The notes beneath the pieces are model-generated. The model was not told the DNA's origin. It searched no databases and saw only the letters and a list, made by a program, of their open reading frames with translations. DNA of 64,000 bases from Coriobacteriales bacterium (GTDB taxonomy: Bacteria > Actinomycetota > Coriobacteriia > Coriobacteriales > UBA8131), in assembly GCA_031277035.1 (NCBI GenBank), contig JAISLY010000060.1, forward strand, positions 21,012-85,011. The letters run 5' to 3'. The translations under genes were made by a program, and so were the position numbers. Numbering within the stretch: the stretch's first letter is position 1; each line of letters begins with the position of its first letter. Of the stretch, positions 1-64,000 are shown one piece after another.

Positions 1-1416
1 GGTGCCGTTGTTTATCGTGTACGCATCGACCGTATAACCGCCCACCTCGCTGATTGCTATGCGTGTCCCTGCCTGTCTGGGGTCCACGATATGCCGCTCC
101 AACGGACTTTCTTCAGCGCCGGAGAAATCACGATGCAGGCCAAGCACGGGAGTGAGCGTGAAGCTTTGAGACTGGGGGTCAAGGCCCATAATCTCATGGG
201 TTATCGAGGGAACCTGTGTAACGGCCGCTTCCTTAGATGCAGCAAAATCGGCAGCTTCCTGAGTATAGGCGGTCCTCGTATACAGGACTCCCGCGTTATC
301 CTTCTCATCGGTAATCAGGAAGTCACTCATACTGAGAGAGCCCGCCGTGCCATCGACAACGGCTACCGTGCCAAAGGGGCCGACGGAGAGCTTGTCGAGC
401 CCAAGCTCGGAAGTGCCCTCAGAAGTCGTAAAGGTATAGACGCCCGGCTCGGCCACCCGGTCCAGGGCCGCCGTCGTGCTTTTATCCACACTGAGATTGA
501 ACGCTCCCTCTACCGCGGCCTCGCGCATCGTGTCGCCTCCGTCGGCAACCCAAAGGCCAGCAGGCAGTGTAATCTTGAGATCGAACGTGTCCGGCAGCGC
601 CACACCAAGAGTCTGATGGAACATCACCGTGATGGTGCGCTCGTCGATGTAGTAGGGGTCGCGCTCAAAGATTCCATTGGTGCCGGACTGCCCCACGATA
701 TTCTGCTCGTCCACGGTGCACTCGATGGCCGGCGGCAGGAGGCTCTGCAGGTCGTTCCATGCGGGCAGCCTCTTATCCGCCCAGTCGCCATGAATCGTCT
801 CTGCGCTGATGGCCTCGTCATAACGGATGGTAAAGAAGGTGTTGATAAAGTTGTCGTCTATCGCAAGCGCATCAAGCGTGATGCTGCCGCCGTCGAAGGA
901 AAGCGTCTGCCCAACAGGGGCGTTGCCCTCCTCCAAAGCGTCCTGCATGGCCACGGAATAGGTGGGCGTATTCGCGTCGCTCAGATCGCCTGCGGCCTGC
1001 GTCGCGTTTCCCAGACCGCCAAAGAAACTGAGTTCGCCCGTACCCATCTTCACGAGCAGGCCGCCCACGGCATAGGCCGAAGGAACCCCCACAACAAGCA
1101 CGATTGCCGCGACCAGCGCGACGGCGAACCTGCGCGGCATACGACGCGCGGGGCGCTCGGCGGCGGGGCGTGCGGCGGCGGGGCGTGCGGCGGCGGGGCG
1201 TGCGGCGGCGGGGCGTGCGGCGGGGCGTGCGGCGGGGCGCTCGGTGGCGGGGCGTGCGGCGGGGCGCTCGGTGGCGGGGCGCTCAAGCCCCAGCTTGGCA
1301 AAGGTCTGCTCGGTAAGTGCCTCGGCGTCAAAGGCCACGGGTTCAAGCTCTGCCAACTCGCTCATGTCAAACACCCTTGGTGTCGGTGTGTCGTTTCTCA
1401 TGGTGTCGTCTCTCAT
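1..1416 (-). CDS. Anti-sigma factor-like membrane protein (DUF4179-like), runs off the left edge of the window
   Basis: Not in the ORF track; read by hand. AAGGAG RBS then ATG at 1416 (MRDDTMRNDTPTPRVFDMSEL...). An RPAAA repeat region is followed by a single TM helix (RRFAVALVAAIVLVVGVPSAYA) and a large extracytoplasmic region. The frame stays open to position 1 and lies directly downstream of an ECF sigma gene. Confidence 0.75.
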   Translation of the reverse strand, partial: MRDDTMRNDTPTPRVFDMSELAELEPVAFDAEALTEQTFAKLGLERPATERPAARPATERPAARPAARPAAARPAAARPAAARPAAERPARRMPRRFAVALVAAIVLVVGVPSAYAVGGLLVKMGTGELSFFGGLGNATQAAGDLSDANTPTYSVAMQDALEEGNAPVGQTLSFDGGSITLDALAIDDNFINTFFTIRYDEAISAETIHGDWADKRLPAWNDLQSLLPPAIECTVDEQNIVGQSGTNGIFERDPYYIDERTITVMFHQTLGVALPDTFDLKITLPAGLWVADGGDTMREAAVEGAFNLSVDKSTTAALDRVAEPGVYTFTTSEGTSELGLDKLSVGPFGTVAVVDGTAGSLSMSDFLITDEKDNAGVLYTRTAYTQEAADFAASKEAAVTQVPSITHEIMGLDPQSQSFTLTPVLGLHRDFSGAEESPLERHIVDPRQAGTRIAISEVGGYTVDAYTINNGT

Positions 1417-1466
1417 GGTGTACTCCTTGTCGATAAAGATACGTGCGGCAAACGTTCCTGCCCGGA

Positions 1467-2084
1467 TCAGCCAATCGCCTGATCATTGAGATGTCTGCGC
1501 AGGATTTTGCGGCTGCGGTACAAACGGCTCTTGACAGCAGGAACAGTCGTCTCGGCCGCAGCCGCAAGGTCGCGCAGACTTTCGCCGTCAAGGTAGTGAC
1601 GCTCAAGCAGCTCTCGCTCCATGTGTGGAAGCGTTTCGAAGGCGGAGGGCGATCCGTCAGGGCCATCGGCCATCTCAAGGTGCGCCCTGTCAGCGACCGT
1701 GCCTGGGTGCTCCCTGTCAGCGACCGTACCAGGGTGCGCCCTGTCAGCGGCCGTGCCAAAGTGCTCCCTCTCGAGGTTCTCCATATCGCCAACCGCCAGT
1801 TCCGGTCGCAGTGAGCGCAGTCGTTTGAGGGCGGCGTTGCGCGTTACCACCGCAAGCCAGGGTTTCAGTCGACTGTCCCTGCGAAGCCGGGACGCGACCG
1901 TCCACAGCACGGTAAAGGTATCCGAAGCAAGCTCCTCGGCGTCCTGGCGGCTACCGGCCGTGCCAAGGGTGCGCAGCGCCACCGCCATGACATAGCCGCC
2001 GTAGCGGGCAATCGCCGCCTCCAGGGCCCGAGGCTCTCGTTTCTGGAGGCCCTTGAGCAGCTTGCGCTCATCATCGAATCTCAT
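1467..2084 (-). CDS. ECF RNA polymerase sigma-70 factor
   Basis: Region 2 (DAEELASDTF..LW..LKPWLAVVTRNAALKRLR) and region 4 (SLRDLAAAAETTVPAVKSRLYRSR). AAAGGAG RBS precedes ATG 2084. Confidence 0.92.
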   Translation of the reverse strand: MRFDDERKLLKGLQKREPRALEAAIARYGGYVMAVALRTLGTAGSRQDAEELASDTFTVLWTVASRLRRDSRLKPWLAVVTRNAALKRLRSLRPELAVGDMENLEREHFGTAADRAHPGTVADREHPGTVADRAHLEMADGPDGSPSAFETLPHMERELLERHYLDGESLRDLAAAAETTVPAVKSRLYRSRKILRRHLNDQAIG

Positions 2085-2255
2085 ATGGGCGGACTCCTTT
2101 CCTGGACGAATCCCTCTGCGCTGCACGAATCGTTTCACGCTGGACGAATCCCTCTCAGAAAACGCCCCCAACGCAGCCTACTGCTTTGCCGGCACTATAG
2201 GAAGCCAGAAATGCCGCAAAAAGTAGCACGAGGCGAATCTGGTATCGACGGGATG

Positions 2256-2353
2256 ACGGCACGGCATCGCTATATGACAGCGTGGCGTCGCTACATAACG
2301 GCGCGGCATCGCTACATAACGGCGTGGCATCGGCATATAACAATGCGGCATCG
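2256..2353. repeat. 21-bp degenerate tandem repeat (cggcatcgctacataacggcg-like, ~4.5 copies)
   Basis: Visible directly in the intergenic sequence. Confidence 0.85.
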
Positions 2354-2410
2354 GTACGGTAGCATCCCCTGAAAGCGGGTGGCCTGCCCCCGCTGCTCCG
2401 ATAGACTGGA

Positions 2411-2432
2411 TAAATGAACGTACGTTTATTTA
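2411..2432. promoter_or_regulatory. AT-rich palindrome TAAATGAACGTACGTTTATTTA, candidate repressor operator (TetR-like)
   Basis: 22-bp inverted repeat with one mismatch, ~120 bp upstream of the ABC exporter start. Confidence 0.5.
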
Positions 2433-2549
2433 ATTGAGCGTGCGTTTCTTTTATGGCCTTGTATGGCTTCCGGTATGGTTTCGTATGGCTTCCGATGTGG
2501 CTTCCAGTATGCTTGCCCGCGGATGCCGAAGCTCTCGAAAGGAGGGATC

Positions 2550-3539
2550 ATGGGGCGGACTATTCTGCAGACTCACGATCTCATCAAGCGATATGGCGAC
2601 TTCACCGCGCTGAAACGCGTATCGCTGTCACTGTACGAAGGTGACATCTACGGCCTTGTCGGGCGTAACGGCGCGGGAAAGACGACCTTCTTCAAATGCG
2701 TGATGGGCCTTGCCCGGCCAAACTCGGGAAGCATCGTCATCGGAGAGGCGGGCGACAAGCTCAATGCCGCACGGCATCGTATGGGCTTTATGATTAACGC
2801 CTCGTTTTTTCCCTACCTTGGCCCCCGGGAAAGCCTGGAGTATCTCTGCCGTGTTAAAAAGATACCAGCGCGGCGCGAGGAGGTCACCCGTCTGCTCAAA
2901 CTCGTGGAACTCGACACCGTAAAAAAACCGTTTAAGACCTTCTCCCAGGGCATGAAGCAGCGTCTGGGCATTGCGGGAGCCCTGCTTGGCTCCCCTTCCA
3001 TCGTGGTTCTCGACGAACCTATCAACGGGCTTGACCCCCAGGGTATCGCCGACATTCGCGACATCATCAAAAGCGCACACCAGGTCTCGGGCGCGACCTT
3101 TATCATCTCCTCACACATCCTCAGCGAACTCGACCTGGTGGCCACTCGCTTTGGCTTTATAGAGCAGGGCGTGCTGCTCAGGGAGATTACGCACGAGGAG
3201 CTGCACGCGCAGACCAAAAAATCGCTGACGCTCAGGGTCAGCGACGCAGTGCGGGCGCAGGCGCTCCTCCAATCGCAGCCTGGCGGCATTCAGGTAAGCA
3301 GTTCGGGAGACTGCCTGACCATCGAATCGCATCTCGATGAACCGCAGCTCATCTCCCGCATGGTGGTGGAAGGCGGAATAGAACTCTTTGAGATGCGCCA
3401 CGCACAGACAACGCTGGAAGACTACTTTATCCATTTGATACGTACTGCCGAGGCGGCTGGCCTGACCAACGGTGAGGATGGGTCGGGCCTCACAAATCGA
3501 AGCGGCAAGAAGGGAAGGAGAGGTGCGCATTATGCTTAG
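2550..3539 (+). CDS. ABC transporter ATP-binding protein (BcrA/bacitracin-lantibiotic type)
   Basis: Walker A GRNGAGKT, signature FSQGMKQRL, Walker B VVLDEPINGLDP, and SSH switch. GGAGG RBS precedes ATG 2550. Confidence 0.93.
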   Translation: MGRTILQTHDLIKRYGDFTALKRVSLSLYEGDIYGLVGRNGAGKTTFFKCVMGLARPNSGSIVIGEAGDKLNAARHRMGFMINASFFPYLGPRESLEYLCRVKKIPARREEVTRLLKLVELDTVKKPFKTFSQGMKQRLGIAGALLGSPSIVVLDEPINGLDPQGIADIRDIIKSAHQVSGATFIISSHILSELDLVATRFGFIEQGVLLREITHEELHAQTKKSLTLRVSDAVRAQALLQSQPGGIQVSSSGDCLTIESHLDEPQLISRMVVEGGIELFEMRHAQTTLEDYFIHLIRTAEAAGLTNGEDGSGLTNRSGKKGRRGAHYA

Positions 3540-4278
3540 TTACTTCCGAGGCGAAGTCTATCGTCTGCTCCACAAGCGGAGTATGTATCTCTACTTTGGC
3601 ATCCTGGCAGTGGGATACTGCCTGCTCTCCTTCGCCCGCTCTGACACCTTTACTGCCGGCTCGATTCTCTCCGACGCAGAAAACCTCTACTCATATCTCC
3701 CCGCGCTGGCAGGCGGTTTTTTGTTCGCGGCGGTGTTTACCGACGACCTGCAGTCAAAGAACCTTGCGACGCTCGTGGGCTTTGGTATGAATAAGGCCAT
3801 GATCGTGGTGAGCAAATTCATCCTGATGCTTCTGCTCAGCGTCATCGTCTATGCAGGCGTCATGCTCCTTACCTGGGCGATACACGCCGCCTTTGGTTGG
3901 CCGCCTTCCGCAGACACGATGGGGCTCGTCGGCCTGTTTGCCCTGCGAAACCTGCTTACGACCGTCGCCTTCGCCGCAGTCGCGGGCATCCTGGTCTACG
4001 GTCTGCAACGAAGCACCTTTGCCATCGTGTGCTACCTCATTCTTGTGCTGGGCATCGTCGACGGCCTGCTGGTTCAGGCCTTCATGCTGGACTTCTTTAC
4101 GGCTATCGCCCCAGACCTTGGCAATCACCTCCTGGAAAGAATCGCAAACCGTATCCTTGGCGGATTGCTGGAGAGCGGCACGGTGCCACTGCTTGCGGCC
4201 ATTGAATACGTCATCTATCTCATTGTATCGATTGCGCTCTCGGTGCTCGTCTTCACCCGCAGGGAGCTGGAGTTCTGA
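3532..4278 (+). CDS. ABC-2 type transporter permease
   Basis: About 6 hydrophobic segments; overlaps the ATPase stop codon; N-terminus MLSYFRGEVYRL is typical of the family. Confidence 0.85.
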   Translation: MLSYFRGEVYRLLHKRSMYLYFGILAVGYCLLSFARSDTFTAGSILSDAENLYSYLPALAGGFLFAAVFTDDLQSKNLATLVGFGMNKAMIVVSKFILMLLLSVIVYAGVMLLTWAIHAAFGWPPSADTMGLVGLFALRNLLTTVAFAAVAGILVYGLQRSTFAIVCYLILVLGIVDGLLVQAFMLDFFTAIAPDLGNHLLERIANRILGGLLESGTVPLLAAIEYVIYLIVSIALSVLVFTRRELEF

Positions 4279-4617
4279 GAGGGGCGGGGGCTTCGCCTTC
4301 GCCCGCAGGTGAGCCCTCCGCTGCCCGGGGAAGTGCCGCTGTGTGCATTGCGCGCCCTCGTGCGGCCAGGCAATGAATCGGCACATCCCAAGGGAAGCGC
4401 CTGCAGATTATAATAACCGTTGATTTTGGGTTTCTCGTTATCGAAGAGGCAGTGTTGATAGGAGAACTCCCACAGAGCCCCAAAGAGGTAGGGTCAAGCG
4501 CGCTCCCTTTTTACCATCACAAGGGAATGTCGAGTGTAAGAGACACAGATATTCAATATGTGATAAAATGTCGAACATAAAAGACATCATGTCCCAATTG
4601 TTTTGGAGTTTTGTCTT

Positions 4618-5817
4618 ATGGTCATCAGGGAGTTCTATCTGAGCAAGGTGCGGCCTTTTATCGACAAGGATGTCGTAAAGGTGTTGGTCGGTATGCGACG
4701 GTCGGGAAAGAGCACGCTGCTCGTGCAGCTGCGTGACGAGCTTGCCGCAAGGGGTGTGCCGGCGAAGAGCATCGTTTTCATGAACTTCGAGTCGGAAGCT
4801 CTGGCATCGCTGCGCCAGGACAAGGCGCTTTATCATCACATCCGCTCCGTTGCCGACAACGCGGAAGGCAAGCTCTATCTTCTTTTTGACGAAATACAGA
4901 TCGTCGAGGCGTGGGAGCGCTGCGTCAACTCCCTGCGGGTGGATATCGATTGCGACATCTACCTCACCGGATCGAACGCACGGCTCCTGGCAGGGGAGCT
5001 CGCCACTTTGCTGGCGGGGCGTTATGTCTCCTTTGAGGTCATGCCGTTCTCGTTTCGCGAGTTCCTGTTGGCCGCACCGAACATCCCACCGCATGATGCT
5101 TTTGACATCTACCGCGTCTTTGGCGGCATGCCCTTCCTGCCGCAGATTCAGTTTGACCCCGAATCGAGTCTCACCTATCTCAACGATGTCTACAACTCCA
5201 TCGTCCTCAAGGACATCGTCACTCGCCACGCCTTGCGCGATGTCGAGCAGCTCGACCGCATCGTGCGTTACCTGTTCTCTGAGGTGGGTACGACGCTCTC
5301 AGTCAAAAACATCGTCAACCAACTTTTCAATGAGCGTATCGGCATCTCCCGCGACACGGTCTACCGCTACCTTAATGCTTGTGAGGATGCCCTGCTGCTC
5401 ACGCGCGTCAAGCGCAAGGACATCATCGGCAAGGAGCTGCTGCGCGCCGCAGAGAAGGTATACCTCACAGACATCGGTATGCGTGAGGCACTGCTGGGCA
5501 CCAATCAGACAAGGGTCGACCTGATATTCGAGAACATCGTTGCAAACGAGCTGCGGCATCGTGGCTATCGCGTCTACATCGGAAAGCTGGGCAGACGAGA
5601 GATAGACTTCGTCGCCGAGCGCCACGACACGACCATCTATGTCCAAGTCGCCTACCTGCTGGCAACCGACGAGATGATTCGACGCGAGTTCGCCGCCCTA
5701 CAGGACATACCGGACAACTTTCCCAAATACGTGGTGAGTGCAGACGAGGTCGATTTCTCCCAAAACGGTATCCGCCACCAAAACATCAGGGGCTTCCTCC
5801 TGTCAACAGAGTATTAG
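4618..5817 (+). CDS. AAA_14 ATPase with C-terminal DUF4143 (PD-(D/E)xK-like) domain
   Basis: GMRRSGKST Walker A, LLFDEIQ Walker B, LTGSNA, KVYLTDIG, and REIDFVAE..YVQVAY. Confidence 0.9.
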   Translation: MVIREFYLSKVRPFIDKDVVKVLVGMRRSGKSTLLVQLRDELAARGVPAKSIVFMNFESEALASLRQDKALYHHIRSVADNAEGKLYLLFDEIQIVEAWERCVNSLRVDIDCDIYLTGSNARLLAGELATLLAGRYVSFEVMPFSFREFLLAAPNIPPHDAFDIYRVFGGMPFLPQIQFDPESSLTYLNDVYNSIVLKDIVTRHALRDVEQLDRIVRYLFSEVGTTLSVKNIVNQLFNERIGISRDTVYRYLNACEDALLLTRVKRKDIIGKELLRAAEKVYLTDIGMREALLGTNQTRVDLIFENIVANELRHRGYRVYIGKLGRREIDFVAERHDTTIYVQVAYLLATDEMIRREFAALQDIPDNFPKYVVSADEVDFSQNGIRHQNIRGFLLSTEY

Positions 5818-6059
5818 TAAACGTCAATCGCTGTTTTCGCCATGCTCACACCTTTCCATTGTGAGCAACAATGGAAGGCATTTGCAGTACATTGTTAAAC
5901 ACGCGACACGCTCAGCGACCTTCATTGATACGGCTCGATGGTAAGGTCATACAATGAATCGACACTTTCCCAGAGCGAGCTGGAGATAAAACGCAACATC
6001 GAATAGGTCAGGGAGGTGTCGATTGAGCTCCGGATTGAGCCCCGGATTGAGCCCCGGAT

Positions 6060-7091
6060 TTAGCCCCGGATAGTCCAGCCCTTTGCCTGCTCGACGATAA
6101 AACCCTCAGAGGCGAGGGCTGTGAGGATGGCCTGCAGCTCTTCAAGGGACAGGTCGGGGCGAGAGGCCCGGTGCTCGGCTCGGTTGAGAGAGACACACAA
6201 CTCCTCAGTCGTCGCCTCGCCCAATGCCAGAAGCTCCCGCAGAAGCCAGGCCCGTTTCTGCCGCACCGAGCCCTCGAAGCGCGATTGTCGCGTGTGATGC
6301 TTTGAGGCACGAGAAGGGTTTGGCAGGGTCTTTTTGAGATGATTTCCGTAGTCGAGTAACGCGTAGTACCAGCCACGGGGGTCGACGCGGTCGCAGGTGG
6401 CTTCGATGAGGGGGATGATTTCGCGGTCATGCACCGGGCCGCGCGTTGCGTCGGGTTGTGAGTCGGGCACCGGGCCGCGCTCTGCGTCGGGTTGTGAGCC
6501 GGGCGTCGGGCCGCGCTTTGCGTCGGGTTGTGAGCCGGGCGTCTGGGCGGGTTGCGGGTCAGCCGTCGGGCCAGCCGTTGAGCTGCCCGACGGGTCGAAT
6601 AACAAGGCGGACTCCGTAAAGAAGTGATGCAGGAAGACCGCGCGGACATTGGTCTCCAGATAGACCTGGGGCTCGTTGAAGGCAAAGATGCAGACACCCG
6701 AGGCGGTCGCGGGCCCCACTCCGGGCAGGGTAAGGAGGGTGTCGCGCGTCGCAGGTATCGTGCCCTTATGGTCGTAGGCGATACGCTCTGCGGCCCGTTT
6801 GAGGGCAAGTGCTCGACGGTTGTAGCCCAAACCCTGCCAGAAGGACAAAACGTCGGTGGTGGAAGCGGCAGCCAGTGCCTCAGCGGTCGGAAAGGCCGCC
6901 GAGAAGCGCGACCAGTGGCGCAACACGCGCGAAACCTGTGTCTGCTGCAGCATGACCTCGCTTAACAACACCAGCCAGGGGTCGCGCGTGTTGCGCCAGG
7001 GCAGGTCTCGATACAGACGCGCACCCTCTGCTCGCACGAGTGCACAAAACGCCACAAGGGCCTCTTCGGTCGCGCAAGTCGCCTGCGTCAT
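6060..7091 (-). CDS. mutY: A/G-specific adenine glycosylase MutY (short form without Fe-S cluster motif)
   Basis: RDLPWR, SEVMLQQTQV, WQGLGYNRRA, and HhH motif LPGVGPATA. No CX6CX2CX5C motif. ATG overlaps the upstream stop codon (ATGA). Confidence 0.88.
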   Translation of the reverse strand: MTQATCATEEALVAFCALVRAEGARLYRDLPWRNTRDPWLVLLSEVMLQQTQVSRVLRHWSRFSAAFPTAEALAAASTTDVLSFWQGLGYNRRALALKRAAERIAYDHKGTIPATRDTLLTLPGVGPATASGVCIFAFNEPQVYLETNVRAVFLHHFFTESALLFDPSGSSTAGPTADPQPAQTPGSQPDAKRGPTPGSQPDAERGPVPDSQPDATRGPVHDREIIPLIEATCDRVDPRGWYYALLDYGNHLKKTLPNPSRASKHHTRQSRFEGSVRQKRAWLLRELLALGEATTEELCVSLNRAEHRASRPDLSLEELQAILTALASEGFIVEQAKGWTIRG

Positions 7092-9382
7092 GTGATGTTT
7101 GCCGCCGCATAGAACGCTTCGCGTACGGCCTTGGTGACCGTGCCCGCTCTTGCGTTGCAATCGCCCACATGAAAGGTCTGTGCGACCAGATTGTCAAAGC
7201 GCGCGGCCTGCCGCTCCCTCGGCCGCACCCCGACAGAAAGCAGCACGGTGTCGCAGTCAAGCTTGCGGCGCTCTCCTGAGACATCGGCGAGCAGTACGCC
7301 GGCCTCAAGCACTTCCTCAAGCCGCATCTTCTCAAGCGTCTGCACTCCGGCATCGAGAGCCATCTGTCGCAAAGTCGCGCTGATGAGCAGGGAGGTCTGC
7401 GGATTTGCGTCAATCTCTGCGATGGTTCGCAGATCCACCAGCGTGACCTCATGCCCCTTTTGAGCAAGAGAGACGGCGGTCTCGGTCCCGGTCAGGCCCG
7501 CACCGATGATGACGACCCTGCCACCCGGCTGTACCAGGCCTGCATCCGCGTCCACCGCCAGTGCCACGTTTGCGCGATTTATGCCGGGGATGCGGGGAAT
7601 AATCTGCTCGGCACCGATTGCCACAATCAGCGCGCAGGGCTGCTCAGCAACAAGCGCCTCGGGCGTACCCGGCGTCTCCAGGCGGACGTCGATTGCCACG
7701 GCTCTCAGGGTCTCGGCCACCGACCAGTCAAGATAGCGTCGCAAATCTCCCTTGATTGGATTGGCCGAGGCCAGGCGCAGGGTGCCACCCAGATGGCCGG
7801 TGGCCTCGAGGAGGATGACGCGATAGCCGCGCTGAGCAGCCCTGCGCGCTGCCTCCATGCCCGCACAGCCACCGCCGATGACAAGAACCTTCTGAGTAGA
7901 CACGGCTCGAATTGCGGGTGGGGCGAAGGCGAGAGGTGGGGCCTGCTCAACAGGTGGGGCGAGGGTGGGGGCGGATGCGAGAGGTGGGGCCTGCTCAACA
8001 GGTGGGGCGAGGGTGGGGGCGGAGGCGAGAGGCGGGGCCTGCTCAACAGCTGCGACCTGCTCAACAGCTGCAACCTGCTCAATGGACGCGAGGGGGCTCC
8101 TCTCAAAGGCATCGAACTCAAGATTGCGACCGCTTATCGGATTGACCGAACAGCGCAGGGGCTTTGGACAACCATGCGGGTCGTCCCCGGTGCAGATGCA
8201 GCAGCGGATACACGGTCGGATTCGCTCACCTTCGCCACGCCGCGCCTTGTTTACCTGCTCGGGGTCGGCGATAAAGGCCCGTATCATGGCGACCGCATCC
8301 GCCTTGCCCTCGGCCAGGGCCCGCTCGGCGAGCTCCATCGTAAAGGAGCCGACCGTGACCACGGGGATGTCCAGCACCTGCTTAAAGCGTGCGGCGTACG
8401 CCACATTGGTCGCAAGCGGCAGATAGGTAGGCTGGATGACCCGGCTGATTGTCTCCGGCGCCGTCATGTCGCCCACCGAGACGTGGATGAGGTCTATCTT
8501 ATTTTGGATAATCTTGGCAAACGCCAGGGATTCGTCTACCCCGACGCCATCGGGCGTCAACTCGTCGGCGCTGATGCGCCACTCGATGGCCATCTGTGCG
8601 CCGATGCGCTCGCGCACCGCGTCGAGCAGCTCGTTTGCAAAGCGGCAGCGGTTTTCCATCGTGTCGGCCCCGTACTCGTCGTCGCGCTGGTTACGGGTGC
8701 GTGAGTAGAATGTGGAGAGCACATGGCCGTGCCCGCCATGAAGCATAATCAGGTCAAAGCCGCCCTTGTAGCAACGCTCTGCGCTCCGGGCAAAATCCGC
8801 GATGATTCCCCTGATCTGCTCGCGGCTCAGTTCGTGCGGCAGGCGTTCGTCGCGCAGGTTGAGTTCGATGGAAGCCAGGGCGCCATAGCGGTGGATGGCG
8901 TCGGTCACGCGCACGAGCCCATGCACGATAAAGGGATCCGACAGGTTGATGACGTAGTGATTGGCCTCGGCGTAGGCCTGATTGATGGGGCTGTCCCCAA
9001 CGGTCACGATGCCGGCGCCGCCACGCGCCATCGCCGCGGTGAAGCGGATGAACTCCTCGGTCACCTGGCCGTCTTTGGTGGCGAGAAAGGGCTCCGCCGG
9101 TGAAACCTCGATACGGTTTCGGGCGGTGAGTCGGCCAAAGTGCAGCGGCCTGAAGACGTGTGGATAGTGCTGAGGGCTTGCGCTGTCGAGCGGATGGTGC
9201 TGAGGGCTTGTGTCAGGCCGCACATCGCCGCCATCACCGGGCCGCGCATCGCCGCCATCGCCGGGCCGCGCGTCGCCGCCATCACCGGGCCGCACATCGC
9301 CGCCATCGCCGGGCCGCGCCTTCTCTCCGTCAATCTGAACGCTTCCCCCGTCGCTTACGCGGCCTCTGTCGCTTTGCGTCAT
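7088..9382 (-). CDS. Old Yellow Enzyme-family NADH:flavin oxidoreductase (2,4-dienoyl-CoA reductase/BaiCD-like; FMN, 4Fe-4S, FAD)
   Basis: TIM-barrel motifs (ARGGAGIV, GFDLIMLHGGHG, NQRDDEYG..ENRCRF), CIRCCIC..C cluster motif, and two dinucleotide-binding motifs (VIGGGCAG, IIGAGLTG). Confidence 0.9.
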   Translation of the reverse strand: MTQSDRGRVSDGGSVQIDGEKARPGDGGDVRPGDGGDARPGDGGDARPGDGGDVRPDTSPQHHPLDSASPQHYPHVFRPLHFGRLTARNRIEVSPAEPFLATKDGQVTEEFIRFTAAMARGGAGIVTVGDSPINQAYAEANHYVINLSDPFIVHGLVRVTDAIHRYGALASIELNLRDERLPHELSREQIRGIIADFARSAERCYKGGFDLIMLHGGHGHVLSTFYSRTRNQRDDEYGADTMENRCRFANELLDAVRERIGAQMAIEWRISADELTPDGVGVDESLAFAKIIQNKIDLIHVSVGDMTAPETISRVIQPTYLPLATNVAYAARFKQVLDIPVVTVGSFTMELAERALAEGKADAVAMIRAFIADPEQVNKARRGEGERIRPCIRCCICTGDDPHGCPKPLRCSVNPISGRNLEFDAFERSPLASIEQVAAVEQVAAVEQAPPLASAPTLAPPVEQAPPLASAPTLAPPVEQAPPLAFAPPAIRAVSTQKVLVIGGGCAGMEAARRAAQRGYRVILLEATGHLGGTLRLASANPIKGDLRRYLDWSVAETLRAVAIDVRLETPGTPEALVAEQPCALIVAIGAEQIIPRIPGINRANVALAVDADAGLVQPGGRVVIIGAGLTGTETAVSLAQKGHEVTLVDLRTIAEIDANPQTSLLISATLRQMALDAGVQTLEKMRLEEVLEAGVLLADVSGERRKLDCDTVLLSVGVRPRERQAARFDNLVAQTFHVGDCNARAGTVTKAVREAFYAAANIT

Positions 9383-9496
9383 CGCGTATCGCTCCCCTTC
9401 CCGTATCGCTCCCATTCGTCTCCCGCGGCTCTCTCTACTATAGTACTATGGAACCGAGCGTTGCCCCCTTGTCATTGCGTCACTGTTTGGGAATGT

Positions 9497-10153
9497 ATGC
9501 CCCGAGAGTCCAAAACAAACAGGCAGATTCGCGCCCTTGAGGTTGCCCGCCGCATGGATGCGCGCTACCCCCAGGCCGAGTGCGCCCTGCATTTCTCCGA
9601 CCCCTTTACGCTGGTCATCGCGGTGCTCCTCTCCGCCCAGACAACCGACGTCGCCGTAAACAGGGTGACGCCTGAGCTTTTTGCCCGCTGGCCCGATGCG
9701 CCCGCGATGGCCGCCGCCGCCGCCGCAGACATCGCCGAGGTCATCCGCAGCATCGGCTTTTATCGCGTCAAGGCCGCCCATTGTGTGCAGCTTGCCCAGA
9801 TGCTGCTCACCGACTACGACGGGCAGGTTCCCGCCACGATGGAGGAGCTCATACGCCTGCCCGGCGTTGGCCGCAAGACGGCAAACATCGTCCTCAACAA
9901 CGCCTTTGGCATCGTTGAGGGCATCGCGGTGGACACGCACGTCTTTCGCATCGCCCATCTGTTGGGCTTCTCACCAAAGAGCTCAAACACGCCGGAGAAG
10001 GTCGAGCGCGACCTGCTCAAACTGTACCCTCGCGAACTCTGGGGCCCCGTAAACCATCAGTGGGTGCTCTTCGGGCGTGAGGTCTGCATTGCCCGCAGGC
10101 CACGCTGCTCTGAGTGCCCGCTGCGCGACCTGTGTCCCAGCGCCACCGGCTGA
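9497..10153 (+). CDS. nth: Endonuclease III
   Basis: LLSAQTTD, LPGVGRKTANIVL, VDTHVFR, and C-terminal CIARRPRCSECPLRDLC Fe-S motif. Confidence 0.95.
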   Translation: MPRESKTNRQIRALEVARRMDARYPQAECALHFSDPFTLVIAVLLSAQTTDVAVNRVTPELFARWPDAPAMAAAAAADIAEVIRSIGFYRVKAAHCVQLAQMLLTDYDGQVPATMEELIRLPGVGRKTANIVLNNAFGIVEGIAVDTHVFRIAHLLGFSPKSSNTPEKVERDLLKLYPRELWGPVNHQWVLFGREVCIARRPRCSECPLRDLCPSATG

Positions 10154-10200
10154 CGAAGCCGCGATGGGAAACGATGGGAAAGGGTGGCCTTCAGCTTCTG

Positions 10201-10352
10201 GATGCCCCTTGATGCCGCCGGGCGCCCCTGAATGCTGCGTCGGGCGCCCCTGAATGCTGCGCCGGGCGCCCCGAATGCCCCCAAATGCCCCTTGATGCCC
10301 CGCCAGGTACCCCGCCGGGCGCCCCTGAATGCTTCGCTGGATGCCCCCGAAT
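10201..10352. repeat. Degenerate intergenic repeats (gccgggcgcccctgaatgc units)
   Basis: Several copies visible directly. Confidence 0.75.
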
Positions 10353-10391
10353 GCTCCGCTGAGAGAATTTCGCACCCGCGCTCCCTCAATT

Positions 10392-10420
10392 AGTGTTACG
10401 ATTATAAAAGTCGTAACACT
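10392..10420. promoter_or_regulatory. Predicted NikR operator AGTGTTACGA-N9-TCGTAACACT (GTGTTA-N15-TAACAC)
   Basis: Perfect 10-bp arms around an AT-rich spacer, ~57 bp upstream of the ABC importer. A long-spacer palindrome is typical of NikR sites, and nikR is in this window. Confidence 0.7.
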
Positions 10421-10476
10421 CGCAGACACAGAAAACGTGTCTGTGGCATCAGGAAAGCATTCAGGAGGTACGCAGA

Positions 10477-12156
10477 ATGAAAGCATTTTCGCGCCGTCGC
10501 TTTATGGAATTTGCCAGCGTGGGTGCCCTGGGAGCAGCCCTGGCCCCGCTCCTCTCCGCCTGCCAGTCATCTACATCGGCAGACGGCACGGGCGGCACGG
10601 GCAGCACGGGCACGGACGACGCTGCGGGTGGCACCGGCGGTGGCGCCGGTGACAAAGGCCAGGTCATCATCGCAATGGGGACGGGCAATGAGCCGGCGGC
10701 CGGCTTTGACCCCTTCTTCGGTTGGGGGGCAAGCGAGCACAGCCACGAGCCCCTGATTCAGAGCACGCTCATCGCGACCACGGTCGACATGGGTTTTGTC
10801 AATGACCTTGCGACCGACTACACCGTAAGCGATGACGGACTGCTTGCAAGCTTTACCATTCGCGACGACGTGAAATTCACCGACGGCGAGCCCCTGACCG
10901 CACGCGACGTGGCCTACACGCTTAACGGCATCAGGGCATCGGAGGGCTCTGAGATTGACCTGAGCATGATTCGTGAGGTGAGCGCCCCCAGCGCAACCAC
11001 CGTCGAGATACACCTGGAGCGCCCCTACAACGCGCTGCTCTACACCCTGGCGGTCATCGGCATCGTGCCTGAGCACGCGCACGGCGCAGACTACGGCTCC
11101 AGTCCCATCGGCAGTGGGCGCTATGTGCTTGAGCAGTGGGACAGGGGGCAGCAGGTCATCTTTGCCGCCAATCCCGACTATTATGGTACGCCACCCAGGA
11201 TGCAGCGCGTCATCATCGTGTTTATGGAGGAAGACGCCGCACTGGCAGCCGCGCGTGCCGGGCAGGTGGACGTGGCGGCAACCTCAGCGGTCTACAGCAG
11301 CCAGGCGATTGAGGGCTATGAGATACTGGCCTGCAAGTCGGTGGACAGCCGCGGCATCTCACTGCCGACCCCGCCTCCCGGCAACACCACGGGCGAGGGA
11401 GCCGAACAAGTGCCGGCCGGCAACGCCGTGACCAGCGACATCGCTATCCGCCGCGCGCTTAATTACGCCGTCGACCGCGACCTTCTCGTACAGAATGTGC
11501 TCAATGGCTATGGCACCGTCGCCTTTGGCGTCTCGGACGGGATGCCCTGGTCTTCGCCGGATATGCAGGTGGCAGGCAGCATCAACGAGGCGCAGCGCAT
11601 CCTTGAGGAGGGCGGCTGGATTGCAGGAGCAGACGGAATTGTGGAGAAGACTGGCACTAAAGCGAGCTTTGAACTGTGCTATCCTTCAAACGACAGCGTG
11701 CGCCAGTCGCTCGCCAACGAGTTTGCCAACCAGGTGCGCGCGGCAGGAATCGAGGTCATTCCCGTGGGTCTTGGCTGGGACGACCTCTATCCGCGAGCCT
11801 ATACCGACCCCATCCTGTGGGGCTGGGGCTCCAACTCCCCCGCCGAGCTGTATAGCCTCTACCACTCGCAGGGCAGTGGCAACTTTCCGCTCTACAAAAA
11901 CGCGACCATAGATGCCTACCTTGAGGAAGCCCTCACAACGACGCCCATCGAGGAGAGTTTTTCCCTGTGGCAGAAGGCCCAGTGGGACGGCGCCGAAGGT
12001 GTTGCCCCGCAGGGCGCGGCGACCTGGGTGTGGTTTGCCAACATCGACCACCTGTACTTCAAACGCACAGGTCTTGTTGTGGCGGCGCAGAAGCTTCATC
12101 CCCACGGGCATGGCTGGGCGGTTGCCAACAACGTTGACCAGTGGAGCTGGCAGTAA
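10477..12156 (+). CDS. Nickel/peptide ABC transporter substrate-binding lipoprotein (SBP family 5)
   Basis: Tat-like SRRRF signal plus LSAC lipobox; FTDGEPLTARDV and IGSGRY motifs; C-terminal HPHGHGW. Confidence 0.9.
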   Translation: MKAFSRRRFMEFASVGALGAALAPLLSACQSSTSADGTGGTGSTGTDDAAGGTGGGAGDKGQVIIAMGTGNEPAAGFDPFFGWGASEHSHEPLIQSTLIATTVDMGFVNDLATDYTVSDDGLLASFTIRDDVKFTDGEPLTARDVAYTLNGIRASEGSEIDLSMIREVSAPSATTVEIHLERPYNALLYTLAVIGIVPEHAHGADYGSSPIGSGRYVLEQWDRGQQVIFAANPDYYGTPPRMQRVIIVFMEEDAALAAARAGQVDVAATSAVYSSQAIEGYEILACKSVDSRGISLPTPPPGNTTGEGAEQVPAGNAVTSDIAIRRALNYAVDRDLLVQNVLNGYGTVAFGVSDGMPWSSPDMQVAGSINEAQRILEEGGWIAGADGIVEKTGTKASFELCYPSNDSVRQSLANEFANQVRAAGIEVIPVGLGWDDLYPRAYTDPILWGWGSNSPAELYSLYHSQGSGNFPLYKNATIDAYLEEALTTTPIEESFSLWQKAQWDGAEGVAPQGAATWVWFANIDHLYFKRTGLVVAAQKLHPHGHGWAVANNVDQWSWQ

Positions 12157-12257
12157 GAGGGAAGCCGGGGTAAGCGGGAAGCCGGGGTAAGCGTGAACGC
12201 AGGGGTGAGCGGGAAGCCGGGGTAAGCGTGAACGCACGGCGAGGCGCAAGGAGATAG

Positions 12258-13280
12258 ATGCGGTTTTTCGCAGGTCAACTGTTCAAGTTCATCATGCTCA
12301 TGGTCGCCGTGAGCATGGTGTCTTTTGCCCTCGTAAGCCTCTCGCCCACAGACCCGGTGCAGATGAACGTCGGGCAGGTCGCCTATCTCAACATGAGCGA
12401 GGCAAAGCGTGCTCAGCTGGCGGAGTACTGGGGCGTGAACACGCCGCTTTGGGAGCGGTACGCCCACTGGGCGAGCGCGGCCCTGCACGGGGATTTGGGA
12501 ACATCGCTGCGCTATAACGCGCCGGTTGTGCAGGTCATCGCTACACGCTTTGTCAACTCGGCCGCGTTGATGAGCGTCGCCTGGCTGACGAGCGGCATCT
12601 TTGGCCTGCTTCTCGGCATCCTTGCCGCCGTGCGCCGTGGCGGCTGGCTCGATCGTGCCGTCAAAGCCTACTGTTTCCTGCTTGCCTCGGTGCCCACCTT
12701 CTGGCTTGCGCTGCTCGTTCTCATCGTCTTCTCCGTCTGGCTTGGCATCTTTCCCCTGGGCTTCAGCGTCCCCATCGGCGTAGCCCCCGCCGACGTGACC
12801 CTCGCAGACACGCTTCACCACCTCATGCTCCCCGCGCTCACCCTGAGTGTTGTGGGCGTCGCCAACATCGCGCTGCACACACGCGAGAAGACCATCGACG
12901 TCCTTGAGAGCGACTACGTGCGCTTTGCCCGCACGCGCGGCGAGTCCACCGCCACCATCATCTGGCGCCACGGCCTGCGCAACCTCGCGCTGCCGGCGCT
13001 CACACTGCAATTCGCATCCATCAGCGAGATTTTCGGCGGCTCGGTCCTTGTCGAGCAGGTCTTCTCCTATCCGGGCCTCGGCCAGGCGGCGGTCACGGCC
13101 GGCCTTGGTGGCGACGCCGCGCTGCTCGTCGGCATCGCGCTTATCAGCGCCGCGACGGTCTTTGGCGGCAACCTGATTGCAAACCTGCTCTATCGTCTCA
13201 TCGACCCCCGTATGCGCCCCGCCTCCCGCCGCCCCGCCCTCAATCTGATGCGGAGAAAGACGGGTGCCTCCCATGAGTAG
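12258..13280 (+). CDS. ABC transporter permease (NikB/DppB-like)
   Basis: GDLGTSL, YVRFARTRG (EAA loop), VEQVFSYPGLG, and IDPR. Confidence 0.92.
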   Translation: MRFFAGQLFKFIMLMVAVSMVSFALVSLSPTDPVQMNVGQVAYLNMSEAKRAQLAEYWGVNTPLWERYAHWASAALHGDLGTSLRYNAPVVQVIATRFVNSAALMSVAWLTSGIFGLLLGILAAVRRGGWLDRAVKAYCFLLASVPTFWLALLVLIVFSVWLGIFPLGFSVPIGVAPADVTLADTLHHLMLPALTLSVVGVANIALHTREKTIDVLESDYVRFARTRGESTATIIWRHGLRNLALPALTLQFASISEIFGGSVLVEQVFSYPGLGQAAVTAGLGGDAALLVGIALISAATVFGGNLIANLLYRLIDPRMRPASRRPALNLMRRKTGASHE

Positions 13281-13288
13281 GACACCCA

Positions 13289-13460
13289 GACACAAAGGGG
13301 ACGGTTTCTTTTGTGTTCCCTGAGAGGTGACAAGGCGACACAAAGGGGACGGTCTCTTTTGTGTCGCCCCGAAGCTGGGCAAAAGCAAACAACAGAGTGT
13401 TCTGGGAACACAAAAGAGACCGTCCCCTTTGTGTCGCCCTTTGTGTCGCCCTTTGTGTCG
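13289..13460. mobile_element. REP/REPIN-like palindromic element (GACACAAAGGGGACGGTCTCTTTTGTGT units, 2 forward and 1 inverted)
   Basis: Units at ~13289-13316, 13337-13365 and inverted 13408-13435. A near-identical element lies at 14843-14977. Confidence 0.7.
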
Positions 13461-14360
13461 CCCCTGTCCCCCTCGCAGCCGCTCCTGCACGCTCCTCGCG
13501 CGAGTCGTGCCAACGTTGGCAACCGTCGCCGCACGCTTATGACCTTCATCATCGCGGCGCTGCTGCTCGTCGCCATCGTTGTCACCGGCCGTCTGCTCAC
13601 CGCACCGAGCTCTTTTGAGGTCGGCGGCCTGCCCATCGCAACCGCAACCGACTTCACGGCAAAAAACCTTGAGCCGGGCCTTTCCCACCCCTTTGGCACC
13701 GACTGGATGGGGCGCGACATGCTCGCCCGCACCCTCGCCGGGCTCTCGACGAGCGTACTCGTCGGCCTGTTTGCAGCCGGAGCCTCGGCGCTGCTCGCGC
13801 TCATTCTCGGCACCGTCGCCGCCCTCGGCGGCCGTCGCGCCGACGCGCTCATCACCTGGCTTATCGACCTCATGCTCGGCATCCCGCACATCGTGCTGCT
13901 CATCCTCATCTCCTTTGCCATCGGCAAAGGCTTCTGGGGAGTGGCCATCGGCGTAGCGCTCACGCACTGGCCCAGCCTCACGCGCGTCATCCGCGCCGAG
14001 ATACTTCAGTGCCGCGAGTCGGTCTTTGTCGCCCAGGCGCGCAAGCTCGGTGCCGGACCCTTTACCATCGCCCGCAAACACCTGTTCCCGCACGTTTTTC
14101 CGCAGTTCCTCGTCGGGCTCGTGCTGCTGTTCCCTCACGCCATCCTGCATGAGGCATCCATCACCTTCCTCGGCTTTGGCCTGCCGCCCGAGCAGCCCGC
14201 CATCGGCATCATCCTGAGCGAGTCCATGACCTATCTCAGTGCCGGTTTCTGGTGGCTTGCGCTGTTCCCGGGCATCGCGCTCATCGCCACGGTGCTGCTG
14301 TTCGACCGCGCCGGCTCCAATCTGCGCCGCCTCATCGACCCCCATCGTTCGCAGGAATAA
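13311..14360 (+). CDS. ABC transporter permease (NikC/DppC-like); true start uncertain because of the palindromic insertion
   Basis: HPFGTDWMGRDMLAR, EASITFLGFG, and WWLALFPG. The coupled ATG at 13273 is out of frame. Confidence 0.82.
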   Translation: MCSLRGDKATQRGRSLLCRPEAGQKQTTECSGNTKETVPFVSPFVSPFVSPLSPSQPLLHAPRASRANVGNRRRTLMTFIIAALLLVAIVVTGRLLTAPSSFEVGGLPIATATDFTAKNLEPGLSHPFGTDWMGRDMLARTLAGLSTSVLVGLFAAGASALLALILGTVAALGGRRADALITWLIDLMLGIPHIVLLILISFAIGKGFWGVAIGVALTHWPSLTRVIRAEILQCRESVFVAQARKLGAGPFTIARKHLFPHVFPQFLVGLVLLFPHAILHEASITFLGFGLPPEQPAIGIILSESMTYLSAGFWWLALFPGIALIATVLLFDRAGSNLRRLIDPHRSQE

Positions 14361-14374
14361 GGGAGAGGGACGCC

Positions 14375-15505
14375 GTGGTACCGCATGCGCACGAACACAT
14401 CGACCACTCCGTTGAGCAGACGCATCACCACCATGCTCACGCGCAGACCTCCCATCACGTCGACGGACATCATCTGCTTCAGGTTGAGGGATTGAGCATC
14501 AGCTTCACGATGTACGAGTCCGCCGAGCCGCGTTTCTTCAGGGCACGGCGTATGCCGGTGGAGGTCATCAGCGACCTGCACATCGGCGTGCATGCAGGTG
14601 AGCTGGTCGCCATCGTTGGCGCGTCCGGCTCAGGCAAAACGCTGCTCGCCGACGCAATCATGGGCATCTTTGAGCCAAATGCCACGGTGCGCGGACGCAT
14701 CTGGTTCAATGGTGTGGAGCAAAACGCCGCCTCCCTCGCAGCGCTTGCCGGCAACGGCATCTCGCTCGTGCCTCAAAGCGTGAACCACCTCGACCCGCTC
14801 ATGAAGGTCGGGCGTCAGATACTGGGGCATGCGACACAAGGTGCGACACAAGGGGGACGGTCTCTTTTGTGTTCCCCCAAAACCGGGCGAAAGCAAACAA
14901 CAGAGTGTTTTGGGAACACAAAAGAGACCGTCCCCCTTGTGTCTGGGAACACAAAAGAGACCGTCCCCCTTGTGTCGCACCCGCAGCCGTCCCGCGCCGA
15001 GCGTCTCGCTGAGCTGTTCAAGCACTACGATCTGCCGCCAGAAGTTGCGGACAAATACCCCCATGAGCTCTCCGGCGGTATGGCGCGCCGCGTCCTGCTC
15101 TGCTGCGCACTGATGGACGACCCCCAGGTCATCATAGCCGATGAGCCAACCCCGGGGCTCGACCTTGAGCTTGCCAGGCGCGCCCTTGACGACTTTCGCG
15201 AGTTTGCCGACAGCGGCAGAGGCGTGCTACTCATCACCCATGACATCGAACTCGCCCTTCGCGTTGCCGATCGCGTGGCGGTGTTTGCCGAGGGCACCGT
15301 CATCGAAGAGACGGCCGTTGCAAACTTCGCCTCCCCCGACACTCTGGAGCATCCCTTCACGCGTGCCCTCTGGCATGCCCTTCCCGAACATGACTTTCAG
15401 GTTCCCGATGACGCCACAGATGCCGCGACGGCGACGGCTGCCGACACCACCTCCACCCCCATTGCCAGCGACACACAATCTGAGAAGAACGGCGAGCCAT
15501 GTTAG
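14375..15505 (+). CDS. ABC transporter ATP-binding protein (NikD/DppD-like) with His-rich N-terminus and in-frame palindromic insertion
   Basis: GASGSGKT, LSGGMARR, IIADEPT, and LITHD. GTG start follows GGAGAGGG. Confidence 0.88.
   Translation: MVPHAHEHIDHSVEQTHHHHAHAQTSHHVDGHHLLQVEGLSISFTMYESAEPRFFRARRMPVEVISDLHIGVHAGELVAIVGASGSGKTLLADAIMGIFEPNATVRGRIWFNGVEQNAASLAALAGNGISLVPQSVNHLDPLMKVGRQILGHATQGATQGGRSLLCSPKTGRKQTTECFGNTKETVPLVSGNTKETVPLVSHPQPSRAERLAELFKHYDLPPEVADKYPHELSGGMARRVLLCCALMDDPQVIIADEPTPGLDLELARRALDDFREFADSGRGVLLITHDIELALRVADRVAVFAEGTVIEETAVANFASPDTLEHPFTRALWHALPEHDFQVPDDATDAATATAADTTSTPIASDTQSEKNGEPC
14843..14977. mobile_element. REP/REPIN-like palindromic element inside the ATPase ORF
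   Basis: GACACAAGGGGGACGGTCTCTTTTGTGTTCCC, a spacer, then two inverted GGGAACACAAAAGAGACCGTCCCCCTTGTGTC copies. The reading frame is preserved. Confidence 0.75.
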
Positions 15506-16089
15506 AGGCCCGCGACCTTCACTTTGCCTACCCGGGTCAGGCCGAGCTGTTCGGCGGACTTACGTTTTCTGCAAAGCCGCAGGAGCGTGTGGCGCTCGCC
15601 GCCCCTTCGGGCGCGGGCAAGTCCACCCTCTGCAAACTGCTTGCCGGCTACCTCACCCCGCAAAGCGGCGCCATACTCATTGACGGCAAGCCGCTGCCAA
15701 ACAGAGGCGTCTGCCCTGTACAACTCGTCTGGCAGCACCCCGAACAGGCCGTCGATTCTCATATGCGTATGCAGGCCATACTGGACGAAGGCGGTACCGT
15801 CACGCCACAACTGCGCGAAGAGTTGGGGATACGCGACGAGTGGCTTGTGCGCCACCCCCACGAACTGAGCGGTGGTGAGCTGCAACGCTTCTGCATCGCC
15901 CGCGCACTGGCCGCCAATCCGCGCTATCTCATAGCCGATGAGATCAGCACCATGCTCGACGCGGTGACCCAGGCTCACGTCTGGCAGATGCTGCTTCGCG
16001 CCTGCGACGCGCGCGGCATCGGCCTCATATTCGTCTCGCACTCCCCCGCCCTCACCCGCCGCCTCGCCACCCGGGTCATTGAGCTGTAA
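15499..16089 (+). CDS. ABC transporter ATP-binding protein (NikE/DppF-like)
   Basis: APSGAGKST, LSGGELQR, LIADE, and FVSH. Confidence 0.9.
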   Translation: MLEARDLHFAYPGQAELFGGLTFSAKPQERVALAAPSGAGKSTLCKLLAGYLTPQSGAILIDGKPLPNRGVCPVQLVWQHPEQAVDSHMRMQAILDEGGTVTPQLREELGIRDEWLVRHPHELSGGELQRFCIARALAANPRYLIADEISTMLDAVTQAHVWQMLLRACDARGIGLIFVSHSPALTRRLATRVIEL

Positions 16090-16091
16090 CG

Positions 16092-16229
16092 TCCTGGCCT
16101 GCTCTGACCGGTTCTACCCGGTTCTGCCCTGCCCGTCCCGTCCTGTCCTGGCCCTGTCCTGACCGGTACCGTCCTGCCCGGTCCGGCCCTGCCCTGACCG
16201 GTTCCCTCCTGCCCGTCCCGTCCTGTCCT
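16092..16229. repeat. Pyrimidine-rich short-period repeats (gtcct/gccc/gaccgg)
   Basis: Visible directly. Confidence 0.7.
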
Positions 16230-16333
16230 CTCTCCCCAAGGGTTTAACGAAGCTGTAATAGGTGGGTAACGAGGGCGTTTTTCTGCGCCCCTATAGTTGG
16301 ACTTCCAAGACTCAAGACGGGAAGGGACGGACT

Positions 16334-16642
16334 ATGATCGCACCGAAACATCACATCCTCATCTGCGCTGGCACCAAGTTCGTAGGCGATACGCTCGGAA
16401 CCTGCCATTCCCGCAACGCAGCGGGGCTCGTGCAGCATCTCATCATGGAGCTTGAGGACCACGACCTCGCAAGCGATGTCATCGTGAGCACCACAAGCTG
16501 CTATGGCATATGCGACAAGGGGCCCATCATGGTGGTCTATCCCGACGGCGTCTGGTACGGCAGGCTTGACACCGATGCCATTGAGGCCATCGTCGAGGAG
16601 CATCTTGAGGGAGGCAGTCCGGTGGCACAGTACCAGATATGA
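16334..16642 (+). CDS. Thioredoxin-like [2Fe-2S] ferredoxin
   Basis: PKHHILIC..GTC..SCYGICDKGPIMVVYPDGVWYG..IVEEHL pattern, as in the Clostridium pasteurianum 2Fe ferredoxin family. Confidence 0.9.
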   Translation: MIAPKHHILICAGTKFVGDTLGTCHSRNAAGLVQHLIMELEDHDLASDVIVSTTSCYGICDKGPIMVVYPDGVWYGRLDTDAIEAIVEEHLEGGSPVAQYQI

Positions 16643-16668
16643 CGAAGCATCAAACCAACGGGATGCGG

Positions 16669-16710
16669 GAGAGAAACGCGGCGCCCTGAAACGCGGCGCC
16701 TCTTTCTCTC
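16669..16710 (+). terminator. Hairpin after the ferredoxin gene
   Basis: GAGAGAAA..GGCGCC / GGCGCC..TTTCTCTC inverted repeat. Confidence 0.45.
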
Positions 16711-16977
16711 TCCTCTTCCCCTGTCTCATCTCTCCCCTCTCCCTCTCTTCTTTCTCCTCTCCCTATCCCTCAAATCCCATTCCGCCCATCTCTCCCTCCT
16801 ACCTCCAAATCCCAACAAAACCATCCCTCCTCTCTCCTCTTCCCCTGTCCCGTTTCCCCCCCCTCCCTCCTATCCCAGTCCTCCTCTCCCTATCCCTCAA
16901 ATCCCAACAAAATGAACAAACGTTTGTTTCTTCACAAAAAAATCACACCTTACCCCCTAGCAATGCGTTTGCAAACC

Positions 16978-17115
16978 TGTCATACTGTACTCACCTTGAC
17001 AGAGAGGCGCGCAGGATGCCTCGATGTAAACGAGGAAGAGCACATTGGTTGCGAGCAGGATTGAGAGATCCTGCTACGACGCCCCTCGCTTCCAGTGTGC
17101 TCTTCCTCGTTTTTT
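16978..17115 (+). ncRNA. Candidate orphan structured small RNA
   Basis: TGnCATACT extended -10-like box; a 21-bp stem (17028-17048 with 17092-17112) with inner stems; T-run at the 3' end. Confidence 0.4.
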
Positions 17116-17377
17116 ATTTCCTCACGCCTACACCCCCCTGGTACCGCCCTGACCGCGCCCTTAACAGCGCGCCCACTCCACCGCCCACGCTCCGGGTTAT
17201 AGGAGGCTTATAGGGTTATAGGACAAAACGTGGGCTTATAGGACAAAACGTGTGTCCGATTTTGAGCTATATCTGCTGGTAAACCTTCAAAAATCAAGCG
17301 TTTATAATTTCTGGAGGTTTTAAACGGCGAACCACCGGGCGCCGGACAGCTCAGCTTGGCCTGCCGAATTCGGTTGC

Positions 17378-17653
17378 TCATACCTTATACATGAACTCAA
17401 AGACGTCCTCACGTTGCAGCGTAATCTGCAGACCAAGCCTCTCGCCGTCGGCAGCCAGGCGCTCCTGCAGGTCGTTAAAGGCGCACTGCTCCTCATCCAT
17501 CGTCACCAGCATCGTCATGGAAAACATCTCGCCCAGAAGCGTCTGCTGAATGTCGTCGATATTCGCACCGGCCTCATAAAGCGTGGTTGCGACCGCAGCG
17601 ACGATGCCCCTGCGATCCTTTCCCAATACACTGAGCACGGTTTTTGTCTTCAT
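17378..17653 (-). CDS. ACT domain protein (UPF0237-like)
   Basis: VLSVLGKDRRGIVAAV..NIDDIQQT..FSMTMLV..QREDVFEFM. Confidence 0.88.
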   Translation of the reverse strand: MKTKTVLSVLGKDRRGIVAAVATTLYEAGANIDDIQQTLLGEMFSMTMLVTMDEEQCAFNDLQERLAADGERLGLQITLQREDVFEFMYKV

Positions 17654-17716
17654 GAGTTGCCTTTCTTCAATCGTCAAGACCCTCTGCCGATGCCCTCCAG
17701 AGGCGGGCGCTCTCCC

Positions 17717-20506
17717 CTACTGCTTCGTTACCGCATAGTCCATGCGGTCGTTCAGGTCGATGCGCACCTCGTCGCCCTCGTGGATGCTTCCGGCAACAAT
17801 CTCGTTGGCCAGCAGATCCACGATGTTGCGCTGGATCAGGCGCTTTAAGGGCCGTGCGCCAAAAACCGGGTCAAAGCCGTCGATGGCCAGCTGCTCGGCG
17901 GCGGCGCGTCCAATCTCGACCGTTATCTTGCGATCAGCCAGGCGTTTGCGTACATCGGCAAGCTGGAGCTCAACAATCGCGTCGATATTTTCCATAGCAA
18001 GCGAGTGAAAGATTATAATATCATCAATGCGGTTCAGGAACTCCGGACGGAAGGTTGCCCGAAGCGCCTCGTCGATGGCGCGTTCCAGCTGCTTCTCATC
18101 GTCAAGCTCAGTGTGCGTCTCCCGCTTTTTAGCGGGCTTCTTCCGGCCTTCAATCGACTGGCCCAACTCTTCCATCATCTCGTTCATAAGCGTGTCGATG
18201 CCGCCCTCGGCGCTCACTTTTGCCGCCAAATCGCCCTTGTCGCTGGTGGTCGCCAGACCCGCCAGCTTGCCACGGGCGCTCTTCTCGCCAATGCCGCGCG
18301 CGTTAAACTCACGGATAAACTGCGAACCAACATTGCTCGTCATGATGATAATCGCGTTGCGAAAACTGACGACCCGGCCCTGTCCATCGGTCAGGCGGCC
18401 ATCGTCAAGCACCTGCAAAAGGATGTTAAAGACGTCGGGGTGCGCCTTTTCTATCTCGTCGAGCAGAATGACGCAGTAGGGCCGGCGCCGCACAGCCTCG
18501 GTCAGCTGGCCGCCCTCGTCGTAACCCACGTAGCCGGGAGGCGCACCGATGAGCCGCTGGACGCTGAACTTCTCCATATACTCGCTCATGTCGATGCGCA
18601 CCATCGCGCGCTCGTCGTCAAAGAGAAACTCCGCGAGCGTCTTTGCCAGCTCGGTCTTGCCAACACCGGTGGGGCCCAAAAACAGGAAGGTGCCGATTGG
18701 CTTGTCCGGGTCGGAGAGCCCTGCCCGCGAGCGGCGAATGGCCCCGGCGACGGCCGCGACGGCCTCATCCTGACCAACCACCCGTTTGTGCAGTTCGTCT
18801 TCGAGATGGACGAGTTTTTCCAGCTCACCCTGCATCATCTTACTCACGGGGATGCCCGTCCAGGTGGCGACAACCGCGGCAATCTCCTCCTCGGTAACCT
18901 CCTCCTTGAGCAGGCCGCCGCCCGCCTGCCGGTCTTCAAGCAGTTTTGTAGCAGCAGCAAGCTCGCTCTCCAGCTGCGGAATCGCGCCGTAGCGCAGCTC
19001 GCTTGCCCGCTGGAGGTCGTTTTCGCGCGCGGCGCGGTCATAGTCAATCTGCGCCTGCTCAAGCTCGGCCTTCAGAGTCTGCACGCGCGTGATGGCGTCC
19101 TTCTCGTTGGACCAGGTGGCCTTTACCGAATCAAGGCGGTTTTGCGTCTCTGCCATATCGTGGCGCAGGGCCTCCAGGCGCTCAACTGAGGCGGCGTCGG
19201 TCTCCTTGAGCAGTGCCTGCTCCTCTATCTGCATCTGAATCAGCTGGCGATCCACCGTGTCTATCTCCTCGGGCATCGAGTCGATTTCGATGCGCAGGCG
19301 GCTTGCGGCCTCGTCCATCAGGTCGATGGCCTTGTCCGGCAAAAAGCGGTCGGCGATATAGCGGTTGGAGAGTTCGGCGGCCGCGACGATGGCGGCGTCG
19401 GTGATGCGCACGCCGTGGTGGATTTCGTATTTCTCCTTGAGACCGCGCAGGATGGAGATGGTGTCCTCAACCGTCGGCTCGCCCACATAGACCGGCTGGA
19501 AGCGTCGCTCAAGGGCGGCGTCCTTCTCGATATATTTCCGGTACTCGTCAAGCGTCGTCGCGCCGATGGCGTGCAACTCACCGCGCGAGAGGGCCGGCTT
19601 GAGCATATTGCCCGCGTCAAGCGAGCCCTCGCCGCCAGCGCCTGCGCCGACGATGGTGTGCAGCTCGTCGATGAAGAGGATCACGCGGCCCTCGCTCTGC
19701 TCCACCTCGCGCAGCACCGCCTTGAAGCGGTCCTCAAACTCGCCACGGTATTTGGCACCGGCGAGCATCGCGGCGATGTCGAGCGCGACGATGTCGCGGT
19801 CTTTGAGCGAGGAGGGCACGTCGCCGGCAACGATGCGTTGAGCCAGACCCTCGACGATGGCGGTCTTGCCGGTGCCCGGCTCGCCGATGAGCACGGGGTT
19901 GTTCTTCGTACGGCGGCTGAGCACCTGGATGGTGCGGCGAATCTCCTCGGCGCGGCCGATGACCGGGTCGAGCTTGCCGGCACGCGCCGCCTCGGTGAGG
20001 TTGCGGCCGTAGTGCTCAAGAGCCTCAAACTGCGCCTTGGCGTCGCGCTCAAGCACCCGGGTATCGCCGCGCAGCTCCTCGTAGGCCTGTTCGAGTCGGG
20101 AGCGCGTCACGCCCGCGACCGAAAGCGCCTTGCCTGCCGACCCCTTGTCCTCAGCAAGCGCGATGAGCAGATGCTCGGTCGTGGTAAAGCTGTCCTCCAT
20201 TTTGGCCGCGACCTTCTCCGCAGCATCAATAACCTGCGTAAAGCGTGGAGAGGGCGGCGTGATGCCCATCACCTTGTTGCCGGTGACCCTGGGAGCAGCC
20301 TCCAGCTCAGCGGTGATGGCCTTGTTGAGGGCCTCGGGGTTGGCGCCCACGCGCTCGATGATGCTGTTGAGGTTGCCCTCATGCGAGTCAAGCAGGGCCT
20401 TGAGCAGATGTTCGGGCTCAAGTGCCGCAGCGTCGAGGTCGGAGGCGATGCCCATCGCTTCCTGAAAAGCCTCCTGCGAGGAAACTGCAAGTTTGTCCAA
20501 ACGCAT
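17717..20506 (-). CDS. clpB: ATP-dependent disaggregase ClpB
   Basis: Two AAA modules (GEPGTGKT; GPTGVGKT), a middle coiled-coil domain, GAPPGYVGY, and [10 protein letters not shown]. Confidence 0.96.
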
Positions 20507-20643
20507 TGCCTACTCCTATCTACCAGGGCACAATCCACAAGAGGAAAGCCCACACAGAACCGCTTGCTCAATCCACACGATACCCACACGAGGCCCACAC
20601 GAGGCCCGCTCGGCGCCCCCACAGAGGCGCCCCCACAGAGGCG

Positions 20644-21030
20644 CTATTCCTTCCAGAGCCGGATGGCTCGCGAATCGCTGCGTGCAAGCGCGGTGATCTG
20701 CTCGCGCATCCGGTGTTCATGTACCCGCGCCTCAAGGCGCACGACGCGCCGACGCAGGTTCTCGATTTCAGCTTCCTTCCTGGCCAGGCGTCGTTCGAGA
20801 TCGATAATCCGCATCACCCCGGCGAGATTGATGCCTTCGTCGGTGAGTTGGCCAATCAGTTCGAGCTGTTCGATGTCGGCCTGCGAATAGAGGCGCGTGT
20901 TGCCCGAGGAGCGCTTTGGTGTCACCAGGCCCTTGGTCTCATAGATGCGCAGGGTCTGTGGATGCACGCCCGCGAGTTCGGCGGCCACGCTGATCATATA
21001 GAGTGGACGGGTGCGGTCATTTGGGCTCAT
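20644..21030 (-). CDS. hspR: Heat-shock repressor HspR (MerR family)
   Basis: [40 protein letters not shown]; ATGA overlap with dnaJ. Confidence 0.93.
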
Positions 21031-22073
21031 TGTGCGCCTCCTTCGATACTTTTCACGATGCCCGGGCGTATGTCGGCGCCCGTCGGGTCGCTCGCGGCCG
21101 CAAAGGCGCAAAGCGCCTCCTTCTGCTTCTCGTTCAGTTCGGCGGGCAGGCTGACGCGTGCCCGCACCTTGAGATCGCCCGAACCCTTACCCTTCACGCG
21201 CGGCGCGCCCTTGCCCTTGACAACGAAGGTCTTCCCATCCTGCGTCCCTGCGGGGATGCGCAGCTTGACTTTTGAGCCGTCCGGCGCGGGCACGACAATC
21301 TGGGTACCCAGCGCGGCCTCGGCTATCCCGATAGGCAGCTCAAGGACAACATCGGCGCCCTTACGGGTATACAGCGGATGCGGTTTGATGGCGGTGACAA
21401 TCAGCAGGTCGCCCCGCTCACCTCCGTTTACGCCCTCAGAGCCCTTGCCCTTGTATCGCAGTTTGCCGCCTTCGACCGCACCGGGAGGCACCTTGACCTC
21501 TATCTGTTGCTCGCTGCCATCACCCGTGCGAATCGTCACGCGCTTCTGCGCACCGGAGAAGGCCTCCTCGAAGCTGACCTCAAGGGTCACCTGTACCTCG
21601 CGGCCCTTTGTGCTGCGCTTGCCACCGAAGTCCCACTCGGTGCCAAAAGCGCCCTCCCCATTCGCCATGCGTGAGAAAATATCCCCGATGCCGCCCAGCC
21701 CACCAATATCGACACCGTTTACGACCGTGCGCCAGGAGCCGCCGGGGCCGCCCGCACCGGGGCCACCGGGGCCGCCCCAGCCAAAGCCGCCGGGGCCACC
21801 CGCGCCCCTACCCGCGCCCCCACCCGCGCCCGCGCCGCCTGCCCTGCCGCCCGCAAAGGCGCCGTATTTGAGCATGGTGTCGTACTCCTCGCGCCGCTGC
21901 GCATCGGAGAGGGTCTCGTAGGCCTCGCTGATCTCCTTGAATTTGGCCTCATCGCCACCGGCATCGGGGTGATGCTTGCGCGCCAGCTTCTTAAAGGCCT
22001 TTTTTATCTCATCGGTGGAGGCGGCCTTCTTGACGCCGAGCACCTCGTAATAATTCTTCTCAGCTGCAACCAT
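21027..22073 (-). CDS. dnaJ: DnaJ/CbpA-type co-chaperone (no zinc finger)
   Basis: J-domain with HPD, G/F-rich region and DnaJ C-terminal domain; no CxxCxGxG repeats. Confidence 0.9.
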
Positions 22074-22098
22074 GCCTACCACCTCCTGTCATCATGCC

Positions 22099-22755
22099 TC
22101 ATCGATCGCTTCTATCGCTCGCCTCACGCTTCGGGCCCCCACTTGAGACGGCCACCGTAGCCGGGCGCAGCACGCGATTGGCCATTCGGTACCCCTTCTG
22201 ATACACCTGGGCCACGGTCTCGTCCGGTACCGTCGTATCCTCCAGCGTGCCGACCGCCTGATGCACGGTCGCGTCAAAGGCCTCGCCGAGAGGATCGATC
22301 GCCTCAAGGCCCTCCTTTGCCAGCACTTCGTTGAATTTGGAGAAGACTGCCGTGATGCCCTCTTTGAGGGAGGCCCCGTTGACCGTATCGCTGTGGTCGA
22401 CGGCACGCTCCAAATCGTCGAGAACCGGCAGCAGTTTTTCCACCAGGCGCTCGGCTGCGCGGCTGCGTTCCTGTTCGCGTTCGGTGGCGATGCGCCTGCG
22501 GAAGTTGTCCCATTCCGCCTGCAGGCGGGCGTAGCGATCGCGCAGTCGCTCAGCCTCAGCCTTCACCGCGTCAAGTTCCGTAAGCTCCGCAACAATCTCT
22601 GACTCGACAGCTTCAAAGTCGCGGGCCAGGTCTTCTATCGCTGCTGCGTCAGCGAGGATGGAGTCGTCTGCGGCCGCAGCTTCGCCTGCGGCTGCGGCCT
22701 TATCTGCGGCCGCAGCTTCGTCCATACCATCCTCATGTTTCTTTTTCGCAACCAT
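22099..22755 (-). CDS. grpE: Nucleotide exchange factor GrpE
   Basis: RLQAEWDNFRRR, LLPVLDDLERA, and QKGYRMANRVLRPATVAV. Confidence 0.95.
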   Translation of the reverse strand: MVAKKKHEDGMDEAAAADKAAAAGEAAAADDSILADAAAIEDLARDFEAVESEIVAELTELDAVKAEAERLRDRYARLQAEWDNFRRRIATEREQERSRAAERLVEKLLPVLDDLERAVDHSDTVNGASLKEGITAVFSKFNEVLAKEGLEAIDPLGEAFDATVHQAVGTLEDTTVPDETVAQVYQKGYRMANRVLRPATVAVSSGGPKREASDRSDR

Positions 22756-22906
22756 GCTCACCTACCCTTTCGTCTACCCGGACTACCGTCACAACCAAGC
22801 TCGCCGCTCTCAGGCAAGCCAGTGGACGGGGGGGAGTTGTGGGGGTCGCACAGGAGGAAAAGAGGGGAAGCGCCCTCTCGTTCCCCCCTGTGTCCGCCGG
22901 AAGGCC

Positions 22907-24844
<1,938 letters not shown>

Positions 24845-24932
24845 TTTTGCCGCATCCTTTCTGTTGGTTGCCTTCTCCTGCAAACGGTTCGCGCAGGGCT
24901 CAGCGGCCCTGCGACTCATGTGCATACCAGAC

Positions 24933-24966
24933 AGTATAAAATCTAAGTGCGCTATTATCAAGTTTT
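24933..24966 (-). promoter_or_regulatory. dnaK promoter (TTGATA-N17-TATACT) overlapped by a degenerate HAIR (HspR) operator
   Basis: The minus strand reads AAAACTTGATAATAGCGCACTTAGATTTTATACT, with -35 at 24961-24956 and -10 at 24938-24933. It resembles CTTGAGT-N7-ACTCAAG with A/T flanks. Confidence 0.7.
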
Positions 24967-25073
24967 GTAACCGATGCGTTGATAAGTATGAGGGCGAAGG
25001 CGGGGGGACGAGGGCTCATCAGGCGAAGGCGGAGGGGCGAAGGCTCATCAGGCGACGGCGGGGGGACGAGGGC

Positions 25074-25162
25074 GGAGGCGGAGGGACGGTTCATGCGTCC
25101 CTCCGCCTCCAACTGCGTTCGGCTTCGTAAACGCCCCTGTCCGCAGGACGCATGAACCGTCC
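25074..25162. repeat. REP-doublet-like inverted repeat (GGACGGTTCATGCGTCC ... GGACGCATGAACCGTCC)
   Basis: Perfect 17-bp arms at 25084-25100 and 25146-25162; an additional 15-bp stem at 25074-25110. Confidence 0.65.
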
Positions 25163-25163
25163 A

Positions 25164-25694
25164 CTAAGCTGTCTGGAGAGTGAGCAGAGCATCGCCGACT
25201 TTGATAGTGACCCCCTCTCCAACTCCTCGCGTCCCGCTTAGAGGAATACCGTCGATCAGCGCAGGATGCGTCGAACCATGATCCTCAAGCCAAAGCTGCC
25301 CCTGGGCATACCGCAGGGTCAACTGGTGACGGCCGACCTCGGTCTGCGGAATGATGATATTGTTATCTGCGGCGCAACCGATTCGAAGACTCGCCCCGTC
25401 CTGCTGAACGATATAGGTGTCGTAGAGAAAGTGGCCGGGGAATTCCACGCGGACACGACAGGCAGGCGAGACAGACGATGCCTCCTGGCCTACATCGGGC
25501 AACGCTTTGAAAAGGCGCTCGGCCTCGACGGGTAGCGGCAAGGCGCCCAGCAGGACGCCCGGCAAGACGCCCGGTTCCTCCACCTCTCCCAGAAGCTCCA
25601 GATCCTCCCCCGCTTCCATAAAGGGATTCAGACAGCCAAAACAGACGTCCATGTCATCAAAGGCGGTCGCGCCACACTGCAAACAGGTCTTCAT
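25164..25694 (-). CDS. Zinc-ribbon plus FHA domain protein
   Basis: N-terminal CxxC..CxxC; FHA-like IG..DNNIII..VGRHQ..LEDHGST. Confidence 0.75.
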   Translation of the reverse strand: MKTCLQCGATAFDDMDVCFGCLNPFMEAGEDLELLGEVEEPGVLPGVLLGALPLPVEAERLFKALPDVGQEASSVSPACRVRVEFPGHFLYDTYIVQQDGASLRIGCAADNNIIIPQTEVGRHQLTLRYAQGQLWLEDHGSTHPALIDGIPLSGTRGVGEGVTIKVGDALLTLQTA

Positions 25695-25734
25695 GGCCTT
25701 CTCCTCTTCATGGCCTTCTCCCTTGCCTACTGCT

Positions 25735-26049
25735 TCACGTACTGCTCAAACGGATCAGGTCACCGGCTTCATACCAGGCAGCCTGCGGATTGGCGCGGCG
25801 TTCAAGCGTTCCGACCGCCTTGCGACACGCGAGGAGACGGTTGGGTGGCAGATCGCGTGCGACAGAAAGCACCCTGCCCTGCGAGTTGACGAAGGCGACG
25901 TCGATCGACGCATCCATACCAAAGGTATGGATGCGAGAGCAGGGCGTCAGCAGCAGCGCCTCCCCATCACGGCATACCTGTTTGCGCAAAAGCCCACACA
26001 GGCGCTCAAACATCGTCGATGCGATTCGGAAGCGTCCCGAATAGCTCAT
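25735..26049 (-). CDS. DUF192 family protein
   Basis: A.TMFERLCGLL..PCSRIHTFGM..IDVAFV motif. Confidence 0.8.
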   Translation of the reverse strand: MSYSGRFRIASTMFERLCGLLRKQVCRDGEALLLTPCSRIHTFGMDASIDVAFVNSQGRVLSVARDLPPNRLLACRKAVGTLERRANPQAAWYEAGDLIRLSST

Positions 26050-26050
26050 C

Positions 26051-26626
26051 TCATAACACCTCCACAATCACAGAGCTTCCTGTGGGAATGCTTACACATT
26101 GCACAAGCAGAAACGCAGATGCGCCACTCGCAGAGGGATAACTGAAGCTCAGCGGCACACCGGCCTGCTCACCGAGAGCACCCTGCCCATCTGCATCCTC
26201 CAAGTTTCCGCCCCCCAGACCCGCATCCTCCAGGTTTCCCGCAAACATATCCCCGTCAAGCCGATACCAGCCCTGCGAGAGCAGGAAGTTGGTCACGAGC
26301 TGCGTCGCTTCCCCCCGTTGCCAACCGCAACTGTAGCCGATGACGGATCCGCCTGGAGCAACACCAATCAACTCAAAGCCCAAACCTGCCTGGGCAAGTC
26401 CGAGCGGATCTGTGTCGCCTGTCGCAATCGCCCCATAGGCCCCATGATTCTCACTTGAGCCATACGCTCCATGCGTCTCGCTGTATAGCGCATCGCCTGA
26501 CATCGCTTCCAGCAGCGACGGCTGTCGCTGGTTAATGCGACTTTGCGCCGCCAGCACAAGCAGAAACGCCACGAAGGCCGCCAGGAAGAGCCCTGCGACC
26601 ACAAGGCGCCTGCCTGTGCGTCTCAC
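26051..26626 (-). CDS. Membrane-anchored hypothetical protein of the tad locus
   Basis: N-terminal TM helix; overlaps or abuts its neighbours in the operon. Confidence 0.65.
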   Translation of the reverse strand: MRRTGRRLVVAGLFLAAFVAFLLVLAAQSRINQRQPSLLEAMSGDALYSETHGAYGSSENHGAYGAIATGDTDPLGLAQAGLGFELIGVAPGGSVIGYSCGWQRGEATQLVTNFLLSQGWYRLDGDMFAGNLEDAGLGGGNLEDADGQGALGEQAGVPLSFSYPSASGASAFLLVQCVSIPTGSSVIVEVL

Positions 26627-27126
26627 AGGAACACCCCCGGCCGATAGGGGTCGATGCAAAAGATACGACTGTGCTCGATGCCGCTGAAACTCACGCCGAA
26701 GAAGCGGTCGCCAAAGCCCCAGGGACGATAGCGCATACGACAGGTGAATTCCTCCTGGTGCGGCAGAAGCGAGAAGGAGGGGCCGCTCGACGTGTCGCCC
26801 CCGCCGCCCTCACCGCTACCGCCGCCAAGGATGGCAGACTCCCGCGCATCCACCTCAAAACTGAGCCAGCCCCGCCCCTCAAAGGACTGCTCAATACGGG
26901 CTTGCACCGCCTGCGCACGTGAGATGGTGCCGTAGGCACCAAAGCCCGGCGAGGCCGCCTCAGTACGCACCGCCTCAGCCGCAACCCGGTCAAAACGCGC
27001 ACAGTCCCCTAAAAAGACCATCAGATTAACGGCGATGCCAACGACGGCCAACAACACGGGAATGGTCACAGCGAGCTCCACCATCATCTGCCCACGAGTA
27101 GACAGACTTCTCACGCCCAACATCAT
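26623..27126 (-). CDS. TadE-like pseudopilin
   Basis: RGQMMVELAV followed by a hydrophobic helix. Confidence 0.75.
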   Translation of the reverse strand: MMLGVRSLSTRGQMMVELAVTIPVLLAVVGIAVNLMVFLGDCARFDRVAAEAVRTEAASPGFGAYGTISRAQAVQARIEQSFEGRGWLSFEVDARESAILGGGSGEGGGGDTSSGPSFSLLPHQEEFTCRMRYRPWGFGDRFFGVSFSGIEHSRIFCIDPYRPGVFL

Positions 27127-29300
27127 CTCGCCACCTGCTCGGGAAGTCGGATGGTGACCGGAATGCTTGGCGCTCCCGGCCAGTCCCCGAGACTGATTGT
27201 GAAAAGCCTTACCTCGCGTTCCAGAACTCCGGTGCCCGGCCGCTGCACCTCCGCAAGCACACCGTCGAGAACATCTGTCGTAAAGTCCCCAGCTCCCGTA
27301 CCCGGCAGGGAGCCGTAGGCCTCCTTAACCGTACCCAGTGCGGCCAAGGCCTGGTTGTCGCCCGCGCGAATGACATGGATACTGTTTACGATGACCGGTT
27401 TGGGAGCACCGAGGGCGACTCCCTCGAGCCCGACTCCCCGTATCGCCGAGCGCAGGGTTTCCTCCGCCCATGAGGCCAGCGGCGTAGCATTTACCAGTGG
27501 TATCGCACGCAAAACATCTCCAACTCCCCGGCAAAGACCCTCCACCCCCTCGCTGTAGGCCAGAAGCGTATCGCCCCAAATACCAAGGATGCCATCGAAG
27601 ATGCCAAGCCCCGAACCCCAGGCACTGCCTTCGGAATTCTCTTTGGCGCGATCGAGGAATGCGGCGAGCACCGTGTTTCCTTCAGAGGCCTCGTCGAGCG
27701 CAAGAGCCGCCGCCGAGATCGCCATGCGTGGTGGTAAAGCAGCATCCCCGGAGACGAACGAACTGCCAAAGGCATCCGGCATTAACCGTGCGCTGAGATC
27801 GAAGGCAATGGCAATGCAGCCGTTACGTCCCGGCGGCTTGGGATGGATACGAGGTGTCTCAAGCGCGGCGAATGCCTCCTCAAAGCTGTCGAAGGCATCC
27901 TCAGCCGACTCCTGTGCCGCGCCAGTCGCGTCTGCAAAGTCGCGCGAGGCAGTCTCATAGCGTTCGGCCGCTGCGGCGACGATGCGATAATGGTACTCAA
28001 ACCCGTTCTCGATGGACGTTGAGGCACTCGCAACCCGTCCAATCGAACTGGCGCTCAGGCCGCATAGCTCACAGGAAGTGTAAAGACCTGATTCGAGCTG
28101 GGAGATTGAGCCCCATCCCGCTGCGCCTGCTTCCTGGTATACGGAACAGGATGTGACTCCATGTAAGACCCCGTTCGCATCCACTGGATAGACGGCATCG
28201 GTATACAGGCGTGTCTGCCGTATCTCGGCCGTATTACGCGCCAACAGCGGGAAAAACCCCTGGTAGATGCCGTCGGCAGAGGTATGGGAATAGCCCCTCT
28301 GCATCTCCTCGATGGCGTAGTGGTAATACTGACTGCGGATATGAGAGCGCACCTGCTCCTCAAGTGATGTATTGGCAGGTCCTTCCGTCGCAGCGCGCTG
28401 ACGATAATAGGCCTGTGCCCGTGCCAAGGCATAATCAAACTGCCAGGTCTCAACCGAACTGAAAAAGGGGTTTTGCGCGCCGCTGAGATGGGCCAGATGC
28501 CCGGCGCGTTCGTACATGCAGTAATTGGGGTTTGATCCGCAGTCCGCAAGATAGGCCTCGAGCTTCGCCTGTTCCATCCGTTGACGGGCATCCTCGGCCT
28601 CGTCGCTCAGTTCGGCGGTCTCTTCGTTTTGCTCCCCCACCTCCTGCGCCTTTGCCTCCACTGCTGCGTCGTCGGGAAACGAAAGCTCTTCCCCTTCCCA
28701 GGGAACGAGAATCGCCAGTCCATGATAGTCGCTTGCTCCCTCACGCGAGAAACCGTTTGCCTCAATGGTGGCAACCGCATTGACCGCAGCCAGGAACGGT
28801 AGCGCCTTTTGAAGGCCGTTTAACGCTTTTGAAGCCTGCCGGGCACAGTCGTCTCGCGCCTTGAAGACCTTCTGACCAAACTCCATGAGCTTGGCTCCTA
28901 TCTCCTGACAATAGGGAATGCAGCTGACAACGATGGCAATACCATAGATAAGCAGGCCAAAAAGACTGAGCGAGAGGACAACCGCATCGGCTGTCTGCGC
29001 AATGATGTAATACTCCGCGACAAGGTCTTCGGCCGCCAGCGCGCCCGCATCCGCAGCGAACTGGACGTCCCCGGCCGTCGAGTTCACCCAGTAGACCTGC
29101 GCCGAGGTGAAGAGCAGGGCAAGCGTGAGCATCAGGGCAACCACCACGCCCACACTGCTGAATCCTCCGTCGCCCTCGACAAACCAGAAGGAGCGTGAAG
29201 ATCTCTGCGCGAGTCGGAATTGAAACATCCTGGGTTTTCGCGCTCCGTTGCAATCGTGCACAGTATGGCCTGCTTTCCTCAGTCCCATTGCGTCGTCCAA
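27123..29300 (-). CDS. Large TadG-like protein (725 aa)
   Basis: Pilin-like G-FSSVGVVVAL TM segment followed by QFAADAGALAA; coiled-coil and Cys-containing extracellular region. Confidence 0.65.
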   Translation of the reverse strand: MDDAMGLRKAGHTVHDCNGARKPRMFQFRLAQRSSRSFWFVEGDGGFSSVGVVVALMLTLALLFTSAQVYWVNSTAGDVQFAADAGALAAEDLVAEYYIIAQTADAVVLSLSLFGLLIYGIAIVVSCIPYCQEIGAKLMEFGQKVFKARDDCARQASKALNGLQKALPFLAAVNAVATIEANGFSREGASDYHGLAILVPWEGEELSFPDDAAVEAKAQEVGEQNEETAELSDEAEDARQRMEQAKLEAYLADCGSNPNYCMYERAGHLAHLSGAQNPFFSSVETWQFDYALARAQAYYRQRAATEGPANTSLEEQVRSHIRSQYYHYAIEEMQRGYSHTSADGIYQGFFPLLARNTAEIRQTRLYTDAVYPVDANGVLHGVTSCSVYQEAGAAGWGSISQLESGLYTSCELCGLSASSIGRVASASTSIENGFEYHYRIVAAAAERYETASRDFADATGAAQESAEDAFDSFEEAFAALETPRIHPKPPGRNGCIAIAFDLSARLMPDAFGSSFVSGDAALPPRMAISAAALALDEASEGNTVLAAFLDRAKENSEGSAWGSGLGIFDGILGIWGDTLLAYSEGVEGLCRGVGDVLRAIPLVNATPLASWAEETLRSAIRGVGLEGVALGAPKPVIVNSIHVIRAGDNQALAALGTVKEAYGSLPGTGAGDFTTDVLDGVLAEVQRPGTGVLEREVRLFTISLGDWPGAPSIPVTIRLPEQVAR

Positions 29301-29848
29301 TCCGCTGGGCCACCGCCGCCGTTGTTTAACACCCAGGACGGTTGGACAGGTGCCCGAAGCTCGACAGTCTGCGTAAGATAGCCCTCAGCGTCCGTCTGCC
29401 CCGCCAGCCTGGCACCCCAACCGAGAAGCGGCAGGGGGCGCAACCGGTTGACAATGCGAACACAAACCTCTTCACTTCCCTCTCCACCTTCAAGCGTTAT
29501 ATCCCAGGAACGCACGCCTGTTCCCACATGGAAGATGTCCGTAAGCGGAATTGCTGTCAGACGGCGAAGAACATATCCTTCGTATTTATCCGCGCTGAAG
29601 CTGCCGACATCGGCTCGGGTCGATAACAGGCGGCAGGCCTCTGCGGCGGCATTTTCCATAACCAGACGGTTGTAGAGAAGGATTGCCGGCTGACAGAGCA
29701 CCAGGATGAGAAGCATTGTGACCGGCAACAGCACAGCGGCCTCAACGGTTGCCTGACCGCGAGAAGAGCGCACGGCCCGCATGCCTTCAGGCGGGCAGAA
29801 GGTCTTCGTCGTCTCAGGCGGGCAGACGGTCTTCGTCGTCTCGGACAT
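29279..29848 (-). CDS. TadE family pseudopilin
   Basis: RGQATVEAAVLLP..ENAAAEACR. Confidence 0.8.
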   Translation of the reverse strand: MSETTKTVCPPETTKTFCPPEGMRAVRSSRGQATVEAAVLLPVTMLLILVLCQPAILLYNRLVMENAAAEACRLLSTRADVGSFSADKYEGYVLRRLTAIPLTDIFHVGTGVRSWDITLEGGEGSEEVCVRIVNRLRPLPLLGWGARLAGQTDAEGYLTQTVELRAPVQPSWVLNNGGGGPADWTTQWD

Positions 29849-29867
29849 ACGTAATACTTGTAATCTA

Positions 29868-30140
29868 TTAGTAAAGTAAAACATCGCCAACCGTCCCCCA
29901 GATGTTTCCCCCCACTGCGTGCGAGGCGCCATCAGCCGCACGGCTGACAAACAGTCCATCGCCAAGGCGCCCCGCCAACAGGCCGAGTGTCGCTATTACC
30001 ACCATCAGGGCAAGACCAATAATCAGGTACTCAACCGTGGCCTGCCCCCTGGTATTACCGCATCGCGCACACACTGAATCCTCCTTAGCGTTTGGGGGGA
30101 CTGATACGCACAACACTGATTTGCAGACGATTGTTTTCAT
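29868..30140 (-). CDS. Minor Flp-like pilin
   Basis: RGQATVEYLIIG followed by a hydrophobic helix. Confidence 0.7.
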   Translation of the reverse strand: MKTIVCKSVLCVSVPPNAKEDSVCARCGNTRGQATVEYLIIGLALMVVIATLGLLAGRLGDGLFVSRAADGASHAVGGNIWGTVGDVLLY

Positions 30141-30774
30141 TGCGGCCCTGCCCCAAAGCCTGGGGCACCAGCGAAATGACCTGCGAACTGCCATCCGCGC
30201 AGGCTACGGTGCAGCCCCAGGCCTCTCCACTCAGGTCAAGATAGCCCGCCGTAACAAGTTCAACGCCCGCAGCCTGAAGATTCTGGAGAATTCCGCGCGC
30301 AACCTCCTCGCAGCCTCCTTCACTCAGGCCACGCCATCTCTCGGTCGTCGAAGTTCGCTGATATTCAAGCGCCGTCGTGTCCGGAGGCATCGCCACCGGA
30401 CAGGGGGTCATGGCAAACGAAGCGCTGCCTGGGACGGACGATGTGTCGCCGGCGTCTGCGTCGCGGGAGACGGTACCTCCGACATCTGCGTCGCGAGAGG
30501 CACCGACACCATCTTCGGCGGCACCGGCACCATCTCCGGCGGCACCGGCACCGGAGGCTGTTTTGTCGGAAGCCTCACGGTTGTCCTCCATCCCAGAAAG
30601 AGCGCCCTGGGCAAGGCAGATCGATACCACGAGCGACAGCACACAGGCGCCAAGCGGCAGAAATGGCCGTGGCGCATGGGATGGTGCTGCGCTGCTGTCT
30701 GCCGTGCGCCTCTCAGAAACCGTCTCCAGCGATTCTGCTGGGTGCAAAACGGGTATGTTGCCCCCACGCTTCAC
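30085..30774 (-). CDS. Membrane-anchored hypothetical protein of the tad locus
   Basis: One TM helix and a low-complexity linker, then a C-terminal GYLDLSGEAWGC domain. GTG start overlaps the pilin stop codon; start uncertain. Confidence 0.6.
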   Translation of the reverse strand: MKRGGNIPVLHPAESLETVSERRTADSSAAPSHAPRPFLPLGACVLSLVVSICLAQGALSGMEDNREASDKTASGAGAAGDGAGAAEDGVGASRDADVGGTVSRDADAGDTSSVPGSASFAMTPCPVAMPPDTTALEYQRTSTTERWRGLSEGGCEEVARGILQNLQAAGVELVTAGYLDLSGEAWGCTVACADGSSQVISLVPQALGQGRNENNRLQISVVRISPPKR

Positions 30775-31115
30775 AGTCCGTTGATCCCATCTGATATGTT
30801 GCCCCAAAGTTCTTGAAGCTTGCCTCTGAAGGCGACGACCGCAATGATCGCGATGACAACCAGCACGCCGACGAGAATTGCGTATTCCGTTGTTCCCTGA
30901 CCCCGTGCATCCCGCAGACAACGATCTCCTCGCATCACCACGGTCTTGAGGCCAGCCTGCCAGCGCTCACACAGCGCCACATACCAGGCATGCGCCTTTG
31001 CATATGTGGATAAGCCAGTCCTTACCACCGCCGTCTCCGCGCACCGTGCGCGTACCTTCGCGCAGTGCTCTTGCAGGCGCATAAGCGTACGATTCCCTGT
31101 AAACATCTTTCTCAC
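30771..31115 (-). CDS. flp: Flp family type IVb pilin
   Basis: RG|QGTTEYAILVGVLVVIAIIAV Flp motif. Confidence 0.85.
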   Translation of the reverse strand: MRKMFTGNRTLMRLQEHCAKVRARCAETAVVRTGLSTYAKAHAWYVALCERWQAGLKTVVMRGDRCLRDARGQGTTEYAILVGVLVVIAIIAVVAFRGKLQELWGNISDGINGL

Positions 31116-31942
31116 CCTATCCTTTCCATCAAATCCAATACGATTGGGCCCATCACCAATAACAACATCGCCGGCAAAATCAGTGCGCCGGTTGGCAACA
31201 GCATCTTTACCGGAGCCTTTGCCACCAGAGCCTCGCGCTTGGCCCTGTAGTCCTTGCGAGCCTCGCTTGCCAGGTCCCCAAGCAGGCGCGTCATCGGCGC
31301 CCCGTACCGTAAACTCCGAAGCACCGTCGCCACGAAACGTCCAAAGAACGGAGTGGCCACCTGCTGCCCCAACTCCCGCATACCCGCCTCACGGCTTACC
31401 AGACCCCGCTGCCATATCTCCAATGGGCCCTTGCAGAGACGGGCAAGCGGAGTCTCAAAGCGACAGGTATAGAGCTCAAACGCCTGGTCAAAGCCCATGC
31501 CCGCACGCATGCCAAGCGCGATTACCTCAAGCATCGCAGGCAAATCCCGTTCGTAATTTGCCTGCATACGATTCTCTGCCTGGCGCTGAGAGAGACGTGC
31601 CTGAAGGAATCCGAGGAGAGGTATGCGAGCACGGCCAGTCGAGAACGCGGCTCGCGAGGAGGGCATATCTGCTGTGCCCAGAGCTGCCGTATCGCGGGCT
31701 GCCGTATCGCGGGCTGCCGCGTTGAGGGCTGCTGTGTCCGAAGCAACCGTGCCCGCAGATTGCGTCGTCGTGGAGCCAGCAGAGAGGGGCAGGCGTCCCA
31801 GGCCTCCCAGGCCTCCCAGGCGTGCGTGCATCTGTTGGCGATTGCGGATGCGCATGCGGTGTTTCAGCAGCTCACCACAACACAGGTATACGGCAACAGC
31901 TCCGCTGCCAAGCGCTATCGACAGACACACAGACAACCACAT
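31112..31942 (-). CDS. tadC: Tad pilus assembly protein TadC (T2SSF)
   Basis: DLPAMLEVIALGMRAG..AKAPVKMLLP..ILPA. Confidence 0.88.
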   Translation of the reverse strand: MWLSVCLSIALGSGAVAVYLCCGELLKHRMRIRNRQQMHARLGGLGGLGRLPLSAGSTTTQSAGTVASDTAALNAAARDTAARDTAALGTADMPSSRAAFSTGRARIPLLGFLQARLSQRQAENRMQANYERDLPAMLEVIALGMRAGMGFDQAFELYTCRFETPLARLCKGPLEIWQRGLVSREAGMRELGQQVATPFFGRFVATVLRSLRYGAPMTRLLGDLASEARKDYRAKREALVAKAPVKMLLPTGALILPAMLLLVMGPIVLDLMERIG

Positions 31943-31970
31943 CAGACTTCTCCTTTCTTCTCCCCTTGCT

Positions 31971-33050
31971 CTATTCCAGGTCGATTCCCAGGATTCGGCG
32001 AATGGAAAGTACCCCTGCAAGCTCCATGCCCAAAGCGACGACAAGAATGGCCAGACCTGCGAAGCTCGAGAAGAAGGCCTGGAGATACCCTTCCATCGCC
32101 AGTGAGAGCACAGCGATCAGAACAAGCGGCATAAGGGCGACAATCCGTGCCGAAAGACGGGCTTGAGCGGTCTGCACGCTCAGCTGGCGACGCAGGTCGC
32201 CAGCTGCCAAGACGGCGCTGGCTGCGCTCTCCAGAAGTTCCTGAAGGCTTCCTCCCGTGCGATGCTGCACCTCCAGGGCGACGATGGCAAAGCGCAGTTC
32301 CGCAGCGCTCGTCCGCTGTTCAAGGCTGCCCAGAGCCTCCTCGATGCTTCGCCCCGCAGCAACATCGCAGACCGCTTGCCACAGTTCTGCGCCCAGAGGG
32401 TCAGGCGTCTCAGCCGCTGTCTGTTCCAGCGCCTGTTGCAGGGAGTACCCGGCTGAGAAGCACAGACCGATGGAGCGCAGGGCCTCGGGTATCTGTTCAC
32501 GAAGACGGCTTTCCCACTCGCGAAGCGTCCGTTCGGCGATGTTCGCAGTCAACATGACGAAAAGCACTGCCGCGCAAAGCCCGACGAGGGCAATCCCACT
32601 CAAAAGCCAAACGAGGATGAACCCTGCCAATGCGATAAGAAGCAGCAGTTCACAGACCTGTTGTGTTCCCGATACGAAACCTCGAATCCGCAGAGCGGAG
32701 ACCTCCCTCTGCAAAACTCTTGCCACCCGCGCGCTCCTTATGAGCGCTTGCGCGAGAAGACGAAACGGTCGCACGCCGTTTCTCAACAGGTCGCTGAGCA
32801 CGATGCCACATCCCGCGGCCACCACACCAATCATGCCTTTTGAGCGAGCGCCCAGGTTCCGTACCAAGCTTGCCTGTCGTGTGTCTGCAGCGCCCGCGCT
32901 GCCAGGAATACGGGCTCCCTCTTCAAGAAAACGCGCCCGGGCCTGGGCAATGCGGGCAAACCGTCGCAAGGCAAAAAGCGAGGGTGGGAGAAGGAGCGCT
33001 CCGCACGCCCCGGCGGCGGCAATCGAGAGTATCAACAGCAGGTGAGACAT
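31971..33050 (-). CDS. tadB: Tad pilus assembly protein TadB (T2SSF)
   Basis: QIPEAL..AGYSL..TGGSL..TAQARLSARIV. Confidence 0.88.
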   Translation of the reverse strand: MSHLLLILSIAAAGACGALLLPPSLFALRRFARIAQARARFLEEGARIPGSAGAADTRQASLVRNLGARSKGMIGVVAAGCGIVLSDLLRNGVRPFRLLAQALIRSARVARVLQREVSALRIRGFVSGTQQVCELLLLIALAGFILVWLLSGIALVGLCAAVLFVMLTANIAERTLREWESRLREQIPEALRSIGLCFSAGYSLQQALEQTAAETPDPLGAELWQAVCDVAAGRSIEEALGSLEQRTSAAELRFAIVALEVQHRTGGSLQELLESAASAVLAAGDLRRQLSVQTAQARLSARIVALMPLVLIAVLSLAMEGYLQAFFSSFAGLAILVVALGMELAGVLSIRRILGIDLE

Positions 33051-34492
33051 GCTCGCCACCTTTCCAACTCCTTCGCCTCAATCTCATCAATCGCAGGAGG
33101 CAGAGCAGCATCTTCCAGCCAGGGCGGCACAGCCCGCCAGAGATAGGCAGCCTGCCTCACATTCCACGAGACCAACGTCTGCAGCTCGACACCAGAACGA
33201 CCGTGTCCATGTTGCCCAGCGCCCGCGCCCGCAGCGGCGCCCGCAGCGGCGTCGCCCGATTGCCCAAAAGCGGCGTCGGATGGCTCGGCTCCAGCATCAG
33301 CACCGGCGCCGTCCAAACGTCTGGCGTCAGTGCCGCCTGAACAAAGGCAGACGCTTGTTACTCTTCGTACGCCGTCGGCAGCCCGGTCTATCTGCACAAT
33401 CAAATCGAAGGCCGTCGCAATCTGCTGCTCGATGACCTCGACAGGCAGATCCATGCCAAAGCGCGCCATCATCACCAGGCGGTTTATGACGTCGCCCGGC
33501 GAGTTTGCGTGCAGCGTGGTCATCGAGCCATCGTGGCCGGTGTTCATCGCCTGGAGCATGTCGAGCGCCTCGGCACCACGACATTCACCGACAACAATGC
33601 GATCAGGCCGCATCCTGAGCGCATTTGCGACCAGGTCGCGGATGCTCACCTCGCCCGTACCCTCCGCATTACGCATCCGGGCCTCAAGTCGCACCACATG
33701 AGGATGCGTGAGAAAGCGCAGCTCGGCGGCATCCTCAATGGTGATGATGCGTTCATTGGAGGGAATTTCAACAGAAAGCGCGTTCAGCAATGTGGTCTTG
33801 CCCGCGCCGGTGCCTCCGCTGACGGCGATGCTCCTGCGACAGATGACCGCCCACCTCAGCAACTGGCTCAACTCAAGGCTCATGGTGCCGCGCCTGACCA
33901 GCTCCCTCAGCGTATAGGGCGCGTCGCTGAACTTCCGTATAGTGAGAACCGGCCCGTCGACAGCAAGTGGCGGAATGACAACATTGATGCGATGCCCCTG
34001 GGGTAGACGGGCGCTGACAAGAGGGCTCTGCTCATCGACCCGCCGCCCCAGCGGCCCGACGATGCGGTCGATAACCATGCGAAGCTGCTGCTCATCGGCA
34101 AAAGTCACCGAACTGGGCGCTATCTTGCCTTCGCGCTCATAGAAGACCGCGTGAGGGCCGTTGACCATGATTTCGGTCACTGAGGGGTCGATGAGCAGCT
34201 CCTCAAGCGGACCGAGGCCCAGCGTGAGGTTCAGTACCTCCGAGATCAACTCTGCGCGACCGCCTGCCTCCATATGCGCGTATTCCTGACCCTGGGCGAT
34301 CTGTTCAAGGACGGCACTGACCTCCCGCTGGGCACGCTGCCGGTCTTCGGCCAGAAGTGCCGCAATCCGTTTGCTTGGCAGGCGTCGATAGAGCAGGTCG
34401 CGCAGGCGGGTGCGCTGTTCGGTGCGCTGCGTTCCCGCGACAAGCTGCGGCGTATCGCAGCCTGGCTGCTCCAGATACTCAAGAAGGGACAT
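33032..34492 (-). CDS. tadA: Tad pilus ATPase TadA/CpaF
   Basis: GGTGAGKTT, ITIEDAAEL, LRMRPDRIVVGECRG, and AMNTGHDGSMTTLHAN. Confidence 0.95.
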   Translation of the reverse strand: MSLLEYLEQPGCDTPQLVAGTQRTEQRTRLRDLLYRRLPSKRIAALLAEDRQRAQREVSAVLEQIAQGQEYAHMEAGGRAELISEVLNLTLGLGPLEELLIDPSVTEIMVNGPHAVFYEREGKIAPSSVTFADEQQLRMVIDRIVGPLGRRVDEQSPLVSARLPQGHRINVVIPPLAVDGPVLTIRKFSDAPYTLRELVRRGTMSLELSQLLRWAVICRRSIAVSGGTGAGKTTLLNALSVEIPSNERIITIEDAAELRFLTHPHVVRLEARMRNAEGTGEVSIRDLVANALRMRPDRIVVGECRGAEALDMLQAMNTGHDGSMTTLHANSPGDVINRLVMMARFGMDLPVEVIEQQIATAFDLIVQIDRAADGVRRVTSVCLCSGGTDARRLDGAGADAGAEPSDAAFGQSGDAAAGAAAGAGAGQHGHGRSGVELQTLVSWNVRQAAYLWRAVPPWLEDAALPPAIDEIEAKELERWRACLTCC

Positions 34493-35906
34493 GGCCAAGC
34501 CTTCCCAAGCCGGAGAAAAGCCCGCCCAGACCAGCAAGGCGCCGCCCAAAACCTCTGGCCTCATCCGTACTGCCATCACCGGCGTTACGCGCGTCGCGTC
34601 TGCCGTCGCGTCTGCCGTCGCGTGGCCCGTCGCCGACCCTGCCCACCGCGCGACCGCCCTCGACGAACAGGCACTCGACGGTCAGCTGCTCGAACAGGGA
34701 ATCGAGTGAGGCGACAAAGGCGTTTTTGCTGTGCGCAAGTTCTTTCGGGCAACCGAGGGAAAGCAGTTCGTCTACCAGGGTGCCCCCATCGGCAAGCTCG
34801 CAGACGTCCGCCCCTCCCAGGGCCAGAGAGACATCCTGAACGCCGAGGGCCGCATAGCGTCCACAACCGTTGAGGGCGTACAGGAAGCGTGCCTGGGGAA
34901 CCTGCAGGCGGATGCAGAGATCAGCCGCCTGCCTGCAGGCGTTTACCGAGGTAGAACGCTGGTCCATCAGAAAGACAAGATGGCTGCACCTGCGGGCGAG
35001 CACGGCATGGAGATCGCTCCAGAAAGAGCCGGTGTTGGCGATGACCAGATCGAAGGCAGACGTAAGGCAGTCGAGGAAAGAGGGGATGTCGGCAAGGAGC
35101 ACCTCGGCCTGCTCCGGCTGCGATGGAGCCTCGACGATGAGTAACTCACCGGTATCGACTCCGCCAGCAGAGAGACGACTGAGTTCTCCCAGGGGAATTT
35201 TGCGCAGATGTCCCCGCTCCTCTTTTCCCGCCAGATAGGCGATGTCCCCAAACTGCAGGTCAAGGTCGATAAGGGCCGTGCGCAGGCCTCGCCTTTGCGC
35301 CACCAGGGCAAGCATCAGGGAAACGGCGCTTTTGCCAACGCCACCACGCCCTGAGAAGATGCCCGCCAACAGTCCTGGTGACGCTGAGAGCGCGGAGCTT
35401 TCTCCAGAAACAGGCACGGCAGAGGGGGCGAGAGGTGCTGCCGGTGCGGCAACCTGGGGGGAGGTCTTTTCCCGGGAGATGTGCGCCGGGGGTTGTGCAG
35501 GAGCAGGCTGCGTTGAGGGTTGTGCAGGAGCAGGCTGCGTTGAGGGTTTTTGCGTTGAGGACGCCGGCAGCGTGGACTGCCGCTCTCCCGGGAGGAATGG
35601 CTCGAGGAGTTGTTCTGCCTGTGCGGGGCTTATCACCTCCCGAATGCCCGCAGCCCGGGCCCGACCTACAAGAGCATGCGTCGGTGCCGCTTCAGCAAGA
35701 TACACGTCACGCTCCGGCGCATCGGCACAAAGCGCGGCCGCAAGGTTTATGGGAGTAATCTCTCCGCCGGTGCAGACAATTACCGGTGTGGAGGAAGGTT
35801 CATTTCGCAGAGCCTCGCGACAGGCGGCGCTGGAGATAAACGTGCGGGCCTCTCGCAGGGTATCGACCTCGGGGTAAAACGCATAGGCCGCCACAAGACT
35901 ATTCAC
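34479..35906 (-). CDS. CpaE/TadZ-like MinD/ParA ATPase
   Basis: SGRGGVGKS deviant Walker A and DLDLQFGD. GTG start inferred from the overlap with cpaB. Confidence 0.82.
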   Translation of the reverse strand: MNSLVAAYAFYPEVDTLREARTFISSAACREALRNEPSSTPVIVCTGGEITPINLAAALCADAPERDVYLAEAAPTHALVGRARAAGIREVISPAQAEQLLEPFLPGERQSTLPASSTQKPSTQPAPAQPSTQPAPAQPPAHISREKTSPQVAAPAAPLAPSAVPVSGESSALSASPGLLAGIFSGRGGVGKSAVSLMLALVAQRRGLRTALIDLDLQFGDIAYLAGKEERGHLRKIPLGELSRLSAGGVDTGELLIVEAPSQPEQAEVLLADIPSFLDCLTSAFDLVIANTGSFWSDLHAVLARRCSHLVFLMDQRSTSVNACRQAADLCIRLQVPQARFLYALNGCGRYAALGVQDVSLALGGADVCELADGGTLVDELLSLGCPKELAHSKNAFVASLDSLFEQLTVECLFVEGGRAVGRVGDGPRDGRRDGRRDARNAGDGSTDEARGFGRRLAGLGGLFSGLGRLGHVPS

Positions 35907-36912
35907 GGTCAATCCCACCCTCGCCACCAGCGAGGCCAGCGCCCTCGCCACCGACGCCACCCTCGTCGCCGACGCCACCCGCAAGGCCCACACCCGCGCC
36001 ACCAACGCCACCCGCGCCCGCCGCACCATCAGCCGCGCCCTCGTTCGCGTCATCCGCGCCTGTGAGACCCGCGCCGCCAACGCCACCAGCGAGACCAGCG
36101 CCCGCGCCGCCCTCGAAATCGCCATTGCTGCCAACCGTTCCACTATCGGCGTCTTTGAGCTCCTCTTCGGGGTTACCTGGCTCAGGGTCATCACCGGTCT
36201 CAAGATCCTCCAGGCCAATCCCAGTACCGGGCAAGACGAGATACAGGCTTTTGTCGCGTGAGGCGGCAATCAGTTCCTGCACCCGATGCGGCTCGATGGC
36301 AAGAGTCACCCAGGCAAGCGCTTTTCGTGTGGCAACGTCTCCAAAAAGGCGAGACCCTGACGAGGTCGCCGCCGATGTGCCATCGATTGCTCCGTTGCTG
36401 GTCTCAAGTACCAGAACATCCTCAGCAAGCAGCTCAACTGCCGAGGGGCCGGCGGCATAGACCATGATGATCGAACCGACACGGATAGCGCCGCCCACCG
36501 CAAGCACGTCGTCGGTGGGAATGCTGACCGCACAGAAGCCCGCGGGCACGCTGAGTGCCTCAGCCGAAGCGCTCCCGTCGCCAAGTTTGGCTGCAACCAC
36601 CGGTTCGTTGCACAGAAGAGGCAGTGCCAGCATCTGTCCGAAGACCTCCTTCTGCTCGCCCAAGGCACCCTCGGGCAGCAGATCGCTCAGCCAGAGCTGT
36701 GAACTCACGTTATCGGCACTCAGCGTCTCTCCTGCCGCTATGTCGCGCGTTGCCACAAACACCTCAATCTGATCGCCTCCATAAGAGGTAAGTGCCCGTT
36801 GCCTCGACTCGGTTGCCTCAGCACGTATTCCAGAGGCGTAAAGCGCCATCGCCAACGCAGCTACTGCGGCACAAAGCAGGGCCAGTGCCGTCCTCTTTCT
36901 CGACCAGCTCAT
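35899..36912 (-). CDS. cpaB: Flp pilus assembly protein CpaB/RcpC (SAF domain)
   Basis: TM helix, VATRDIAAGE (SAF), VPAGFCAVSI..VGGAIRVG, and a Gly/Ala/Asp-rich tail. Confidence 0.88.
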   Translation of the reverse strand: MSWSRKRTALALLCAAVAALAMALYASGIRAEATESRQRALTSYGGDQIEVFVATRDIAAGETLSADNVSSQLWLSDLLPEGALGEQKEVFGQMLALPLLCNEPVVAAKLGDGSASAEALSVPAGFCAVSIPTDDVLAVGGAIRVGSIIMVYAAGPSAVELLAEDVLVLETSNGAIDGTSAATSSGSRLFGDVATRKALAWVTLAIEPHRVQELIAASRDKSLYLVLPGTGIGLEDLETGDDPEPGNPEEELKDADSGTVGSNGDFEGGAGAGLAGGVGGAGLTGADDANEGAADGAAGAGGVGGAGVGLAGGVGDEGGVGGEGAGLAGGEGGIDRE

Positions 36913-37254
36913 ACCGCTCCCCCTTCTTCTCTCAATTCTTGCCTGTCGTCAGGCGAATGAACGGGCGGAGGGCGAAGTATGAAGCACGGGCCTTTCCCAA
37001 CTCTGAACATCGTCCAAATCGAATCTGACCGAAAGCCGATGCGTATCCGAACAGAGCCTGTCAGAAGACCGAATCTGCAGCCTCGAAGCGTGAATGCCCT
37101 GGCCAACAGGAAGTCTGGCCAAAGAATCAGTTTTTTACTTTTATACTAGCTTATTGCCAGCTGGTCTATTTGAGGCGCCGAGCGGTTTTACGGCTCGCCC
37201 CTCTTGCCAGGCTTCGTGCTTTCGGCTATATTCGCGGCGAACCGTATGAGCCGC

Positions 37255-37383
37255 ATCCCTGAACCCCTTGGGGGTACCCGGTGGACTGGGCTGCGGCCTG
37301 TGTGGAATGACGCGTGTGGAATGACGCGTGTGGAATTGCACACATGGAATGACACGGTATCCCTGAAACCCCTTGGGGGTACC
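37255..37383. repeat. Two 24-25-bp direct repeats (ATCCCTGAA(A)CCCCTTGGGGGTACC) flanking four 14-bp units (TGTGGAATGACGCG)
   Basis: Copies at 37255-37278 and 37359-37383; 14-mers at 37301-37356. Confidence 0.8.
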
Positions 37384-37434
37384 TTTTGCCTGAGGCTCGT
37401 TGAGGGGTCCACCCTCAGTTGAGAGGAGCACGAG

Positions 37435-37623
37435 ATGCCACATCCGATTATCAACACCGATGAGTGTTCAGCCTGCGGGATCTGCGTTGACGCCTGCCCA
37501 CAGGATGTGCTTGACATTGTCCGTGACGCGGCGGCCGTCGTGAACGAAGACAACTGTATCGGCTGCGGAGACTGCATGGAAGAATGCCCGATGGGCGCAA
37601 TCGAAGAGATTGAGGAGGACTGA
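37435..37623 (+). CDS. 2x[4Fe-4S] ferredoxin
   Basis: Two CxxCxxCxxxCP motifs; GAGGAG RBS. Confidence 0.95.
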   Translation: MPHPIINTDECSACGICVDACPQDVLDIVRDAAAVVNEDNCIGCGDCMEECPMGAIEEIEED

Positions 37624-37831
37624 ACACCTGTGCTATCGGGGGCTTTGCCCCCGCAAACCCTCCCCTATTCTCCCTATTCCTCTCCTACCCGAAGTGCTAA
37701 ATGAGGATTCTTCCGCATTTTCGCCCACTTCTCTGCGGTACTATGTTCACAGACACAAAAATGCTCTGAGAAAAGCGGCTTGAGTGCCGTGCGCCCTGTT
37801 GTGGGCGCGCAATCAGAAGGAGGTCGGGAAC

Positions 37832-40237
37832 ATGGCAATGAGCAGGGAATGGAGACGGGAGAACCCGGACGGCTCAGTCACCGTACGGAGCTGTTGCTGG
37901 TCGCCCCCGGGCGATCATCCGGTGGGCTGTGGGCTTCTGTTGACGGTCAAGGACGGCAAGTTGATCAATGTCGAAGGCGACGAGGAACACAGCATCACCA
38001 ATGGCCGCCTGTGCATCCGCGCCCTGTCGCTACCCGAGATTGTCCACTCACCCGAGCGCATTCTGTACCCCATGAAGCGCGATCCAAAGGACCGCGGCAA
38101 GGACGCGTGGACGCGCATCAGCTGGGACGAGACTTTTGACCTGGTCTGCGGCAAGGTCAATTACTTTAAAGACGAGTACGGGGCGCAGTCCATTCTGGTC
38201 TTTGGCGGTACGGGACGCGAGGCCTGCATCTACTACTACCCTCTGGGCTTTTCCACCCTGCAGACGCCCAATGTCTGCTACGGGCAGTCCGGCTGGTCGT
38301 GTTACGGGCCGCGCTGCTCCATCACCGACTATATCCTCGGCGCTGGCTACCCTGAGATAGACTTTGCCGGCTATTTTGAGGATCGCTACAACAACCCTGA
38401 GTTCGAACTGCCCAAGTATGTGGTCTGCTGGGGCAAGATGCCGCTGGCCTCAAATGGCGATGGGCTGTTTGGCCATGCCCTTATCGACATGATGCGCCTG
38501 GGCACCAAGATTATCATGATCGACCCGCGTATCACCTGGCTGGGCGCCATCGAGGGCAATATCAACCTCCAGATCAAGCCCGGCTCGGACGCCGCCGTGG
38601 GCCTCGGTCTGGCAAACGTCATCATCGAGGAAGGCCTGCAGGACCAGGAGTGGATTGACGCCTGGTGCTACGGCTGGGACGAGTTTGTCGAACGCGCAAA
38701 GGAGTACCCGCCCGAGCGCGTTGAGGAGCTGGCCTGGTGTTCGGCTGAGCAACTGCGCAAGGTTGCCCGCTGCATGGCAGAAAAGCCCGTGTCCATCGCC
38801 TGGGGCCTGGCCGTCGATCAAAACCCCAACGGCTCACAGGTCGGCCACATCACCATCATCCTTCAGGCCATTACCGGCAACATCGACATCCCCGGTGGCC
38901 TGACACTCGGGCCGCCCTCCGCCCTGCTGGGAAAGTGGCGGATGGAGACGCGCAAGGACCTCGCCCCCGATCTTTGGGACATGCGCCTTGGAGCCGCGGA
39001 ATATCCGGCGCTCTCAAACGCGATGGCCACAACCCATCCCGACTTCACGCTCGATGTGCTTGAGACCGGCAAACCCTACGAGATTAAGATGTGCTGGTTT
39101 AACTCCTCCAACCTGCTGGCCCCCACCTGCTCGGCCGCGCCGACGCGCTGGCACGACGCGCTTATCAAGACCGAGTTCAACGTGGTGCAGGATCTCTTCA
39201 TGACCCCGACGGCCATGGCCTGCGCAGACGTCTTCCTCCCCCTGCCAACCGTCGCCGAGCACGATGGCGTCGTCATCACCCACTACGGACGCAACACGGT
39301 CTTTCTGGGGGCGATGAACGAGGCGCTGCGCCTTGGAGAGACCAAAAGCGACATCGAGGTCTGCATCGAGTTTGGTAAGCGACTGAACAACGCAGGGCCC
39401 GACGGCAGTTCGACCTGGAATGTCTTTGAGGGCGATACGCGTGATCAGTTCGTCCCGGACTTCTTTACCAAGCAGCTTGAGCCGGAACTTGGCTTTGACT
39501 TTGACGAGTTGCGCAGAATAGGCTTCTATCAGCCCGGCTATACCTATCGCAAGTATGAAAAGGGTATGCTGCGCTTTGATGGCGAGCCCGGCTTTAACAC
39601 GGTCACCGGTATGGTGGAGCTCTACTCCACGCTCTTTGACGCCTGGGGCGAAGACCCCCTGCCCTACTACGAAGAGCCGCGTTGGAGCCCCGTCAGCCAT
39701 CCCGAGTTGGCCGAGCGCTATCCGCTCATGATGACCACCGGCTCGCGCGAGTACAGTTCCTTTCACTCCGAGCATCGCCAGATACCGACCCTGCGCCACT
39801 TCCGCACCTATCCCGACATCGAGATACATCCCGATGTGGCCGCACAGTATGGCATCGAGGAGGGCGACTGGGTAGAAGTCGAGAACCCCTTTGGTCGGGC
39901 ACGGCAGAAGGCTCATCTGGTTATCACCATCGATCCTCGCGTCGTCCATTGTCGTCATGGCTGGTGGTACCCCGAGCAGGATGGTGAGGAACCAAACCTC
40001 TTTGGCACCTGGAAGTCCAACGTCAATACCCTCGTGCCGCACTTCGATATCGGAAGGCTCGGCTTCGGAGCACCGTTCAAGAGTGTTTTCTGCTCCATCA
40101 AAAAGGTCGATGACCTGGACAGCATCGTGCCCAAACGCTCCTACGACATCGTCAAGGAGCAGGACAGGCTGGCAGAGGTCGAGGGTGTGGACCCTGCGAA
40201 CATCGTGGATATCCACAGAGAGCATCGCATCTATTGA
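37832..40237 (+). CDS. Bis-MGD molybdopterin oxidoreductase catalytic subunit (acetylene hydratase/catechol dehydroxylase-like clade, cytoplasmic)
   Basis: CCWSPPGDHPVGC..NGRLC N-terminus, PERILYPMKR, RISWDE, DLFMTPTA..ADVFLP, and a C-terminal Mo-binding domain (TTGSR..FHSEHR, HGWW). No Tat signal. AAGGAGG RBS. Confidence 0.92.
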   Translation: MAMSREWRRENPDGSVTVRSCCWSPPGDHPVGCGLLLTVKDGKLINVEGDEEHSITNGRLCIRALSLPEIVHSPERILYPMKRDPKDRGKDAWTRISWDETFDLVCGKVNYFKDEYGAQSILVFGGTGREACIYYYPLGFSTLQTPNVCYGQSGWSCYGPRCSITDYILGAGYPEIDFAGYFEDRYNNPEFELPKYVVCWGKMPLASNGDGLFGHALIDMMRLGTKIIMIDPRITWLGAIEGNINLQIKPGSDAAVGLGLANVIIEEGLQDQEWIDAWCYGWDEFVERAKEYPPERVEELAWCSAEQLRKVARCMAEKPVSIAWGLAVDQNPNGSQVGHITIILQAITGNIDIPGGLTLGPPSALLGKWRMETRKDLAPDLWDMRLGAAEYPALSNAMATTHPDFTLDVLETGKPYEIKMCWFNSSNLLAPTCSAAPTRWHDALIKTEFNVVQDLFMTPTAMACADVFLPLPTVAEHDGVVITHYGRNTVFLGAMNEALRLGETKSDIEVCIEFGKRLNNAGPDGSSTWNVFEGDTRDQFVPDFFTKQLEPELGFDFDELRRIGFYQPGYTYRKYEKGMLRFDGEPGFNTVTGMVELYSTLFDAWGEDPLPYYEEPRWSPVSHPELAERYPLMMTTGSREYSSFHSEHRQIPTLRHFRTYPDIEIHPDVAAQYGIEEGDWVEVENPFGRARQKAHLVITIDPRVVHCRHGWWYPEQDGEEPNLFGTWKSNVNTLVPHFDIGRLGFGAPFKSVFCSIKKVDDLDSIVPKRSYDIVKEQDRLAEVEGVDPANIVDIHREHRIY

Positions 40238-40314
40238 TCGTCGGCTCATCTCTGGGGTCGTGTCCAAAGCGGCCGCACCCGGAGAAAGGACTCGAAGAGA
40301 GAGGTTGAGGGACT

Positions 40315-40686
40315 ATGTCTTACGAGAACTACGGCCTTCTGGTCGATTACCGGTACTGCTCGAACTGCCATACCTGCGAGGTCGCCTGCAAATACCATCT
40401 ACAGCAGACCCTTGGCAGAGAGATAGATTTGGATAAGACCCCGGGCATTGTCGTGCTGGAGAAGGGGCCCTTCCACCTGGAGGAGGGCAACCCGGATGCC
40501 TGGGACTGGAGCTATATCCCCATGCCAACGGCGCTCTGCGACCTGTGCGTCGACCGTCTGGAACGAGGAGAGAAGCCGTCGTGTGTCAAGCAGTGCCTGG
40601 CCGCCTGCATGGAGGTTGGCCCGCTGGACGAACTGGCCCGGCGTGCGACCGAGATTGGCCACAGGACCCTGATTGTTCGGCCATGA
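40315..40686 (+). CDS. Small Fe-S (4Fe-4S dicluster-like) subunit of the molybdoenzyme
   Basis: YGLLVDYRYCSNCHTCEVAC..CDLC..PSCVKQC. Confidence 0.9.
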   Translation: MSYENYGLLVDYRYCSNCHTCEVACKYHLQQTLGREIDLDKTPGIVVLEKGPFHLEEGNPDAWDWSYIPMPTALCDLCVDRLERGEKPSCVKQCLAACMEVGPLDELARRATEIGHRTLIVRP

Positions 40687-40689
40687 GGC

Positions 40690-40836
40690 GGAGTGGGGCG
40701 TAGGGCGTGGGTTGCGGGGCGGTTGCGGGGCGGTTGTGGGGTGCAGGTTGTGGGGTGCGGGTTGTGGGCGGGCCGCGGGGTGCGGGCCGAGCGCGAGGTG
40801 CGGGCTGTGGGGTGCGGGCCGAGCGCGGGGTGCGGC
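40690..40836. repeat. G-rich tandem repeats (gcggggtgcggg/gttgtgggg units)
   Basis: Visible directly. Confidence 0.75.
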
Positions 40837-40903
40837 TTTGGGCTATGCCTGGTTTTGATCGCAGAACGATGCGTGCCTTTGGACTGAAGACAGGAGGTTT
40901 GGG

Positions 40904-41167
40904 ATGACTTTGAATGAACTGCTCGAACTCTCGACCGCCGAACAGGAGAAGTGGCTTGCCGACCAACTCGCTGGCGGCAAGACTCCCGAGGAGGTGTATG
41001 CCGCACTGGGCACCGACAAAGGTGGCCTGGGAAAGGTGGGTATCTTCTACGTCCCGCCCAAGAAGGCGTTCATGATCAAACCGATGCGCGGCTATCAGAC
41101 CACTCGTCTGAGTGGCAATGAGAAGACCGGCGACGCTGGCATCCAGGGAGGCCAAACCATCGGATAA
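40904..41167 (+). CDS. Small hypothetical protein (87 aa)
   Basis: AGGAGG RBS, coding-like codon use, co-oriented in the operon. Confidence 0.7.
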   Translation: MTLNELLELSTAEQEKWLADQLAGGKTPEEVYAALGTDKGGLGKVGIFYVPPKKAFMIKPMRGYQTTRLSGNEKTGDAGIQGGQTIG

Positions 41168-41286
41168 GGCCTTCGGAGAGACTTCGGAGGAGTTCACGGG
41201 GATCCAGGCAGATCTCACACGTAGCTCCGAAGCGCCGTGGGATAGGTTTTGAGAACGACGAGACAGAAGTTTTGGAGGATCAGCGT

Positions 41287-41592
41287 ATGTGTTTCAGACC
41301 AGCAGGTGTTGATCTACCCGATCCCGTATGCCCCGAATGTGGCAAGAAGATGCAGATCATCGGGGGCGTCGTGATGAAGAAGTGCCCATTTTGCAAGGCG
41401 GATTTGACCAAGTATGCCGAGCAGTTCGGCTACACCGCCGGTGGCGCACAAGCCCCAGGCGCCCCAGGTGCCCCCAAAGCTCCCGGTGCCCCCGGTGCCC
41501 CCAAAGCTCCCGGTGCCCCCGCGGCGCCACCAAGGCCTCCCGCGCCACCGGCGGTGCCTGGAACTCCCGGCACGCCAAAGCCGCCTGCGTAA
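41287..41592 (+). CDS. Zinc-ribbon protein (MCFRP.. CPEC..CPFC) with a Pro/Ala/Gly tail
   Basis: GGAGG RBS before ATG 41287; two CxxC pairs. Confidence 0.75.
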   Translation: MCFRPAGVDLPDPVCPECGKKMQIIGGVVMKKCPFCKADLTKYAEQFGYTAGGAQAPGAPGAPKAPGAPGAPKAPGAPAAPPRPPAPPAVPGTPGTPKPPA

Positions 41593-41679
41593 CAAAGCCT
41601 TTTGCACAAACGTCCTGCGTGTGCGGGAGCGCACCGGCGGAACTCTTTGCAAGACGGATGACGAAACGGAAGTTTACCG

Positions 41680-41862
41680 ATGTGTGGATACGGCTGTTCA
41701 GGGTGTGGGAGATGCCAGGGGGGATTCGAATCCAAGATTATCCCCAAGGGCTTTTGTGACCGGTGCCAGACCTTTAACAGCCCTTCTGCAACCGTGTGCA
41801 AAAAGTGCGGAGCGCCCATAGACAACGCAAAGGCCCGGAAGGTGACTCCCGGCACTCGATGA
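41680..41862 (+). CDS. Small Cys-rich protein (8 Cys in 60 aa)
   Basis: CxxxCxxCxxC and CxxC..CxxC motifs; co-oriented in the operon. Confidence 0.65.
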   Translation: MCGYGCSGCGRCQGGFESKIIPKGFCDRCQTFNSPSATVCKKCGAPIDNAKARKVTPGTR

Positions 41863-41889
41863 GGGACGACGACAGCACGGAGAGGCTTT

Positions 41890-43320
41890 ATGACTGAGAC
41901 AAAACCTGGCTCTGCCCTTCGAACCCGGCGGCTGCTCTACCTGGCCTTTGCCACCCTGACCCTGCTGGTGCTTGGCCTTATCTATGCCTGGTCGATCTTC
42001 GCAACCCCCATTGGTGCGCAGTTCGAAACATACAAGCCGATGCTTGGACGGGTCTTTCAGGTCTCGATGTTCGCGTTTTGCCTCTCCGCCCTGGCGGGTG
42101 CCCAGATAAGTCGTCTGGCATCGTTTCGGGTCGCCCTCATTGTGTCGGCCGTCCTCCTTGGCGTCGGCTTTGTGACCTGTGCCCTGTTCGCCGCACACGG
42201 AGTCTGGGTGCTGTTCGTCTGCTATGGCGTCCTGGCGGCCTCCGGGGTCGGCATCGCCTATAACGCCATCATATCGCTTGTTAATCCCTGGTTTCCCGAC
42301 CGCGTGGGCCTCTCCTCAGGCTTCATGATGATGGGCTTTGGCGTCTCCTCTCTCGTCTTCGGCTCCCTGGCCAGCCTGCTGATAGCGCGGCTGGGGGGTT
42401 GGCAGGGGGTCTTTTATCTGGTTGCAGCCGCGGCCATTCTGGTCATACTCGTCCTGGCATTCATGGTACGGCCGGCCCCGCACAATCTCGAAAAACTTCT
42501 TGCCGGTGAGACTGCGGTGGGCAAGGCGGAGGAGCACGCCTCGCTCAGTGCAAAAAGCGTCAGAGACGCAGGCGAGCCTGGGCAAGGCGCCGCGCCCGCC
42601 TTGCAGCCTACCTCGCCGCCCGCCCTGCAGAGTGCGACACGCAGCCAGCATATCCTGAAAACCAGGGCATTTTGGCTCTATGTGGTCTGGTCCATCGTCG
42701 TTGTTGCCTGTGGGCTGATGCTCATCGGCACTGCCCGGCAGGGTGCCGAAGCACTTGGGGTCGACACTATGAGTGCGGGTCTGCCAATCCTGCTGGTCGG
42801 CCTCGTCTCGACGATGAACGGGCTGGCGCGTCTTATCAACGGGGCACTTTTTGATAAGGTGGGCCTCGTGCCGGTGATGGTAATCTGCGCGCTGCTCTCC
42901 TTTGTGGCGATGCTCGCGCTGGCTCTCTCCTTTGCCAGTGCTCTGCCGGCGCTCTACGTGGTGGCCGCCATTCTGATCGCCTTTCCCTATGGCGGCGTGC
43001 CGGTCATGGCCTCGGCCTTTGCCCGACAGCGCTTCCGGCCCGAAGATTTTGCAATGAATCTTGGCATCAACAATCTGAGCATCGCTGCGGCCGCCCTCAT
43101 CAATATCGTCATGGATTCGTTCATCGGGCCCGTTACCAGCGTAAGCGGGGCCTCGGCGAGCGCACCGCTCACCTACGGCGTCCTGGCGGCACTTGCCCTT
43201 GTTGCGCTTGTCTTTACCTGGCTGTTCAGCCGTATCTATCGGACCGATCTCCTCCAGATTGCCAGGGAAGAAGCGTCTGCCAGAGAAGAAGCGGCCGGGC
43301 AGGAAGCAGCGACGGCCTGA
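41890..43320 (+). CDS. MFS transporter (OFA/oxalate-formate antiporter-like)
   Basis: GLIYAWSIF, WFPDRVGL..G, and about 12 TM helices. Confidence 0.9.
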   Translation: MTETKPGSALRTRRLLYLAFATLTLLVLGLIYAWSIFATPIGAQFETYKPMLGRVFQVSMFAFCLSALAGAQISRLASFRVALIVSAVLLGVGFVTCALFAAHGVWVLFVCYGVLAASGVGIAYNAIISLVNPWFPDRVGLSSGFMMMGFGVSSLVFGSLASLLIARLGGWQGVFYLVAAAAILVILVLAFMVRPAPHNLEKLLAGETAVGKAEEHASLSAKSVRDAGEPGQGAAPALQPTSPPALQSATRSQHILKTRAFWLYVVWSIVVVACGLMLIGTARQGAEALGVDTMSAGLPILLVGLVSTMNGLARLINGALFDKVGLVPVMVICALLSFVAMLALALSFASALPALYVVAAILIAFPYGGVPVMASAFARQRFRPEDFAMNLGINNLSIAAAALINIVMDSFIGPVTSVSGASASAPLTYGVLAALALVALVFTWLFSRIYRTDLLQIAREEASAREEAAGQEAATA

Positions 43321-43327
43321 AGGCCGC

Positions 43328-43461
43328 TTGCGTAGACGGCGGAACCTCCAACGAGTTGCGCATTGCGTAGACGGTGGGGCCTTCAACGGATTGCGCATTG
43401 CATAGACGGTGGGGTCCCCAACGGATTGCGCATTGCGCAGGTGACGGGGCCTTCAACAGGA
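43328..43461. repeat. 35-bp tandem repeat, ~3.8 copies (TTGCGTAGACGGTGGGGCCTTCAACGGATTGCGCA)
   Basis: Units start at 43328, 43363, 43398 and 43433. Confidence 0.85.
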
Positions 43462-43516
43462 ACGGGTCCGAAGAACGGGCTGAGGAACCTCTGAGAAATG
43501 AGCGACAGGATGTGTC

Positions 43517-44209
43517 ATGGATAATCCGACTACGTACGACTCCTACCGCTATGTCCACGCAAAATCCTCCTGGATGTCTGCACTCGAAGCCTTTCGCCTG
43601 GTTGAGGAAGCTGCTAGCCTCGGTGCCAAAAGCGGCAATATCGACGCGTATCTGCAGGGCCTCGACTACGATGAGAACCAACGCAGGCTTGGCGATATAC
43701 CCGATGGCACAAGCGACTTCAGAGCCACCGTGCCCGTGCTGTACCTCTTGACCAATGGAATCGACCTGATGCTCAAGGCCTTCCTCTATGCGGGGCACCC
43801 GGATCGCCAGCCGCGTACCGTGCCAAAGACCCCGGAGCTCGTGGCAGCCTTTGCCGCGGAGTTCAGCGAACTGACCAGCCTGCAGGCCTTTGTGGTGACC
43901 TATACCGACAGCGGGCTCCTCCCCGGGCTTTTTGCCGAATTCCTGGCGGCAAATGAGATGGACATCGCCGCATTTCTCAGTCAACGACGCCACCTGAGCA
44001 ATACGAGCTTCTTTACCATTTTGGAGCGCTATCGCTCGTTTCCCTATCGCTGGGAGGACGGGCGGGTATTTTACGCGCAGCTCGCAGAGAAGCTGAAGCA
44101 GGTGATTCCGCTGCTCCAGGAACTGCAAACGGATATTGATTCGGATGGCAATCCCGGCGTGAAGGTGCTGGCCCTTAAACGAGAGAATGCGGCGGCACGG
44201 CGCGCTTGA
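43517..44209 (+). CDS. Hypothetical helical protein, possibly a divergent HEPN domain
   Basis: AGGA RBS. VPVLYLLTNGIDLMLKAFL resembles the HEPN N-terminal helix motif (..HxxELxLKA). Confidence 0.6.
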   Translation: MDNPTTYDSYRYVHAKSSWMSALEAFRLVEEAASLGAKSGNIDAYLQGLDYDENQRRLGDIPDGTSDFRATVPVLYLLTNGIDLMLKAFLYAGHPDRQPRTVPKTPELVAAFAAEFSELTSLQAFVVTYTDSGLLPGLFAEFLAANEMDIAAFLSQRRHLSNTSFFTILERYRSFPYRWEDGRVFYAQLAEKLKQVIPLLQELQTDIDSDGNPGVKVLALKRENAAARRA

Positions 44210-44690
44210 GTTGCGCCCAGACGCGTTGTTTGGCGTTCGCATCACCGAGCGCCTCCTCAAAGCCCGCAACGCTGATGAGGTTGCGTCCCTGCACAAGCGT
44301 CTGGGCGCCGGGCGCGAGGACTGTCTCTGGGCCAAAGGCCGCAGCCAGCGCCTGTCGCGCCGGCTCATCGAGCGCGACGATGACCTGCGGATCTATGATT
44401 TCGCAGGTCAGACGGAGCTCGCCGGGCTGAAGCGAAGCGATGCCCGGCGGCGCGACAGGCGCGACCAGGATGCCGCACCAGCTGCCCTTCGGCCAGCCCA
44501 GAGCCACCAGCGCCTTCTCAAGCGCCTCGCCATCCTCGCCAGAAAAGGGCGCTCGACCGGCCCACTCGGCTGCACCCGCCACCCCCTTGACGAGGACAAC
44601 ATGCGCTGCCACCTCCCCTTTGAGGTAGGGGCGATAGGGAGCAAGCTGCGATTCGAGCGATCGCCTGAAATCGAGTGCGGACTTCTCCAC
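44175..44690 (-). CDS. Uracil-DNA glycosylase-like fold protein (minimal)
   Basis: VVLVKG..PFSGEDGEALEKAL..EIIDPQVIVALD..AKQRVWAQLK parallels the family-4 UDG layout. Confidence 0.6.
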   Translation of the reverse strand: MEKSALDFRRSLESQLAPYRPYLKGEVAAHVVLVKGVAGAAEWAGRAPFSGEDGEALEKALVALGWPKGSWCGILVAPVAPPGIASLQPGELRLTCEIIDPQVIVALDEPARQALAAAFGPETVLAPGAQTLVQGRNLISVAGFEEALGDANAKQRVWAQLKRAVPPHSLV

Positions 44691-44916
44691 GAGAACCCCT
44701 TTACCGAGTATGCCAAAATCAACAGGCCCTCATCCTAACCCAACAGGACAGGAGATTCATCCGGCATCCTGCCAGAACATGTTGGCAGGATGGTCAGTCG
44801 CGGGATGAGCGGAGGTGTAAGGTTACGAACGAGGGGATTCGTGTTATCCTTAGCGCAGCACAACGTCGCGGCCGGCCCTGAAGGCTACGGACGCATCATC
44901 ATGAAGGGAGCATTCC

Positions 44917-45240
44917 ATGCCCGAACCTGTCGTCTTGAACGCTTTTAACTTTGAGAGCACCGTCCTGAAGTCCACCACGCCCTTCCTCGTGGATTTCTGG
45001 GCAGCCTGGTGCGGGCCATGCCGCGCCGTTGCCCCCATCGTCGATGAAATCGCCGCCGAGAAGGCTGGCTCGCTGGCCGTCGGGAAACTCAATGTCGATG
45101 ATCAGCCCGAGATAGCACAGCGCTACAACGTCATGTCGATTCCGACCCTGATTCTTTTCAAGGACGGAGAGCCCGCTGCCGTCTCCATCGGCGCAAGTTC
45201 AAAAGAGGAGCTCCTCAAGCGCTTTGAGGCCTTCCTCTGA
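44917..45240 (+). CDS. trxA: Thioredoxin
   Basis: DFWAAWCGPC and MSIPTL. Confidence 0.96.
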   Translation: MPEPVVLNAFNFESTVLKSTTPFLVDFWAAWCGPCRAVAPIVDEIAAEKAGSLAVGKLNVDDQPEIAQRYNVMSIPTLILFKDGEPAAVSIGASSKEELLKRFEAFL

Positions 45241-45378
45241 CGCACGACGGGCACACCACGCAGGAGTGCGAACAGGGTGACACCGAGCGAACAGGGTGGC
45301 GCCGAGCAGGCAGGGTGACACCGAGCGAACAGGGTGGCGGCAATCGGGGACTGAAACCGCAGGGAAAGAGAGGCTTTC

Positions 45379-45630
45379 ATGTGCACAAATGGCGTGAATA
45401 CCAGTCAGTTTAAGACAAACATCGAGCAGATTGACGAGACGGTTGCCCTCACGCGTCGCTGGACGCATAAGGCCTTTCATCTTGCCGACGAAGGCCAGCA
45501 GCCAAAGACGGCCGCTCGGCTCAAGGAAGCCCAGGGCCTCCTTGATGAGGTGCGTGCCCTGCTCAGCGAGGTATCTTCCCTCGTCGAGGAGGAAGCTGGT
45601 GCGGCCGGCGTGACCGTCACCGCTGTCTGA
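45379..45630 (+). CDS. Small helical hypothetical protein upstream of nikR
   Basis: GAGG RBS; 83 aa; amphipathic helices; MC N-terminus and a WTHKAFH motif. Confidence 0.7.
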   Translation: MCTNGVNTSQFKTNIEQIDETVALTRRWTHKAFHLADEGQQPKTAARLKEAQGLLDEVRALLSEVSSLVEEEAGAAGVTVTAV

Positions 45631-45649
45631 GACGCTTCGAGATTATTCC

Positions 45650-46069
45650 ATGAGCGATCTGGTTCGTTTCTCGGTTGCCATGCCCGAGGAGTTGTTGATG
45701 CAATTTGACAACCTCGTCGCCCGTCGCGGCTTGGCAAAAAACCGCTCGGAGGTCATCCGCGACCTCGTGCGCGACGCGCTTGTCGATGAGGAATGGGACG
45801 ACCCCGACCAGGAAATCGTCGGCACCCTGACGATTGTTTTCTCGCACCACGCCGTCGATCTGCAAAACAAGCTCGACCAGATACAGCATTCCCATTACCA
45901 CACAATCATCTCAGCCATGCACATCCACCTCGACGCACACAACTGCCTGGAGGTCGTGGCAATGCGCGGGCGTTCCGACGAGGTACGGGGCATTGCCGAA
46001 AGCATTCTCGGGGTCAAGGGCGTCAAGCACGGCCGCCTGACCACGACTACGACCGGAAGATTCCTGTGA
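45650..46069 (+). CDS. nikR: Nickel-responsive regulator NikR
   Basis: RHH domain (RFSVAM..NRSEVIRDLVR) and Ni site (QH..HIHLDAHNCLEV). Confidence 0.95.
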   Translation: MSDLVRFSVAMPEELLMQFDNLVARRGLAKNRSEVIRDLVRDALVDEEWDDPDQEIVGTLTIVFSHHAVDLQNKLDQIQHSHYHTIISAMHIHLDAHNCLEVVAMRGRSDEVRGIAESILGVKGVKHGRLTTTTTGRFL

Positions 46070-48651
46070 GCCCTCGGCGGGGCGCAGAGCCTCCTGCAGC
46101 CGCGCCGCAGGAGGATGCCGCGCCGCGAACCACACCGCAGGAGGAGGCCGCGCCGCAGGAGGCCGCGCCGCAAACCGCACAACAAGCCGCGCCGCAGGAG
46201 GCCGCGCCGCAGGAGGCCGCGCCGCAAACCGCTCGTGACCTGCATATTGTGGGCATCGTGCAGGGAGTGGGTTTTCGCCCCTTTGTCTATCGACTGGCAC
46301 ACGAGCAAAATCTGCGTGGATGGGTGCAAAACACCGGCGACGGCGTACGTGCGCACGTGGAAGGGGCTCCCGATAATCTGGCTGCCTTTATCTCGGCGCT
46401 CAAACGCGAGGCTCCGCCTGCTGCGCGAATCGGTCGCATCGACACGGCGCCGGCTGCAATCGAGGGGGCCTCGAGCTTCTCCATCCTTCCCTCACGTGAG
46501 CGAAGGGGGGCCGAAGCGCACGCCACCGCCACCCCCGACGGTGCCGAGACGAGCGACATGCTTGCGGGGCACCTTGGGGCGCACAGTACCGCTGTCTCGC
46601 CCGACATCGCCACCTGCCCGAAATGCCGCGCAGAGCTCTTCGACCCCGATAACCGCCGCTTTCATTACCCGTTTATCAACTGCACCGACTGCGGGCCGCG
46701 TTTCACCATCATACGTGCGCTGCCCTATGACCGCCCAAACACTTCAATGGCCGACTTTGAGATGTGCGCACAGTGTGCTGCCGAGTACGCCAACCCGCTC
46801 GATCGCCGTTTTCACGCGCAGCCAGACGCCTGCTTTGCCTGCGGCCCCCATCTGAGTCTGTGGCAGCGCGGCTCCGTTATCCAGGCCCACAGCCGCGAGG
46901 GAAGCGATGCCGTGATAGAAACGGTCGCCGCCATGCTGAAGGCCGGCGACATCGTCGCCATCAAGGGGCTTGGCGGCTATCATCTGGCCTGCGACGCGAC
47001 CAATGAGTCGGCGGTCGCACACCTGCGCTCCCGTAAGCGCCGCACGGACAAGCCGTTCGCGGTCATGGTGCATGACGTACGCGAAGCACGCGCACTCTGC
47101 GAGGTCAGTGAGGACGAGGAGGCCGTACTCTGTGGCACCGTGCGGCCCATCGTATTGCTCAGACGCAGACGCATTGGGCAGGATGGAGAGAGCGCTTCGA
47201 TTGCCCTGGCTCCCTCGGTTGCAGGCGAGCTGCACGAACTGGGCCTGATGCTTGCCTGCACACCCCTGCACCACCTCCTGATGGCTCAGGTTGACGTTCC
47301 CCTGGTTATGACTTCGGGCAATCTCAGCGAAGAGCCGATTATCGCAGACGAAGAGGAGGCCCACGAGGCGCTGGGCGCCTGTGCCGATGCCTTTCTGGAC
47401 AACAACCGCCCCATCGTATCGCGCTACGACGACAGTGTCGTGCGGATGGTCGACAGACAGCTTTACCTGGTACGCCGCGCCCGGGGCTATGCTCCCGCGC
47501 CCGTGCCCTTTCCTCCATATCTGGAACGCGGAGACACCGTTTTGGCAGTCGGGCCCGAACAGAAAAGCACGCTCGCCCTCGTGCGGGAAAGCCAGGCTTT
47601 TGTCTCGCAGCACCTTGGAGACCTCGAAAGCGTCTCGTCGCTGAACGCCTGGCGACAGGCCCTGACACACTACCAGAGCCTCTTTGACCTGCATCCAAAC
47701 CTTATCGCCTGCGACCAGCACCCCGAGTATCTCTCGACAAAATGGGCCCGCTCCCAGGATGAGCCGCGCATTGAGGCACAGCATCATCACGCGCACATCG
47801 CCAGCGTTCTTGCGGAAAACGGGCTAGAGCAGGCCATCGGTATCGCTTTTGATGGGACGGGCTTTGGAGATGACGGCACGATCTGGGGCGGCGAGGTGCT
47901 GCTTGCGACCTGCGTTGACTATGAGCGTATCGCCTACCTGCGACCCGTACCGCTGCCAGGGGCAGCGGCGGCCATCGAGCATCCTGAACGCATGGCCTGG
48001 TCCTATCTGTTCAGCCTCGGCCTGAGCGAACATGAAGGAGCGGCGGCGCTTGGCAGGCGCATTGGCCCTGATCGTCAGGCTTTGCTGGAAGGCATTATCG
48101 CTGGTAAGCTGAACAGCCCGCTCACGTCCTCGATGGGGCGTCTGTTTGACGCAGTGAGCGCCCTGCTGAACATCTGCACCAGGCCAAGCTATGAAGGGCA
48201 GCCCGCCGTCGAGTTGGAAGCGGCGCTGTATGGAGCCTGTGAAGAGACGGACGAGACGAGTGAGAACGCGGCGGATCGCTACCGCTTCACGCTCGATATG
48301 CCACATATCGACCCCACCTCGCTTCTGTGCGCCATCCTTGAGGATTTGGCGGCGGGCGAGCAGGTCGCTGCCATCTCCCTGCGCTTTCATCAGGCTCTTG
48401 TGCGGATGATTGTCGAGGTCTGTACGGCGGCGCGCCAGGCGAGTGGCATTGCGGCCGTTGCGCTCTCAGGGGGGGTCTTCATGAACCGCTATCTGCTTAC
48501 CCATACCGTGCCCGCCCTGCGCGCCGCCGGCTTCTCTCCCGCCCTGAATCGCGATCTGCCTGCCAATGACGGCTGTATCGCCTACGGTCAGGCAGTGATT
48601 GCCGCCGCACAACTGGCGCAACTGCGCACAGAAGGCATAGAGTTGCTCTGA
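46066..48651 (+). CDS. hypF: Carbamoyltransferase HypF
   Basis: GIVQGVGFRPFV, zinc fingers (CTDCGPRF), KGLGGYHL, QHHHAH, and ANDGCIAYGQ. GTG start overlaps the nikR stop codon. Confidence 0.95.
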   Translation: MSPRRGAEPPAAAPQEDAAPRTTPQEEAAPQEAAPQTAQQAAPQEAAPQEAAPQTARDLHIVGIVQGVGFRPFVYRLAHEQNLRGWVQNTGDGVRAHVEGAPDNLAAFISALKREAPPAARIGRIDTAPAAIEGASSFSILPSRERRGAEAHATATPDGAETSDMLAGHLGAHSTAVSPDIATCPKCRAELFDPDNRRFHYPFINCTDCGPRFTIIRALPYDRPNTSMADFEMCAQCAAEYANPLDRRFHAQPDACFACGPHLSLWQRGSVIQAHSREGSDAVIETVAAMLKAGDIVAIKGLGGYHLACDATNESAVAHLRSRKRRTDKPFAVMVHDVREARALCEVSEDEEAVLCGTVRPIVLLRRRRIGQDGESASIALAPSVAGELHELGLMLACTPLHHLLMAQVDVPLVMTSGNLSEEPIIADEEEAHEALGACADAFLDNNRPIVSRYDDSVVRMVDRQLYLVRRARGYAPAPVPFPPYLERGDTVLAVGPEQKSTLALVRESQAFVSQHLGDLESVSSLNAWRQALTHYQSLFDLHPNLIACDQHPEYLSTKWARSQDEPRIEAQHHHAHIASVLAENGLEQAIGIAFDGTGFGDDGTIWGGEVLLATCVDYERIAYLRPVPLPGAAAAIEHPERMAWSYLFSLGLSEHEGAAALGRRIGPDRQALLEGIIAGKLNSPLTSSMGRLFDAVSALLNICTRPSYEGQPAVELEAALYGACEETDETSENAADRYRFTLDMPHIDPTSLLCAILEDLAAGEQVAAISLRFHQALVRMIVEVCTAARQASGIAAVALSGGVFMNRYLLTHTVPALRAAGFSPALNRDLPANDGCIAYGQAVIAAAQLAQLRTEGIELL

Positions 48652-48749
48652 GACGGATAGACTGCGTACAGAAAACCGAGAGTGACTCTGGGGCGTGGCG
48701 CAGACGGAGTGCTCCGGGGCTCTGAGATTGATTGTGAGGAGGACGGCAT

Positions 48750-48983
48750 ATGTGTTTGGCGATACCAGCCCGCATAGAAAGCATCGGCGATAACCGGCTC
48801 GCGGTAACCGACGTGCTCGGCGTCAAGCGCCAGGTTGCCCTGGACCTCGTGCCACAGGCAAAGGTAGGCGACTTTTTACTGGTTCACGCGGGCTATGGCA
48901 TCGAAGTCATAAGCGAGCAGCTCGCGCAGGAGACCCTGGATCTCATTCGCGAAATTCCCGAGTTGGTGGGAACCGAAGCATGA
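48750..48983 (+). CDS. hypC: Hydrogenase maturation chaperone HypC
   Basis: MCLAIP and LVHAG. Confidence 0.95.
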   Translation: MCLAIPARIESIGDNRLAVTDVLGVKRQVALDLVPQAKVGDFLLVHAGYGIEVISEQLAQETLDLIREIPELVGTEA

Positions 48984-50101
48984 CGATGCCTGATATGGCT
49001 CTGCTCGACTCCTTTCGCGATCCTCTGCTTGCCCGCAGACTGCTTGCGGCCATACAAAACAGAGCGGCACATCTTGCCGAACACACGAAGCGGCCCGTGC
49101 ATCTCATGGAGGTCTGCGGCACGCACACCGTCGCCATCGCCCGATCGGGATTCTGCTCGGTACTGCCCGAGAGCGTCCGGCTCATCAGCGGGCCGGGTTG
49201 CCCCGTCTGCGTAACCTCGAACAGCGACATCGACCGCATCATCGCGCTGACCCGCATACCCGGTGTGACCCTGGCAAGCTTTGGTGATATGATACGAGTA
49301 CCCGGATCGAGCAGCTCCCTGCAGACGCGCAAGGCCGAGGGGGCCGACATAGAGGTGCTGTACTCGCCCCTTGACGCACTGCGACTTGCCCAGGAGCGTC
49401 CTGAGCGGCAGATTGTCTTCGTCGGTGTCGGTTTTGAGACAACCGCGCCGCTGATAGCCGCGACTGTCGAGCGAGCGGTCGCGCAGGGTGTGGAGAACTT
49501 CAGCGTCCTTGTGGCGCACAAGCGGGTGCCGCCTGCCCTGGCGGCCCTCGTCAACGATACCGAAGTCGCCCTCGACGCACTCATCCTGCCCGGGCATGTC
49601 AGCACCGTGATTGGCAGTGAGCCCTATCGCTTCCTGGCCCGCGACCACAACATCCCCGGGGTCATCACCGGCTTTGAGCCCCTCGACGTGCTCCAGGGTA
49701 TCGCGCAGCTGCTGGAACTGCTCGCGGCGGGGCGGGCGGACATCGAGATAGCCTACCGACGCGCCGTCCATGTTGAGGGAAACCCGACCGCGCTGGCTGC
49801 CCTGGAACGGGTCTTTGAGCCATCGGATGCCACCTGGCGCGGACTTGGTCGGATTGCGCAGAGTGGCTATGTGCTGCGCGAAGAGTTTGCCGCCTTTGAC
49901 GCATTGCGCCGCTTCTCACCAGAAGTCGAGCCGACCGTCGAGCCCCAGGGTTGTCGATGTGGAGAGGTGCTGCGCGGTGTCATGGCGCCGGGCGACTGCC
50001 CTCTGTTCGCGCGCGTGTGCACACCCGCACACCCCGTTGGCCCCTGCATGGTCTCCTCGGAGGGCAGCTGCGCGGCGCATTATCGCTATCGGAGGGGATG
50101 A
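48980..50101 (+). CDS. hypD: Hydrogenase maturation protein HypD
   Basis: MEVCGTHT, GPGCPVC, GFETT, PGHVS, and CMVSSEGSC. Confidence 0.96.
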   Translation: MTMPDMALLDSFRDPLLARRLLAAIQNRAAHLAEHTKRPVHLMEVCGTHTVAIARSGFCSVLPESVRLISGPGCPVCVTSNSDIDRIIALTRIPGVTLASFGDMIRVPGSSSSLQTRKAEGADIEVLYSPLDALRLAQERPERQIVFVGVGFETTAPLIAATVERAVAQGVENFSVLVAHKRVPPALAALVNDTEVALDALILPGHVSTVIGSEPYRFLARDHNIPGVITGFEPLDVLQGIAQLLELLAAGRADIEIAYRRAVHVEGNPTALAALERVFEPSDATWRGLGRIAQSGYVLREEFAAFDALRRFSPEVEPTVEPQGCRCGEVLRGVMAPGDCPLFARVCTPAHPVGPCMVSSEGSCAAHYRYRRG

Positions 50102-50195
50102 GCATGGGCGATACCGTCCTTTTGCCTCCGCACTTGATGTTAAGTAATGATTCAGCACATCGGAGGGGATGAGCATGGGCGATACCGTCCTTTTG
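50088..50195. repeat. Perfect 37-bp direct repeat separated by a unique 34-bp insert
   Basis: ATCGGAGGGGATGAGCATGGGCGATACCGTCCTTTTG at 50088-50124 and 50159-50195. Confidence 0.92.
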
Positions 50196-51398
50196 GCGCA
50201 TGGTTCTGGCGGCTCGATGATGCGAGAGCTCATCGAGGGCCTGTTCTTTGATGCCTATGGCTCCGCAGAACTATTGCGCGGCGACGACGCGGCGATTCTT
50301 GAAACGCTGGCGGCAGGTGGTGCAGATGCCGGACGACTGGCGCTTTCTACCGATACCTTTGTGGTCAGTCCGTATTTCTTCCCCGGAGGAGACATCGGCC
50401 GCCTCGCTGTCTGCGGCACGGTCAACGACGTGGCGACCTCCGGAGCCGTCCCCCTGTGGCTTTCGGTCGGCTTCATCCTGGAGGAAGGCCTGCCGCTGGC
50501 TGACCTCAGAGGTATCTGTGCCTCGATGGCCGCTGCCGCGCGCGAGGCCGGCGTGCGAATTGTCACCGGCGATACGAAGGTGGTCGAGCGGGGGCATGGC
50601 GATGGCATCTACATCAACACGACGGGCGTTGGCCTGTTTGCGCCGGCCCTCGGGTACGCGGACAGCGGCCATCGAGGCACACGGCGGGCCCTCTCGGGGG
50701 CAGACTGTCAGCCCGGCGACCGCGTCCTGCTCTCGGGGACACTCGGCGACCACGGCATCGCCATCGTCTCGGCCCGTGAGAATCTGGGATTTACTTCGAC
50801 GATTGAAAGCGATGTCGCACCCCTGAACCATCTGGTCGCCGACGTGCTTGACCTTGCCCCCCATACGCGATGCTTTCGCGATCCAACCCGCGGCGGCCTG
50901 GCCTCGACGCTCAATGAGCTGGCGATGCAAAGTCAGGTCGCGATTATTGTTGAGGAGGAGGCCGTACCCGTACACGACGCCGTGCGAGGCGCCTGCGAGA
51001 TGCTTGGCTATGACATCTTCCAGGTGGCCAACGAGGGCAAGATGGTGGCCGTCGTGCCTGCGCAGGAAGCCGAGGCGGCGCTTTGTGCGATGCGGGCGAG
51101 CCGTTATGGCAAAGACGCCGCGCTCATCGGCGAGGTCGCTGCGATTGAGGGCGGCGCTGTGGACGGTGTGAGCGCTGCGAGCGCTGTGGGCAGTGTGGGC
51201 GCGGCGGGTGCGGCGGGCGGAGACGGCGGGGGCGCTGTGGGCGCTGTGGGCGCGACGGGCGGAGACGGCGGGGGTGGTGGCAGGCGAACAGACAGAGCAT
51301 ATGCGGGAGCCGAGCCACTTGTCACCGTCCGCACCGCCTTCGGCTCACAGCGCGTTCTCGACATGCTGGTCGGAGAGCAACTTCCCCGCATCTGCTGA
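50169..51398 (+). CDS. hypE: Hydrogenase maturation protein HypE
   Basis: LAHGSGG, GTVNDVA, GDTKVV, RDPTRGG, and C-terminal LPRIC. Confidence 0.96.
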   Translation: MSMGDTVLLAHGSGGSMMRELIEGLFFDAYGSAELLRGDDAAILETLAAGGADAGRLALSTDTFVVSPYFFPGGDIGRLAVCGTVNDVATSGAVPLWLSVGFILEEGLPLADLRGICASMAAAAREAGVRIVTGDTKVVERGHGDGIYINTTGVGLFAPALGYADSGHRGTRRALSGADCQPGDRVLLSGTLGDHGIAIVSARENLGFTSTIESDVAPLNHLVADVLDLAPHTRCFRDPTRGGLASTLNELAMQSQVAIIVEEEAVPVHDAVRGACEMLGYDIFQVANEGKMVAVVPAQEAEAALCAMRASRYGKDAALIGEVAAIEGGAVDGVSAASAVGSVGAAGAAGGDGGGAVGAVGATGGDGGGGGRRTDRAYAGAEPLVTVRTAFGSQRVLDMLVGEQLPRIC

Positions 51399-51485
51399 AG
51401 CGTGCGCACGGTTGCCCCTGCCCCTGCCCCGCTTCTGCTCCTGCTCCGCCCCTGCTCCTGCCCCCGCTGGCACTCACCAAAGCGC

Positions 51486-53615
51486 CTATAACAGCTCGCA
51501 TATCTCCTGAGCATAGGCTATCGGATCGTCAAGCGGTAAGCCCTCGATGAGCAGGGCCTGGCCGTAGAGCACCTTGGTGTAGCGGGCAAGCTCCTCGCTG
51601 CGCTCCTCCGCAAATGCTGCCTTGAGCTTGGCAAACACCGGATGGGCGGCATTGATCTCAAGGACGCGTTCGGCCTTTGGCTTCTCCTCGCCGCCTGGCA
51701 TTCTTGCAAAGGTCTTCTCCATCTCAAGCGAAATCGGTCCTGACGAGCTTATGCAGACAGGAGCATCGGCAAGGCGTGTGGAGACAATCACCTTCCCAAC
51801 GGCACCGTCCAGGGCCCTGGCCATCGCCTCGAACAAAGGCTCGTTGTCCTTTTCCACCTGCTCGGCGGCGGCCTTCTCCTCTTCAGTGCCCAGATCCAAC
51901 CCCTCGCTCATGATATTTTTCAGGGTATAGCTCCTGGGGACGCTCGTGTCGTTCCTCCCGACATCCGAGGCGCTGTCGCTTCCCTCCGCAGCCGCGTCCG
52001 CAGCAGAGCCGGACGCATCCGCATCAGCTGCACGGCTGTACTCACCGAGCATCATGAGGGCAAACTCATCGACCTCCGCATCGCCCAGTAACACGTCATA
52101 GCCCCTGGCAAGTGCGCTGGTCACCACCGGCAACTTCTTCAGGCGCTCCAGCGAATCGCCCACGGCATACAGGATGTGTTCCTGGTCCTCGCGGACATCC
52201 GTCAGGTACTCGTCCAGGGTCACCATCCGCTCCTGCTTTGCGGAGTAGTACAGCAGCAGGTCGGCCAATACCTCGCGGTTCTGCCCATAGCTGCTGTAGA
52301 TGCCAAATTTCAGCGACTGGCCAAAATCGTGGAAGAAGGCCTCGTACGAATCGCGGTCATTGGCGCAAAAGTCGAGCAGCTCCTGCTTAATCCTCTTGGC
52401 TACCCGCTTTGAAATCGCACGCAGCTGATGGTTGTGCTGCAGGGTCTCACGGCTGATATTGAGCGTGAGGTCAGGCGAATCCACCACGCCTCGGACAAAG
52501 CCAAAGTAGTCGGGCAGCAGCTCCTCACAGCGCTCCATAATCAGGACGTTGTTGGTATAAAGGGCCAGGCCGCCCCGGTAATCCCTGCTGTAGAAATCAT
52601 AGGGTGCATGGGCGGGCACAAACAGCAGGGCATCGTAGGTAAGCGCACCTTCCACATGCAGTGAGACGCGGCGCGCCGGCGCGTTGTAGTCGTGAAACTC
52701 CGCCCTGTAAAACTCCTCGTACTCCTCGTCGCTGACCTCGCCTTTGCCCCGTTTCCAGATTGGCGTCATCGAATTGAGGGTCTCAAGCTCCAGCACATCC
52801 TCATACTCGATCTGGTAGTCATCTGGCGCGTCGTCAGGCTTGGGCTTGGCACGGTGACGCTCAAGCTCCATCTGGATGGGGTAGCGCACATAATTGCTAT
52901 ATTTTTTAACAAGTTCTTGGATTGTGTAGGGTTCGAGAAAAGCGCTGTAATTCTCCTCTGCCCCGTCTTCCTTGAGGGTAAGAATCACATCGGTACCCGC
53001 CTGCGCTCGCTGCGCCTTGCGCACGCTATAGCCTTCCCTGCCATCGCTTTCCCAGGCAAATGCCTCATCGCAGCCCTGGGCGCGTGAGACCACCCGTACC
53101 GCGCTGGCCACCATGAAAGCAGAATAAAAGCCCACACCAAACTGACCGATGATGCTGATGTCCGAGCGTGCCGCGCCTTTTGGCGAACTGCCTGCTCCCC
53201 CACTCGCCGCATCCGTCGCGTCTGCCGCATCCGTCGCCGCGCCGTTTGTCGCATTCGTCGTCGCGTCTGCCGCGTCCGTCGCCGCGCCGTTCGCGTCGAT
53301 TGCGTTTTGCTCCAGGAAGTCCAGGCTGCCGGAATGGGCAATGGTGCCGAGGTTCTTCTCCAGATCCTCGCGCGTCATGCCGATACCGTTGTCGGAGATG
53401 GTGATGGTGCGCGTGGCCTTATCCGGCGTGATGCGGATAGCCAGAGAATCCCGGTTCAGCGAGATGCTGGTGTCGGTGAGGCTTCGAAAGGAGAGCTTGT
53501 CGATGGCGTCCGAGGCGTTGGAAATCAACTCACGCAGGAATATCTCCCTGTTGGTGTAGATTGAGTTGATCACCAGATCCAGCAGGCGCTGGCTTTCCGT
53601 TTTGAACTTCTTCAT
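51486..53615 (-). CDS. htpG: Chaperone HtpG (Hsp90)
   Basis: FLRELISNASDA, DNGIGMT, IGQFGVGFYSAF, and LNISRE. Confidence 0.96.
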   Translation of the reverse strand: MKKFKTESQRLLDLVINSIYTNREIFLRELISNASDAIDKLSFRSLTDTSISLNRDSLAIRITPDKATRTITISDNGIGMTREDLEKNLGTIAHSGSLDFLEQNAIDANGAATDAADATTNATNGAATDAADATDAASGGAGSSPKGAARSDISIIGQFGVGFYSAFMVASAVRVVSRAQGCDEAFAWESDGREGYSVRKAQRAQAGTDVILTLKEDGAEENYSAFLEPYTIQELVKKYSNYVRYPIQMELERHRAKPKPDDAPDDYQIEYEDVLELETLNSMTPIWKRGKGEVSDEEYEEFYRAEFHDYNAPARRVSLHVEGALTYDALLFVPAHAPYDFYSRDYRGGLALYTNNVLIMERCEELLPDYFGFVRGVVDSPDLTLNISRETLQHNHQLRAISKRVAKRIKQELLDFCANDRDSYEAFFHDFGQSLKFGIYSSYGQNREVLADLLLYYSAKQERMVTLDEYLTDVREDQEHILYAVGDSLERLKKLPVVTSALARGYDVLLGDAEVDEFALMMLGEYSRAADADASGSAADAAAEGSDSASDVGRNDTSVPRSYTLKNIMSEGLDLGTEEEKAAAEQVEKDNEPLFEAMARALDGAVGKVIVSTRLADAPVCISSSGPISLEMEKTFARMPGGEEKPKAERVLEINAAHPVFAKLKAAFAEERSEELARYTKVLYGQALLIEGLPLDDPIAYAQEICELL

Positions 53616-54250
53616 GCGGCGATAAGCTCGGCAGCCTTCGCAGCAGCAGAACCTGCGTCGGGCGTGTAGCCATCGGCTCCGATCTGATCTGCGAGTTCCT
53701 GCGTAACCGGCGCGCCGCCAACCATGATTTTCACCCGGTCGCGCAGGCCGGCCTCGTCAAACGCCTTGACCGTGGACTCAAGGGCGGGCAGGGTCGTGGT
53801 CAACAGTGCGGAGAGCGCTACGAGGTTTACGTCCTTGTGAGTCTGCACATACTCGACAAAGGTCTCCGGCGCAACGTCCACACCGAGATCCTCAATCTCG
53901 ATACCCTTGCCTTCGATCATCATCTTCACGAGGTTCTTGCCAATGTCATGCATATCGCCCTGAACCGTGCCGATAACCGCCCTGCCGAGCGGCTCGTTGC
54001 CCTCGCCGGCAAGCAGCGGTTTGAGCAGAGCGGTGCCGGCGTTCATCGCACGGGCAGCCACAAGAACCTCGGGCACGAAAATCTCATTGTTCTTGAATTT
54101 GGGGCCGATGATGTCCATCGCGGCCAGCAGAGCGCCGTTCAGTATCTCGTGAGCCGAGATGCCTTCGTCAATCGCCTGCTGCACAAGCGCCTCGACGTCC
54201 CTTCTTTTGCCAGCCTGCACCGCTGCGGAAATATCGTCAAGAATTGCCAT
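53612..54250 (-). CDS. Methyltransferase corrinoid protein (MtaC/MtbC-like)
   Basis: B12 cap domain, GDMHDIGKN, LSALLTTT, and VGGAP. Confidence 0.93.
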   Translation of the reverse strand: MAILDDISAAVQAGKRRDVEALVQQAIDEGISAHEILNGALLAAMDIIGPKFKNNEIFVPEVLVAARAMNAGTALLKPLLAGEGNEPLGRAVIGTVQGDMHDIGKNLVKMMIEGKGIEIEDLGVDVAPETFVEYVQTHKDVNLVALSALLTTTLPALESTVKAFDEAGLRDRVKIMVGGAPVTQELADQIGADGYTPDAGSAAAKAAELIAA

Positions 54251-54494
54251 AGTTTTCTCCCCTTTCTGGGAAAGTCGTCTTCACGGCGGCTCTCTTTGAC
54301 AGACCGCCTGAAGCGTACTGTTCCATGGTAGACCTCGCGGCCTTCTCGCGCAGCGCAAGTGCCATACAATGTGCCGACTGCACACAAAGTCTCCCATAGA
54401 CTGGACACCCCTGCCTTCAACCGTTTGCGCCTTCCCACCGGGTGTGAAGAGAGGGTATGATGTGCCGACCGACCGATTGCAGAAATGGAGCAGA

Positions 54495-56240
54495 ATGACA
54501 GACCGACTCGTCACCATACGACGGGGCACGACAAGCCAAAATCTTTCGATGTGCGAGGGCCAGACCGCGTTGGAGCTGCTCCGCGAACAGGGCATTCGCT
54601 TCTCGGCGCCCTGCGGTGGCAAAGGCACCTGTGGCAAATGCGGCCTGTTTGTCCGTGATGGAGAGGGCCTGCGGTTTCTTCTTGCGTGCAAGACCCCCCT
54701 GGTCGATGGGATGATTCTTGAGCTGGGCGAGGAATCGCCGATGCTCATTGAGGATGCCGGGCTGTCGCTTGCCGGCGTTTTTGAGCCTGATGCGAACGCG
54801 GAGGGCCTTGGTGTCGCCTTTGACATTGGAACGACGACTTTGGCCTGCCGCCTCTTTTGTCTGGGCGGCACTGCTACGCAAGGCCCCCGCCTGCTGGCAA
54901 CCGCAACGCTGGTAAACCCCCAGGCGGTTTTTGGAGCCGATGTGATCAGTCGCATCGATGCCAGCATGGCCGGACATCTGAGCGCGATGGAGGACGCTAT
55001 CGCGCTCGCCCTTTCTCAACTTGCCCTGCGCCTGCGGGCCGAGGCACAGGTTGGGGCCGAGGCGGGCGGGCAGGCCAAAGGGGCGAGCGGAGCACAGGTT
55101 GGGGCCGAGACGGGCGGGCAGGCCAAAGGGGCGAGCGAGGCGCAGGTTGGGGCCGAGGCGCAGGTTGGGGCCGAGCGCATCACGCGCATCACGCTTGCGG
55201 GAAACACGGTCATGCAGCATATCGTCTGTGGCCTTGCGCCCGACTCAATCGGCGTTGCCCCCTTTAAGCCCCTGTCCCTGTTCGGCGAGCTGCGGCCGGT
55301 AAAGGGCCTGGATGTCCCCGCCTGGCTTGCACCCTGCGTGGCCGGCTACGTGGGCGGCGATATTACCTGTGGCATACTCGCCTGCGGCCTGTATGCCAGC
55401 GAGCGTCCGCAACTTCTCATCGATCTGGGCACGAACGGCGAGATGGCTCTTGGAGATTGCACGGACATCGTCAGCTGCGCGACCGCGGCTGGCCCGGTCT
55501 TTGAAGGCGCGAATGTCCACTTCGGCATGCCGGCGCTGCCCGGGGCGATACAGGCCGTGCGTGAACAGGATGGGGCGCTTGAGATTGAGGTGATTGGAGG
55601 GGGTGAGCCGATTGGCATCTGCGGCACCGGCCTGATTGACCTGATTGCCGTCCTGCTGCGCCGCGGCATCATCGACGAGAGCGGCCTTTTGCTGGGGCCT
55701 GACGAGCTTTCTGAACTGCCCGACCTGCCCGAGAACCTCAGGCGTCGCGTTGGGCTTGAGGACGGCTATCCCGTCTTTTCCCTCACCGATGCCTCCGATT
55801 CCCACGCCCCCGACCACACCGCCACCTCTGACTCCACCGACCCCACCCCCACACCCGCACCCGGACGCGCCCTCTACCTCACCCAGGCCGACGTGCGAAA
55901 CGTCCAGCTCGCAAAATCCGCCATCTATTCCGGCGTCATGGTGCTGCTCACAGATCGCGGCCTTGCGGCTTCTGACCTCGACGCGCTTTTCATCGCCGGC
56001 GGTTTTGGCAAGCGCCTCAGCCTCGCCAACGCCGCGACCGTGGGGCTCTTCCCAGCCGAACTTCTCAGTCGGGCCCGAGCCGTGGGCAACACCTCGATTG
56101 AGGGCGCGAGCGCCGCGCTCCTCTCCCAACAGGCCCGCGATACCCTGCAGGCGCTCACGGAGCGTTGCCGCTACCTCGAGCTTTCGGTGAACGCAAACTT
56201 CAATCAGTTCTTCACAGACTACATGACATTTGGCCTGTGA
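54495..56240 (+). CDS. ASKHA-family reductive activator of corrinoid proteins (RACE/RamA-like, DUF4445) with N-terminal 2Fe-2S domain
   Basis: CGGKGTCGKC, DIGTTT, GADVISRI, DLGTNGE, GPVFEG, and AGGFG. Confidence 0.92.
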   Translation: MTDRLVTIRRGTTSQNLSMCEGQTALELLREQGIRFSAPCGGKGTCGKCGLFVRDGEGLRFLLACKTPLVDGMILELGEESPMLIEDAGLSLAGVFEPDANAEGLGVAFDIGTTTLACRLFCLGGTATQGPRLLATATLVNPQAVFGADVISRIDASMAGHLSAMEDAIALALSQLALRLRAEAQVGAEAGGQAKGASGAQVGAETGGQAKGASEAQVGAEAQVGAERITRITLAGNTVMQHIVCGLAPDSIGVAPFKPLSLFGELRPVKGLDVPAWLAPCVAGYVGGDITCGILACGLYASERPQLLIDLGTNGEMALGDCTDIVSCATAAGPVFEGANVHFGMPALPGAIQAVREQDGALEIEVIGGGEPIGICGTGLIDLIAVLLRRGIIDESGLLLGPDELSELPDLPENLRRRVGLEDGYPVFSLTDASDSHAPDHTATSDSTDPTPTPAPGRALYLTQADVRNVQLAKSAIYSGVMVLLTDRGLAASDLDALFIAGGFGKRLSLANAATVGLFPAELLSRARAVGNTSIEGASAALLSQQARDTLQALTERCRYLELSVNANFNQFFTDYMTFGL

Positions 56241-56307
56241 GGACAGGCACAGTCGCGGCAGCTAACAGATATGTGGAGAAGGCAGACCCCTGAAGGAAAG
56301 GCCGAAC

Positions 56308-56850
56308 ATGGATGAGCACCTTGGCGAGAGACTGAAAAAACTGATTGAGAAAAGCGGCTTTGAGAGCATCGGTGCCTTTAAGGCGGCTGAGTTGAAGGTC
56401 GAGCCCGAGGTTCGAGCGATGTGCGCAGTCAACACGTGCCAGGCCTACGGTAAGAACTGGGCCTGCCCGCCAGCCTGCGGTAGTCTTGAGGAATACGAGG
56501 AGCGCTTCTCGCACTATCTTGACGGCTACGTGTTTCAGACCATCGCGCAGATGGAGGATGCCTTTGATTTTGAGGCAATCGAGGCAGCTGGGGCCGAGCA
56601 CAAACGCCGCTTTCACCTGCTGGTTGATGAAACACGCGATTTTGGCTCAGCCACCTTGCTGCTCGGAGCCGGCCACTGCTCAATCTGCCCTGAATGCAGC
56701 TGCCCCGACGCACCCTGTCGCTTCCCGGACAAGGTCTACCCCTCAATGGAGGCCGCTGGCCTGCTGGTTTCGGCGGTTTGCAACCTGGCCGATGTGCCGT
56801 ACTATCACGGCCCCGGTACTGTCGCCTTCTGCTCCGCCGCCCTGTACTAG
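56308..56850 (+). CDS. DUF2284 predicted metal-binding protein
   Basis: C..N.C..YGKNWACPP, GHCSICPEC..CRFP, and SMEAAG. Confidence 0.88.
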   Translation: MDEHLGERLKKLIEKSGFESIGAFKAAELKVEPEVRAMCAVNTCQAYGKNWACPPACGSLEEYEERFSHYLDGYVFQTIAQMEDAFDFEAIEAAGAEHKRRFHLLVDETRDFGSATLLLGAGHCSICPECSCPDAPCRFPDKVYPSMEAAGLLVSAVCNLADVPYYHGPGTVAFCSAALY

Positions 56851-57065
56851 CAGCCGTTTTGCAGTGTCAGTCTTCAGAGGATTTCATTTTTTGCAGGCGT
56901 CGTTTACATCGAATTCTAAGGAGTAGCAGGGTCATCCAGCGCAAACATCTCGCGAAGCGGCTGGCAAAGCGGCTCGCAAAGCGATTGGCTCAGCGATTGG
57001 CTCAGCGGCTCGAAAATCGGTTGGCTCAACGGCTTATCAGCCTACCGGCTCTCCGCCAAAACCAG

Positions 57066-57803
57066 CTACGCCAAAACCAGGCCCTCCAACTCGCTGAGGC
57101 TGTGGATGACAGCAAAGTCGCCCTGCGCACCAGATGCGGCAGAGGCCGAGGCGTCAAAGCGATGATCCCGGTCGAGCAGGACGGGGCGCAGGCCGGCAGC
57201 GCGGGCGCCGCCGACATCGGCCTGCAGATGGTCGCCCACGTGGACGGCCGACCTTGCGTCAAGCCCGAGGCGCTCTAAAGCGAGGTCGAATATCTGCCGC
57301 TGCGGCTTGTGCGCACGCACGACGGTGGACGCAAGGATGACGCTGAAGTAATGGTCAAGCCCCATACCCACGATAATCGATTCCAGGGAGCTGTCCCAGT
57401 TTGAGATAAGTCCCAGTCTGAGTCCGCGGGCGGCAAGCGCATCGAGCGTTGGGAGGGTATCGTCAAAGGGTTTCCAGGCGCCGGGGGCAAAGTAGGTCTG
57501 GTGCACCCGTTGAGCGATGCGATGAGCATGATCGGAGAGGCCGGCCAGCTCGGCAAGATATGCGTACAACTCAAGCCAGAGCGTTGTGGCCCGCTCCTCG
57601 TCAGCCCAGAAGGAATCGTCGCGCGCATACAACTCCTCGTAGCGCGCATAGACCTGCGGCATGAGGCGCGTAACGTCTGCGGCATCAAGGTGCGCGCCCA
57701 CCGAGGCAGCGGCCTCAACAAAAGAGACCTCCTCGGGGATGCCCAGCGTAAGCAGCGTCTGCCCAACGTCAAAAAAGACGGCTTTGACCGGTTCGCTGCT
57801 CAT
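57066..57803 (-). CDS. HAD-superfamily hydrolase
   Basis: FFDVGQTL, ISNWD, KP, and HVGD...D. Confidence 0.9.
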   Translation of the reverse strand: MSSEPVKAVFFDVGQTLLTLGIPEEVSFVEAAASVGAHLDAADVTRLMPQVYARYEELYARDDSFWADEERATTLWLELYAYLAELAGLSDHAHRIAQRVHQTYFAPGAWKPFDDTLPTLDALAARGLRLGLISNWDSSLESIIVGMGLDHYFSVILASTVVRAHKPQRQIFDLALERLGLDARSAVHVGDHLQADVGGARAAGLRPVLLDRDHRFDASASAASGAQGDFAVIHSLSELEGLVLA

Positions 57804-60562
57804 GCGGAAACCAGCAATCGGGCCTGTTCAAGCGCCGTATCGATACCTGCGGCGTCCTGACCGCCAGCCTGTGCCATACCCGGTTTGCCGCCGCCGCCGC
57901 CTTTGATGAGTGGAGCAATCTGTTTGATCAGAGCGCCGGCATCAAAGCCCTTCTCAACAGCGGCCTGCGTACCCGCCGCAAGCAGAAGCGGCCTGCCACT
58001 TTTGCCTGTACCCCCCAAAACCAGAGCGCTCGCGTCGCCGAGGCGCGGGCGCAAGGCATCCCACAGAGTGCGCATGTCCTCAACCTCATTGCCATCCATC
58101 CGCGCAACAACGACCCGGTATCCCACATCAAGCGCCGCTGCCGCCATCTGCTCGATGTCGTCGAGCGCGGCCGCGCGGCGTTGTCGAGCAAGTTCACTTT
58201 CGAGCTCCTGAACACGGGCTTGCAGCGCCTCAACGCGCCCGGCGAGCTCCAAGGGCGCTACTTTGAGCCGCGCGGCCGCGCGCTTCAGCTCTGCCTCCAT
58301 GCGGTTTACGGAGGCCAGGGCGTCAAAGCTGGTCACCGCCTCGATGCGGCGCAGGCTGGAGCCGATGCTCTGCTCGCTGATAATCTTCATGAATCCAATC
58401 TGCGCGGTGTGGGTGACATGCGTTCCACCGCACAGCTCACGGGAGGCAGGTCCGGCCTCAAGCACCCGCACCGTCTCCCCATACTTCTCACCAAAAAGCG
58501 CGGTCACGCCGTCGGCGCGGGCCTCGTCGAGCGAGGTCTCGTGGGCAGAAACGAGGGAGTCTTCCATGATGAGGATGTTCACAAGCTCCTCAACCTGGGA
58601 AAGCTGCTCGGACGTGAGGGCCTCAAAGTGTGTGAAATCGAAACGTAGACGATCCGGGGCAACAAGCGAGCCGGCCTGCTTTACATGCTCGCCCAGTATC
58701 TCGCGCAGCGCATGGTGCAGCAGATGGGTGCCCGTGTGGTTGCGCTCAATGCGCTCGCGCCGCATCGTGTCGATACGCGCGCGCACCACGTCGCCGACCG
58801 CCAGGGTTCCGTCGATGCGGCCGATGTGGGCATAGATTGCCTTCTCGTGAACCTGCGTATCCTCGACGGTAAAGACGTCCCCACTCGACGTCACCAACTC
58901 GCCGGTGTCGCCCACCTGCCCCCCCATCTCTCCGTAGAAGGGGGTGCGATCTAAGACGACCTGAGCCTGTTGGCCGTCGCTGATGCGCTCGATGGCAACG
59001 ACGCGCCGCTCGCCCGTGCCCGTGCCTTTACCCTTGCCCTTGCCGTCGCCTGGGCCCTTGCCGTCGCCTGCGCCCTTGCCGTCGCCTGCGCCCGCCCGAC
59101 GCGAACGCTTGCTCTCGTCACGCCCGTCCTGCTCCTCAACGATAATCGCAAGAACTCGCGCCTCGGGCAGTTCGGTATGCGCATAACCCTCAAAGCGCGT
59201 CGCGCCCTTCTCGCGCAGGATGTCAGAGAAAATCGAGCCAATCGTTGCCCAGGCATCATCCTTCAGTGCGCCACGTGCCCGTTCGCGCTGCGTGCGCATA
59301 TGAGCCTCAAAGCCCTCGCGATCGACCGCAACGCCCTGCTCGGCGGCAATCTCAATCGTCAAATCGAGGGGAAAACCATATCGGTCATGCAGCTCAAAGG
59401 CGATGTTGCCGGCCAGGACGGGAGAAGTCTCGGGCGCCAGGGAGGCAAGATGGTCGTCGAGGTAGGCCTGGCCCGTGCGGATGGTGGCCGCAAAACGCTC
59501 CTCCTCAGCACGGACGATACGCTCGATAAGCACCCTGTTCTCTCTGAGCTCAGGGTAGGGGCCGCTCATCTCCTCGATAACAGCCTGCACATACTCGCCA
59601 AGGAAGGGTGGCTCGATGCCGAGCAGTTGGCCGTGACGCACGGCTCGTCTGAGCAGGCGACGCAGCACATAGCCCCGCCCCTCGTTGGCGGGCAGGATGC
59701 CATCGGCAATCATGAAGGTGACTGCTCGGGAGTGATCGGCGCAAATCCGCAGGCTCAGATCATCCGAATCCCGAGAGCCGTAGGTCTTTTTGCTCAGACG
59801 CTCACCGATGGTAATCAGGCCACGGAGGATGTCGGTCTCATAATTGGAAGGCACGTTCTGGAGCAGAGCCGCGGTGCGCTCAAGGCCCATGCCGGTGTCG
59901 ATGTTCTTCTTGGGAAGCGGCACGAGCGTCCCGTCCTCCTGCCGATCGTACTGGGTAAAGACAAGGTTCCAGTACTCGAGAAAGCGGTCGCAGTCGCAAC
60001 CGGGGCCGCAGTCGGGCCGGTCGCAGCCAAAGGCGGGGCCCTGGTCGTAATACAGCTCGGAGCTCGGCCCGCAGGGGCCCGTGGGGCCGGCGACCCAGAA
60101 ATTATCCTCGGCACCAAGGCGGCTGATGTGGCTCTCTGGCACGCCAAGCGACTTCCATATCTCAAAGGTCTCGTCATCGTCCAGATAGATGGTGAAGTAG
60201 AGTAGTTCGGGGTCAAAGCCAAGCACCTCGGTGGAAAACTCATAGGCCCAGGCACACATCTCCTGCTTAAAATAGGCCCCGAAGGAGAAGTTGCCCAACA
60301 TCTCAAAGAAGCTCAGATGACGCCCCGTGCTGCCGATGATGTCGATGTCGGTGGTGCGGACGCATTTCTGAACGGTCGTCGTGCCGATAAAGGGGGGTTC
60401 AAGCTGGCGTTGCTGGAGAAACCAGGGCTTGAATTGAACCATACCGGCACTGGTCAGAAGCATTGAGGGGTCATCTGGCACCAGCGAGGAGGAGGGCTGG
60501 CGCTTGCAGCCCTTCTGCTCAAAGAAGGCAAGGTACTTCTCACGAAGCTCTGCGCTTTTCAC
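57800..60562 (-). CDS. alaS: Alanine--tRNA ligase
   Basis: AGMVQFK, HLSFFEMLGNFSFG, IDTGMGLER, HTGTH, ELCGGTH, and GGGG tail. Confidence 0.97.
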   Translation of the reverse strand: MKSAELREKYLAFFEQKGCKRQPSSSLVPDDPSMLLTSAGMVQFKPWFLQQRQLEPPFIGTTTVQKCVRTTDIDIIGSTGRHLSFFEMLGNFSFGAYFKQEMCAWAYEFSTEVLGFDPELLYFTIYLDDDETFEIWKSLGVPESHISRLGAEDNFWVAGPTGPCGPSSELYYDQGPAFGCDRPDCGPGCDCDRFLEYWNLVFTQYDRQEDGTLVPLPKKNIDTGMGLERTAALLQNVPSNYETDILRGLITIGERLSKKTYGSRDSDDLSLRICADHSRAVTFMIADGILPANEGRGYVLRRLLRRAVRHGQLLGIEPPFLGEYVQAVIEEMSGPYPELRENRVLIERIVRAEEERFAATIRTGQAYLDDHLASLAPETSPVLAGNIAFELHDRYGFPLDLTIEIAAEQGVAVDREGFEAHMRTQRERARGALKDDAWATIGSIFSDILREKGATRFEGYAHTELPEARVLAIIVEEQDGRDESKRSRRAGAGDGKGAGDGKGPGDGKGKGKGTGTGERRVVAIERISDGQQAQVVLDRTPFYGEMGGQVGDTGELVTSSGDVFTVEDTQVHEKAIYAHIGRIDGTLAVGDVVRARIDTMRRERIERNHTGTHLLHHALREILGEHVKQAGSLVAPDRLRFDFTHFEALTSEQLSQVEELVNILIMEDSLVSAHETSLDEARADGVTALFGEKYGETVRVLEAGPASRELCGGTHVTHTAQIGFMKIISEQSIGSSLRRIEAVTSFDALASVNRMEAELKRAAARLKVAPLELAGRVEALQARVQELESELARQRRAAALDDIEQMAAAALDVGYRVVVARMDGNEVEDMRTLWDALRPRLGDASALVLGGTGKSGRPLLLAAGTQAAVEKGFDAGALIKQIAPLIKGGGGGKPGMAQAGGQDAAGIDTALEQARLLVSA

Positions 60563-61860
60563 TCTCTTCCATCCCCCTCATCCAACAGATCCTTCTCGGT
60601 CAGTACCGCACCGGTGGCATCGGCCACTGGGTCAAAGGTGTCTTCTGCGTCGACGCCCGTGCCCGTGTCGGCACCCTTCGCATCCGCGTTCTCTCCCTTC
60701 GCCTTTTTGCCCCGTTCCCGGTTGCTGCGAAACAGCGCGCCGTTCTCCGAGACAAGCCTGCGGCCCGTATGCCGCTCAAAGTAATAGACAAAGACACTCT
60801 TGGCGGTTGCAAGGAGCGGTATGGCGGCAACCAGGCCGAGGACGCCGCCGAGGGCACCGCCTGTGAAGATGCCGACCAGCACGATGGCCGGATGAAGCTC
60901 GACGACGGCCGACATGACGCGCGGCGTAACGAAGTTATCGACAAGCTGCTGCGCGACGAGGATGGTCATGATGGCAAGCAGGGCGGCCAGCGGAGAGACA
61001 AACAGGCCAAAAAGGCCGCAGGTAGCCGCAGCGACCCAGGGCCCAACGATGGGAATGAAGTTCATCAGTCCGACAAACAGGCCCAAAATGGCCGGGTACG
61101 GAAGGCCAATCAACGAAAAGGAAATACCGGAGATAAGGCCCGAACAGGTGCCCTGCACAAGGATGCCGCGCAGATAGCCGCCAACGGAGCGGGCGAAGGT
61201 CGAGGAGATGAAGAGCACGTCCTCCTCAAAACGAGGCCCGATGATGACGCGCAACTCATGTCCGATGCGCGGCAGGTCCTTCAGCACCCAAAAGCCGACA
61301 ACGAGGGCAACGAATGTTCCGATAAGAGCCGCGACCATGCCCGTCCCGATGGTGATGAACTGCGAGGCCGATTCTCGCATCATGTTGACCGCCCAGGAGG
61401 AGAGCGTTCCGCCCAGCGAGGAGACGATCTGCTGGACGTTGCTGTCCTCAAGCAGGTATTGATACTGAGCATAGAACTGCTGCCACCACACGCCAGCCTG
61501 ATTGATATAGCCCGGGATTAGACTGAGGAGACCCATCAGCTGCTTCCAGATGACGGGGATGAACACCAGAATAAGAACGCCGATAATCAGGAACATGCCC
61601 GCATAGGCAATGAGGGTACCTGCCCAACGGGGCACGCGATGGCGTGCGAGCCAGGCAACGGGGGTGCGCAAAATGAAGATAACCAGGGCGGCAATGAGAA
61701 CGATGGCAATGGCGGGCAGGACGGAGCCCAGCACATAGCCCACCGCCACGAGCAGCGCGACGATGCCGATAATCGACCAGACGACCGCGAAGAGCCACTT
61801 GGCCCGCTCAAGGCGATCGGAGGCTTCAGAGGGGGATCGTTGGGATCTTGGTTTCGGCAT
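60559..61860 (-). CDS. AI-2E family transporter (PerM-like)
   Basis: Multiple TM helices; NFIPIVGP, QQLVDNFVTPRVM, and LHP..GG.LGG.LG..AIP. Start uncertain. Confidence 0.88.
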   Translation of the reverse strand: MPKPRSQRSPSEASDRLERAKWLFAVVWSIIGIVALLVAVGYVLGSVLPAIAIVLIAALVIFILRTPVAWLARHRVPRWAGTLIAYAGMFLIIGVLILVFIPVIWKQLMGLLSLIPGYINQAGVWWQQFYAQYQYLLEDSNVQQIVSSLGGTLSSWAVNMMRESASQFITIGTGMVAALIGTFVALVVGFWVLKDLPRIGHELRVIIGPRFEEDVLFISSTFARSVGGYLRGILVQGTCSGLISGISFSLIGLPYPAILGLFVGLMNFIPIVGPWVAAATCGLFGLFVSPLAALLAIMTILVAQQLVDNFVTPRVMSAVVELHPAIVLVGIFTGGALGGVLGLVAAIPLLATAKSVFVYYFERHTGRRLVSENGALFRSNRERGKKAKGENADAKGADTGTGVDAEDTFDPVADATGAVLTEKDLLDEGDGRE

Positions 61861-62560
61861 CGGGCTCCACGACATCGGAATCGTCCAGGTCGGGTACCTG
61901 GTCTGTGGCGGGGGTCTGAGAGACGGGCGGGGTTTGAGAGGTGGGCGGGATTTGAGAGGTGGGCGAAGGGGACGGAGATGGGGCCGGGGCCGGGGACGAG
62001 GCAGGGGCCGGGACAGGGGTCGGCTCATCTGGAATGGGGGCCTGGTCGGGGGCAGAAGCCGGGGGGACAGGAGCGGACGAGGCGTCTGGCGTGGGGGCAG
62101 GCGCAGGCGTGGGGGCGGGCGCAGGCGCAGGAGCGGGCGGAATGGTCTTCTGTATCGCCTTGTCTGCCTTACGGTCAGCAAAGAGGCTTCTGACCTTATC
62201 GGTCGCGCTGGTCAGCAGATTCAGCGGGGCATCGGTGATGTCGGAGACCTTTTTCACGGCACCGGAGGCGATGTTCGTGACATCCGAGACATCCGCAAGT
62301 ATCTGATCAGCACGCATGATCTCAAGATTTACCGCATCGACGGTCAGGGAGACGCGTTCCATGAGCGGATCGACGCGTTTGAAGGCGGGCTCCAGGGTAT
62401 CGAGGCTGTTGTTCACGCGCTCAACGGTGGGCTCAAGGTCGTCGATAGTCTTGCGAACCCTGCGAATGGTACGGATGACCTCAATCCCGACGATGATCAG
62501 GACGACGACGAGCACCGCCGTGGCACCGATCAGTATCTCTCTCAGCAACTCTTCGGTCAT
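61826..62560 (-). CDS. DUF948-like membrane-anchored coiled-coil protein with a Pro-rich tail
   Basis: N-terminal TM helix, heptad region (RVSLTVDAVNLEIMRADQIL), and GGGGAGG RBS. Confidence 0.7.
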   Translation of the reverse strand: MTEELLREILIGATAVLVVVLIIVGIEVIRTIRRVRKTIDDLEPTVERVNNSLDTLEPAFKRVDPLMERVSLTVDAVNLEIMRADQILADVSDVTNIASGAVKKVSDITDAPLNLLTSATDKVRSLFADRKADKAIQKTIPPAPAPAPAPTPAPAPTPDASSAPVPPASAPDQAPIPDEPTPVPAPASSPAPAPSPSPSPTSQIPPTSQTPPVSQTPATDQVPDLDDSDVVEPDAETKIPTIPL

Positions 62561-62634
62561 GATGGCAAGCCTCCCCGTTCGATTCGCGTCCGTCGCACGA
62601 CGCACAGTGTGAATGATAGCAGAGTACGGCCCTC

Positions 62635-64000
62635 TTAGCCCGCAGCTCCGTCCAAATTCGGATCGGAGGTGGGCTTGGAGCTGAGGTTGGGACTGGGATT
62701 GGGGCTGGAATCGGAGTCGGGGGCGGGGTCGGGGGCGGGGTCGGAGTCGGAGTCGGAGTCGGGAGCGGAGTCTGGCTGGAAGCCGGGATTGGAGTTTGAG
62801 CTGGGGCTGGCATCGGGGGTGGGGGTCAAAGCGGGCCTGTCGCGTTGGACGGCCTCGACGCGCCAGGCCTCCCAACCGCGTTCGCCGGGCGCATAAAAGC
62901 TCCCACGCTGAAGGCCATCGGGCAGATAGTGCTGCTCCACATAGCCACGCGCGTCGAGATGCGGATAGTGATACTTCCCATAGCCCTCTGAGCCGGGACG
63001 ATGGCGGTCGCGCAGATGATTGGGGACCGCGCGAAGAGGGCCTGAGCGCACTTCGCCCAGTGCGGCAAAGATGGCATTCGTCGCAGAGTTTGACTTGGGC
63101 GCAAGCGCCAGGTAGATGGCCGCCTGGGCGAAGTTCAACTGACATTCAGGGTATCCGATACTTTCCGCCGCCTTGAAGGCAGCCTGTGCGATGAGCAGGG
63201 CCTGTGGGTCGGCGTTGCCAACGTCTTCACTCGCAAAGATGAGCATTCGCCGCGCGATGAACCGGGGATCCTCTCCGCCTTCAATCATGCGCGCCAACCA
63301 GTACACGGCCGCGTCCGGATCCGACCCGCGCATGCTCTTGATGAAGGCGGAAATCACATCGTAATGGACATCGCCTTTCTTGTCGTAGGGCAGGGCGCGG
63401 CGGGGCGTGGCGCCAAGCACATCGTCGAGGGTGATGACCGCGAGCGGCAAAACGCCGGGGGCGTGTGCCAGGCTCTCGTCGGGGGCGTGTGACAAGGCGC
63501 TGGTGGCAAGCTCGGCGGCAAGCTCCAGAGTCGTCAGCGCTGACCGGGCGTCCCCTCCTGCCATGTTGATGATGGCCGCACGCGCCTCATCGGTAAGCTC
63601 GCAGACGCCCGCCAGTCCCCGCTCGTCAGAAAGGGCGCGGTCAAGGACAAGGGAGACGTCCTCGTCGGTAAGCGTCTTGAACTCGATGACGCGGGAACGC
63701 GAGATCAGGGCGCTGTTTACCTCGAAAAAAGGGTTTTCTGTCGTGGCGCCGATGAGAATGACAATGCGATCCTCAACCGCGTGCAGCAGCGCGTCTTGCT
63801 GTGAACGTGAGAAGCGGTGTATCTCATCGACAAAAAGGATGGTGCGCTGTTCCTGGAGCGTGAGGTTTCGTTTGGCCTCTTCGATAACGCGGCGCAGGTC
63901 GCTTACGCCGCCGGAGATTGCACTGACCTCGGTGAAGTTCGCCCTGGTCATGCCGGCGATGATGCGTGCAAGCGTGGTCTTTCCGGTACCAGCCGGACCG
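62635..64000 (-). CDS. rarA: Replication-associated recombination protein RarA/MgsA (5' end outside the window)
   Basis: GPAGTGKTT at the window edge, FVDEIHRF, GATTENP, SAFIKSMRGSD, and SEDVGNADP. Confidence 0.95.
   Translation of the reverse strand, partial: GPAGTGKTTLARIIAGMTRANFTEVSAISGGVSDLRRVIEEAKRNLTLQEQRTILFVDEIHRFSRSQQDALLHAVEDRIVILIGATTENPFFEVNSALISRSRVIEFKTLTDEDVSLVLDRALSDERGLAGVCELTDEARAAIINMAGGDARSALTTLELAAELATSALSHAPDESLAHAPGVLPLAVITLDDVLGATPRRALPYDKKGDVHYDVISAFIKSMRGSDPDAAVYWLARMIEGGEDPRFIARRMLIFASEDVGNADPQALLIAQAAFKAAESIGYPECQLNFAQAAIYLALAPKSNSATNAIFAALGEVRSGPLRAVPNHLRDRHRPGSEGYGKYHYPHLDARGYVEQHYLPDGLQRGSFYAPGERGWEAWRVEAVQRDRPALTPTPDASPSSNSNPGFQPDSAPDSDSDSDPAPDPAPDSDSSPNPSPNLSSKPTSDPNLDGAAG

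What the first reader, a model, noticed from the sequence alone, without database searches (positions are those of the whole stretch)
13289..14977. REP/REPIN-like palindromic element translated in frame within transporter ORFs
Seen: a ~100-135-bp element made of inverted GACACAA(A/G)GGGGACGGTCTCTTTTGTGT units around a conserved AAAGCAAACAACAGAGTGTT spacer occurs twice. In the ATPase it lies between the Q-loop and the ABC signature and encodes ATQGGRSLLCSPKTGRKQTTECFGNTKETVPLVS. The permease frame gives the homologous ATQRGRSLLCRPEAGQKQTTECSGNTKETVPFVS, so orientation and frame are the same. Each unit is itself a hairpin, and arms are locally re-duplicated. Established: REPINs are non-autonomous elements mobilised by RAYT tyrosine transposases and are normally intergenic; in-frame coding insertion is known mainly for Rickettsia palindromic elements. 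Inference: a possibly undescribed protein-inserting palindromic element family in this lineage.
Basis: partly seen in the sequence, partly recalled or inferred. Interest (0 to 1): 0.75.

Follow-up and report, generated by a model that had tools for sequence, protein, structure and literature searches.

The report
Mobile palindromes translated inside transporter genes
Two copies of a small hairpin-forming mobile DNA repeat sit inside a nutrient-transporter operon of an uncultured gut Coriobacteriales bacterium, one of them read in frame as a floppy 49-residue loop of an otherwise intact ATPase; the event is real, but this kind of event has been described before.

Summary
The 28-nt unit occurs 6 times in the window and 0 times in shuffles. 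The two long-form copies are 91% alike and fold into very stable hairpins.

A RAYT-like Y1 gene lies on the same contig, about 33 kb upstream, flanked by the same units in inverted orientation. The genome holds 12 loci of this family and about 31 loci of a sister family with its own second RAYT.

The ATPase copy is truly in frame. It sits in a segment that is 60 aa long in 75 of 114 homologs and 105 aa here, and AlphaFold models it as a disordered loop in a confident fold.

The permease copy lies in the N-terminal region. The ancestral start codon is now out of frame, so its translation is plausible but unproven.

Four further in-frame copies sit in an acyl-CoA synthetase, ThrC, TrpF and TrpC.

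In-frame REPs are already in print (PMC3733652). This scan also reported the TrpF/TrpC copies of this same genome earlier (e1-3623654). My verdict is a new member of a known kind, of moderate interest.

The parts
10477..12156 (+). Substrate-binding protein gene of the operon (SBP_bac_5)
   Evidence: Pfam PF00496, E 3.6e-68
12258..13280 (+). Permease 1 gene, ending with stop TAG at 13278-13280
   Evidence: Pfam BPD_transp_1, E 3.6e-42; ORF
13273..13323 (+). Ancestral coupled start codon of permease 2 (ATG 13273, overlapping the permease 1 stop). It now reads a 16-codon dead end that stops at TGA 13321-13323, out of frame with the permease 2 body.
   Evidence: Orthologs in G018, G010 and G011 start permease 2 at an ATG overlapping the permease 1 tail. 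Frames read from the sequence.
13289..13316 (+). Solitary family-A unit with one mismatch. It carries an in-frame TTG at 13311 that has AAGGGGA 9 nt upstream.
13335..13438 (+). Copy 1, long-form REPIN-like element. Arms are at 13337-13364 (+) and 13408-13435 (-), separated by a 43-nt spacer.
   Evidence: Arms 100% complementary over 31 nt (I7); ssDNA fold -42 kcal/mol, z -9.7
13425..13463 (+). Three tandem 12-nt copies of the element's right end (CCCTTTGTGTCG), read as PFVS x3. They contain in-frame GTG codons at 13431, 13443 and 13455.
   Evidence: (D4)
13311..14360 (+). Permease 2 open frame. Possible starts are TTG 13311 or 13359, GTG 13431, 13443 or 13455, and ATG 13539. The conserved N-terminal motif LLHAPRA..NRRRT lies upstream of ATG 13539.
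   Evidence: Pfam BPD_transp_1, E 1.2e-25; ortholog comparison; start list
14375..15505 (+). ATPase 1 gene (376 aa) with Walker A, Q-loop, signature, Walker B and H-switch motifs intact and a His-rich N-terminus
   Evidence: Pfam ABC_tran, E 1.1e-24, matched across residues 66-259; invariant columns in alignment A1; AF2 model
14831..14981 (+). Copy 2, in frame in ATPase 1 and encoding ATQGATQGGRSLLCSPKTGRKQTTECFGNTKETVPLVSGNTKETVPLVS. It has a left arm at 14845-14872, right arms at 14916-14943 and 14949-14976, and a 12-nt left-end duplication starting at 14831.
   Evidence: Outer arms 37 nt, 100% complementary (I2); fold -55.9 kcal/mol, z -11.3; no stop in any of 6 frames; pLDDT below 50 for residues 154-198
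15499..16089 (+). ATPase 2 gene of the operon, with no element
   Evidence: Pfam ABC_tran, E 7.4e-23

Best explanation
The two repeats are REPIN-like, non-autonomous palindromic elements: two inverted 28-nt hairpin units around a spacer. They belong to a small family whose likely mobilising enzyme is a RAYT-like Y1 (HUH) transposase. That gene lies outside the window on the same contig (G000:C37:594-1343) and is flanked by the same units. Shown: the repeat family, its hairpins, the flanked transposase gene, the open reading frames and the empty-site orthologs. Inferred: the enzyme binds one strand of the imperfect hairpin through the conserved (A/G)GGGACG(G/T) motif and copies the element to new sites, mostly just downstream of genes. 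Insertions into genes survive only where the added length keeps the frame and the extra peptide lands in a tolerant place. This family has no stop codon in nearly any frame, so one insertion in three is silent enough to persist. In ATPase 1 the element adds about 49 residues to a surface loop of the helical subdomain between the Q-loop and the signature motif. In permease 2 it occupies the cytoplasmic N-terminal tail and has displaced the original start codon. Translation there must restart at a codon inside or after the element, possibly the TTG that each unit carries 9 nt after its AAGGGGA.
For: (1) Repeat family. There are 23 units with up to 4 mismatches at 12 loci in the genome. The shared core ACAA[AG][AG]GGGACG[GT] gives 94 hits at 42 loci against 1 hit in the reversed genome.
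(2) Transposase. PF01797 matches at 50.9 and 49.6 bits in the genome search (49.2 and 47.6 on the proteins). NCBIfam REP_Tyr_transpos scores 77.2 bits (E 1.1e-21, cut-off 80) for the C37 gene. HUH, the catalytic Tyr-x-x-N-P and a C-terminal HTH are invariant in 14 of 14 relatives. The gene is flanked by units at C37:555-582 (+) and 1403-1456 (-).
(3) A second RAYT on C2 is flanked by units of the sister family. In 11 of 14 RAYT loci of the bacterial family the gene is flanked by an exact inverted repeat. In 9 of the 14 that repeat carries a GGGACG core set in different stems.
(4) 6 of the 12 family-A loci lie within 36 kb of the RAYT on C37.
(5) In-frame copies sit in Pfam-confirmed genes: AMP-binding synthetase, ThrC, PRAI, IGPS and the ATPase. 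All 5 intragenic copies found keep the frame.
(6) ATPase site. The segment is 60 aa in 75 of 114 homologs and 105 aa here. Orthologs of G004, G009, G020, G027 and G006 lack the insert. In the AF2 model 178 residues have pLDDT of 90 or more, while residues 154-198 fall below 50.
(7) Most other copies abut the 3' ends of ORFs, as REPs do, and one supplies the TGA stop of a TetR-like gene.
Against: No GTAG tag, which is essential for the studied RAYTs (passages of PMC8266576). The NCBIfam score is 2.8 bits under the curated cut-off. No target-site duplication or clean element ends could be defined, because the arms are partly re-duplicated. G019 holds 18 matches to the unit pattern, but no RAYT was found there with this query; that genome is 82% complete in 300 contigs. 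No close strain exists in the databases to show a recent empty site: the best alignment identity is 74% and BLASTP identity is at most 68% apart from two hits covering only 34% of the query. Expression and translation are untested. A frame-preserving insertion has a prior of 1 in 3, so the ATPase copy alone would not prove selection. The census of gene-disrupting copies relied on ORF heuristics, not on a gene caller.
Confidence: 0.78

Rival explanations
1. The host genes are dead or dying. The insertions inactivated the ATPase and cut off the permease start, and the open frames are chance survivals in a recently disrupted operon.
For: Family A has no stops in 6 of 6 frames for copy 2 and in 4 of 6 for copy 1, so an open frame needs only a length divisible by 3. 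The ancestral permease 2 start is out of frame. A 37-bp perfect stem inside an mRNA could hinder expression. No RNA data could be obtained.
Against: All ATPase motifs and 100+ invariant columns are kept, and the fold is confident outside the insert. All 5 intragenic copies found in the genome are in frame, including those in ThrC, TrpF and TrpC. By chance that would be about (1/3)^5. The other four operon genes are intact.
Confidence: 0.1
2. The repeats are real but are not moved by the neighbouring Y1 enzyme. They spread as ordinary MITEs through a DDE transposase acting in trans, or by hairpin-driven slippage, recombination and gene conversion. On this view the RAYT-like gene is merely another target.
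For: There is no GTAG guide motif. The arms show many local partial duplications typical of slippage. G019 carries the units without a detected RAYT. An unrelated palindromic repeat family occupies the same ATPase loop in G018.
Against: There are two RAYT paralogs with two matching repeat families in one genome. Flanking inverted units recur at 11 of 14 RAYT loci across genera, each with its own stem; 9 of them carry the GGGACG core. Family A clusters around its RAYT. No DDE transposase was looked for, so this rival is not excluded.
Confidence: 0.12
3. The operon copies have been co-opted. The hairpins act as RNA processing or stabilising sites that set subunit ratios, like the classical REP between malE and malF (recalled, not checked here). 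The unit's AAGGGGA-N9-TTG would also supply the new start of permease 2.
For: The hairpins are very stable. Both TTG candidates have AAGGGGA 9 nt upstream, whereas ATG 13539 has no Shine-Dalgarno-like motif. The same junction carries genome-specific repeats in G008 and G010, there in frame with the ancestral start.
Against: There are no expression data. Tolerance of neutral insertions explains recurrence at the same sites equally well. Orthologs in G018 and G011 work without any element at the junction.
Confidence: 0.15
4. Assembly artefact: a repeat was threaded wrongly into the contig of this metagenome-assembled genome.
For: The genome is a 62-contig, 72.7%-complete assembly. Many repeat copies sit at contig ends. 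A 1-nt error in a repeat could explain the frame break at the permease start.
Against: Both flanks of each copy belong to the same gene, in order and in frame. A mis-join would link different loci. Five other genes show the same kind of insert.
Confidence: 0.03

Closest known systems
REPIN/REP-RAYT systems ('REPtrons') of Pseudomonas, E. coli, Stenotrophomonas and Marinomonas (PMC3116915, PMC2817692 and PMC3333891 seen only in search listings; passages of PMC8266576 read)
   Same: Short imperfect palindromes are paired in inverted orientation around a spacer. A largely single-copy Y1 HUH transposase gene is flanked by the same units, with one enzyme per repeat family. Copies lie mostly just downstream of genes. 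They cluster near the transposase gene, as noted for Marinomonas in PMC8266576.
   Different: There is no GTAG tetranucleotide. The conserved motif is (A/G)GGGACG(G/T), lying inside the unit near the hairpin tip. Each unit is a 12-bp hairpin with G-T pairs on one strand only. The enzyme is about 250 aa with a C-terminal HTH. The host is an Actinomycetota (Coriobacteriales) gut bacterium. No studied case from that phylum turned up in the passages I read or in my searches.
TIRYT genes and 'TIRtrons' with moderately abundant TIR repeat families (Di Nocera, De Gregorio and Rocco 2013, PMC3733652; abstract and passages read)
   Same: These are RAYT-like genes flanked by long inverted repeats that lack GTAG. 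Some of the repeats are self-complementary. Repeat families are of tens of copies, organised as dimers or clusters. A G-rich shared motif is present.
   Different: Their motif is GGGGWSAS, whereas here it is GGGGACGG or GGGGACGT, which fits 7 of 8 positions. That paper reports intragenic copies for GTAG and CGTC REPs. In the passages I read it does not report them for TIR families. The word 'Actinobacteria' does not occur in its text.
Intragenic REPs and Rickettsia palindromic elements (RPE) inserted in frame (PMC3733652 passages; the original RPE papers are known to me only through that text)
   Same: Palindromic repeats or dimers sit in frame in genes for known, apparently functional proteins. 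They add 20-50 residues, often at termini or loops, in housekeeping enzymes.
   Different: The sequence family and lineage differ. Here a cognate transposase gene is present, whereas CGTC REPs and RPEs have none known. Here the same loops and junctions in orthologs of other genera carry other, genome-specific repeats.
Bacterial MITEs that alter coding sequences (Coxiella burnetii MITEs, PMC5896051; review PMC10969869; search listing and first lines of abstracts only)
   Same: Small non-autonomous inverted-repeat elements that can become part of proteins.
   Different: Those are thought to derive from DDE-type insertion sequences. I did not read these papers beyond the listing.

Membership tests
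REP/REPIN-RAYT system (REPtron) | Y1 HUH transposase of the RAYT type (HUH motif, catalytic Tyr in Y-x-x-N-P) | tested here: met
   PF01797 at 50.9 bits in the genome search and 49.2 bits on the protein. H-x-H and Y-x-x-N-P are invariant in 14 of 14 relatives.
REP/REPIN-RAYT system (REPtron) | Passes NCBIfam equivalog NF047646 (REP-associated tyrosine transposase) | tested here: inconclusive
   77.2 bits against a cut-off of 80 for the C37 gene; 57.2 bits for the C2 gene
REP/REPIN-RAYT system (REPtron) | Transposase gene flanked by the repeat units in inverted orientation | tested here: met
   Units at C37:555-582 (+) and 1403-1456 (-) flank the gene at 594-1343. The same holds for the C2 gene.
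REP/REPIN-RAYT system (REPtron) | Many dispersed copies of a short imperfect palindrome, mostly extragenic and near 3' ends of genes | tested here: met
   94 core hits at 42 loci against 1 in the control. ORF ends abut most loci. The copy number, tens of copies, is low for classical REPs.
REP/REPIN-RAYT system (REPtron) | Two inverted units plus spacer forming a long hairpin (REPIN) | tested here: met
REP/REPIN-RAYT system (REPtron) | Conserved GTAG tetranucleotide next to the palindrome | tested here: not met
   No GTAG adjoins any of the units displayed. The conserved motif is GGGACG, inside the unit.
REP/REPIN-RAYT system (REPtron) | Enzyme binds and cleaves single-stranded unit DNA; elements transpose | not testable with these tools
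   No runs were listed for read-level polymorphism.
TIRYT/TIRtron (PMC3733652) | RAYT-like gene flanked by long inverted repeats lacking GTAG, some self-complementary | tested here: met
TIRYT/TIRtron (PMC3733652) | Shared GGGGWSAS motif in the flanking repeats (applies to a subset of TIRtrons) | tested here: not met
   GGGGACGG or GGGGACGT has G where the consensus has A at position 7 (motif taken from the paper).
TIRYT/TIRtron (PMC3733652) | Flanking repeats belong to a dispersed family organised in dimers or clusters | tested here: met
CGTC-tagged REPs (PMC3733652) | Unpaired terminal CGTC, 8-9 bp stem, 4-5 nt loop, short CCA-like tail, no linked transposase | tested here: not met
   CGTC occurs only as the complement of GACG at the hairpin tip. 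The stem is 12 bp with a 3-nt loop. A transposase gene is linked. Definition taken.
Rickettsia palindromic elements | In-frame residence in genes for functional proteins | tested here: met
   ATPase, synthetase, ThrC, TrpF and TrpC. Function is inferred from intact motifs only.
Rickettsia palindromic elements | Sequence relationship to RPE families | not tested
   No RPE sequence was available from a tool.

The most novel reading that the evidence does not exclude
In this uncultured Coriobacteriales family, RAYT-driven GGGACG-core palindromes and other small palindromic repeats may be repeatedly built into proteins at the same permissive loops and gene junctions in different genera. They would then decay into lineage-specific linker sequence. 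That would make them a standing source of loop and tail expansion in housekeeping proteins of a free-living gut bacterium, and in this operon the source of a new ribosome-binding site and start codon for permease 2.
Probability: 0.3. Interest if true: 0.6.

Novelty: new member of a known kind. Interest (0 to 1): 0.4.

Why it matters
The finding extends REP/RAYT-type elements, studied almost only in Proteobacteria, to gut Coriobacteriales, with a different recognition motif (GGGACG instead of GTAG). It also gives a compact natural test set: two enzymes, two repeat families and at least five in-frame insertions in one 1.8-Mb genome. That set could be used to study how Y1 transposases choose substrates and how proteins absorb 30-50 extra residues. 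For annotation, it warns that odd loops in otherwise conserved proteins of these bacteria can be mobile DNA, and that start codons next to such repeats may be mis-called. It opens no new category.

Tried and rejected
- Sequencing runs for expression or empty-site alleles: none was listed for window:13150-15150.
- Closer relatives of the ATPase, to date the insertion. In 5.8 billion proteins BLASTP identity was at most 68%, apart from two hits covering only 34% of the query. Alignment identity was at most 74%. The same-genus genome G001 lacks the operon as far as searched, with best hit E 7.7e-19.
- PDB sequence search with the transposase: only a chance hit at E 0.86.
- Rfam: only sub-threshold hits to long-hairpin microRNA models, all far below gathering scores. 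I read these as hairpin shape, not homology.
- Earlier-findings look-up by sequence returned an unrelated phage RNA.
- Reading ATG 13539 as the permease start, which would make copy 1 purely intergenic, was my first view. I dropped it as the sole reading because the conserved N-terminal motif lies upstream of it.
- Inserts at the ATPase loop in G008 and G010 are unique in their genomes, so they cannot be called repeat-derived. The G011 insert was not tested.
- GC-by-codon-position gene calling proved ambiguous at 60% GC. The census of intergenic copies is therefore approximate, and split genes were not ruled out with family searches.
Only ssDNA folds are reported.
Full report
**What is in the sequence.** The 28-nt unit GACACAARGGGGACGGTCTCTTTTGTGT matches six times in the window (13289, 13337, 14845 on +; 13408, 14916, 14949 on -) and never in 100 shuffles. 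Two long forms (13335-13435 and 14843-14943) are 91% identical over 101 nt. They share a spacer found nowhere else in the 1.82-Mb assembly. The ends are locally re-duplicated. A 12-nt unit is repeated three times at 13425-13463 and twice at 14831-14854. Copy 2 has a second right arm (arms at 14915-14946 and 14948-14979, starts 33 nt apart).

As single-stranded DNA the unit's top strand forms a 12-bp hairpin with G-T pairs (-6.1 kcal/mol; 2 of 200 shuffles fold as well). The bottom strand keeps only 7 pairs (-3.6). The whole elements fold at -42 and -55.9 kcal/mol, z -9.7 and -11.3. Rfam gives only sub-threshold hits to long-hairpin microRNA models.

**Host genes.** The region is a five-gene peptide/nickel-type ABC operon:
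- binding protein, 10477-12156;
- permease 1, 12258-13280;
- permease 2, ending at 14360;
- ATPase 1, 14375-15505;
- ATPase 2, 15499-16089.

Homolog names place the organism in Coriobacteriales.

**Genome census and the transposase.** The window is G000:C37:21012-85011. Units with up to 4 mismatches occur 23 times at 12 loci. Elsewhere the usual form is a doublet with a 6-nt spacer.

A sister family of about 110 bp (GTTGACAAAGGGGACGGTTCC...) is more abundant. The shared core ACAA[AG][AG]GGGACG[GT] gives 94 hits at 42 loci against 1 in the reversed genome.

PF01797 finds two Y1 transposase genes. One is at C37:594-1343, about 33 kb upstream of the ATPase copy and outside the window. It is flanked by family-A units at 555-582 (+) and 1403-1456 (-). 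The other, on C2, is flanked by sister-family units. The C37 protein scores 77.2 bits on NCBIfam REP_Tyr_transpos, whose cut-off is 80. Six of the 12 family-A loci lie in the first 36 kb of C37, next to this gene.

**Relatives.**
- RAYT homologs occur in 14 of 34 genomes of the bacterial family.
- HUH, Y-x-x-N-P and a C-terminal HTH are invariant in 14 of 14 aligned.
- At 11 of 14 loci the gene is flanked by an exact inverted repeat. At 9 of the 14 that repeat carries a GGGACG core set in a different stem.
- The exact family-A unit pattern, with up to 2 mismatches, is found in G000 (19 hits), G019 (18), G014 (2) and G008 (1). It is absent from the other 30 of 34 genomes, including same-genus G001.
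- In an order-level sample of 151 genomes, the core CAARGGGGACGGT is amplified only within the window's own family: 49, 195, 23, 8, 6 and 4 hits in six genomes. Every genome of the 12 other families has 0-2 hits, and controls give 0-1.

**In-frame copies.** Open frames spanning whole elements with long coding flanks were confirmed by Pfam:
- an AMP-binding synthetase (C15, family A);
- threonine synthase (C21);
- PRAI/TrpF (C2);
- IGPS/TrpC (C2).

With the ATPase, all 5 intragenic copies found keep the frame. Another copy supplies the TGA stop of a TetR-like gene. Most others abut ORF 3' ends. That census used ORF heuristics, so broken genes are not excluded. Copy 2 has no stop in any of 6 frames and copy 1 has none in 4 of 6.

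**The ATPase site.** From LVPQS to LSGG the segment is 60 aa in 75 of 114 homologs with both motifs. It is 105 aa here, and only 5 exceed 75 aa. Among 10 orthologous loci, five are short (132-162 nt from LMK.. to ..SGG) and five are long (246-288 nt). The AlphaFold model (46-sequence alignment, mean pLDDT 76.3) has 178 residues at 90 or more. The insert (residues 154-198) is below 50 with no secondary structure, lying between helices 145-149 and 207-217. Walker A, Q-loop, signature, Walker B and H-switch residues are invariant columns.

**The permease site.** In G018, G010 and G011, permease 2 starts at an ATG overlapping the permease 1 tail. A conserved LLHAPRA..NRRRT motif precedes the first membrane helix. 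In the window this motif lies upstream of ATG 13539. The ancestral ATG (13273) is out of frame and stops at 13321-13323. The in-frame candidate starts are TTG 13311 and 13359 (each with AAGGGGA 9 nt upstream), GTG 13431, 13443 and 13455, and ATG 13539, which has no such motif. Translation of copy 1 is therefore plausible but unproven. I put it near even odds.

**Recurrence at the same sites in other genera.**
- The permease junction carries other repeats in G008 (50 further matches in its genome) and G010 (7 further matches). In both the repeat is in frame with the ancestral start.
- The junction is empty in G018 and G011.
- At the ATPase loop, the G018 insert begins with an unrelated palindromic repeat that has 8 further matches in its genome.
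- The G008 and G010 inserts at that loop are unique in their genomes. G011 was not tested.
- ATPase 2 of G010 carries an in-frame GGGACG-core doublet.

Tolerance of these sites explains the pattern most simply. Target preference is not excluded.

**Literature.** PMC3733652 (abstract and passages) describes three relevant things. First, REPs inside genes of several species, with dimers encoding 20-30 residues. Second, RPEs as the classic in-frame case. Third, RAYT-like 'TIRYT' genes flanked by GTAG-less inverted repeats, some sharing GGGGWSAS. The word 'Actinobacteria' does not occur in its text. PMC8266576 (passages) shows GTAG is central to the studied enzymes. Searches combining REP, tyrosine transposase and Coriobacteri* listed no paper holding the last term among the 12 shown. 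I did not open its supplements, where its intragenic list sits.

**Earlier scan note.** Finding e1-3623654 reported the TrpF/TrpC copies of this genome and reached the same class. I re-derived those copies independently.

**Verdict.** This is a real, RAYT-associated, REPIN-like family in a new lineage, with a non-GTAG motif and several in-frame copies. It is a new member of a known kind. Mobility, expression and the permease start remain open.

Noticed in passing
window 14375-14480 (ATPase 1, residues 1-35): The ATPase has a His-rich N-terminal extension (HAHEHIDHSVEQTHHHHAHAQTSHHVDGHH). Seven of its His positions are invariant across 46 homologs (H11, H17, H18, H20, H22, H28, H33). This suggests a metal-binding tail and a nickel/cobalt-type substrate.
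   Followed up: no
G000:C36:7083-8657 and G000:C57:17530-18566 (outside the window): Pairs of sister-family elements bracket single ORFs: a 486-aa ORF on C36 and a 280-aa, low-GC3 ORF on C57. The arrangement looks composite-transposon-like.
   Followed up: no
L008 (G009), ATPase 2, locus minus strand 2103-2261: A 34-bp direct repeat (encoding TGIQEVARTRAN twice) brackets a 38-nt AT-rich insert, in frame, in the second ATPase of the orthologous operon.
   Followed up: no
L005 (G018), ATPase 1 N-terminal region: An extra G/A/Q-rich segment of about 45 residues lies between FTLYES and FLRARQ, and is absent from the other orthologs.
   Followed up: no
G000, flanks of sister-family elements, e.g. 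C36:12235-12316, C40:6334-6602, C57:23414-23496: The element ends are extended by tandem ~32-34-nt repeats, each carrying GTGACAAAGGGGACGGG, symmetrically on both sides. The origin of these arrays is unexplained.
   Followed up: partly
G014 (same bacterial family, another genus): This genome has 195 exact matches to the core CAARGGGGACGGT, four times as many as in G000. It would be the richest genome for studying this repeat superfamily.
   Followed up: no

Follow-up and report, generated by a model that had tools for sequence, protein, structure and literature searches.

A 71-base insertion at the hypD/hypE junction of a Coriobacteriales genome belongs to a recurrent class of repeat-filler-repeat units and may reflect off-target spacer integration

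The window, a 64,000-nt stretch of DNA from a Coriobacteriales bacterium (G000:C37:21012-85011, where G000 denotes the source genome of 62 contigs), contains the hydrogenase maturation genes hypD and hypE in direct succession, and the junction between them is present twice, with unrelated sequence in the middle. The features of this locus, all on the forward strand, were as follows.

48980..50101, + strand: hypD (Pfam PF01924 HypD, 487 bits); repeat copy 1 covers its final 14 nt with the TGA stop
50088..50124, + strand: repeat copy 1 (37 nt, 100% identity with copy 2), spanning the native hypD-stop/RBS/hypE-start junction and hypE codons 1-9
50098..50172, + strand: bridging ORF of 24 codons, a product of the insertion, matching no Pfam family
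50125..50158, + strand: filler of 34 nt, unlike its flanks, with no located source
50159..50195, + strand: repeat copy 2, the junction that serves hypE now, with a GGAGGGG RBS and the ATG at 50169
50169..51398, + strand: hypE, 409 aa, intact (NCBIfam TIGR02124 hypE, 401 bits)

The two repeat copies are spaced 71 nt start to start, and the whole unit amounts to a 71-base insertion consisting of one copy of the gene junction and 34 unrelated bases. A first-pass annotation had described a perfect 37-bp duplication around a unique 34-bp insert, and this description proved exact: 50088-50124 and 50159-50195 are identical, and the filler was found only once, both in the window, where 0/100 shuffles gave a match, and in the 1.82-Mb genome, where the next-best match was 12 nt long. 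By our estimate, the probability of an exact 37-mer pair arising by chance inside 120 nt in 1.8 Mb is far below 1e-10. The insert was also unrelated to its surroundings, as had been claimed, since at the 71-nt offset it agreed with the sequence after repeat copy 2 at 7/34 positions and with that before repeat copy 1 at 9/34, both at chance level. Short tandem duplications fill this genome (1224 exact runs of at least 16 nt at periods of 20-300, of which 944, or 77%, have periods divisible by 3), and we considered whether the unit might be an old 71-nt tandem duplication with a diverged middle. This candidate was rejected, as the repeats are 37/37 identical beside a middle at chance identity to its flanks, and we give it next to no probability. 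HypE itself has a Gly/Ala-rich insertion close to its C-terminus.

No Rfam family was found in the window, and no promoter-like site was detected. The single terminator-like hairpin, at chance level, sits in the native hypD/hypE junction, and no significant RNA structure was detected in the filler (fold z=0.33). The structure of the filler bears on one earlier suggestion, namely that REP-like elements and a Y1 transposase triggered the event, given the REP-like 12-mer at the end of the repeat. The genome holds 68 occurrences of the REP core CCGTCCCCTTTG and 21 of CCGTCCCTTTTG, the repeat end equals CCGTCCCTTTTG minus one C, and TTTTG is found in or at the edge of 3/11 core repeats of the class described below. 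However, the exact 12-mer is confined to the two repeat copies, where it encodes the HypE N-terminus, the filler carries neither REP sequence nor a significant hairpin, and the motif is missing from most other units. Moreover, Y1 transposases are not known to make long target duplications. A REP-linked event did not hold up against these observations and is very improbable.

The first pass had further read a 24-aa mini-ORF with an ATGA overlap at either end, to the stop of hypD and to the start of hypE, and our translation gave the same 24 residues. The former hypE ATG, which overlaps the hypD stop as ATGA, is the start codon of this bridging ORF, and the duplicated hypD TGA, which overlaps the present hypE ATG in the same way, is its stop. 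It closes at the hypE ATG because the period of 71 equals 2 mod 3 and the filler is free of stops in this frame, while stops occur in both other frames. In this arrangement hypD would terminate in copy 1 and hypE would initiate in copy 2. The insertion was probably tolerated at this site because the stop of hypD, the RBS and the start of hypE are all carried along in the duplication, and since the 24-codon ORF joins hypD and hypE via ATGA overlaps, the reading frames indicate that translational coupling between the two genes can persist despite the insertion. The locus would thus be a gene junction that absorbed 71 nt while both genes and their coupling were kept. A genome of another genus (G008) carries in its own hypD/hypE junction an older, diverged duplication with a period of 77, also 2 mod 3, which creates a 25-codon bridging ORF terminating on the hypE ATG. 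Under neutrality, the chance that these two independent events would both keep the chain of coupled ORFs is 1/9, a hint of selection for hypD-hypE coupling.

We scanned the source genome, a 1.82-Mb metagenome-assembled genome (MAG) with 72.7% completeness and 4.5% contamination, for exact runs recurring 20-300 nt apart, followed by filters on filler and periodicity, such that the pairs kept had a filler unrelated to its flanks and a repeat outside any shorter periodicity. The first pass had suggested looking for further 30-40-bp duplications with unique inserts, and such units were present. The scan yielded 11 core units, hypD/hypE included, with repeats of 32-37, fillers of 33-38 and periods of 66-71 (5 perfect and 6 with one mismatch), together with 3 weaker units, making 14 in total. 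Among the filtered pairs with a repeat of at least 27, 13/25 had a filler of 33-38 nt. The units, with repeat and filler lengths, were as follows.

C37:71099, repeat 37, filler 34, perfect (the hypD/hypE unit)
C32:4288, repeat 35, filler 35, perfect
C45:58043, repeat 35, filler 33, perfect
C29:13771, repeat 34, filler 34, perfect
C61:9419, repeat 33, filler 34, perfect
C21:14524, repeat 34, filler 34, one mismatch
C45:25549, repeat 34, filler 33, one mismatch
C25:56847, repeat 33, filler 33, one mismatch
C30:22068, repeat 33, filler 33, one mismatch
C45:42334, repeat 33, filler 38, one mismatch
C48:25675, repeat 32, filler 37, one mismatch
C25:24858, repeat 28, filler 33, weaker
C30:7124, repeat 27, filler 33, weaker
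C60:7855, repeat 24, filler 31, weaker

The core repeat lengths (37, 35, 35, 34, 34, 34, 33, 33, 33, 33 and 32) fit a constant 33-bp duplication extended by chance matches at its ends. For 11 units, a 33-bp ruler predicts 6.2, 3.1, 1.2 and 0.5 units with 0, 1, 2 and at least 3 extra bases, respectively, and 5, 3, 2 and 1 were observed. If the ruler holds, the core fillers span 33-38 nt, and 33 + 38 is the reading for the hypD/hypE unit, whose actual filler may reach 38 nt if 4 nt of the repeat identity are due to chance. The low G+C content that had been noted for the filler stands at hypD/hypE (15/34) but is not a trait of the class, as the 11 core fillers have a mean G+C of about 0.59, which is genome-like. 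The same genome also contains a second size class, with a period of 101 and a filler bearing a hairpin.

The uniform size of the fillers bears on another earlier proposal, in which the two copies represent attL/attR cores, or a long target-site duplication, of an integrated element that was later deleted down to 34 bp. Direct repeats at gene ends are typical of integrated elements, and this is the one point in its favor. Against it, ten other loci carry size-matched, unrelated fillers of 33-38 nt, whereas deletion remnants would differ in size. In addition, neither an element nor the 34-mer was found in the hypD/hypE junctions of the relatives (0/16), no integrase lies adjacent to the unit, and the 34-mer was absent at up to 3 mismatches from 150 other genomes of the order (0/150). 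An attachment-site remnant can hence be given only a very slight chance.

Three of the 14 fillers copy DNA found elsewhere in the same genome, at the following sites.

Source of the C25:56847 filler: C37:23052-23086 (window 2041..2075), - strand, 35/35 identical, within an ECF sigma-factor gene (codons 4-15)
Source of the C21:14524 filler: C51:15845-15879, 34/35 identical, within a long ORF
Source of the C32:4288 filler: C2:92648-92681, 31/34 identical with three transitions, 5' part of an RNase HII ORF

At one junction, the match to the source continues into the repeat for 2, 1 and 0 nt in the three units, and at the other it ends with the filler (0 nt in each). The joins are therefore blunt, consistent with ligation or integration and not with template switching. 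The divergence of the C32:4288 filler from its source, next to perfect repeats, suggests that the donor may have been a related strain. CGA can be read directly 5' of the copied stretch in 3/3 sources, and a TTC flank is possible in only 1/3. TTC is the PAM of type I-C systems, from which CGA, as a possible candidate PAM, would differ.

For the remaining 11/14 fillers, no source was found in the assembled part of the genome. The first pass had pointed to phage, plasmid or self sequences as places where the hypD/hypE insert might match, and no source emerged from any collection searched: there was no exact match to the 34-mer in viral_contigs, metagenome_contigs or genome_contigs, and only chance matches among phages (E of at least 0.4) and plasmids (E=3). 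Four other fillers had 0 exact matches among viral sequences, the C32 filler was found in 0/150 genomes of the order and not in genome_contigs, and the fillers gave no match at E<=0.05 in 2.66 Mb of relatives' loci. The closest GTDB relative of the genome has 71% DNA identity, the hypE relatives among metagenome_contigs reach at most 67% amino-acid identity, and the P-type ATPase of this species is represented in a 5.8-billion-cluster protein collection by its own entry alone, the next match being 66% identical. No empty site was recovered among relatives at these distances.

These data establish the footprint and show that it recurs at 11 core loci (14 with the weaker units), that three fillers derive from the genome's own DNA and that the junctions are blunt. 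We tentatively favor off-target integration of the Cas1-Cas2 type, giving rise to neo-CRISPR units, as the best single explanation, and would put its chance somewhat below even. It is preferred because Cas1-Cas2 is the only enzyme known to produce such a footprint with these sizes. In this mechanism, the insertion would be transposition-like: the two target strands would be nicked at a distance of ~33-37 bp, a pre-formed fragment of DNA, ~34-38 bp long, would be inserted with no microhomology, and repair of the gaps would duplicate the stretch between the nicks. The proposed enzyme would be a Cas1-Cas2 adaptation integrase acting outside its array, whose gene presumably lies in the unassembled 27% of the genome or has been lost, and the likeliest system would have 33-bp repeats and 33-38-bp spacers, as in a relative from the same family.

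Searches with models for Cas1, Cas2, Cas4, Cas7 and Cas3-HD (PF01867, PF09827, PF01930, PF05107 and PF18019) returned 0 matches in the 72.7%-complete source genome, no CRISPR array was found in its assembled part, and no Cas1 was found in a same-genus relative (G001, 77% complete). In the family as a whole, cas1 was detected in 7/34 genomes. The arrays adjacent to these cas1 genes had the following dimensions.

G021 array: 33-bp repeat, spacers 33-36 bp, period 66-69
G011 array: 36-bp repeat, spacers 33-37 bp
G005 array: 36-bp repeat, spacers 34-45 bp
G005 second array: 36-bp repeat, spacers 26-30 bp
G046 array: 37-bp repeat, spacers 35-44 bp
G003 and G024 arrays: 28-bp repeat, spacers 33 bp

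The geometry of the core units is that of the G021 array. The CRISPR-like dimensions claimed earlier thus have counterparts in cas1-bearing genomes of the family (33-bp repeats with 33-36-bp spacers, and 36-37-bp repeats with 33-44-bp spacers), but cas1 was detected in neither the source genome nor its one same-genus relative. The G021 leader ends in GCG, after which its repeat starts with GTCGC. The target at C45:58043 agrees with this leader-repeat junction at 8/8 positions (random-site probability 8.5e-5), and the 14 targets of the source genome averaged 3.86/8 compared with 3.02 at random sites (p=0.006), a slight enrichment. The 16 listed units of G021 itself showed no resemblance to their own leader-repeat junction (mean 2.5/8; random sites 3.0). 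GCG was seen outside the repeat at 5/28 boundaries, and its significance (p=2.3e-3) was lost on correction for 64 trimers.

G021, a cas1-positive relative of the same family carrying the 33-bp array, was scanned over 0.94 Mb, revealing 14 units with a period of 64-70 and 2 more with a period of 60-61. Their identical part measures 22-39 bp with sharp edges, their fillers 29-47, and only 3/7 of the short-repeat units show residual similarity past the edge. In G021, the period is thus conserved and the duplication length is variable, which a strict ruler would not predict. None of the 20 fillers tested (0/20) had a source within the scanned 0.94 Mb of its own genome. Single units were seen in three further relatives: a 35/38 unit (repeat/filler, d73) directly after hypE in G009, a 30/42 unit (d72) located 10 kb from the array of G011, and a 36/28 unit (d64) in the 172 kb scanned of G003, which is unlike that genome's own 28/33 array; the sole cas1 detected in G003 is I-E-like. 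In G009 and G011, the filler of the unit occurs just once in the genome concerned.

Such variation could also be produced by a CRISPR-independent, undescribed process in this family, in which a short own or foreign fragment is inserted in staggered cuts together with a compensating target duplication, adding a nearly constant 64-73 nt, and for which gene junctions such as hypD/hypE would be tolerated landing sites. The steady G021 period beside its varying repeat and filler agrees with a process of this kind, as do the occurrence of units in family genomes with differing or no detected CRISPR type (none in G000, I-E only in G003, and G009 and G011), the absence of cas genes from assembled G000, and the period-101 class with its hairpin-bearing filler. 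However, a constant sum has no known enzyme or mechanism. The short repeats of the source genome (28/33, 27/33 and 24/31) keep the filler constant at 31-38, and not the sum, the core repeats match a constant 33-bp duplication, and repeat plus spacer in the family's CRISPR arrays add up to the period of the units. We consider the undescribed process somewhat unlikely, if a serious candidate. Units not made by Cas1-Cas2 would represent an unknown route of DNA insertion in bacteria.

For natural off-target spacer acquisition, as advanced in the first pass, the geometry, the 11-unit class and the family arrays stand in support, while the lack of cas genes or an array in the assembled 72.7% of the source genome and the 22-39-bp range of the G021 duplications do not. 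Further points against it are the 36/28 unit of G003, the hypD/hypE filler with no protospacer in the collections searched, and the 0 class units in 1.2 Mb of G029, a genome of another family with an I-C-like cas1 and a long array. Because of the missing cas genes, the variable G021 duplication and the lack of junction resemblance in G021, the undescribed process and, with a lower probability, an artefact stay in play.

Known routes of insertion resemble the units to different degrees. Transposable elements produce target-site duplications of a few to ~15 bp, which flank an element with conserved ends. Staggered cuts followed by gap repair would likewise yield direct repeats around the insert in the units, yet the duplication here is ~33 bp and the inserts have no common sequence. 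In short-patch double illegitimate recombination, short own or foreign segments replace chromosomal DNA via microhomologies, without a long target duplication. The units similarly place short own or foreign DNA at ectopic sites, but with 0-2 nt of homology at their junctions and with a duplicated target.

Off-target Cas1-Cas2 integration giving rise to neo-CRISPR units is attributed to Nivala, Shipman & Church 2018 (Nat Microbiol 3:310) in papers that cite this work. According to these papers, such integration is reported for E. coli only, with over-expressed Cas1-Cas2, and circumstantial natural evidence is given for two other species (PMC6698737, PMC11788318, bioRxiv 10.1101/148544). Like neo-CRISPR units, those of the source genome are repeat-length chromosomal duplications around spacer-length unrelated inserts, some self-derived, with the sizes of same-family CRISPR arrays (33 + 33-38). 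Unlike the E. coli units, they are natural, number 11 core and 14 in total, and occur with no cas genes in the assembled part of the genome; the variable duplication length in G021 is a further difference. Off-target integration by Pyrococcus furiosus Cas1-Cas2 in vitro, at sites with repeat-like features, is reported in PMC6698737. This precedent predicts junction-like targets, with which the one 8/8 match and the slight enrichment in the source genome agree, whereas G021's own units lack junction resemblance.

The literature searched yielded no description of numerous off-target integration events in a natural genome. If the CRISPR reading is true, the source genome holds 11 core natural, datable events (14 with the weaker ones), with known targets and three known donor sites, and these would provide material on the birth of CRISPR arrays, the host cost of adaptation and tolerant sites.

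We also considered whether the units are absent in the cell and arose as artefacts, either during library preparation or during mixed-strain metagenome de Bruijn assembly. Exactly 119 nt are common to contig ends in both the source genome and G021, which points to de Bruijn assembly with a final k=119 for the former and suggests that the two were built with the same assembler setting. These two unit-rich genomes are both MAGs with this overlap, and every unit seen comes from MAGs of one family: 0 class units were found in 1.2 Mb of G029, a high-quality genome of another family with a 1.53-Mb contig, an I-C-like cas1 and an array of at least 43 repeats, and none in ~300 kb of other assemblies of relatives. 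Since units were seen in MAGs of one family only, family biology and assembly pipeline are inseparable on this point. In addition, the one-base differences between copies in 6/11 core units could be strain SNPs. Against an artefact, an entire 108-nt unit is shorter than one 119-mer, so that its junctions must exist in reads or earlier contigs, and no graph path was found that would run through a 33-37-mer twice and pick up unrelated DNA in between. Fillers also derive from far-off loci in this genome, and their junctions lack homology. An artefact is therefore unlikely, and the placement of the units speaks against it as well.

Of the 14 units in the source genome, 10 are intergenic or lie on gene ends or junctions, with C45:25549 occupying another stop/start junction between two same-strand genes. 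Another 2/14 are in frame within ORFs (d=60 and d=69), the d=60 unit falling in the hypervariable linker of the P-type ATPase, while 1/14 splits a 371-aa ORF and 1/14 alters a C-terminus. Considering that at least 77% of the genome consists of long ORFs with high third-codon-position G+C, the probability of at least 10/14 units lying outside ORFs is ~2e-4 by a binomial estimate, and random artefacts would not spare genes in this way. Such gene-sparing placement suggests that selection acted on the units and hence that they are probably real DNA. Taken with the transition-rich mismatches between the repeat copies (5/6 in the core units), the placement argues for real DNA under past selection.

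Duplication of the hypD/hypE junction was also found outside the genus of the source genome. In the relative G008 (contig C89, reverse strand, approximately 1950-2100 of the reversed locus L003), the junction is duplicated around a filler of approximately 28 nt with a period (start-to-start offset) of 77 and a 6-nt indel, creating a 25-codon ORF whose end is the hypE start; this duplication is an older event. A third genus, represented by G009, carries a perfect unit immediately 3' of hypE, and no second copy of its filler was found in G009's own genome. At the corresponding locus of another relative (G017, contig C7, L018), hypD and hypE are separated by a cation-diffusion-facilitator-like ORF of approximately 1 kb.

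Units in G009 and in the source genome (repeat/filler in nt)
L005:2464-2571 (G009, contig C165): perfect 35/38 unit, period 73, immediately 3' of hypE
C58:41586-41726 (source genome): first period-101 unit
C43:34710-34841 (source genome): second period-101 unit
C25:24858-24946 (source genome): 28/33 unit

The two period-101 units form a second size class in the source genome, in which a perfect or near-perfect target duplication of 31-40 bp flanks a filler of 61-70 nt. Both fillers contain a hairpin followed by the common motif GCGAGCCTGCGAGC, and one of them is matched at 30/31 positions by C52:2226-2256. The C43 unit is flanked by what appear to be tRNA genes.

Within the set of 14 core and weaker units of the source genome, the 28/33 unit on C25 is the sole clearly gene-breaking event, cutting a 371-aa ORF, which looks to encode a membrane-anchored, proline-rich protein, into ORFs of 184 and 212 aa. 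A cluster of hairpin-bearing 70-76-nt repeats lies on the same contig at 23417-23912 (23.4-23.9 kb).

Direct repeats at short range are very numerous in the source genome, which has 1224 exact runs of ≥16 nt at periods of 20-300. The family member G021 has 209 in 0.94 Mb, and G029, from another family, has 214 in 1.2 Mb. Multiple-of-3 periods account for 77% of the 1224, and these repeats look to be mostly in-frame tandem duplications and low-complexity protein inserts. One example lies at window 7929-8049 (C37:28940-29060).

At several contig ends (C17, C40, C2, C36 and C57), the assembly of the source genome is broken by tandem REP-like units of approximately 34 nt, whose core CCGTCCCCTTTG occurs in 68 copies and CCGTCCCTTTTG in 21 copies.

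Within hypE itself, a Gly/Ala/Asp-rich insertion of approximately 60 residues (residues ~330-390; window 51150-51350, G+C up to 0.80) precedes the C-terminal PRIC end, and HypE of relatives has a shorter aligned span. The gene interior also contains a perfect 19-nt inverted repeat with arms at window 50517-50535 and 50663-50681, separated by 127 nt.
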